10,630 nucleotides of DNA from a virus. Both the position numbers and the translations under genes were made by a program. This document shows, piece by piece, positions 1 to 10,630 of the stretch. The number at the start of each line of letters is the position of its first letter. Within the stretch, counting starts at the first letter, position 1. The stretch lies in the UHGV virus genome UHGV-1746214; one strand, 5' to 3'. The notes under the pieces are model-generated. The model saw only the letters and a program-made list of their open reading frames with translations. It searched no databases and had not been told where the DNA came from.

Positions 1-15
1 ACGCTCTTCCGATCT
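1..15. other. Illumina adapter remnant (ACGCTCTTCCGATCT)
   Basis: Matches the 3' end of the TruSeq universal adapter as I recall it; the window's last 11 nt are the start of its reverse complement. Confidence 0.85.
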
Positions 16-51
16 CCCGCCAGCGGCGGGTGGGTAAAATCATTAACGACC

Positions 52-396
52 TCAGGCTATTACCTGAAATTCAAGCGTGGCTCTGCTCAGACGGGAATCA
101 GGATCATAACCCTGAGTTTTAGAAATAACGGAGGGTGCAAGTTGCCTTACCGCATCAAGCGCCTGCTCACGGATATCATCTGCGTCATCAGGTACTGTTG
201 CCCAGACATCGATCTGCACGGTAATTCTGGATTCAGCCTGACCATCAAGCACATCAGACGCAGTGTCAGACACCACAGAAAATACCAGCCATGGCGGAGA
301 TACCGCAGGCTTTCCCTCCGTCAGCGGGACCACATAAGGATAAACCTGTCCTCCGGCCAGTTGAGACAGCAGGGAATACAGTGTGGTCTCTCTCAT
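52..396 (-). CDS. Phage morphogenesis protein, DUF3168-like (tail completion/terminator candidate)
   Basis: 114-aa ORF, last gene of the head-tail joining cluster; start overlaps the upstream gene's stop (ATGA); N-terminal pattern resembles the DUF3168 family from memory. Confidence 0.55.
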   Translation of the reverse strand: MRETTLYSLLSQLAGGQVYPYVVPLTEGKPAVSPPWLVFSVVSDTASDVLDGQAESRITVQIDVWATVPDDADDIREQALDAVRQLAPSVISKTQGYDPDSRLSRATLEFQVIA

Positions 397-839
397 TTAC
401 TTAAGACCTCATCAATAGCCTGATTCATTCGCTGTATGGCAATCTGTGCTGCCAGTTCCTCTGTCGTATCGAAAGCCGGGCGAATGAACGGATGCGCGGG
501 CATGTTTATCGTTCCCAGCTCCACAAAGCGCCAGTAAAACGCATTTCGGGGATCGCTGGCTTTCATGCTGTTATCACTGTTTCCGGTTCGCAGGTTCCGT
601 CCACGAATGTGGACACCCGAGATAATTTCCCCCCGACGCTTTGAACGCTGAGTGAGAACAACCACATTTTTCTTCAGTTTCCCGGTTCGCTCCGGCGCAC
701 GTTCAACAACTGCATCCCGCATAACTTCAGCACCGGCACGGGTGGCATCGCGCAGTACCTTATTGTTTTCTGCCCTGCTGAGCGTCTCCAGATCCCGTGC
801 AATATCCGCCAGACCTGAAAAATCAAGACTGAAATCCAT
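393..839 (-). CDS. HK97 gp10-family head-tail joining protein
   Basis: 148-aa ORF (ATG at 839; the ORF track starts one codon earlier at GTG 842); N-terminus MDFSLDFSGLADIARDLETL is typical of the gp10 family; position downstream of the head-tail adaptor. Confidence 0.6.
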   Translation of the reverse strand: MDFSLDFSGLADIARDLETLSRAENNKVLRDATRAGAEVMRDAVVERAPERTGKLKKNVVVLTQRSKRRGEIISGVHIRGRNLRTGNSDNSMKASDPRNAFYWRFVELGTINMPAHPFIRPAFDTTEELAAQIAIQRMNQAIDEVLSK

Positions 840-1177
840 CACACATTCCCCTTCTGAGAACAGAGTATCTCAAGCCGGGTGGCACGAGCATCCGGTATCG
901 GCGGACCGTCTATACTCAGAATCGCGCCTTTGAATGCACCAGTCAGCACTTTCAGACATGAAGTTGCTGTCACATCTCGCCGGAATCTCATCCAGACCCT
1001 CACTGTAGCCTGAGCAGTTTCTGCGCCTCCGGATATTCTCTCCCTGCCACTGATCCCCTTAACTTCTGCCCATATGGTTGCCCCCTCCGTCATTATTTCC
1101 ACAGGGTGCCCTGACGGAGACCGAACGGTGGTGGCATTCAGAATAACCACGCGATCACGTAATCTTCCTGCCTGCAT
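839..1177 (-). CDS. Head-tail adaptor / head closure protein (Phage_H_T_join-like)
   Basis: 112-aa ORF beginning MQAGRLRDRVVIL, resembling the conserved N-terminus of head-tail joining proteins; synteny after the gp6-like connector. Confidence 0.65.
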   Translation of the reverse strand: MQAGRLRDRVVILNATTVRSPSGHPVEIMTEGATIWAEVKGISGRERISGGAETAQATVRVWMRFRRDVTATSCLKVLTGAFKGAILSIDGPPIPDARATRLEILCSQKGNV

Positions 1178-1186
1178 GAAATCCTC

Positions 1187-1492
1187 CTATGTTCCGGGAT
1201 GAAACCGATACATTCGGAGTCCGGTATAGAAAAAATCAGGCACAGCATCCTGCATTTCCCTGTTCTCGTACCAGTAGCCAACCAGTTGCATAAGACGCAG
1301 CTTTATCAGCGGTGTTATTACAAGCCCGGTCGTATCCTGCTCAGGAACAGTTTCATCGTGAAGTGTCCGGTTTAAAAACTTTTCAGCCTCTTCCCTGGCA
1401 GCAGCCAGATACATCATAAGAAGAGCATTCTCCTGTTCATTGTCATCATCAATCCGGCACTGAACACGAAGCTCTTCCAGAGTGGGCATCAT
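1187..1492 (-). CDS. gp6-like head-tail connector protein
   Basis: 101-aa ORF; size and position two genes after the major capsid gene; start overlaps the upstream stop (ATGA). Confidence 0.6.
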   Translation of the reverse strand: MMPTLEELRVQCRIDDDNEQENALLMMYLAAAREEAEKFLNRTLHDETVPEQDTTGLVITPLIKLRLMQLVGYWYENREMQDAVPDFFYTGLRMYRFHPGT

Positions 1493-1692
1493 TTGGGCAA
1501 CCTCTGTGAATGCTGTTTTTTAGACTTATCAGCCCCCCGCGCAACAGGTGTTCTCTTATCAGAGACAATTCCAGCTGCAGTGGCAATTTCGCGTACCCGT
1601 TCGGGTAATTCTTTATCTTCATACTCACCGGCCCGAATGATCTCAACACGCATACCGTCCGGTGACCATTTCAGATCTTGTTTCAGGATCAT
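1489..1692 (-). CDS. Hypothetical small phage protein (67 aa)
   Basis: ORF with an AGGTGA Shine-Dalgarno about 8 nt upstream of the ATG; sits between the capsid gene hairpin and the connector gene; no recognisable motif. Confidence 0.4.
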   Translation of the reverse strand: MILKQDLKWSPDGMRVEIIRAGEYEDKELPERVREIATAAGIVSDKRTPVARGADKSKKQHSQRLPK

Positions 1693-1714
1693 GATTCTTT
1701 CACCTGTCAGAACA

Positions 1715-1734
1715 GGGGCGCACTTCTGCGCCCC
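1715..1734 (-). terminator. Stem-loop just downstream of the major capsid gene (attenuator/terminator candidate)
   Basis: Perfect 8-bp GC-rich stem (GGGGCGCA / TGCGCCCC) with a 4-nt loop, 8 nt after the capsid stop codon on the minus strand; the downstream U-tract is weak. Confidence 0.35.
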
Positions 1735-1742
1735 CTGAATGA

Positions 1743-2948
1743 TTACGCCGCTGCAATCTTCAGCAGTTTGATGGCCTGCGAATCGACCAGCATGCCGCCA
1801 GTGCGCTTGGTGGTATAAAAACCGACAAACGGTTTATTGGTGTACGGGTCACGCAGAATGCGGGTACCGATACGGTCAACGATGGTGTAACCCCGTTTGA
1901 AGTTACCAAATGCAATGGCTTTCGCATCAGCGGCAATATCCGGCATCTGTTCGTTTTCAGCGATACCGTAACCCGCCAGAGAGGACGGCTGCCCCAGCTC
2001 CAGCCCCGGACGCCACAGATAGTTACCCTCGGTGTCTTTCAGCAGACGAATGGCAAACAGGCTGTTGTTGTTCATCATGAACTTCGCGCCAGTGCGGTGT
2101 GCCTTACGCAGCGTGTAAATCAGTTTGATAATGGCGTCTGCGGTCACCGCAGTCGCTTCGCCGGATACAATATGCTGAAGTTTGCCGAACGCCCGGACCT
2201 TGTCGTTTTCATCAGTGGACTCATACGCCAGGAACCCTTTCGGCTTCTTGGTACCATCGCCGGTGGTAAAGGCAATTTCTTCCTGTTCGGCAAATTCGGT
2301 TGCCAGCTCGCTGTTGATCCAGGCCTCCACGTTGAAAAAGGCATCATCCAGCATTTTCTGGGTGGCCTGCGGGTTACCGTAGATTTCCCCCATGAAAGGT
2401 TCAATCAGCCCCAGTTTTGAGGTGGCAGTCTGGGAGCGCGCGTCAGTCTCGCCAACCCATCCGGAAGCCGTGCCGCCCAGATTCACCAGTTTTTTGTAGT
2501 CGGAACCGCCAACGGTGATCACCGTGGCTTCCTGGCGCATCACCACTTCATCTTTCAGCAGGGTCAGAATGTTGCGATCCAGCGCTTCCGGCACGGCATA
2601 GCCGCCGTCTTCATCGGTGCCCACCTGTAATGCCTTGCGCTCCAGATCGCGCAGCCCATCTTCACGGCCTTTACGCAGGAAGCCCACAAACGCTTCTTTA
2701 TGCTCGGTGGCCAGTTTATTTTGCGTACCACCTGCCGGACGTTTCAGCTCAATCAGCTCTTTTTCAAGGTCGCTTTTGAGATTTTCCAGCTCGCTGAGTT
2801 TTCCGTTCAGGGTTTCCACCTGCCCGGCAAGTTTGCCTTTTTCCTGCTCAATCGCCTCAACGCGCTTGTCGTTCTTTGCTTTGAAGTCGTCAAACTTCTG
2901 CTGCAGCTCCTGCGCGACCTGTTCGACATCTTTAATATCTACCGCCAT
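1743..2948 (-). CDS. Major capsid protein, HK97 family
   Basis: 401-aa ORF directly downstream of the prohead protease; N-terminal roughly 100 aa is a charged coiled-coil like the HK97 delta domain; AGGAG Shine-Dalgarno 7 nt upstream. Confidence 0.9.
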   Translation of the reverse strand: MAVDIKDVEQVAQELQQKFDDFKAKNDKRVEAIEQEKGKLAGQVETLNGKLSELENLKSDLEKELIELKRPAGGTQNKLATEHKEAFVGFLRKGREDGLRDLERKALQVGTDEDGGYAVPEALDRNILTLLKDEVVMRQEATVITVGGSDYKKLVNLGGTASGWVGETDARSQTATSKLGLIEPFMGEIYGNPQATQKMLDDAFFNVEAWINSELATEFAEQEEIAFTTGDGTKKPKGFLAYESTDENDKVRAFGKLQHIVSGEATAVTADAIIKLIYTLRKAHRTGAKFMMNNNSLFAIRLLKDTEGNYLWRPGLELGQPSSLAGYGIAENEQMPDIAADAKAIAFGNFKRGYTIVDRIGTRILRDPYTNKPFVGFYTTKRTGGMLVDSQAIKLLKIAAA

Positions 2949-2962
2949 CGTATTTCTCCTGA

Positions 2963-3613
2963 TTAGAAGTTCAGATTTTTCAGTGCATTCAGTGCAAAGC
3001 CCACATCCTCAGCGTCGCGCAGGGACAGTGCGCCATAGCCCCCGGCCATGAATGCTTTGGCCTGGGTACGGGAGAGTCCGACATCACGCAGGACTCTTTC
3101 GATTTTTTTCTGTTCGGGGATTTCCCCGCGGGCCAGTGCGTTCTTGACGTCGCTGATCCGCGCCTCGTCGTTAGACGGGAATGTCACCAGACTGACTTCC
3201 CAGAGGTCGATTTCTTTCAGCAGAAAGGCTTCTTTCGTCCGGTCGTATTCCCAGTCCTTCAGGACGTACCCAATAGAAAGGCCGGTTAACGAACCGGCCT
3301 TCATGTGTGCATGTGCGCGTTTTGCCAGGGGATCATCATCAATGAGCAACCGCCCCCTGACGTAAAGCCCGACATCGTCTTCCTTCATTTCGGTGTAAAC
3401 ACCGATGGGCTCATCCATGCGGTGCTGCCAGAGCAGCGCAGGTAACGCTTTTCTGTCACTCCACGCCCGCAGGGAAGTGGCAAATGCCCCGGACATCACC
3501 ACATCATCGTGGCTGTCCTTTACACCAAAGACGGAGCCATACCCTTCAAACTCACCGGAGTCACTGACAGATTTCAGACTCAGCGGTACATCAAGACGTT
3601 GTTTCGTCTGCAT
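2963..3613 (-). CDS. Prohead protease, HK97 family
   Basis: ORF between portal and capsid genes; start placed at the internal ATG at 3613 (good AAGGA Shine-Dalgarno) rather than the track's 3649 (no Shine-Dalgarno); overlaps the portal 3' end. Confidence 0.85.
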   Translation of the reverse strand: MQTKQRLDVPLSLKSVSDSGEFEGYGSVFGVKDSHDDVVMSGAFATSLRAWSDRKALPALLWQHRMDEPIGVYTEMKEDDVGLYVRGRLLIDDDPLAKRAHAHMKAGSLTGLSIGYVLKDWEYDRTKEAFLLKEIDLWEVSLVTFPSNDEARISDVKNALARGEIPEQKKIERVLRDVGLSRTQAKAFMAGGYGALSLRDAEDVGFALNALKNLNF

Positions 3614-4832
3614 TGGCGTTATCCTTCTGCTTACCGGCTTTACTGCCATCGGAGGGTTTCGTGGTCATGTTCATCGGTGTGAGATAGACATCACCACCGG
3701 GACGCGGATTCATATCTTCCAGGTCGCGGCAGTCATTGGGAGAGTAAATTCCCCAGTTGATCCCGGTGGCGTAGGCTTCAAAACGGGACTTCATATCCCC
3801 GCGCAGTAACGCCCCGGCGTTAAATTTGGCGTAATAAGCGCCCTGCTTACTTTTTCGTACCAGTCCGGTGTTGATCCGCTGTTCGATGCGGGTCAGATAC
3901 GGCACCAGTGAATAGTTGATAAATCCCAGCCCCAGCTCTTCGATATTGTTGAAGGTGGCGCGATCGGTGTTCTGCACCATGTGCAATGGCACCCGGAACA
4001 GACGACAGATTTCTTCAAGCTGAAACTTGCGGGTTTCCAGGAACTGGCTGTCCTCGGCGTTCAGCGCCATCGACTTCCAGTCCAGCCCCATCTCAAGGAT
4101 CATCGGGCGGTGAGCATTACCAAGCCCGGTATGACGCTCCTCAAAATCTTTCTTCAGACGCTCATAAGCCTGATCCGACAGCGTCTGCTCTGTACGCAAC
4201 ACACCGGACGTCACCGCACCATTGCTGAACAGTCTGGCCCCGTGCTCTTCGGTCGCAGCTGCCAGCGATATTGCCTCGCGGGCATAGGCGACGGGATTCA
4301 GTCCCACCAGACCGTCCAGCGTCAGCGTGCGTACATGCCAGATATCCTCCTGGCTCAGTACATCCGTGGAACCGTCCGGGAATGTGACCTGATAGACCGG
4401 CTCCCAGCTACTGTTAAGCTTCGGTACCACACAGCCGGGATCGACGGGCAGCAGTTCAGCCACTTCGCCAAATGCTTTCACTTTGTAGGCGTAAAAGTTT
4501 CCCCGCAGGCACAGACAGGTGACCACCAGCTCCCAGAACTCCTGCGGCGTCATATAGCCATTGGGATGCGTGGAGATCAGCTTATGCAGACGTTCGCCGG
4601 TGGCTCTCTGTTTCAGGTTGCCGTTCAGGTGATACAGATTGCAGGGCAACATCCCGACCGACTCTGCCAGCACCCTGACGCAGGAAAAAACCGCCGTCAG
4701 TCGCATGGCCCGCTGGCTGCTGATCTGCTTTCCGGTATAGGTGTCATATGACAGCCCGATAGCATCCGCCAGCTCTGCTGGCGTGGTCACCGGCGCGTCA
4801 CTTTTTCGTTGAAATAATCCCGAAAAGAACAC
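3591..4832 (-). CDS. Portal protein, HK97 family
   Basis: 413-aa ORF immediately downstream of the terminase region; GTG start preceded by GGAGGT at 6-nt spacing; size and position match HK97-type portals. Confidence 0.9.
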   Translation of the reverse strand: MFFSGLFQRKSDAPVTTPAELADAIGLSYDTYTGKQISSQRAMRLTAVFSCVRVLAESVGMLPCNLYHLNGNLKQRATGERLHKLISTHPNGYMTPQEFWELVVTCLCLRGNFYAYKVKAFGEVAELLPVDPGCVVPKLNSSWEPVYQVTFPDGSTDVLSQEDIWHVRTLTLDGLVGLNPVAYAREAISLAAATEEHGARLFSNGAVTSGVLRTEQTLSDQAYERLKKDFEERHTGLGNAHRPMILEMGLDWKSMALNAEDSQFLETRKFQLEEICRLFRVPLHMVQNTDRATFNNIEELGLGFINYSLVPYLTRIEQRINTGLVRKSKQGAYYAKFNAGALLRGDMKSRFEAYATGINWGIYSPNDCRDLEDMNPRPGGDVYLTPMNMTTKPSDGSKAGKQKDNANADETTS

Positions 4833-5014
4833 TATTTACCTCCGCCGACAGACGGCTGTGTACGGTCGAGATATCGCGCCACCAGCCACGACCAGAACAG
4901 GCACAGCACCCCGGCAACAACAAAACCCGCCGGGGGATAAATCAGCCAGACACCATACGCCAGCAAAAACGCCCCCAGCACGCCCACCAGTGGCGCGAGA
5001 ATTATCAGAAACAT
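4832..5014 (-). CDS. Small membrane protein (60 aa, two predicted transmembrane helices)
   Basis: ORF with a GAGGT Shine-Dalgarno, wedged between the terminase large subunit stop and the portal start (its TAG overlaps the portal GTG); two strongly hydrophobic segments. Confidence 0.5.
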
Positions 5015-5025
5015 AATGACCTCGG

Positions 5026-6561
5026 TTAAAGCGAGCGGATGCCCACGCTGACCAGACGTTCAGACAGATCCGGCTCCGGTTCACCACCATTGACCAGCAT
5101 CCGGCTCATTGCTGTAAACATCGCAACAGGGCCGTCGATTTTGGCTTCCAGCGTGGATTTATTCGGGAAGATATTGTCGTTTTTGTCCGGTTTTACCGTA
5201 ACGTTAGACATCATCCAGTTCATGACCGGATGATTGCTGTGATGGAAACGCCCGGCATAGACCAGTGATTCCGTTTCCTTCATGGCCTCTGACAGATTAC
5301 GAACCGTCTGCGGAACCTCCACCAGCGGTATCCCTTCTTCGGCCAGTGCCAGGCTGAACTGCATCGCGCTCCACGGGTCAAATCCCAGTTCCCTGAGGTT
5401 TTCACCACCAATCCATTCCAGTAAGTCACTTTTTATCTGAGCATGATCGATAACATCACCATCCGTCAGAATCAGCTTCTCCATTTCTGCCCACTTCCGG
5501 TAAAGTTCTGCCTGCTGCCGCGAGCATCGTTCCAGCCGTCCTTCCGGAAGCCAGAATTTAAAATCGGCATGAACATGCCCGTTATCCGTTCGCCAGAGTT
5601 TTGCCGCCGCACAGATATCAATCTTATGAGCAAGGTCGACGCCGACCCACATGGGGTACGTTTTCAGCTCATGTCGTGGGGCAATGTATTCGCACTTCTC
5701 CCACTTAATCATGTCCATCCAGGCAGACTCTGCTGTTACCCACACATTCATGTGTTTCGTGAAAAAATTCACCCGCGCAGAGACCTGCTCCTTCGCTTTT
5801 TTCGCCAGGCGACGCAGATCATCCCAGCGTTTACAGATGCCCAGGCCAGGATTCGCTTTCTGCCAGACCGTTTCATCAAACGGATCATCTCCCTCATCGA
5901 GCGTGTAAATGATCGCAAAGTAGGAGTCGTCTTTTACCGCGCCCTCCACGTCGCTGTTATAGCCACGCAATACCTTGATGGCGTAATCACGCTGCTCGTA
6001 ACAAATCCCTTCCTTGTTAAACCCTGCCGTGGTGATACCAAATAAAAGGGACTGCAGACGGGCACCGGTCGCCGTTTCCAGAACGTCCCACACATCACGG
6101 GTTTTATGTGCATGCAGCTCATCAATAATGGCGCAGTGGATGTTCAGACCATCCAGGTTGTTTGCATCCGAGGAAAGCGGTTCAAATTTTGATGCGCTCT
6201 GCTCCTGGTAAATCGCCAGCTTGTTGAAATCAAACAATCTCCCGAGTGTCGACCGGGCTTTTCTGACCATATTTTTAGCGTCTTCAAACACGATTCTGGC
6301 CTGGTCACGCGTGGTTGCGGCTGAATACACCTCAGCCCCGCCTTCACCATCTGCCCCCGTCATATACAGACCGATACCCGATGACAGGGTTGATTTTGCG
6401 TTTTTACGGGCAACTTCGTTGTAGGCCGTCCGGAACCGGCGCACCATCACCGGGCGTCCGCTGCCATCGCTGCGCATGACAACTTCCCCGGTCTCTTCAT
6501 TGACCAGCGGAATGACAAAACCAAAAATATTAATGAGGATAAATACATGCCAGTCCATCAA
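5026..6561 (-). CDS. Terminase large subunit (Terminase_1-like), main 511-codon portion downstream of an in-frame amber codon
   Basis: Contains a P-loop-like VARKNAKST segment and a Walker-B-like [11 protein letters not shown]; located between the small terminase subunit and portal; the same frame continues upstream through a TAG at 6571-6573 into the 70-codon N-terminal piece. Confidence 0.9.
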
Positions 6562-6570
6562 CTCAATAGG

Positions 6571-6783
6571 CTAGCCTGCCAGCGCCCCTTTTACATGAGG
6601 CACAAATTTGTAGAAATTCAGGATGTGCTGCGCACGGGGTTCACTGAAATAAATCCCCCGCTTCTCGCCGTACTTCAGATCATCAAGAAAACGCTGGCAG
6701 GCCAGACGGACAAATTCGCCAGCAACAATTTCTCCTGCAACAACACGTTCGGCGTAGCGGATCCCGTCAGCCACTTTTGCCAT
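6571..6783 (-). CDS. Terminase large subunit N-terminal fragment (70 codons ending at in-frame TAG)
   Basis: ATG overlaps the small-subunit stop (ATGA); the LACQRFLDDL and PHVKGALAG segments resemble N-termini of large terminase subunits from memory; in frame with 5026..6561. Confidence 0.7.
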   Translation of the reverse strand: MAKVADGIRYAERVVAGEIVAGEFVRLACQRFLDDLKYGEKRGIYFSEPRAQHILNFYKFVPHVKGALAG

Positions 6784-7265
6784 CAGTCTCTCGCTTTTAA
6801 AAGCTCCGCCAGCGGATCGACATCATCCGGTCCGGCGATATTTACTTTAGCCCGGCTTGCCGGTGACATGCCAAACTCTGCAAGCATTGCCCGGATCCGC
6901 TTCCAGGCATCCGCTTTCATTGCCGCCGCGGGGTGCGCCTTAATCAGCACATCACCGTTCTGTGTTTTCGTGCGGTAGGTATACCCCTCAACATCGAGTG
7001 TTTCGCAGTGATGCCGGTATTCGGTGTAGGCTTCCACCAGTAACTCGAGTGCACGCGCATCAAGCTGAGAAATGATCCCTTCCGCATTCAGCTCTTCCGC
7101 CATTCGCCTGAACCAGTACTTCCCCTGCGCCCCTAAATGTTGCGGAATTTTAGGGAGACCTTTTTCATCCTTTTTGGCGGTTTTTTTGGGGGCTTTAACT
7201 GGGCGCTTTGAGGGGTTACCTCGTATCAAATGCAGGCGTGGCGGGGTTTTCGGAGGTCCTGACAT
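6783..7265 (-). CDS. Terminase small subunit (P27 family-like)
   Basis: 160-aa ORF with a Lys/Pro-rich N-terminus and a C-terminal EFGMSPASRAK motif typical of P27-family small terminases; immediately upstream of and overlapping the large subunit. Confidence 0.85.
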   Translation of the reverse strand: MSGPPKTPPRLHLIRGNPSKRPVKAPKKTAKKDEKGLPKIPQHLGAQGKYWFRRMAEELNAEGIISQLDARALELLVEAYTEYRHHCETLDVEGYTYRTKTQNGDVLIKAHPAAAMKADAWKRIRAMLAEFGMSPASRAKVNIAGPDDVDPLAELLKARD

Positions 7266-7329
7266 AATCGGTTTTACCTATCAATAGTTTGTTAACATTC
7301 CCAAAAAAAGTTTTCGAACCTGCGGCGAT

Positions 7330-7405
7330 GTGAGGAAGGGTCAGGCGGCGGTCCTGAAGCGCGAAAGGGGTCAGGGATTTGATCCCCCCTCCCCCCTGAA
7401 GATGG
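7330..7405. other. Candidate cos / packaging-site region (GC-rich motif cluster)
   Basis: Intergenic region upstream of the small terminase gene; GGCGGCGGTCCT at 7344-7355 resembles the lambda cosN core as I recall it; CCTGAAG is repeated at 7353-7359 and 7395-7401, flanking an imperfect G-run/C-run palindrome. Confidence 0.25.
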
Positions 7406-7505
7406 CAGCAAGAAACCACGCAAAAAGAAGATACTGGTCATCCATCAGGATGCTCAGCATGATGTCTTCAGTTAATCTCAATAAATAAACGATGGAGTCT
7501 AATAA

Positions 7506-8021
7506 ATGGATAAAACCAGAAAATATGACAGAGCCTTACAACTTGAAATCCTCAACGCCCTTATAGATTGTGCTCCTAACTCTTTAAACAAGGCACAGGA
7601 ACAAGACCTCATTGAGAAGTTTGACAGCTATGATCACTTTGTGGCGTGCATGTTATACCTTGAAATGCATGGTCTCGTTTCTACACCCTTCGTACGCAGC
7701 GATACCATGGATGGCGTTGATTTTATCTTCAATGCCCCGTACTGCAACATTACAGAGAAAGGAATTGATTTTCTTCTTGATGATGGCGGCTTAAGTGCGA
7801 TCCTTAAAGTTCAAACCGTTCGGTTACACAGTGACACGATTGTTGCCCTTGAGGATATAATCCGTGTCGCAAATATACCTGAAGATCAGAAGAAGGGATT
7901 GATTTCAAAACTCCGAGAGCTTCCGGGAGACGCCATAAAACATTTGACCCTACAGTTACTGACTCAGGGGGTTCTGAATCTACCGAACGCACTTCGACTA
8001 ATTCAAACAACCCTCCAGTAG
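7506..8021 (+). CDS. Hypothetical protein (171 aa), moron-like accessory gene on the opposite strand
   Basis: Only convincing plus-strand ORF; GGAG Shine-Dalgarno 8 nt upstream of the ATG; visibly AT-rich compared with flanking phage genes (about 38% GC counted over its first 61 nt); followed by a hairpin; no recognised motif. Confidence 0.7.
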   Translation: MDKTRKYDRALQLEILNALIDCAPNSLNKAQEQDLIEKFDSYDHFVACMLYLEMHGLVSTPFVRSDTMDGVDFIFNAPYCNITEKGIDFLLDDGGLSAILKVQTVRLHSDTIVALEDIIRVANIPEDQKKGLISKLRELPGDAIKHLTLQLLTQGVLNLPNALRLIQTTLQ

Positions 8022-8037
8022 GGCTAAACTCATCTGA

Positions 8038-8063
8038 GGGGCGAATTAACTCAAATTTGCCCC
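8038..8063 (+). terminator. Hairpin downstream of the plus-strand ORF (possible intrinsic terminator)
   Basis: GGGGCGAA / TTTGCCCC stem (8 bp including one G-U pair) with a 10-nt loop, 17 nt after the TAG stop; a TTTTT run follows about 9 nt downstream. Confidence 0.4.
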
Positions 8064-8156
8064 ATCCCAGCTTTTTACTTAAAACAACCCAAAATTCCTT
8101 CCGGGTATCTGCATGAATGTAGAAACTATTTTTATGCATTACAGCAGTGAATATTA

Positions 8157-8507
8157 TCATCGAATACGTTCTCTTGCTGTCTTCGCTCTGTGGCATTCCC
8201 AGCATAACGACTCAAGATTGGAATCATCATCAGTACCACCATGAGCTTTTGGGATAATGTGGTCTACAGTCCTGGCCTCAACAGCCCGCCCATTGCGCAG
8301 GCAGTTCTGACACAGATGATTATCACGCTTCAATACGCGCGCACGTATGGTATCCCATTTCGAACCATAGCCACGCTGGTGGCGGCTCAGTCCGCGTTGA
8401 TGCTTTACCCATCCTTCGCCACGATGTTTATCACAGTAACCAGAACTGTCTGTGGTTGTACCTGCACATCCACGCTTACGGCAGGCGCGTGGGGTTTGTG
8501 ATGGCAT
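8157..8507 (-). CDS. HNH endonuclease (terminase-associated type)
   Basis: 116-aa ORF with Cys-rich N-terminus and the HNH core HIIPKAHGGTDDDSNLESLCWECHRAKT; located upstream of the terminase genes as in HK97-like phages. Confidence 0.9.
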   Translation of the reverse strand: MPSQTPRACRKRGCAGTTTDSSGYCDKHRGEGWVKHQRGLSRHQRGYGSKWDTIRARVLKRDNHLCQNCLRNGRAVEARTVDHIIPKAHGGTDDDSNLESLCWECHRAKTARERIR

Positions 8508-8527
8508 GGAATTTCGTTCTCCTGCTA

Positions 8528-8824
8528 TTAAAACGCTTCTCCCTCGGGGCGGATACAGATCGCACCCAGCCCCGCTGCCACGGCGTACTGATTATGTTCA
8601 TCGACAAGCTTTATTGTGCTATCAAGTAACTCACGACAGCGATTTACATTCGTTTCAATGCTCAACACCAGTGAATAAGCACCATTCAACTCCTCACCTG
8701 ATAAAAACGGAGAATCAGCAGAAACAATTTCCGATTTTATTTTTCGCAGAGCGCAAAGATTTTCTTCAATGCGTTTTCTCAGGATCACACAACGCCCAAT
8801 CGCTTCATAGTTTCGCTCAGACAT
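8528..8824 (-). CDS. Hypothetical protein (98 aa from ATG at 8824)
   Basis: ORF between Rz and HNH; AGGTAGGTG Shine-Dalgarno upstream of the ATG at 8824 (the ORF track extends to a TTG at 8842); lower GC than flanks; no recognisable motif. Confidence 0.55.
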   Translation of the reverse strand: MSERNYEAIGRCVILRKRIEENLCALRKIKSEIVSADSPFLSGEELNGAYSLVLSIETNVNRCRELLDSTIKLVDEHNQYAVAAGLGAICIRPEGEAF

Positions 8825-8849
8825 TTCACCTACCTGTTTCAAAAGTACT

Positions 8850-9314
8850 CTACTTAATGCACTGATCGCGGATATATTCCTGCAATCCCCTGATCATTTT
8901 TTCGCTGGTTGCGATTCGCTCCCTGAGGACGAAATAATCCCGCTGAGCGGCGTCAGTAAGTCCGGGGCTGGCTGCATCATCCACGCCGGAGGAGGTGGAG
9001 GCTTCACGCACGGATGGACAGACGGCTCTGATGCGCAACCGACGACGACCAGCGGCAATATCATTACGCAGAGCATCATTTTCAGCTTTTGCATCAGCTA
9101 ATTCCTTCGAGTATTTTTCATCGAGTGCAGCAACATCACGATGGCGCTGCTGCAGGTCAGTAATAGTGGCGTTCGCCTGGCTGAGTTTTGTCTTCACATC
9201 ATCTCGCTGCTCTTTGTAGGTAATGGCGTTACTACGGTAATAGCTGGTGGACTGCCACAACGCACCGCAGGCCACCAGCAGCGCAATGATCGCGCCATGA
9301 AGAACATGATTCAT
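8850..9314 (-). CDS. Rz: i-spanin (Rz-like)
   Basis: 154-aa ORF with an N-terminal transmembrane segment and a charged coiled-coil region; contains an embedded lipoprotein ORF in another frame; downstream of the endolysin. Confidence 0.85.
   Translation of the reverse strand: MNHVLHGAIIALLVACGALWQSTSYYRSNAITYKEQRDDVKTKLSQANATITDLQQRHRDVAALDEKYSKELADAKAENDALRNDIAAGRRRLRIRAVCPSVREASTSSGVDDAASPGLTDAAQRDYFVLRERIATSEKMIRGLQEYIRDQCIK
8894..9094 (-). CDS. Rz1: o-spanin lipoprotein (Rz1-like), embedded within Rz
   Basis: 66-aa ORF wholly inside Rz in a different frame; signal peptide with lipobox VVGC and a proline-rich mature region (PPPPP). Confidence 0.8.
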   Translation of the reverse strand: MQKLKMMLCVMILPLVVVGCASEPSVHPCVKPPPPPAWMMQPAPDLLTPLSGIISSSGSESQPAKK

Positions 9315-9315
9315 A

Positions 9316-9429
9316 TCACCACCAGCGGATTACCCAGATCAGAACAGCAATGGACACAATACGAATAGCAAAGGTCGCTGCTCTTGTTAAATCCAGGCTG
9401 GCTGGCGTTTCCACTTCAATGCCTTTCAT
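9316..9429 (-). CDS. Small hydrophobic peptide ORF (37 aa), not in the supplied ORF track
   Basis: ATG at 9429-9427 with GAGG about 11 nt upstream; encodes MKGIEVETPASLDLTRAATFAIRIVSIAVLIWVIRWW; its TGA stop lies 1 nt before the Rz ATG. Confidence 0.3.
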   Translation of the reverse strand: MKGIEVETPASLDLTRAATFAIRIVSIAVLIWVIRWW

Positions 9430-9525
9430 AATGGACAACCTCAGAAAGAATTTTTTATACTTCCTCACAGGTAAAGCACCTCCCTACCCATAATTTCTCC
9501 CTTGCCTTACTCAAGGTCAGAAACA

Positions 9526-9559
9526 CAAAGCCCCGATTGCTCCAACAACCGGGGCTTTG
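9526..9559 (-). terminator. Strong hairpin immediately downstream of the endolysin gene
   Basis: Perfect 10-bp stem (CAAAGCCCCG / CGGGGCTTTG) with a 14-nt loop, 6 nt after the endolysin stop; T-rich sequence on both sides. Confidence 0.4.
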
Positions 9560-9565
9560 CTTTAC

Positions 9566-9949
9566 TTATCGTTTCAACTGGAAGTGAGGCCCGTCTTTCA
9601 GGCTGGCCCAGTCCCCGCCCCATTCGATGGCGATCCCCAGTTCTGCGGCAGCCTGCTTAAATGCCTGTGCGATTTTCTCGTACAGAAACCAATCCCATGA
9701 CACCTGACTGCCAACGTAAGCCACAACATCAACCGCATCACCTGTCAGGTGACGGCTGTTCATGGTCTGGCTTTTTCCTTCAGCAACCAGCTGTTTCTGG
9801 CGATACTTGCTGCGCAGGCCTTCCGTAATACCGAAATCAACCTCCGTCAGCTCCAGAGCACGGCGAACTACAGCAACCAGCTGTGGTTTGACACCCTCCA
9901 GATTTTTCTCGCTCCGACGACTGAATCTGAATTTACCCGGCATACTCAC
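9566..9949 (-). CDS. Endolysin, peptidase M15 (VanY-like) family
   Basis: 127-aa ORF with the metallopeptidase motif SRHLTGDAVD (SxHxxGxAxD) and the distal WGGDW...DGPHFQL His region; sits within the lysis cassette. Confidence 0.85.
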   Translation of the reverse strand: MSMPGKFRFSRRSEKNLEGVKPQLVAVVRRALELTEVDFGITEGLRSKYRQKQLVAEGKSQTMNSRHLTGDAVDVVAYVGSQVSWDWFLYEKIAQAFKQAAAELGIAIEWGGDWASLKDGPHFQLKR

Positions 9950-10221
9950 CCCCGTAATGAAAGGATTTTTGTAACGTTCCCACGTGCACGTATCACTAGC
10001 ACACAGACCAGCAGGTTAAAAAACACCATCAGCCAGTTACCCGGCGGGAAGTGTCCGCACAGATAGCTGAGCGGAGCAAAGGCATAAAGCAGCATCAGCA
10101 GCCAGGCCAGCCATGACATCAGCGGTTTATGTCTGGAATCACGACGACGATAAAAAAAAAGCGTCAGCACGATAACCGTGCATAACGCCACATTCAGCAA
10201 TCCGGGAAAGTTATTTAACAT
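9946..10221 (-). CDS. Holin/antiholin-like membrane protein (91 aa from ATG at 10221)
   Basis: Three hydrophobic segments; ATG at 10221 preceded by GGAGGAGG (the ORF track extends to a GTG at 10236); overlaps the upstream holin's 3' end, and its stop overlaps the endolysin ATG. Confidence 0.6.
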   Translation of the reverse strand: MLNNFPGLLNVALCTVIVLTLFFYRRRDSRHKPLMSWLAWLLMLLYAFAPLSYLCGHFPPGNWLMVFFNLLVCVLVIRARGNVTKILSLRG

Positions 10222-10603
10222 TGCCGCCTCCTCCACCCCGCAGGCGTGAGAACAGACCGGATACCAGCGATGCGATATCCTGCTGGTGGATAAACGACAG
10301 AATTTTTACCGACACCACCGATACCAGCACCGCACACAGTGCATCTGCCGATGTGCCGTCATAACCGGTTTTTGATGCAATCCAGACTGACAGCACATGC
10401 GCACCCAGTACACCAACGATAAACGACACAAGAAAATGCGCAGCCACACGCCAGGCGGATAGTGTCTGCGGCATTGTGGCCACAAACAGCGCCCCGGCAA
10501 ATGCACCAAACACAATCCCGAAATCCGTTCCGGTAAACAGCCCGAACACCGTCGCCCCACCGAGCGCCGTAGCCGTGCCGGAACCGGATAAGGGTTCAGA
10601 CAT
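10211..10603 (-). CDS. Putative holin (130 aa, 3-4 transmembrane segments)
   Basis: First gene of the lysis cassette; Gly/Ala-rich hydrophobic helices; AGGAG Shine-Dalgarno upstream of the ATG; C-terminal charged/Gly tail. Confidence 0.65.
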   Translation of the reverse strand: MSEPLSGSGTATALGGATVFGLFTGTDFGIVFGAFAGALFVATMPQTLSAWRVAAHFLVSFIVGVLGAHVLSVWIASKTGYDGTSADALCAVLVSVVSVKILSFIHQQDIASLVSGLFSRLRGGGGGNVK

Positions 10604-10619
10604 ACTTTTTTCTCCTGTA

Positions 10620-10630
10620 AGATCGGAAGA
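10620..10630. other. Illumina adapter remnant (AGATCGGAAGA)
   Basis: Matches the start of the standard adapter read-through sequence AGATCGGAAGAGC as I recall it; reverse complement of the window's first 15 nt. Confidence 0.8.

Follow-up and report, generated by a model that had tools for sequence, protein, structure and literature searches.

A single amber codon interrupts the terminase large subunit gene of an HK97-like Escherichia coli prophage

Introduction

The large terminase of phage HK97, gp2 (504 aa, PDB 6Z6D), has been described by Fung et al. 2022 (PMC9410871). Large terminases of the HK97 type are recognised by an ATPase domain with a Walker A motif, a C-terminal nuclease domain, an operon slot between the small terminase (TerS) and portal genes, and a single uninterrupted full-length frame. 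In the classical amber mutants of phage packaging genes, a CAG-to-TAG change stands in an essential late gene, and supE, which inserts Gln, restores the wild type. A further point of reference is provided by phages that read TAG as glutamine (genetic code 15), in which in-frame TAG codons are found where relatives have Gln.

The DNA analysed here is a stretch of 10,630 nucleotides, virus genome UHGV-1746214, referred to in its whole length as the window. The terminase large subunit gene (terL) in it has the Walker A ATPase domain, the C-terminal nuclease domain and the slot between TerS and portal that are typical of the HK97 type, but the frame is not uninterrupted, as a TAG stands at codon 71. 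Judged by its sequence, this copy of terL is a pseudogene or a conditional allele. An initial annotation of the window had offered four causes for the stop: a very recent inactivating lesion, a base-call error, an engineered amber allele, or a phage that needs amber suppression.

Prophage context

Window positions 16-10620 are colinear with a prophage of E. coli C012 (NZ_CP119577.1), from which they differ by four transitions and no gaps. Read in the direction of transcription, which is right to left in the window, the C012 order is two holins, M15 peptidase, lysis protein, HNH endonuclease, a hypothetical protein on the opposite strand, P27-family TerS and a 585-aa TerL, followed by a 60-aa protein, portal, HK97-family prohead protease, major capsid, head-tail connector, head closure, gp10-like and tail-completion proteins. 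The tail genes of C012 lie beyond the window. The HNH endonuclease gene (8157-8507, minus strand), part of a cos packaging module of the HK97 type, the P27-family terS gene (6783-7265, minus strand; PF05119, Terminase_4; annotated in C012) and the portal gene downstream of terL (3591-4832, minus strand) are all intact, and the stop codon of terS overlaps the start of terL (ATGA). The 18 other window genes with a counterpart among the annotated CDSs of the closest complete genome all lack internal stops, in agreement with the initial annotation, which had described the other head genes as intact. The same terL is also found at 96-98% identity in the sequenced phages vB_EcoM-606R7, phi467 and Evi.

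The three other differences from C012 are all missense: portal H233R at window position 4135, HNH I5T at 8494 and lysis protein A40V at 9196. At 4135 it is C012 that has the derived base, since the window agrees there with the five other relatives. Those five side with C012 at 8494, where only the closest isolates have the base of the window. The closest isolates have the window base at 9196 too, a site that none of the more distant relatives covers.

The lysis-protein gene (8850-9314, minus strand; 154 aa, PF03245) embeds an out-of-frame ORF of 66 aa (8894-9094, minus strand), which is called Rz1 (PF06085) by gene callers in identical isolate contigs, giving an Rz/Rz1-type nested spanin pair. 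An ORF of 171 aa on the opposite strand (7506-8021, plus strand), lying between the genes for HNH and TerS, has no Pfam match and is hypothetical in C012. It is missing from several related prophages (L014-L016) and looks like a moron-type insertion.

Positions 1-15 of the window (ACGCTCTTCCGATCT...) and 10621-10630 (...AGATCGGAAGA) are Illumina adapter and not phage DNA. The adapter at both ends marks the window as the whole contig of an untrimmed short-read assembly; the sister contigs L005-L008, L010 and L013 likewise end in adapter. The real window sequence stops at A-rich runs beside a GC-rich hairpin.

The split terL frame

On the minus strand, terL (5026-6783) runs from the ATG at 6783 to the TAA at 5028-5026, and translation shows 586 codons with a sole internal stop, the TAG at 6573-6571, which is codon 71. 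The frame and the junction are thus as the initial annotation had given them. Its read-through length of roughly 586 aa is right as a codon count that includes the TAA (585 codons plus stop), whereas the product would be 585 aa, a form that is indeed the norm among homologues, as had been claimed. In the full frame, Pfam matches are found to TerL_ATPase (PF03354, residues 112-268, E=2e-27) and TerL_nuclease (PF20441, residues 283-563, E=3e-52), and the Walker A motif is ARKNAKST at residues 125-132.

The break leaves two pieces. The 5' ORF (6571-6783, minus strand; 70 codons plus TAG) covers the conserved N-terminal helices of TerL and by itself has zero Pfam matches. The 3' ORF from Met76 (5026-6558, minus strand; 510 codons plus TAA) holds the entire ATPase and nuclease domains and is a possible re-initiation product. 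The program-made ORF list gives the same 70-aa piece at 6571-6783 together with a downstream piece of 511 aa that begins at a TTG (5026-6561), while in public assemblies the gene callers put its start at Met76 (ATG 6558-6556, 510 aa), and did so in each of the ten that were read.

Most of the 120 best homologues listed are single proteins of 575-585 aa, the rest being fusions or partial fragments, and they range over Escherichia, Salmonella, Serratia, Yersinia, Proteus, Xenorhabdus, Hamiltonella and others. Alignments of 20 and of 30 such homologues (73-89% identity), all of them 575-585 aa long, show many invariant positions within residues 1-70 and an almost invariant junction, G70-x-P72-I73-x-L75-M76-x-W78. 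The sequence is conserved across the junction, and in the place of the stop 20 of the 30 aligned homologues have K and 10 have Q, so that a sense codon stands here in all of them. The annotated terL CDSs of related complete genomes are 1758 bases long. On these alignments, the 70-aa ORF is the N-terminus of TerL and not a gene of its own. It could be argued that the 70-codon ORF is independent and that the terminase normally begins at the ATG at 6558-6556, since gene callers annotate two genes in the amber-carrying contigs and the 70-aa piece has no Pfam domain. However, the single-protein length of most homologues, the sense codon and conserved sequence across the junction in 30 of 30 aligned homologues, and the 1758-base CDSs of the complete genomes leave this reading a vanishingly small probability. 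With neither an independent 70-codon gene nor a family start at 6556 seen among the homologues, the split-gene reading first proposed stands.

In a profile alignment with HK97 gp2, YKFVPHVKGALAGQPIEL (residues 58-75) lies opposite FCIVP--EGKLIGQPMRL (14-29), and Q71 is opposite HK97 Q25 in a shared GQP motif. The stop falls inside a conserved G-(Q/K)-P-x-x-L motif ahead of the ATPase core. AlphaFold places helices at residues 2-15, 23-42 and 48-60. The block means of pLDDT are 75-87 for residues 1-50 and 60 for residues 51-60, and a low-confidence stretch at 60-71 ends at the stop. The full-length model, made from a shallow alignment of 30 sequences, has a mean pLDDT of 59 and falls below 50 in the ATPase core, and was used for the N-terminal helices alone.

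Origin of the amber codon

Compared with terL of E. coli C012, the window copy has one difference in 1758 bases (99.9% identity), a C to T change at position 211 that converts CAG to TAG. The changed base in the amber codon (6571-6573, minus strand), which stands in place of the Gln71 codon, is window position 6573, A on the plus strand and T on the coding strand. Codon 71 is CAG in all ten close-relative loci read (C012, five further relatives and four nearer copies), which confirms the earlier proposal that the TAG was made by a C-to-T change in a Gln codon. The stop is kept in none of the relatives, the ten close ones having CAG and the distant ones Q or K.

The closest intact copies of the prophage were located with the window HNH protein as a probe. 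An isolate assembly (GCA_045139255.1, L018) differs from the window by a single mismatch in 6464 aligned bases, the copy from run SRR6112420 (L023) by a single mismatch in 6033 and a third copy (L019) by a single mismatch in 4866, and in each case the mismatch is at 6573. In a fourth (L021), about 6200 bases show the mismatch at 6573 together with two single-base gaps. The TerL encoded by L018, L021 and L023 is in each case 585 aa long. By comparison with these copies, the TAG at codon 71 is a derived point mutation, and as it is the sole difference from intact copies over more than 6 kb, the mutation is very recent. Of the four causes first offered, the recent inactivating lesion is therefore the one favoured. 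A stop would result from about 3.8% of the single-base changes possible in terL and from 2.6% of the transitions, which makes such an event unremarkable. A Dcm hotspot (deamination of 5-methylcytosine) was considered as the cause and rejected, there being no CCWGG at the site.

The initial annotation had also pointed to the position of the TAG within an 8-bp palindrome containing an NheI site. Both are present, as the TAG sits in GGCTAGCC (6569-6576), which holds the only GCTAGC site of the window. However, neither is meaningful, since the wild-type GGCCAGCC at the same place is not a palindrome and 25 perfect 8-bp palindromes exist in the window, against about 41 expected by chance. The palindrome and NheI site were thus rejected as a signal and are regarded as a chance by-product of the base change. 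The tetranucleotide CTAG occurs only twice in the 10.6 kb, against about 41 copies expected from base composition, reflecting its usual avoidance in E. coli; one of the two copies (6570-6573) was newly made by the amber mutation.

Recurrence of the allele

The exact 70-aa ORF is found on at least 24 metagenome contigs and is indexed in 28 collection blocks. Ten contigs from ten separate assemblies or runs were read, and the TAG is present in each of them; their identity to the window is 99.95-100%, the few mismatches falling near contig ends. They comprise ERZ28647244 (TAFT14-1_SAMN01112480 scaffold_910, essentially the window itself), seven ERZ78xxxx SPAdes assemblies with coverage of about 7x, and Logan assemblies of SRR1159162 and SRR1161020. 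When the amber pieces were looked up as proteins, the 70-aa piece was counted on 15 contigs and the 510-aa piece on 8, and all of these contigs belong to Logan or ENA assemblies. The intact, otherwise identical protein is on 175 contigs, NCBI isolates included. The 70-aa product is absent from NCBI sources, despite the many Illumina-sequenced isolates with the same local sequence. Among 5426 complete E. coli genomes, 493 carry the 71-base stretch and none of these 493 has the TAG allele, all showing at least one mismatch. No exact match to a 36-base pattern across the TAG was found in the viral, species-representative genome and JGI metagenome collections.

A sequencing or assembly artefact, with CAG as the true sequence, would be in keeping with the untrimmed state of the window, which has Illumina adapter at both ends, and with the low contig coverage of about 7x. 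The changed base is moreover preceded by GGC, a context reported to provoke Illumina errors. However, T is found at 6573 in 10 of the 10 contigs read, which come from ten assemblies or runs and from different assemblers, whereas isolate assemblies with the same local sequence never gave the 70-aa product and the intact form is on 175 contigs. The recurrence of the same base across assemblies, and never in isolates, argues against a random or context-driven error. The base-call error that had been listed among the possible causes is accordingly very unlikely.

The amber-carrying assemblies probably come from one study batch and one cohort. Judged by the label 'TAFT14-1', this may be the preterm-infant gut cohort of Taft, Ward and Morrow (BioProject 63661, PMC4819403). 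The amber contigs may all stem from a single bacterial clone carried by one host or a few, and the independent confirmation that they give is limited to that extent.

Recoding and suppression

It was also considered whether the TAG is meant to be read, be it through use as a sense codon, through an amber suppressor that the phage carries or needs, or in a laboratory amber mutant. As the initial annotation noted, a Gln-inserting suppressor would restore the likely wild-type residue, and the ancestral codon is indeed CAG; the base change also makes an NheI site. However, TAG is the normal terminator of 4 of the 19 window genes (those of the lysis protein, the opposite-strand ORF, the 60-aa protein and the head-tail connector), a single internal in-frame TAG is found in the whole window, all relatives have CAG, and the sources are metagenome assemblies. 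No tRNA genes, and so no suppressor tRNA, were found in the 10.6-kb window, and the tRNA genes of the C012 copy of the prophage, which lie upstream of the lysis genes, are tRNA-Thr(TGT) and tRNA-Gly(TCC) and no others. A TAG that is meant to be read is, on this evidence, hardly credible.

Reassignment of TAG and a phage-encoded suppressor were both rejected on the grounds of the TAG terminators, the lack of a suppressor tRNA in the window and the unconserved stop. Likewise, the suggestion of a phage needing amber suppression finds no support, given four other genes that terminate in TAG, a sense codon in the relatives and no suppressor tRNA in the window. An engineered amber allele is implausible for metagenome assemblies, the NheI site being a by-product.

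Probable consequences for packaging

The reading that is likely to be correct is a fresh one-base loss-of-function lesion (CAG to TAG at terL codon 71) in an HK97-like temperate E. coli phage or prophage, which would block packaging. In this lineage, a spontaneous C-to-T transition turned the Gln codon into TAG, and translation would stop after 70 residues, inside the G-(Q/K)-P-x-x-L motif. Full-length terminase would then be lost or brought down to trace amounts. An induced prophage could still lyse the cell and build proheads, yet it would not cut or package DNA, and the newly defective prophage would be passively carried by its host clone. As the ATPase and nuclease domains lie 3' of the stop, they would be made only by read-through or by re-initiation at Met76.

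Either of these routes might make the allele leaky. The base immediately 3' of the TAG is C, and in E. coli a UAG with C after it terminates comparatively weakly. Gln is the residue put in at UAG by near-cognate read-through in suppressor-free E. coli, so that wild-type TerL could be remade at a low level, and terminase is needed in catalytic amounts only. For re-initiation, the Met76 ATG lies 12 bases past the TAG, and both catalytic domains are downstream of the stop. A leaky allele would thus depend on Gln insertion at UAG-C, or on a 510-aa TerL re-initiated at Met76 (or at the Leu75 TTG), perhaps with the free 70-aa peptide, and would give a viable phage with a reduced burst. The presence of the allele on many contigs of the cohort would fit this, although passive carriage in one bacterial clone explains that recurrence equally well. 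Against a leaky allele, the first 70 residues are strongly conserved across genera, and the Met76 restart product would lack both the conserved N-terminal helices and the G-(Q/K)-P-x-x-L motif common to HK97 TerL. In addition, the Shine-Dalgarno pairing of the Met76 ATG (-2.5 kcal/mol) is the weakest of 19 start sites scored, 17 annotated starts having values of -3.7 to -12.1. A leaky allele is therefore unlikely. Somewhat less likely again is its stronger form, in which terminase activity persists, through Gln read-through at UAG-C or the 510-aa TerL with or without the 70-aa peptide, in a naturally attenuated, still transmissible prophage that is kept in a gut E. coli clone.

With the loss-of-function lesion as the preferred reading, the proper label for terL is a pseudogene (Gln71 amber) instead of two genes, and in these samples the prophage should be counted neither as intact nor as inducible. 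The event is an ordinary recent nonsense mutation in a prophage gene, of a known kind and with no new feature type. It illustrates cleanly how prophage decay begins, a single base away from copies that are fully intact, and the allele would be of more interest only if it were leaky and maintained.

Other lesions in the prophage family

Another example of decay in this prophage family is seen in E. coli ETEC1749, where the portal gene (L015, 3575-4817) is annotated as a frameshifted pseudogene. In other genomes, terL of the family is split near codon 343 (about window position 5755) by an inserted element, as seen in L019 (6753-8351), L020 (6752-8351) and L028 (E. coli 042, 15226-32228). At this one spot in terL the integrases of L019 (445 aa) and L020 (402 aa) differ, and the L019-type junction is found in 36 of 5426 complete genomes. 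The insert of E. coli 042, about 15 kb, encodes an integrase, AlpA-like regulators, a DUF927 primase-like protein and SSB, and has its own capsid, protease, portal, connector, HNH, TerS and TerL genes and no tail genes. In its gene layout it resembles a capsid-forming PICI satellite.

Comparison with known systems

The closest counterparts of the window gene are the intact terL copies of the same prophage in E. coli C012 (NZ_CP119577.1, protein WP_112039718.1), GCA_045139255.1 and SRR6112420, which have the same neighbourhood and are identical in DNA within terL bar one base. In them codon 71 is CAG (Gln) and a single protein of 585 aa is encoded, whereas the window copy is interrupted. With the classical amber mutants, and with nonsense decay of prophages, the window allele shares a single CAG-to-TAG transition in an essential late gene. 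It differs from the classical mutants in that it arose naturally in a lineage sampled by metagenomics, with no suppressor or conditional phenotype in evidence. Phages of genetic code 15 are alike in having in-frame TAG where relatives have Gln; in contrast to these, the window has one such TAG, four TAG-terminated genes and no suppressor tRNA.

Compared with HK97 gp2, the window TerL is extended at its N-terminus by about 44 residues, which in the AlphaFold model form the first helices of a segment with three helices, and about 24 residues are inserted ahead of Walker A. Its partner is a P27-family TerS, and its frame is interrupted by a stop. The two proteins nevertheless have the same ATPase and nuclease architecture, with about 29-30% identity over about 455-475 residues. 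They share a Walker A motif of the form A-R-K-N-x-K-[ST], in which ARKNAKST of the window aligns with ARKNGKTG of HK97 (lysines K57 and K60). The GQP motif precedes the ATPase core in both, and in both phages terL adjoins the genes for TerS, the HNH endonuclease and the portal.

Follow-up and report, generated by a model that had tools for sequence, protein, structure and literature searches.

Where would the terminase of this prophage cut its DNA, and on which side of a gene inserted into its packaging module would the cut fall? The DNA analysed here (the window, 10,630 nt) comes from a lambdoid prophage and spans its late region, whose genes lie on the minus strand. The original prediction had placed a cos site at 7266-7505, in the intergenic region upstream of the small terminase (TerS) gene, and had left 8022-8156, on the far side of the inserted gene, as an alternative. 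Region 7266-7505 is non-coding and is flanked by the TerS gene and a plus-strand ORF (Table 1). Within it, the minus strand from 7396 to 7301 reads GGGGGGAGGGGGGATCAAATC, 23 nt, GGAC[CGCCGCCTGA]CCCTTCCTCACATCGCCGCAGGTTCGAAAACTTTTTTTGG, with the predicted cohesive end in square brackets. On the strength of sequence comparison, we consider it very probable that this stretch represents an HK97-type cos, that of a temperate phage with 3' overhangs and an HNH protein needed for cutting. As an HK97-type cos in a phage with a P27-family terminase, it is an ordinary feature of a known category, and nothing in the assignment should surprise a phage specialist.

Table 1. Features of the packaging region and of the predicted cos site (window coordinates; signed positions are counted from the predicted cut on the TerS-sense strand)
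Feature	Position	Strand	Remarks
Rz	9314-8850	minus	
Terminase-associated HNH endonuclease	8157..8507	minus	Pfam HNH, E = 2e-17
Low-GC cassette (moron)	7407..8153 (approx.)	plus	between HNH stop codon and cos left half
171-aa ORF in cassette	7506-8021	plus	phrog_3983, unknown function
cos site (very probable)	7301-7396	minus	HK97-type
Upstream conserved box	7376..7396	minus	G-run and GATCAAATC; -36 to -56
Variable spacer of fixed length	7353..7375	minus	23 nt in the window and phiKO2, usually 22 nt in relatives
Conserved nick-site core	7344..7354	minus	GGACCGCCGCC; -14 to -4
Predicted 10-nt 3'-protruding cohesive end	7341..7350	minus	CGCCGCCTGA on minus, TCAGGCGGCG on plus
Predicted nick, minus strand	7341/7340	minus	
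Predicted nick, plus strand	7350/7351	plus	
Class-specific right half	7301..7340	minus	CCCTTCCTCACATCGCCGCAGGTTCGAAAACTTTTTTTGG; +1 to +40; T7 tract at 7303-7309
Putative TerS binding site	7329-7301	minus	roughly +12 to +40; elements CGCCGCAGG and T7 tract
TerS leader with ribosome-binding region	7266..7300	minus	ATTGATAGGTAAAACCGATT; precedes ATG at 7265
TerS, P27 family	6783..7265	minus	Pfam Terminase_4, E = 1e-25
Large terminase (TerL)	5026..6783	minus	Pfam TerL_ATPase and TerL_nuclease

The packaging genes have an HK97-like layout

The genes on the minus strand are ordered HNH, TerS, TerL, portal, S78 prohead protease and HK97-fold capsid, so that the candidate site has the layout of an HK97-type cos, between the HNH and TerS genes and upstream of an HK97-like head module. 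TerS scored 109 bits against the TIGR01558 sm_term_P27 model (cutoff 45.6), and BLASTP detected no similarity of this protein to HK97 gp1. TerL was 29% identical to HK97 gp2 over 455 aa (E = 2e-40), an identity that, with its Pfam domains, assigns it to the HK97 lineage of 3'-cos terminases. The HNH gene is intact and its product is 43% identical to HK97 gp74 over 47 aa; by analogy, the HNH protein may stimulate cleavage in the window phage as well, an activity known for HK97 gp74 only.

The site aligns with the genome ends of related phages

For both phiKO2 and HK97, we joined the two ends of the linear record and aligned the junction with the minus strand of the window. A sensitive search with 7266-7420 gave a match at the extreme right end of the phiKO2 record, and the window, phiKO2 and HK97 all carried GGGGGGATCAAATC, a 22-23-nt spacer and GAC-(C/T)GCCGC. 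The HK97 and phiKO2 records stop at one aligned position, three bases past the last of these elements. For Proteus phage Pm34, whose record runs the other way, the boundary falls exactly 10 nt upstream of that of HK97 and phiKO2, as expected if records carry a 3' overhang on the 3' end of whichever strand was deposited. The corresponding GGGGGGATCAAATC-N22/23-GAC-CGCCGCC of the window aligned with the ends of HK97, HK022, phiKO2, phiP27, SfV and Pm34, and this homology to mapped cos sites includes the cohesive-end core.

Five references share a single 10-nt slot after GGAC, base for base with the window: the final 10 nt of three records (HK97, CGCCGCCAAA; phiKO2, TGCCGCTTCA; and Pm34 after flipping, CGCCCCCTTA), the 10-nt 'cos-site' annotated by the authors of phiP27 (CGCCCGCCCC), and a 10-nt gap, TGCCCGCCCC, left by run-off sequencing of SfI virion DNA (PMC3636060). 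The sequence of the SfI gap was also found in the same slot of SfV. HK97 has 10-nt 3' overhangs, and its +1 is base 1 of the record (PMC9410871, PMC11331095, PMC5557969); for phiKO2 and Pm34, we infer from the record layout that the record ends are the experimentally mapped ends. The records of mEp235, Fraca and SfV begin at arbitrary points and were left out as end evidence. Comparison with the defined cos sites of related phages, which the original prediction had named as a check, thus led to one and the same slot, and the proposal of a cos upstream of TerS in an HNH-associated HK97-like module was supported by the homology with HK97, phiKO2, phiP27, SfI/SfV and Pm34. Transfer of the reference slot onto the window makes 7341-7350 the predicted cohesive end, and 10-nt 3' protruding ends are predicted for it from the relatives HK97 and SfI and from the 10-nt difference between the two record conventions.

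A literature search for the motif strings returned unrelated primer matches only. By comparison with Pm34, about 39 nt around the expected cut (-19 to +20) are missing from the 'circular' record of Providencia phage PSTRCR_117lys (MW358929), a gap that trimming of contig ends at physical termini would produce. The PhiR49_2 record (locus L001, 3586-3735) has a short 'hypothetical protein' CDS running across cos, and the equivalent 49-aa ORF of the window (7292-7441, minus) is most likely spurious.

The left half is shared and the right half follows the TerS type

The composite motif GGGGATCAAATC-N23-ACCGCCGCC matched the window once, at 7344-7387 on the minus strand, with 0 matches expected (200 shuffles), and more than 120 phage contigs carry it with a fixed spacing. 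When IMG/VR was scanned for GGGGATCAAATC-N(18-26)-ACCGCCGCC, at least 120 loci were obtained, and the spacer was exactly 22 nt in 118 of the 120 loci listed, although 18-26 nt were allowed. The window matches with N23 and not N22, as does phiKO2, whose spacer is also 23 nt. Downstream of the cut, the sequences fell into three classes, an HK97 gp1 type (GTTTGATTTTAACGCTAACCCGATTTTTTT), a window type (CCYTTYYTCACAYCGCCGCAGGTTMGAAAACTTTTTTTGG) and a phiKO2-like type (GTCGTTTTTTTATACCCGCGAAAAATG), which tracked the TerS type without exception, while the left half upstream of the cut was common to phages with unrelated TerS proteins.

A second scan used the window-type downstream motif only. Among the 125 unique loci, 108 carried CCGCCGCC at a constant distance, and the motif was followed by a window-type TerS (47-99% identity) in 116 of the 122 loci that could be assessed. 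The nick core was at least 90% conserved among these class B relatives, which had been chosen by the downstream motif alone, and is common to HK97 and phiKO2; the TerS leader is conserved in class B relatives immediately before the TerS start codon. No viral contig was found to terminate exactly at a class B site, because most contigs are prophage-derived.

HK97 TerS binds +15 to +29, where it reads a C:G step (C:G at position 21) and an A-tract (PMC11331095). Because the right half changes with the TerS type and HK97 TerS binds in this interval, we read 7301-7340, especially +12 to +40, as the likely TerS recognition half of the window site. A G/C step and a T7 tract are conserved at +14 to +38 in the window, with the tract displaced by 8 bp relative to HK97 (+32 to +38 vs +24 to +30) and with a TerS that has no gp1 similarity, and the binding mode is thus carried over from HK97 by analogy. 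On the minus strand CGCCGC forms a direct repeat, one copy in the cohesive end (-10 to -5; window 7344-7350) and the other in the putative TerS site (+14 to +19; window 7322-7328); the repeat is kept in window-type relatives but not in HK97.

The upstream box is kept in HK97, HK022, phiKO2, phiP27, SfV, Pm34 and more than 120 viral contigs, regardless of TerS type. Since it is shared across TerS types, we take it as read by TerL/HNH, perhaps for termination, and it is thus a candidate docking or termination element for these proteins; in lambda, cosQ serves termination. By the same inference, the shared left half as a whole would be the part read by TerL/HNH. The spacer between the two conserved blocks is near-identical to that of phiKO2, whereas PhiR49_2 and 606R7 carry an unrelated 22-nt spacer; since the window differs from other E. 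coli relatives in this way, the alignment suggests recombination inside cos, between its two conserved blocks.

Two smaller patterns had been put forward as marks of the site. CCTGAAG does occur at 7353-7359 and 7395-7401, but this direct repeat is absent from PhiR49_2 and 606R7, and an exact 7-mer repeat arose in 72% of shuffles of the 240 bp, so that it loses its value as evidence for cos. The palindrome bracketed by it is there, as GGGAT-TTG-ATCCC at 7374-7386, but HK97 has ATCTT in place of ATCCC and the strand gains no stability over shuffles from it (z = +1.5), so the palindrome was discounted too. An 8-mer repeat, GGGTCAGG (7338 and 7368), was set aside, being expected by chance and not kept in relatives, and the idea of a Dam site for the GATC in the box was dropped, 606R7, Pm34, phiP27 and SfV having GGTCAAATC.

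An inserted cassette and alternative readings of the region

The cassette between the HNH gene and cos has a GC content of 39-45%, compared with 51-57% in its flanks. Its 171-aa ORF gave no Pfam, NCBIfam or PADLOC match, and only weak matches in the PDB, to engineered protein A constructs. The HNH/TerS module was present in 1006 of 5426 complete E. coli genomes, only 27 of these (about 1006) having the insert; the cassette is shared with PhiR49_2 and C012 and missing from phage 606R7, and about 97% of the related prophages of E. coli lack it as well. One of the 14 matching records in the phage collection spanned the whole HNH-to-TerS stretch, and most of the others matched as two pieces covering about half the query. 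In 606R7, the 147-bp HNH-TerS spacer aligned only with 7266 to about 7406. The gap between HNH and cos is about 70 bp in 606R7, 319 bp in HK97 and 816 bp here.

A cos at 8022-8156, which would put the inserted gene at the left virion end, is suggested only by position, since 8022-8156 too falls between HNH and TerS. Yet insert-free relatives keep only the homologue of 7266 to about 7406 and have no counterpart of 8022-8156, which is part of the rare low-GC cassette and in which a scan for the cos motif allowing up to 3 mismatches found nothing. These comparisons settle the side of cos, and we consider the alternative location extremely improbable: because 8022-8156 is cassette-borne, the candidate is the conserved stretch adjoining TerS. 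Just as hard to credit is a lambda-type cosN in which GGCGGCGGTCCT would be a 12-nt 5' overhang. GGCGGCGGTCCT is found at 7344-7355, as originally predicted, and shares the heptamer GGCGGCG with the lambda cohesive end GGGCGGCGACCT (quoted in PMC12315714); the lambda site (cosQ-cosN-cosB) also resembles that of the window in having an upstream element, a GC-rich nick site and a TerS-binding half by the small terminase gene. However, lambda has a 12-nt 5' overhang against the predicted 10-nt 3' overhang here, an unrelated terminase and no HNH partner. The window TerS is of the P27 family and its TerL is related to HK97 gp2, not to Nu1/gpA, the module includes an HNH gene, the heptamer has the reverse orientation with respect to the terminase genes, the HK97 and SfI homologues give 10-nt 3' ends, and matches of at least 7 nt to the lambda 12-mer occurred in 7% of shuffles (p ~0.07). 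The description of a lambda-type cos (Nu1/gpA, the 12-nt 5' overhang GGGCGGCGACCT and flanking cosB R sites) does not fit the window. What stands of GGCGGCGGTCCT as a mark of cos is its overlap with 7 of the 10 nt of the predicted cohesive end, and its likeness to lambda comes down to the one heptamer.

The region could also be a transcription and translation control region only, with headful packaging from a pac site elsewhere. It does contain the TerS leader, the start signals of the inserted gene must fall in 7407-7505, and one weak promoter-like site was seen at 7259-7288. The homology to mapped cos ends and the change of the right half with TerS type argue against this reading, as do the lack of an Rfam match in 7100-8300 and of a stable fold (the cos strand folded no better than shuffles, z = +1.5), and we judge it very unlikely; promoter and terminator scans of 7200-8250 remained at background level. 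As for a headful pac site, both the terminase and the DNA site were homologous to those of cos phages with defined ends. A less remote possibility, still on the unlikely side, is that the site is cos by descent but idle, the truncated TerL being unable to cut and package its own DNA without a related helper terminase or an amber suppressor. TerL has an in-frame amber at codon 71 (6571-6573), TAG where E. coli C012 and PhiR49_2 have CAG, and this prophage copy is probably packaging-defective as a result. However, the window differs from the nearly identical C012 prophage, which has an intact TerL, at only four internal bases over 10.6 kb, and the two are 100% identical over 7200-8200, pointing to a recent mutation and an undamaged site. 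An idle site would alter who uses the cos, not its identity. Besides the amber, the single-base differences from C012 lie at 4135, 8494 and 9196, and the window termini (1-15 and 10621-10630) do not match the C012 prophage.

An HK97-type cos in 7266-7505, on the TerS side of the inserted gene, is thus the reading supported by the sequence comparisons. The original prediction had reasoned that the side of cos would fix which virion end carries the moron, and the comparison puts it at the right end: since cos lies on the TerS side, the cassette is predicted to be packaged last, about 66 bp from the end, with the start codon of the inserted gene 165 bp from the predicted terminus and its transcription directed away from it.

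Comparison with related systems

The HK97 cos resembles that of the window in its position between HNH and TerS, its G-run/GATCAAATC box, 22-23-nt spacer and GAC-CGCCGCC, its cut register, and a G/C step and A/T tract downstream, and TerL and HNH are homologous. It differs in its TerS family and the whole +1 to +40 half, in the spacer (22 vs 23 nt), in a T-tract 8 bp nearer the cut and in a TerL that is only 29% identical. The left half of Klebsiella phage phiKO2 is near-identical to that of the window, including the 23-nt spacer (CCTAACCCCTTTCGCGCTAAAGG vs CCTGACCCCTTTCGCGCTTCAGG), and its record ends in the same register, but its right half and TerS are different, and its core is ACTGCCGC as opposed to ACCGCCGC in the window.

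PhiP27, SfV/SfI and Pm34 share with the window the P27 TerS family and a 10-nt cohesive end in the same slot, with differing sequences (CGCCGCCTGA in the window, CGCCCCCTTA in Pm34, CGCCCGCCCC in phiP27 and TGCCCGCCCC in SfI), and unlike the window they have no gene inserted between HNH and cos. Pm34 is the most similar of them on the right side, with a TerS 63% identical to that of the window and a window-type right half (CCTCTTTTCACATCACCGCAGGTTAGAAAACTTTTTTTGG), whereas phiP27 and SfV have a third type of right half (GTC..TTTTTA.ACCCGCGAAA).

A matching stretch in a satellite-like element

In E. coli KE21 (NZ_JAPVBX010000001; locus L132, 7001-7056), a 56-bp stretch is 100% identical to window 7302-7357 and covers the nick sites and the putative TerS site. 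The element that carries it adjoins clpS and has the gene order capsid, protease, portal, connector, HNH, TerS, TerL, which is the order of capsid-forming PICIs (phage-inducible chromosomal islands; bioRxiv 10.1101/2022.09.08.507074). Its TerS and TerL are only 28% and 31% identical to those of the window. In its cos-like region the upstream box is degenerate, and a TerS-leader remnant is present that no TerS gene follows. A 501-bp region around the 56-bp stretch was found at a coverage of at least 80% in 45 complete E. coli genomes, KE21 included.

These arrangements raise a broader idea, which we consider doubtful and improbable as a whole: that the left half (G-run/GATCAAATC box, fixed spacer and GAC-CGCCGCC) is a portable module that TerL/HNH would read across at least three TerS families, the specificity coming only from a swappable right half, and that PICIs share cos with their helper or are cross-recognized by it. 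If true, this would be hard to square with the published view that packaging of satellite and helper exclude each other.

Proposed model of cleavage and its significance

We propose a model in which the P27-family TerS would bind the right half (a G/C step and then an A/T tract, at about +12 to +40) and hold TerL over the nick core, whereupon TerL and HNH would nick the two strands 10 nt apart, leaving the 3' overhangs CGCCGCCTGA and TCAGGCGGCG. Packaging would then proceed from +1 (7340), the left virion end, into TerS, TerL and the head genes and stop at the next cos, so that the right virion end would comprise the lysis genes, HNH, the cassette and 7341. The steps of TerS binding and TerL/HNH nicking are modelled on the biochemistry of HK97.

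For a prophage family that about 1000 of the 5426 complete E. coli genomes carry, the predicted genome ends are now base-exact, at a stretch that some records leave blank or call 'hypothetical protein'. The proposed division of cos, with a common half for cutting and a TerS-specific half for recognition, would help in building cosmids and transducing particles and in studying how packaging signals are borrowed by satellites.

Follow-up and report, generated by a model that had tools for sequence, protein, structure and literature searches.

In Pseudomonas phage JBD26, atab is a late-operon gene that overlaps the stop codon of the small terminase gene by 1 bp and faces tab in a convergent arrangement; tab carries a promoter of its own and is active in the prophage. 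Anti-Tab binds Tab, and both the function of Tab and its tape-measure target have been shown experimentally (Patel et al. 2024, PMC10884400). According to the sequence record of JBD26, tab and atab share 47 nt at their 3' ends. In E. coli phage phi80, taiEcA lies within the Q operon on the antisense strand, "upstream of the packaging module", and atiEcA is in sense; TaiEcA is present in lysogens and falls upon expression of Q, and among 57 Tai genes no more than 5 have an Ati (He et al. 2024, PMC11364771). In the TerI/anti-TerI (TERi) system of Listeria phage phi10403S, TerI targets the small terminase and the self-immunity genes are found in the lytic operon (Azulay et al. 2025, bioRxiv 10.1101/2025.02.27.640495).

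The locus described here lies in a 10,630-nt stretch of viral DNA (UHGV virus genome UHGV-1746214), referred to as the window, in which an acquired insert separates an HNH endonuclease gene from the terminase genes. The insert carries two genes, A and B, that are real, overlapping and co-inherited, with A antisense to its lytic neighbors and B in sense in the late-region contexts examined.

The packaging junction of the host prophage

The window covers the late genes of a lambdoid E. coli prophage of the HK97 type, which all lie on the minus strand in the order holins, M15 endolysin, Rz, a phrog_4827 ORF, HNH endonuclease, small terminase (TerS), large terminase (TerL), portal, protease and major capsid protein. 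Three features define the junction:

8157-8507, minus strand: HNH endonuclease gene, immediately upstream of B in the late operon (Pfam HNH, E 2e-17)
7330-7400, no strand assigned: cos-proximal conserved segment, common to insert-free relatives and forming the left border of the insert
6783-7265, minus strand: small terminase gene of the Terminase_4 / P27 family (Pfam, E 1e-25), downstream of the A/B cassette in the direction of late transcription

From the HNH stop to the TerS start the distance is 891 nt in the window and 147 nt in two insert-free E. coli prophages (L052 and L053). The cos-proximal segment includes TCAGGCGGCGGTCC at 7341-7354, and at its right end the phiKO2 record matches window positions 7341-7400. 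Because that record ends exactly at 7341, cos probably lies at about 7330-7350, which would put the insert some 60 nt inside the right end of virion DNA.

Several other peculiarities of this late region were noted. Codon 71 of the TerL gene (window 6571-6573, minus strand) is an in-frame TAG, where the near-identical prophage of strain C012 (L002; NZ_CP119577) has CAG (Gln); by this comparison TerL is a pseudogene in the window copy, and the prophage is probably packaging-defective, with genes A and B intact. The phrog_4827 ORF between Rz and HNH (104 aa, window 8528-8842, minus strand) has a GC content of 0.44, below that of the flanking genes, and may be a second acquired accessory gene, in this case in sense orientation. 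In a relative from E. coli APEC E12049 (L053, 3637-4176), the space between HNH and the lysis genes holds an antisense gene of the YfbU family, a further backwards moron slot of the same late region, and this gene may also have an overlooked partner. In a sibling prophage (L051, 1-5300; GCA_054188145.1), an integrase gene, two AlpA-family genes and a Bro-N gene adjoin TerS and replace TerL, portal and other head genes, a stretch that resembles an integrative or satellite-like element which has entered the packaging module.

Gene A and its signals

The plus-strand features of the insert are as follows:

7434-7449, plus strand: imperfect inverted repeat CTGGTCATCCATCAGG, 57-72 nt upstream of A, from an alignment of relatives
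7494-7497, plus strand: Shine-Dalgarno sequence GGAG of gene A, 8 nt before the ATG and kept in aligned relatives
7506-8021, plus strand: gene A, 171 codons, from ATG at 7506 to TAG at 8019-8021, a member of phrog_3983
8038-8063, plus strand: hairpin GGGGCGAAUU-AACUCA-AAUUUGCCCC, with a 10-bp stem and a 6-nt loop

Gene A runs antisense to the late operon and encodes a 171-aa protein of 19 kDa and pI 5.0. It matches phrog_3983, a family of unknown function, at E 7e-58, and has more than 200 homologues in databases, all annotated "hypothetical"; an exhaustive profile search yields 1031 representatives at 50% identity, nearly all of 160-175 aa. The N-terminal extensions of some long homologues were considered as extra domains and rejected, as they stem from mis-called starts. 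Over the first 99 codons, pN/pS to close relatives is about 0.06; against a Dryocola relative, pN is 0.05 and pS 0.81. ORF A is a real gene under strong purifying selection. A homologue in Halomonas phage vB_HboP_4908 (L033, 1763-2311) lies opposite a 182-aa "hypothetical protein" annotated at the same coordinates, where the deposited annotation probably picked the wrong strand.

The insert is the lowest-GC stretch of the window, at 0.416 overall and 0.432 for ORF A. TerS has a GC content of 0.54, HNH of 0.52 and the window as a whole of 0.519, and a GC as low as that of ORF A occurs in just 2.9% of 516-nt windows. The hairpin begins 17 nt past the A stop and is followed, 7 nt further on, by a U run, and is probably the terminator of the A transcript. 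It appears moderately conserved as a structure: the RNA fold of 8015-8125 has a z-score of -2.05, 76% of the cells pair in 11 relatives, double changes occur at 4 of the 10 pairs, and RNAalifold returned no consensus structure for it. A scan for sigma-70 promoters of A gave nothing convincing, the sole consensus match, at 7259-7288, being at chance level, and Rfam has no match in the window. The CTGGTCATCCATCAGG repeat is kept across three insertion contexts, in E. coli, Citrobacter, Dryocola and Enterobacter copies whose further flanks differ, and may be a promoter or operator element.

A first-pass annotation, made from the letters of the window alone, had described an AT-rich 171-codon plus-strand ORF at the packaging junction, between the HNH and terminase genes, with its own Shine-Dalgarno sequence and a downstream hairpin, and with no transmembrane segment in its product (the maximum 19-residue hydropathy is 1.38); all of this is borne out. 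Its statement that this is the only plus-strand gene stands insofar as A is the only plus-strand ORF of the window with family support, but the locus is not simply a transcription unit of its own, as its partner, gene B, belongs to the late operon.

Gene B, a partner in sense with the late operon

The first-pass annotation placed the acquired segment at 7440-8070, as a single gene with a hairpin in its 3' flank. Across all loci compared, however, DNA homology between insertion contexts runs past the A stop to window position 8160, so that the unit extends from about 7400 to 8160 (~750 nt), and its 3' flank encodes a second protein:

7804-8160, minus strand: gene B, 118 codons, from ORF coordinates and cross-context DNA homology, unannotated in RefSeq
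8157-8160, minus strand: ATGA junction read from the sequence, with the B start ATG (8160-8158) over the HNH stop TGA (8159-8157)
7897-8021, both strands: dual-coding segment in which codons 129-171 of A lie opposite codons 47-88 (approximately) of B, delimited by a drop in synonymous divergence

As A is antisense to the lytic operon, B shares the orientation of that operon, and it often adjoins the preceding gene closely. The ATGA overlap of start and stop codons, also present in L005 and L071, implies that B is translationally coupled to the late operon; in Proteus, B starts 13 nt after the tape-measure gene. The antisense overlap covers 218 nt at the 3' end of A, corresponding to its last 72 codons, and leaves the first 46 codons of B outside A. 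The hairpin downstream of A is embedded in the coding sequence of B (codons 33-41).

When the 50 non-overlapping residues of B were used in tblastn searches, matches were found beside A in Proteus (59% identity), Pectobacterium (58%), GF-2 (48%), Salmonella (42%) and E. marmotae (30%), and also in Xenorhabdus and Morganella, with E values of 1e-12 to 1e-17 at loci where the DNA has diverged; diverged versions are recognizable in Pseudomonas and Acinetobacter. B accompanies A at 74 of 87 distinct A loci (85%), including 67 of the 68 whose A shares at least 45% identity with the copy in the window. It is absent from a subfamily adjoining tape-measure genes (L016, L020, L026). The B frame is open for at least 89 codons in all relatives (89-118 codons), with a conserved core of about residues 1-88 (7897-8160).

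Gene callers almost never call B. In Escherichia phage PhiR49_2 (L001, ~4884-5230), where TerL is intact, the HNH DNA is present and is not annotated as HNH, B is likewise unannotated, and a 61-aa plus-strand "hypothetical protein" is annotated in the HNH region instead. In the Q/holin slot of Klebsiella (L059-L062, ~5335-5760), B is split over two frames, with two HMM matches, in four independent assemblies; a frameshifted pseudogene could account for this, as could a shift that stems from sequencing or is programmed.

Selection on both strands of the overlap

In B codons 2-46, which lie outside A, pN/pS between close pairs is about 0.1 (0.10/0.80, 0.08/0.68 and 0.07/0.84), and this part is therefore protein-coding. 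The synonymous divergence of A is saturated over codons 1-99 (0.82) and 100-128 (0.75), and drops to 0.375 over codons 129-171, coinciding exactly with the overlap of the conserved B core (residues 47-88); for the pair formed by the window and L003 the change is from 0.81 to 0.14. Codon position 1 of A is opposite codon position 1 of B. Beyond residue 88, the B tail has pN greater than pS and variable stop positions, so that functional B has about 88 aa and the truly dual-coding stretch about 125 nt. Both A and B are under purifying selection, and their overlap carries a dual-coding signature.

One could suppose instead that B is not a functional protein, and that its conservation comes from an RNA or DNA element, such as the A terminator or an antisense regulator, together with the shadow of the coding constraint on A. 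The overlapping part of B has a pN/pS of about 1, its tail is clearly unselected, the hairpin lies inside it, and gene callers nearly always pass it over. This explanation is nevertheless highly improbable, as it leaves the 45 codons outside A, with pS of 0.65-0.84 and pN of 0.07-0.11 in close pairs, unaccounted for, and runs against the persistence of amino-acid similarity where DNA has diverged, the frame that stays open in every relative, the confident and compact AF2 fold of B, and the suppression of the synonymous rate of A only over the B core.

Acquisition and mobility of the insert

A moron in the sense of Juhala et al. 2000 is reportedly an extra transcription unit between two phage genes. 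The insert is missing at the same junction from the otherwise collinear L052 and L053, its composition differs from that of the flanking genes (GC 0.416 against 0.519), and, out of 5426 complete E. coli genomes, 27 carry it, against 276 in which the TerS-proximal cos-side sequence is present in part, chiefly the first ~130 nt of it. A copy of A that is 96% identical occupies this slot in phages with a TerL just ~36%, and an HNH ~65%, identical to those of the window, and the packaging genes beside this near-identical A share just 35-65% identity. Among contexts with called or annotated genes, A was found in the following slots:

HNH/TerS: the window
Q/holin: Salmonella (1676 collection blocks) and Klebsiella
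Rha-like gene/late genes: E. marmotae
Tape-measure/minor-tail genes: Proteus
End of a prophage remnant, next to lysis genes: Enterobacter
Directly after an Mnt/Arc-like regulator, in an immI-like region: Edwardsiella phage GF-2
After cI, in a rexAB-like slot: Acinetobacter AbIPP1
Between cII and cro: Pseudomonas

The near-identical A of L111 lies on the other side of HNH. Wherever genes have been called or annotated, A is antisense to its lytic neighbors and B in sense, whichever late-region slot is occupied. An automatic count of flank orientation finds both flanks opposite to A at 50 of 87 loci, a figure that spurious long ORFs pull down; L071, the one apparent exception looked at closely, has the arrangement of the window, and tblastn shows that its close relatives share the HNH/TerL order. 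A CAGCA direct repeat at the insert borders was rejected as a target duplication, being too short to mean anything.

The many slots, and the antisense placement in those of the late region, argue for horizontal acquisition, and the interpretation of the insert as a moron, already put forward in the first-pass annotation along with a comparison of the same junction in related prophages, is well supported. It was incomplete, because the unit is a two-gene overlapping cassette.

The slots also bear on the idea that A is an anti-defence or early-entry gene, among the first to be transcribed after injection, that counters host immunity. In the window, the inferred cos would place A at the end of the chromosome, with the cassette some 60 nt from the right DNA end and A reading inward, and an acidic protein such as A could act as a DNA mimic. 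In most other phages, however, the cassette is far from any DNA end (Q/holin, TMP/tail, after cI), and hence the end position is no family trait. Since this idea also leaves the B partner and the orientation rule unexplained, it is considered very unlikely.

Predicted proteins and their possible roles

The predicted structure of A combines a winged helix-turn-helix fold in the N-terminal half with a conserved four-helix region in the C-terminal half. The two halves differ in conservation, with a majority-residue fraction of about 0.5 in the first and about 0.75 in the second, including residues 83-128, which are unconstrained by B; the strongest motif of the family is ITxKGIDFLxDDGGLSAILxVQTV[RK]xH. 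A variable N-terminal half is as would be expected for a diversifying recognition domain. B, predicted from 13 sequences, is a small beta-barrel for which the AF2 fold is confident and compact, and hydropathy gives no membrane segment in either protein.

The profile and structure-based searches that the first-pass annotation had proposed placed A in phrog_3983 and among winged-helix proteins, and yielded neither a function nor a full-length fold match. Fold searches returned MarR/PadR/YjcQ-like and generic winged-helix matches and generic helical bundles, A has no Pfam match at E <=1 and none in NCBIfam, and no PADLOC-DB v2 model is matched by A or B. The literature searched held nothing relevant on DUF2513, phrog_3983 or its protein accessions. 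In a PDB profile search, residues 101-143 of A (window 7806-7934), ALEDIIRVANLPEEKKKGLISKLRELPADAIKHL, aligned to each B-type domain of Staphylococcus aureus protein A at per-domain E values of 2-10; homology was rejected, as the per-domain match is weak and the summed E value is inflated by the repeats, and the likeness is probably a convergent helix-loop-helix similarity.

The winged-helix fold would also suit a regulator, and A might be a prophage-expressed transcription factor, a repressor or activator of phage or host genes, that brings about lysogenic conversion or locks the late genes, with B as an anti-regulator or an unrelated late accessory protein. Apart from the MarR/PadR/YjcQ-like matches, this finds some backing in the conserved inverted repeat upstream of A, in the co-transcription of A with cI or an Mnt-like regulator in two phages, and in one record that annotates an A homologue as "putative transcriptional regulator". 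The family is acidic, however, with a median pI of 5.5 (4.9 for the N-domain), and helix 3 plus the wing has a median net charge of -2 (range -7 to +1), so that the would-be recognition surface is net negative and classical DNA binding by A is unlikely. A thus lacks the basic DNA-reading surface, as well as the Pfam membership, of such regulators; the half that would read DNA is the least conserved part of the protein; no cognate operator travels with the cassette beyond the 16-nt imperfect repeat; and the insertion sites have no regulated neighbor in common. A role as transcription factor is accordingly rated unlikely.

A second possibility is that A and B form a toxin-antitoxin-like addiction or abortive-infection pair, in which one protein is toxic and the antidote is the other protein or its antisense RNA, and which stabilizes the prophage or kills infected cells. 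Convergent overlapping transcripts are a feature of type I toxin-antitoxin systems, and the unit is small, mobile and tightly co-inherited. Yet neither protein resembles known toxin or antitoxin families or has a membrane segment, and B always depends on a foreign lytic operon for its transcription. Several lineages have A without B, which is hard to reconcile with an obligatory antidote, and the possibility is judged distinctly unlikely.

The favored function of A is superinfection exclusion or defense, which was among the candidates of the first-pass annotation. Two distant A-only homologues outside prophages, one adjoining a Type IIG restriction-modification gene and the other a DUF4238 gene, lend independent, though thin, support to this reading, as they represent two loci. 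Several B-less A homologues adjoin tape-measure genes, an echo of the tape-measure target of Tab that is suggestive and not evidence.

A model for the A/B module

By analogy with the layouts of JBD26, phi80 and the Listeria phage, A would be an anti-phage protein and B a self-immunity protein, and we give about even chances to A being a defense protein expressed in the lysogen and B its late-expressed self-immunity partner. The insert would then be a mobile two-gene module built as a "non-contiguous operon". In the lysogen, A would be expressed from a promoter of its own or, in other phages, as part of the transcript of cI or an Mnt-like repressor, and would bind a protein of superinfecting phages, with the variable acidic winged-helix half as specificity domain and the conserved helical half as the common functional part. 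B would be made only when the Q-antiterminated late transcript passes through HNH, by way of the ATGA coupling, and would neutralize A and so spare lytic growth by the prophage itself. As the late transcript is antisense to A, it should at the same time lower A expression. In this model, we infer the timing of expression, the binding of A to B and the anti-phage activity.

A broader reading, which we hold only tentatively, is that A/B is a widespread and unrecognized anti-phage system of Gammaproteobacterial prophages with a hidden dual-coding antidote. The acidic winged-helix A would stop rival phages at a late step, either packaging or the assembly of tails, and the small beta-barrel B of the late operon would switch it off. 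The self-immunity gene could have stayed invisible because some 125 nt of it are genuinely dual-coding, antisense to the defense gene.

If this were true, A/B would have come upon the Tab/Tai logic independently, as its third or fourth invention in evolution, meaning that the design of a defense on one strand and an antidote in the lytic operon arose repeatedly from unrelated proteins, and it would count among the clearest long antisense overlaps of two protein genes selected on both strands. phrog_3983, everywhere "hypothetical" and present in hundreds of enterobacterial prophages, would gain a testable function, and annotations would have to take in its hidden partner B. A strand-inverted gene in a late operon, together with a short overlapping ORF in sense, would moreover be a searchable signature for defense systems. 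The dual-coding segment offers a clean natural example for the study of two proteins evolving on opposite strands, and such modules may account for unexplained resistance met in phage therapy and in prophage typing of E. coli and Salmonella.

Comparison with known systems

Some candidate relatives of A can be set aside. GiPD474 of Gifsy-1 has an ATPase domain and was rejected for that reason. Scores to the YjcQ/DUF2513-type winged-helix proteins of phages, families with no known function, are below the Pfam threshold, and A has an additional and more conserved C-terminal half of 90 residues.

The layout of A and B is that of a non-contiguous operon, with the putative defense gene opposite the lytic operon and an overlapping partner in sense. 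The Tab/anti-Tab module resembles the order HNH-B-A closely: in both, a sense gene (the counter-defense gene of JBD26) overlaps the preceding stop codon and is followed by a convergent gene (the defense gene) that overlaps it at the 3' end, and both modules lie in the packaging region. Tab, however, is a protein of 83 aa known only from JBD26-like phages, whereas A is a winged-helix protein of 171 aa by prediction and occurs across Gammaproteobacteria; the overlap is 47 nt for tab/atab and 125-218 nt for A/B; and Tab keeps to a fixed slot between TerS and TerL, whereas A/B moves between slots. No homology of A or B to Tab (JBD26 gp31) or anti-Tab (gp30) was found with hhalign (probability 0.1-0.2%), and the PHROGs differ, being phrog_14530 and phrog_13614 for Tab and anti-Tab, phrog_3983 for A and none for B.

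With Tai/Ati, the A/B module shares a moron-type gene that is antisense in the Q-dependent late operon, mostly upstream of the genes for packaging, as well as occurrence in other hotspots and mobile elements. A small late-expressed antidote and a defense protein expressed in the lysogen would be a further likeness, with expression of A and B inferred by analogy. In phi80, tai and ati are divergent, with a 20-nt 5' overlap and ati downstream of tai, whereas A and B are convergent with a long 3' overlap and B upstream; and Ati accompanies 5 of 57 Tai genes, compared with 85% of A loci that have B. Here too hhalign found no homology, with probabilities of 0.1% and 0.5% for A/B against TaiEcA (phi80 Orf63, 204 aa, phrog_5483) and AtiEcA (Orf64, 76 aa, phrog_20632), whose PHROGs differ from those of A/B.

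TerI follows the logic proposed here for A and B, and also overlaps a gene on the other strand; it differs from A/B in its Gram-positive host, its defense protein of 65 aa, its placement in the early lytic operon and its two antidotes. As far as anatomy can tell, A/B is a module of the Tab/Tai type that falls outside the Tab and Tai families, and it appears unusual for a module of this kind in two respects, the long dual-coding overlap and the wide mobility between slots.

Follow-up and report, generated by a model that had tools for sequence, protein, structure and literature searches.

The window, by which we mean the whole stretch of 10,630 nucleotides analysed here (virus genome UHGV-1746214), carries a small ORF on its minus strand between the genes for an M15-family endolysin and the i-spanin Rz (Table 1), in a lysis cassette that already has Phage_holin_8 and Phage_holin_3_7 genes. 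An earlier note, made from the sequence alone, had described an unannotated 37-codon ORF for a hydrophobic peptide at this position. Most of that description holds: the minus-strand ATG at 9429 and the TGA at 9318–9316 can be read directly from the sequence, a Shine-Dalgarno-like GAGG (9442–9439) lies 9 nt 5′ of the ATG, the Rz ATG at 9314 follows the stop after a single t (9315), and the C-terminal half of the translation is hydrophobic with RWW as its last residues. The word "unannotated", however, applies only to the ORF list on which the note drew. In E. coli KFu019 and C012, which carry 100%-identical prophages, PGAP has a gene model with exactly these 37 aa (hypothetical protein WP_096977162.1), related annotated copies exist in O157 (WP_000675931.1 and, in Sp4 of E. 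coli O157 Sakai, ECs_1094), and the GER2 and phiSTEC1575-Stx2k records also annotate the ORF. A sister ORF lacks any annotation in two phages, the classic H-19B and SPN3UB of Salmonella. Literature searches with accessions, locus tags, the peptide sequence and phrases for a position between R and Rz returned no mention of the small gene. The small ORF is a real, conserved gene that is already annotated as "hypothetical", and its length of 37 codons is the second point of the description that probably needs revision.

Table 1. Features at the endolysin/Rz junction of the window (positions are those of the whole window).
Feature	Position	Strand	Remarks
M15-family endolysin, 127 aa	9566..9949	-	Peptidase_M15_4, E 7.7e-12; upstream of the cassette
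G+C-rich hairpin, A-tract 5′, U-tract 3′	9525..9560	-	bidirectional intrinsic terminator-like; 5′ boundary of the cassette
Conserved leader (TTTCTGACCTTGAGTAAGGCAAGGGAGAA)	9493..9524	-	about 88-90% identical across unrelated contexts
8-codon uORF MGREVLYL	9465..9491	-	ATG 9491, TGA 9467-9465; SD GGGAG 9501-9497 ahead
Preferred gene model, 50 codons (MRKYKKFFLRLSI + 37 aa)	9316..9468	-	GTG 9468 start; ends RWW
Antisense sigma-70-like site TGGACA-18-TATACT	9432..9461	+	faces the hairpin; a transcript of about 100 nt would cover both SDs and the GTG start
GAGG, Shine-Dalgarno-like	9439..9442	-	possible internal start at ATG 9429
Small ORF, 37 codons (MKGIEVETPASLDLTRAATFAIRIVSIAVLIWVIRWW)	9316..9429	-	ATG 9429-9427, stop TGA 9318-9316; PGAP model WP_096977162.1
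Rz (i-spanin), 154 aa	8850..9314	-	PF03245, E 1.2e-46
Rz1 (o-spanin lipoprotein), in the +1 frame of Rz	8894..9094	-	PF06085, E 1.6e-17; phrog_3198

The comparison of synonymous and nonsynonymous changes in relatives, which the note had proposed, revealed purifying selection. Among 19 intact haplotypes the pN/pS of the small ORF was 0.11, with 0.02 in codons 1–15 and 0.19 in codons 16–37, the part that the search pattern used to collect relatives had left unconstrained. The two main clades are separated by 18.5 synonymous and 5.5 non-synonymous differences, and variable sites are distributed 12/4/25 over codon positions 1/2/3. Frameshifts or stops in close relatives would speak against a gene; the ORF was intact in 121 of 126 related viral loci in IMG/VR. 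Among 5426 complete E. coli genomes, at least 589 contain the full type-1 module at a coverage of at least 80%, including O157:H7 and many Stx1/Stx2-converting phages, and 1164 have some match to the 371-nt query, mostly to its hairpin and leader. Shiga-toxin prophages and other lambdoid prophages commonly encode the protein. When 1.84 billion proteins were searched with a profile, 35 representative clusters emerged, and conservation of the family extends to members of about 40% identity. Its closest known relatives are the PHROG families 4493, 1115 and 3246, phage proteins of unknown function that are equal in size and have the same N-terminal extension; direct profile matches were obtained to 4493 and, with E 3.4e-09 for the 50-aa form introduced below, to 1115. 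These are catalogue entries only. Searches of Pfam and NCBIfam (to E ≤1), PADLOC and PDB sequences with several family members and the profile gave no matches, and since there is no Pfam match of any kind, the protein is not linked to a described family of small membrane proteins. A scan of genome contigs with a back-translated pattern found nothing, and one with the leader found five matches (one in Citrobacter braakii, four metagenome-derived). Between the type 1/2 peptides and those of the SPN3UB/Rac-SA53 type, homology is supported for the last 17 columns only (hhalign probability 92%), and we therefore treat them as relatives that share a cassette rather than as one proven family.

These data also bear on the alternative, offered in the note, of a chance ORF in a non-coding spacer. 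Its length would be unremarkable, as 3.1 kb of the window contain 34 ORFs of at least 30 aa, and it has the lack of Pfam and NCBIfam matches in its favour, but the codon-position pattern, the selection on the peptide, the large majority of intact copies, the PHROG match and the 35 clusters make a chance origin so improbable that we reject it.

The coding region most likely begins 13 codons 5′ of the annotated ATG, at GTG 9468, and encodes 50 aa, so that the 37-codon model describes an existing ORF from which 13 N-terminal codons are probably missing. A start codon is present at this position in each of the 118 intact relatives (GTG in 116, ATG in two), and the frame is open in all of them. The match to phrog_4493 is 53.9 bits for the 37-aa form (E 2.4e-14, profile positions 14–54) and 80.3 bits for the 50-aa form (E 1.4e-22, positions 1–54 of 56), which means that the extension is worth 26 bits, and its basic stretch KYKRFFLRL is kept, with an in-frame indel, in distant homologues of about 40% identity. 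Gene callers are divided between the long and the short form, with PGAP calling the short one. Both candidate starts are conserved, GTG 9468 with the Shine-Dalgarno sequence GGGAGG 10 nt away and ATG 9429 with its GAGG. The internal Shine-Dalgarno sequence and Met are found in most but not all subfamilies, the Met being missing from some remote members, and the 37-aa form may be made as well. In the N-terminal extension pS is three times lower than in the remaining ORF (0.14 versus 0.40), so that the extension is conserved partly as nucleotide sequence, for which a non-coding role could be the reason.

Judged by sequence comparison, the bidirectional terminator-like hairpin, the conserved leader with its Shine-Dalgarno sequence and the ORF together constitute a portable cassette of about 215–245 bp. 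In 18 diverse copies the hairpin has 13 consensus pairs, six of them with compensatory double changes, and remote members have a hairpin of different sequence at the same position. The leader is predicted to fold as a small hairpin containing the first Shine-Dalgarno sequence. The same hairpin and leader are found ahead of different peptide subfamilies, and in sister subfamilies the family ORF begins 1–5 nt past the same leader. At our locus the leader is followed by the uORF, whose stop overlaps the GTG start (GTGA, read from the sequence), and we infer that this uORF is translated. No sense-strand sigma-70-like site with at least 8/12 matches was found in 9400–9720.

The surroundings of the cassette vary among phages. 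Upstream genes encode a SAR-type lysozyme, an M15 peptidase, a 93-aa ORF or baseplate protein V, and the cassette accompanies two unrelated endolysin types; downstream, a 60-aa lipoprotein takes the place of Rz in about half of the type-1 copies. The cassette lies at the endolysin/spanin junction in about 95% of the sampled loci, but its family also occurs in tail/baseplate clusters and accessory-gene hot spots of other phages, including baseplate or tail-gene placements in Rac-SA53, SEN34, Pseudomonas phage YMC11/02/R656 and L159, and one member beside a tape-measure gene near defence-like genes with HATPase_c_3, HSDR_N and VasI domains. All carrier phages examined are temperate or prophage-derived. 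The slot between R and Rz also hosts unrelated inserts, namely an antirepressor and a phrog_4906 peptide, and in K-12 Qin rrrQ and rzpQ follow each other without a gap.

At the 3′ side, the next gene begins 1 nt past the stop (TGA-N-ATG) in 116/116 type-1 loci with an identifiable downstream gene. The codons TGGTGGTGA for RWW and the stop resemble a Shine-Dalgarno sequence for Rz, and this ending recurs in otherwise different subfamilies; other family members end in ALKS or AIKQ and have a separate strong Shine-Dalgarno sequence for the next gene. The invariable spacing and the recurrent SD-like last codons would suit a purely cis-acting translated leader, the translation of which delivers ribosomes to the Rz start while the peptide itself is functionless. 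We consider this very unlikely, since the amino-acid sequence is under strong purifying selection over the whole ORF and conserved in far relatives, members exist without Rz downstream, and those with ALKS and AIKQ endings provide the next gene with a ribosome-binding site of its own. In phiSTEC1575-Stx2k, which is without Rz, the small ORF and the 60-aa lipoprotein fill the spanin slot. A miniature two-component spanin made of these two proteins was considered and rejected on grounds of topology and size: the small protein has its transmembrane domain (TMD) at the C-terminus, followed by just three residues, and only about 30 aa would remain in the mature lipoprotein.

For the 50-aa protein, prediction gives a basic, amphipathic helix at the N-terminus, which the conserved G-x-E-x3-P linker joins to a transmembrane helix at the C-terminus. 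AlphaFold2 places helices at residues 3–15 and 22–49, the long C-terminal one with a pLDDT of about 90; the Kyte-Doolittle 19-residue maximum is 1.97, and some database sources use the name "putative transmembrane protein", all of which supports the small membrane peptide proposed in the note. Flank charges of +4 on the N-terminal and 0 on the C-terminal side of the membrane segment go with a predicted N-in topology, in which RWW alone would emerge on the opposite side of the membrane. Columns G16, E18 and P22, which are invariant, all lie outside the membrane segment. This location of the most conserved residues in an extramembrane linker points to a specific partner rather than to generic membrane damage.

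Several known systems share features with the small gene. Dual-start holins and antiholins such as lambda S105/S107 and phage 21 S68/S71, known from work of the Young laboratory, are likewise small membrane proteins of lysis cassettes. Their two in-frame starts, each preceded by a Shine-Dalgarno sequence, have a counterpart in the two candidate starts found here, and here too the longer form would carry additional N-terminal positive charge. The small protein, which has one predicted TMD and is encoded between endolysin and Rz, differs from them in that this TMD is C-terminal and followed directly by RWW instead of a charged cytoplasmic tail, that its gene lies downstream of the endolysin and also occurs outside lysis cassettes, and that the two candidate starts are 13 rather than 2–3 codons apart. 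A dual-start antiholin shares the reading frame of its cognate holin or is clearly homologous to it, but BLASTP gave no alignment with either holin of the window at E ≤100, and neither similarity to Pfam holin families nor a match to any described family in Pfam or NCBIfam (E ≤1) was found. As the immediate, translationally coupled neighbour of Rz/Rz1, the small ORF also invites comparison with the spanins. An i-spanin combines an N-terminal TMD with a periplasmic coiled-coil domain of about 100 aa. The small protein lacks this architecture and a PF03245 match; with three residues past its TMD it cannot bridge the periplasm, and the true Rz and Rz1 are encoded by the next genes.

A further possibility is a moron-type accessory gene without a role in lysis that simply fills a permissive intergenic slot of the late operon. 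Its small inner-membrane product would have a host target and might, for instance, keep out the DNA of superinfecting phages or block some membrane function of the host. The mobility of the cassette, which reaches baseplate, tail and tape-measure neighbourhoods and the vicinity of defence-like genes, would agree with this explanation, as would the unrelated inserts in the R–Rz slot and the temperate nature of the carriers. There is also a precedent in HK97, where gp15 is reportedly a small inner-membrane exclusion protein from a moron among the tail genes (Cumby et al. 2012); like gp15-type morons, the cassette is a small portable single-gene insert among the late genes of temperate phages that encodes a single-pass membrane protein. 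A moron in the sense of Juhala et al. 2000, as quoted in PMC4104026, is an independent transcription unit between phage operon genes with its own promoter and a downstream terminator. The cassette is inserted between late genes, but it has its terminator-like hairpin at the 5′ end and no detectable promoter, an arrangement in which the small ORF should be silent in the lysogen, where exclusion genes normally act. Together with the concentration of the cassette at the endolysin/spanin junction, its precise stop–start coupling and the lack of a PADLOC match, this leads us to consider a moron unlikely, though it deserves to be kept in view.

The layout of the locus also resembles small genes under cis-antisense control, such as P22 sar/ant, hok/mok/sok and IS10 RNA-OUT. 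As in these systems, an antisense promoter-like site lies just inside the coding start, a terminator-like hairpin follows about 70–100 nt away and a transcript between them would cover the ribosome-binding site; moreover, the short overlapping uORF would be coupled to the main ORF in the way known from mok and hok. The gene could accordingly be imagined as a toxin gated by an antisense RNA, in the manner of type I toxin–antitoxin systems or of sar/ant: a constitutive plus-strand promoter within the first codons (9432–9461) would drive an RNA of about 100 nt with its 3′ end at the bidirectional hairpin. By pairing with both Shine-Dalgarno sequences and the GTG start, this RNA would keep a toxic membrane peptide silent, and Rz with it through coupling, for as long as it is not overwhelmed by late transcription. 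A hydrophobic peptide of 37 or 50 aa with one TMD has the size of type I toxins (below about 60 aa). The promoter-like site, with 10/12 matches, is the only sigma-70-like site with at least 10/12 on either strand of the whole window, and the hairpin is correctly placed. Equivalent antisense −10 elements are found at codons 2–5 in all subfamilies (for example TGcTAAAAT and TGcTAATAT in the SPN3UB and Rac-SA53 type and TGcTATAAT in a remote member). The 5′ A-tract of the hairpin is kept in 18/18 diverse copies, so that the hairpin would terminate plus-strand transcription as well. In addition, the candidate RNA folds well (z −6.1), the N-terminal extension shows unusual conservation at its synonymous sites, and prophages offer precedents such as hokW-sokW in Sakai prophage Sp5 (PMC8621323).

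The peptide sequence alone, however, produces equally good antisense promoters in 17–23% of synonymous recodings (P 0.17–0.23 for the full promoter, combined P 0.09 for the −10 element), and as these tests were not significant, we do not count the antisense promoter as evidence beyond its presence. The supposed toxin mRNA is, unlike that of type I systems, without a promoter of its own and is preceded directly by the hairpin. Furthermore, no Hfq site at the Sakai copy ECs_1094 is among the 64 sites listed in Table S2 of Tree et al. 2014, and Rfam searches (whole window at the gathering threshold, 9200–9700 at an E-value threshold) returned nothing meaningful: weak matches to sar (21.5 bits against a 43-bit threshold), IsrM and isrL are confined to the terminator hairpin. 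The strongly conserved extramembrane motif is also unlike typical type I toxins. Overall, control of a toxin by an antisense RNA appears doubtful to us, and somewhat less credible than a moron. The published prophage sRNA HnrS (EcOnc10-12), which we considered as the same element, was rejected, as it maps downstream of Rz in Sakai Sp12. An improbable elaboration would make hairpin, leader and ORF a self-contained, mobile, RNA-gated lysis checkpoint, in which the antisense RNA silences the tail-anchored protein, the relay from uORF through ORF to Rz holds back spanin synthesis, and this hold is released once antitermination-driven late transcription outruns the antisense RNA; we would give this reading as a whole a slim chance.

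The explanation that we prefer, to which as a whole we assign a probability of about 0.5, is that in this phiP27/HK97-like E. coli prophage the small ORF is a true late gene for a tiny accessory inner-membrane protein. Its portable cassette would have entered late operons by recombination, in most cases at the exact junction of endolysin and spanin genes. The missing sense promoter and the terminator-like hairpin ahead suggest that expression comes only from late transcripts that read through the hairpin. Translation could then proceed as a relay, from the leader Shine-Dalgarno sequence to the 8-codon uORF, via the GTGA overlap to the ORF and across TGA-t-ATG to Rz. The late-expressed protein would be a non-essential membrane factor of the late phase directed at the envelope, where it might, for instance, tune lysis or the production of spanins. 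Instead of forming pores or being a structural part of the spanin, it would act through a specific contact made by the conserved linker. A lysis regulator or an additional membrane-disrupting component, as suggested in the note, is plausible and linked to lysis by gene position only. This link is weakened because the cassette is also found in tail/baseplate clusters and accessory hot spots, because it accompanies unrelated endolysins, and because the lipoprotein replaces Rz at about half of the loci. It also counts against the preferred explanation that a terminating hairpin would be polar in non-antiterminating phages with the cassette inside tail operons.

For genome annotation, our comparison indicates that the PGAP model is probably short by 13 N-terminal codons and that the cassette should be looked for at R/Rz junctions. 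Even as a mere passenger, the small gene would still illustrate cleanly how a portable cassette headed by a terminator can mark a recombination joint in the late operons of lambdoid phages. Were the checkpoint to prove true, it would represent a fourth regulated step on the holin–endolysin–spanin pathway of Shiga-toxin and other lambdoid phages and would explain why the same cassette lies ahead of a lipoprotein gene in phages without Rz/Rz1. Since the small ORF directly precedes the spanin genes and is linked to their translation, it could influence the timing and completeness of lysis, and in Stx phages such an influence could bear on toxin release.

The short open reading frame (ORF) that an earlier note had placed between the endolysin and Rz genes is laid out as described: it starts at ATG 9429, preceded by a Shine-Dalgarno (SD) motif (GAGG, 9 nt before the ATG), runs for 37 codons encoding MKGIEVETPASLDLTRAATFAIRIVSIAVLIWVIRWW, and ends at TGA 9318-9316, separated by one t from the Rz start codon at 9314. 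Because 34 ORFs of at least 30 aa occur in 3.1 kb, ORF length alone is uninformative. We therefore rely on the comparative data, which are decisive against the chance ORF in the spacer that the note had kept as an option. A back-translated pattern scan of IMG/VR yielded 120 loci, giving 126 copies together with other loci and the window, and the 37-codon ORF was intact in 121 of them. Among the 19 intact unique haplotypes, synonymous changes clearly prevail (pS 0.40, pN 0.043, pN/pS 0.11; 0.19 for codons 16-37, which lie outside the constraint of the search pattern). The numbers of variable sites at the three codon positions are 12/4/25, and the two main clades are separated by 18.5 synonymous versus 5.5 non-synonymous changes. 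The same picture emerged from an alignment of five copies that had been retrieved through DNA similarity, without the pattern. Broken copies are rare. Two IMG/VR loci, one of them comparison locus L022, have lost 1 nt of the small ORF, which is thereby fused in frame to Rz in a predicted 183-aa protein; either natural mutation or faulty sequencing could account for this. Megablast matched the 371-nt region in 1164 of the 5426 complete E. coli genomes searched, and in 589 of these the match covers at least 80% of the query.

Both the extent and the annotation status of the gene have to be corrected. The ORF is not unannotated, since PGAP already calls it as hypothetical protein WP_096977162.1; in O157 the common variant is WP_000675931.1, which Sakai prophage Sp4 carries as ECs_1094, and some sources name the protein "putative transmembrane protein". 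Moreover, the true gene is probably longer than 37 codons and starts at GTG 9468, from which a 50-codon ORF is present in the mechanical ORF list. In all 118 intact relatives, a start codon (116 GTG, 2 ATG) precedes the ATG by 13 codons, and the extension contains no in-frame stop. Against PHROG 4493, the 50-aa form scores 80.3 bits (profile positions 1-54) and the 37-aa form 53.9 bits (positions 14-54). The extension motif K-Y-K-R-[FI]-[FL]-L-R-L-[ST] is kept in subfamilies of 37-54% identity, and remote relatives from a profile search of 1.84 billion representatives also keep the extension (e.g. MTVYRKTFRLRISM and MKLYRKFFRMRLSM), with nucleotide-level differences and an in-frame codon indel. 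Synonymous diversity is 0.14 in the extension versus 0.40 in the remaining ORF; therefore, some nucleotide-level constraint overlaps the extension. Most subfamilies keep the internal Met and an SD of its own, so both isoforms may be produced.

The gene lies in a phage late region on the minus strand of the window, which also contains an HNH endonuclease, a P27-type small terminase subunit and HK97-type head genes besides the features tabulated below. A prophage of E. coli C012 matches window positions 1-8185 at 100% identity, and E. coli KFu019 does so over the stretch tested, 9250-9620. A 171-aa ORF (7506-8021, +; RefSeq hypothetical protein WP_096977166.1) that separates the HNH endonuclease gene from that of the small terminase subunit runs on the opposite strand and looks like a moron. 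At the other end, positions 10620-10630 (+ strand, agatcggaaga) mismatch the otherwise identical C012 prophage, which reads ttttttattt there. We take these final 11 bases to be the start of the Illumina adapter AGATCGGAAGAGC, and the window end is thus probably a contig-end artefact. In C012, the terminator-like hairpin gggccgctggtggccc, followed by tttttta, lies directly upstream of the ribosome-binding site of the first holin (1050-1085 of comparison locus L235) and is a second hairpin preceding a late gene in this prophage.

Features of the late region and of related loci (positions refer to the window unless a comparison locus, L, is named)
Feature	Position	Strand	Remarks
Phage_holin_8 gene	10603-10211	-	
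Phage_holin_3_7 gene	10236-9946	-	
M15-family endolysin	9949-9566	-	
G+C-rich hairpin	9560-9525		A-tract before, U-tract after
Conserved leader TTTCTGACCTTGAGTAAGGCAAGGGAGAA	9524-9493		3' end is an SD sequence
8-codon upstream ORF (uORF)	9491-9465		created by ~26-nt insertion; its TGA overlaps GTG 9468
Second SD, GGGAGG	9484-9479		created by ~26-nt insertion
Rz	9314-8850	-	PF03245, E 1.2e-46
Rz1, embedded in Rz	9094-8894	-	PF06085, E 1.6e-17
104-aa ORF between Rz and HNH endonuclease	8528-8842	-	PHROG 4827 ("unknown function"), E 9e-33; no Pfam family
PHROG 4906 peptide	L131 1764-1895		
PHROG 4906 peptide	L126 3112-3258		Sakai ECs_5732
Unannotated 45-aa ORF, phage H-19B	L228 2001-2135		record 17551-17685
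Unannotated 45-aa ORF, phage SPN3UB	L130 1576-1713		
Small-ORF/lipobox locus, phiSTEC1575-Stx2k	L002 2655-2837		

The 247-nt spacer between endolysin and Rz holds, besides the ORF, a hairpin and a leader that belong to a portable unit. A comparison of 18 diverse copies gave 13 consensus pairs for the hairpin and compensatory double changes at 6 of these; hairpin and leader are ~88-90% identical where the flanks are unrelated. Scanning with the leader revealed several peptide subfamilies downstream of it: the 50-aa type studied here, one of 57-60 aa (PHROG 1115), one of 45 aa ending in QIRWW (PHROG 6632) and one of 48 aa. The first two are linked to the latter two only via the last 17 residues (profile-profile comparison, probability 92%). 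Homology is sharply bounded, beginning at the A-tract that precedes the hairpin and ending with the stop codon; in remote members the hairpin differs in sequence and keeps its position. Some loci carry two cassettes in tandem, as in L231 (240-740) and L159, where each ORF ends in AIRWW and has its own terminator-like hairpin upstream. The 50-aa subfamily has an insertion of ~26 nt that separates the leader SD from the GTG.

Classification of the context at 213 loci showed that the 50-aa type is preceded by a SAR-type lysozyme, an M15 peptidase or a 93-aa ORF. The next gene is Rz in 51 loci; in 67 of the 121 loci of this type it encodes a 60-aa lipobox protein (PHROG 7528, catalogued as "unknown function"). 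Wherever a downstream gene was identifiable, it starts 1 nt after the stop codon (TGA-N-ATG). The other types mostly lie between lysozyme and Rz or precede a second small transmembrane peptide upstream of Rz. This unrelated family (PHROG 4906, 43-48 aa) is found directly upstream of Rz in other prophages as well, following a 60-aa relative of our ORF in some loci and an antirepressor gene in others. The 45-aa ORF lies between R and Rz in Stx1 phage H-19B and Salmonella phage SPN3UB, and likewise in many Stx-converting phage records, with the same upstream hairpin and leader. Cassettes also occur outside lysis genes: in Rac-SA53 and SEN34 they follow baseplate protein V, in Pseudomonas phage YMC11/02/R656 and L159 they lie among tail genes, and elsewhere the neighbours are a tape-measure gene and genes with HATPase_c_3, HSDR_N and VasI domains.

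The arrangement suggests how the gene may be expressed. No sense-strand promoter-like site was found within 300 nt upstream of the ORF, even at 8/12 matches, and the hairpin looks like a terminator; for these reasons the protein would be made only from late transcripts reading through the hairpin. The order of starts and stops suggests a relay of coupled translation, which would pass from the leader SD to the uORF, through the GTGA overlap into the ORF, and through TGA-t-ATG into Rz. An SD-like sequence for the next gene is also formed by the terminal codons, TGGTGGTGA. An antisense-gated toxin would read the same locus differently. TGGACA-18-TATACT (9432-9461, +), the sole sigma-70-like site in the whole window, both strands included, to reach at least 10/12 matches, points toward the hairpin, which looks bidirectional, in a layout resembling P22 sar/ant or hok/mok/sok, and every subfamily has comparable antisense -10 elements at codons 2-5. 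However, when the same peptides were recoded synonymously, 17-23% of trials produced antisense promoters at least as good, the test of the -10 elements reached a combined P of only 0.09, Rfam returned no family match, and ECs_1094 has no site in the published Hfq-binding table for Sakai. The antisense reading is thus unsupported by the controls, and we consider it improbable.

As for the protein, its highest-scoring 19-residue Kyte-Doolittle window (residues 30-48) reaches 1.97, and an N-in, C-terminally anchored topology is predicted because the N-flank carries a charge of +4 versus 0 for the C-flank. AlphaFold2, run on an 18-sequence alignment, places helices at 3-15 and 22-49 (mean pLDDT 72.7, ~90 over the last 20 residues). 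The invariant residues G16, E18 and P22 all fall in the extramembrane linker, and the protein probably acts through a specific contact made by this linker. The family is small, with only 35 representative clusters at E ≤1e-3 in the profile search. Its members occur in Escherichia, Shigella, Salmonella, Klebsiella, Serratia, Enterobacter, Citrobacter and Yersinia, and phages of Actinobacillus and Pseudomonas have a sister type. Family libraries returned only "unknown function" entries or no match, and we found no paper mentioning the gene. Several known classes fit poorly: the protein has neither the charged C-tail nor a family match expected of a holin, shows no relation to the holins in the window that would make it an antiholin, and has the wrong topology and no periplasmic domain for an i-spanin. 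The gene also lacks the defining features of a classical moron and the promoter of its own that a type I toxin requires.

The best-supported reading is that of an accessory protein expressed late and anchored in the inner membrane by its C-terminus, encoded on a portable cassette whose ORF is coupled most often to spanin genes. A lysis or envelope-related role is possible, with a probability of about 0.4, and the lysis regulator considered in the note stays a conjecture; an unrelated host-directed or exclusion role appears somewhat less likely. In the whole genome of phiSTEC1575-Stx2k (L227), tblastn found no Rz or Rz1 homologue. Overall, the element belongs to an already catalogued, uncharacterised small-protein family, and its terminator-led cassette architecture is unusual.
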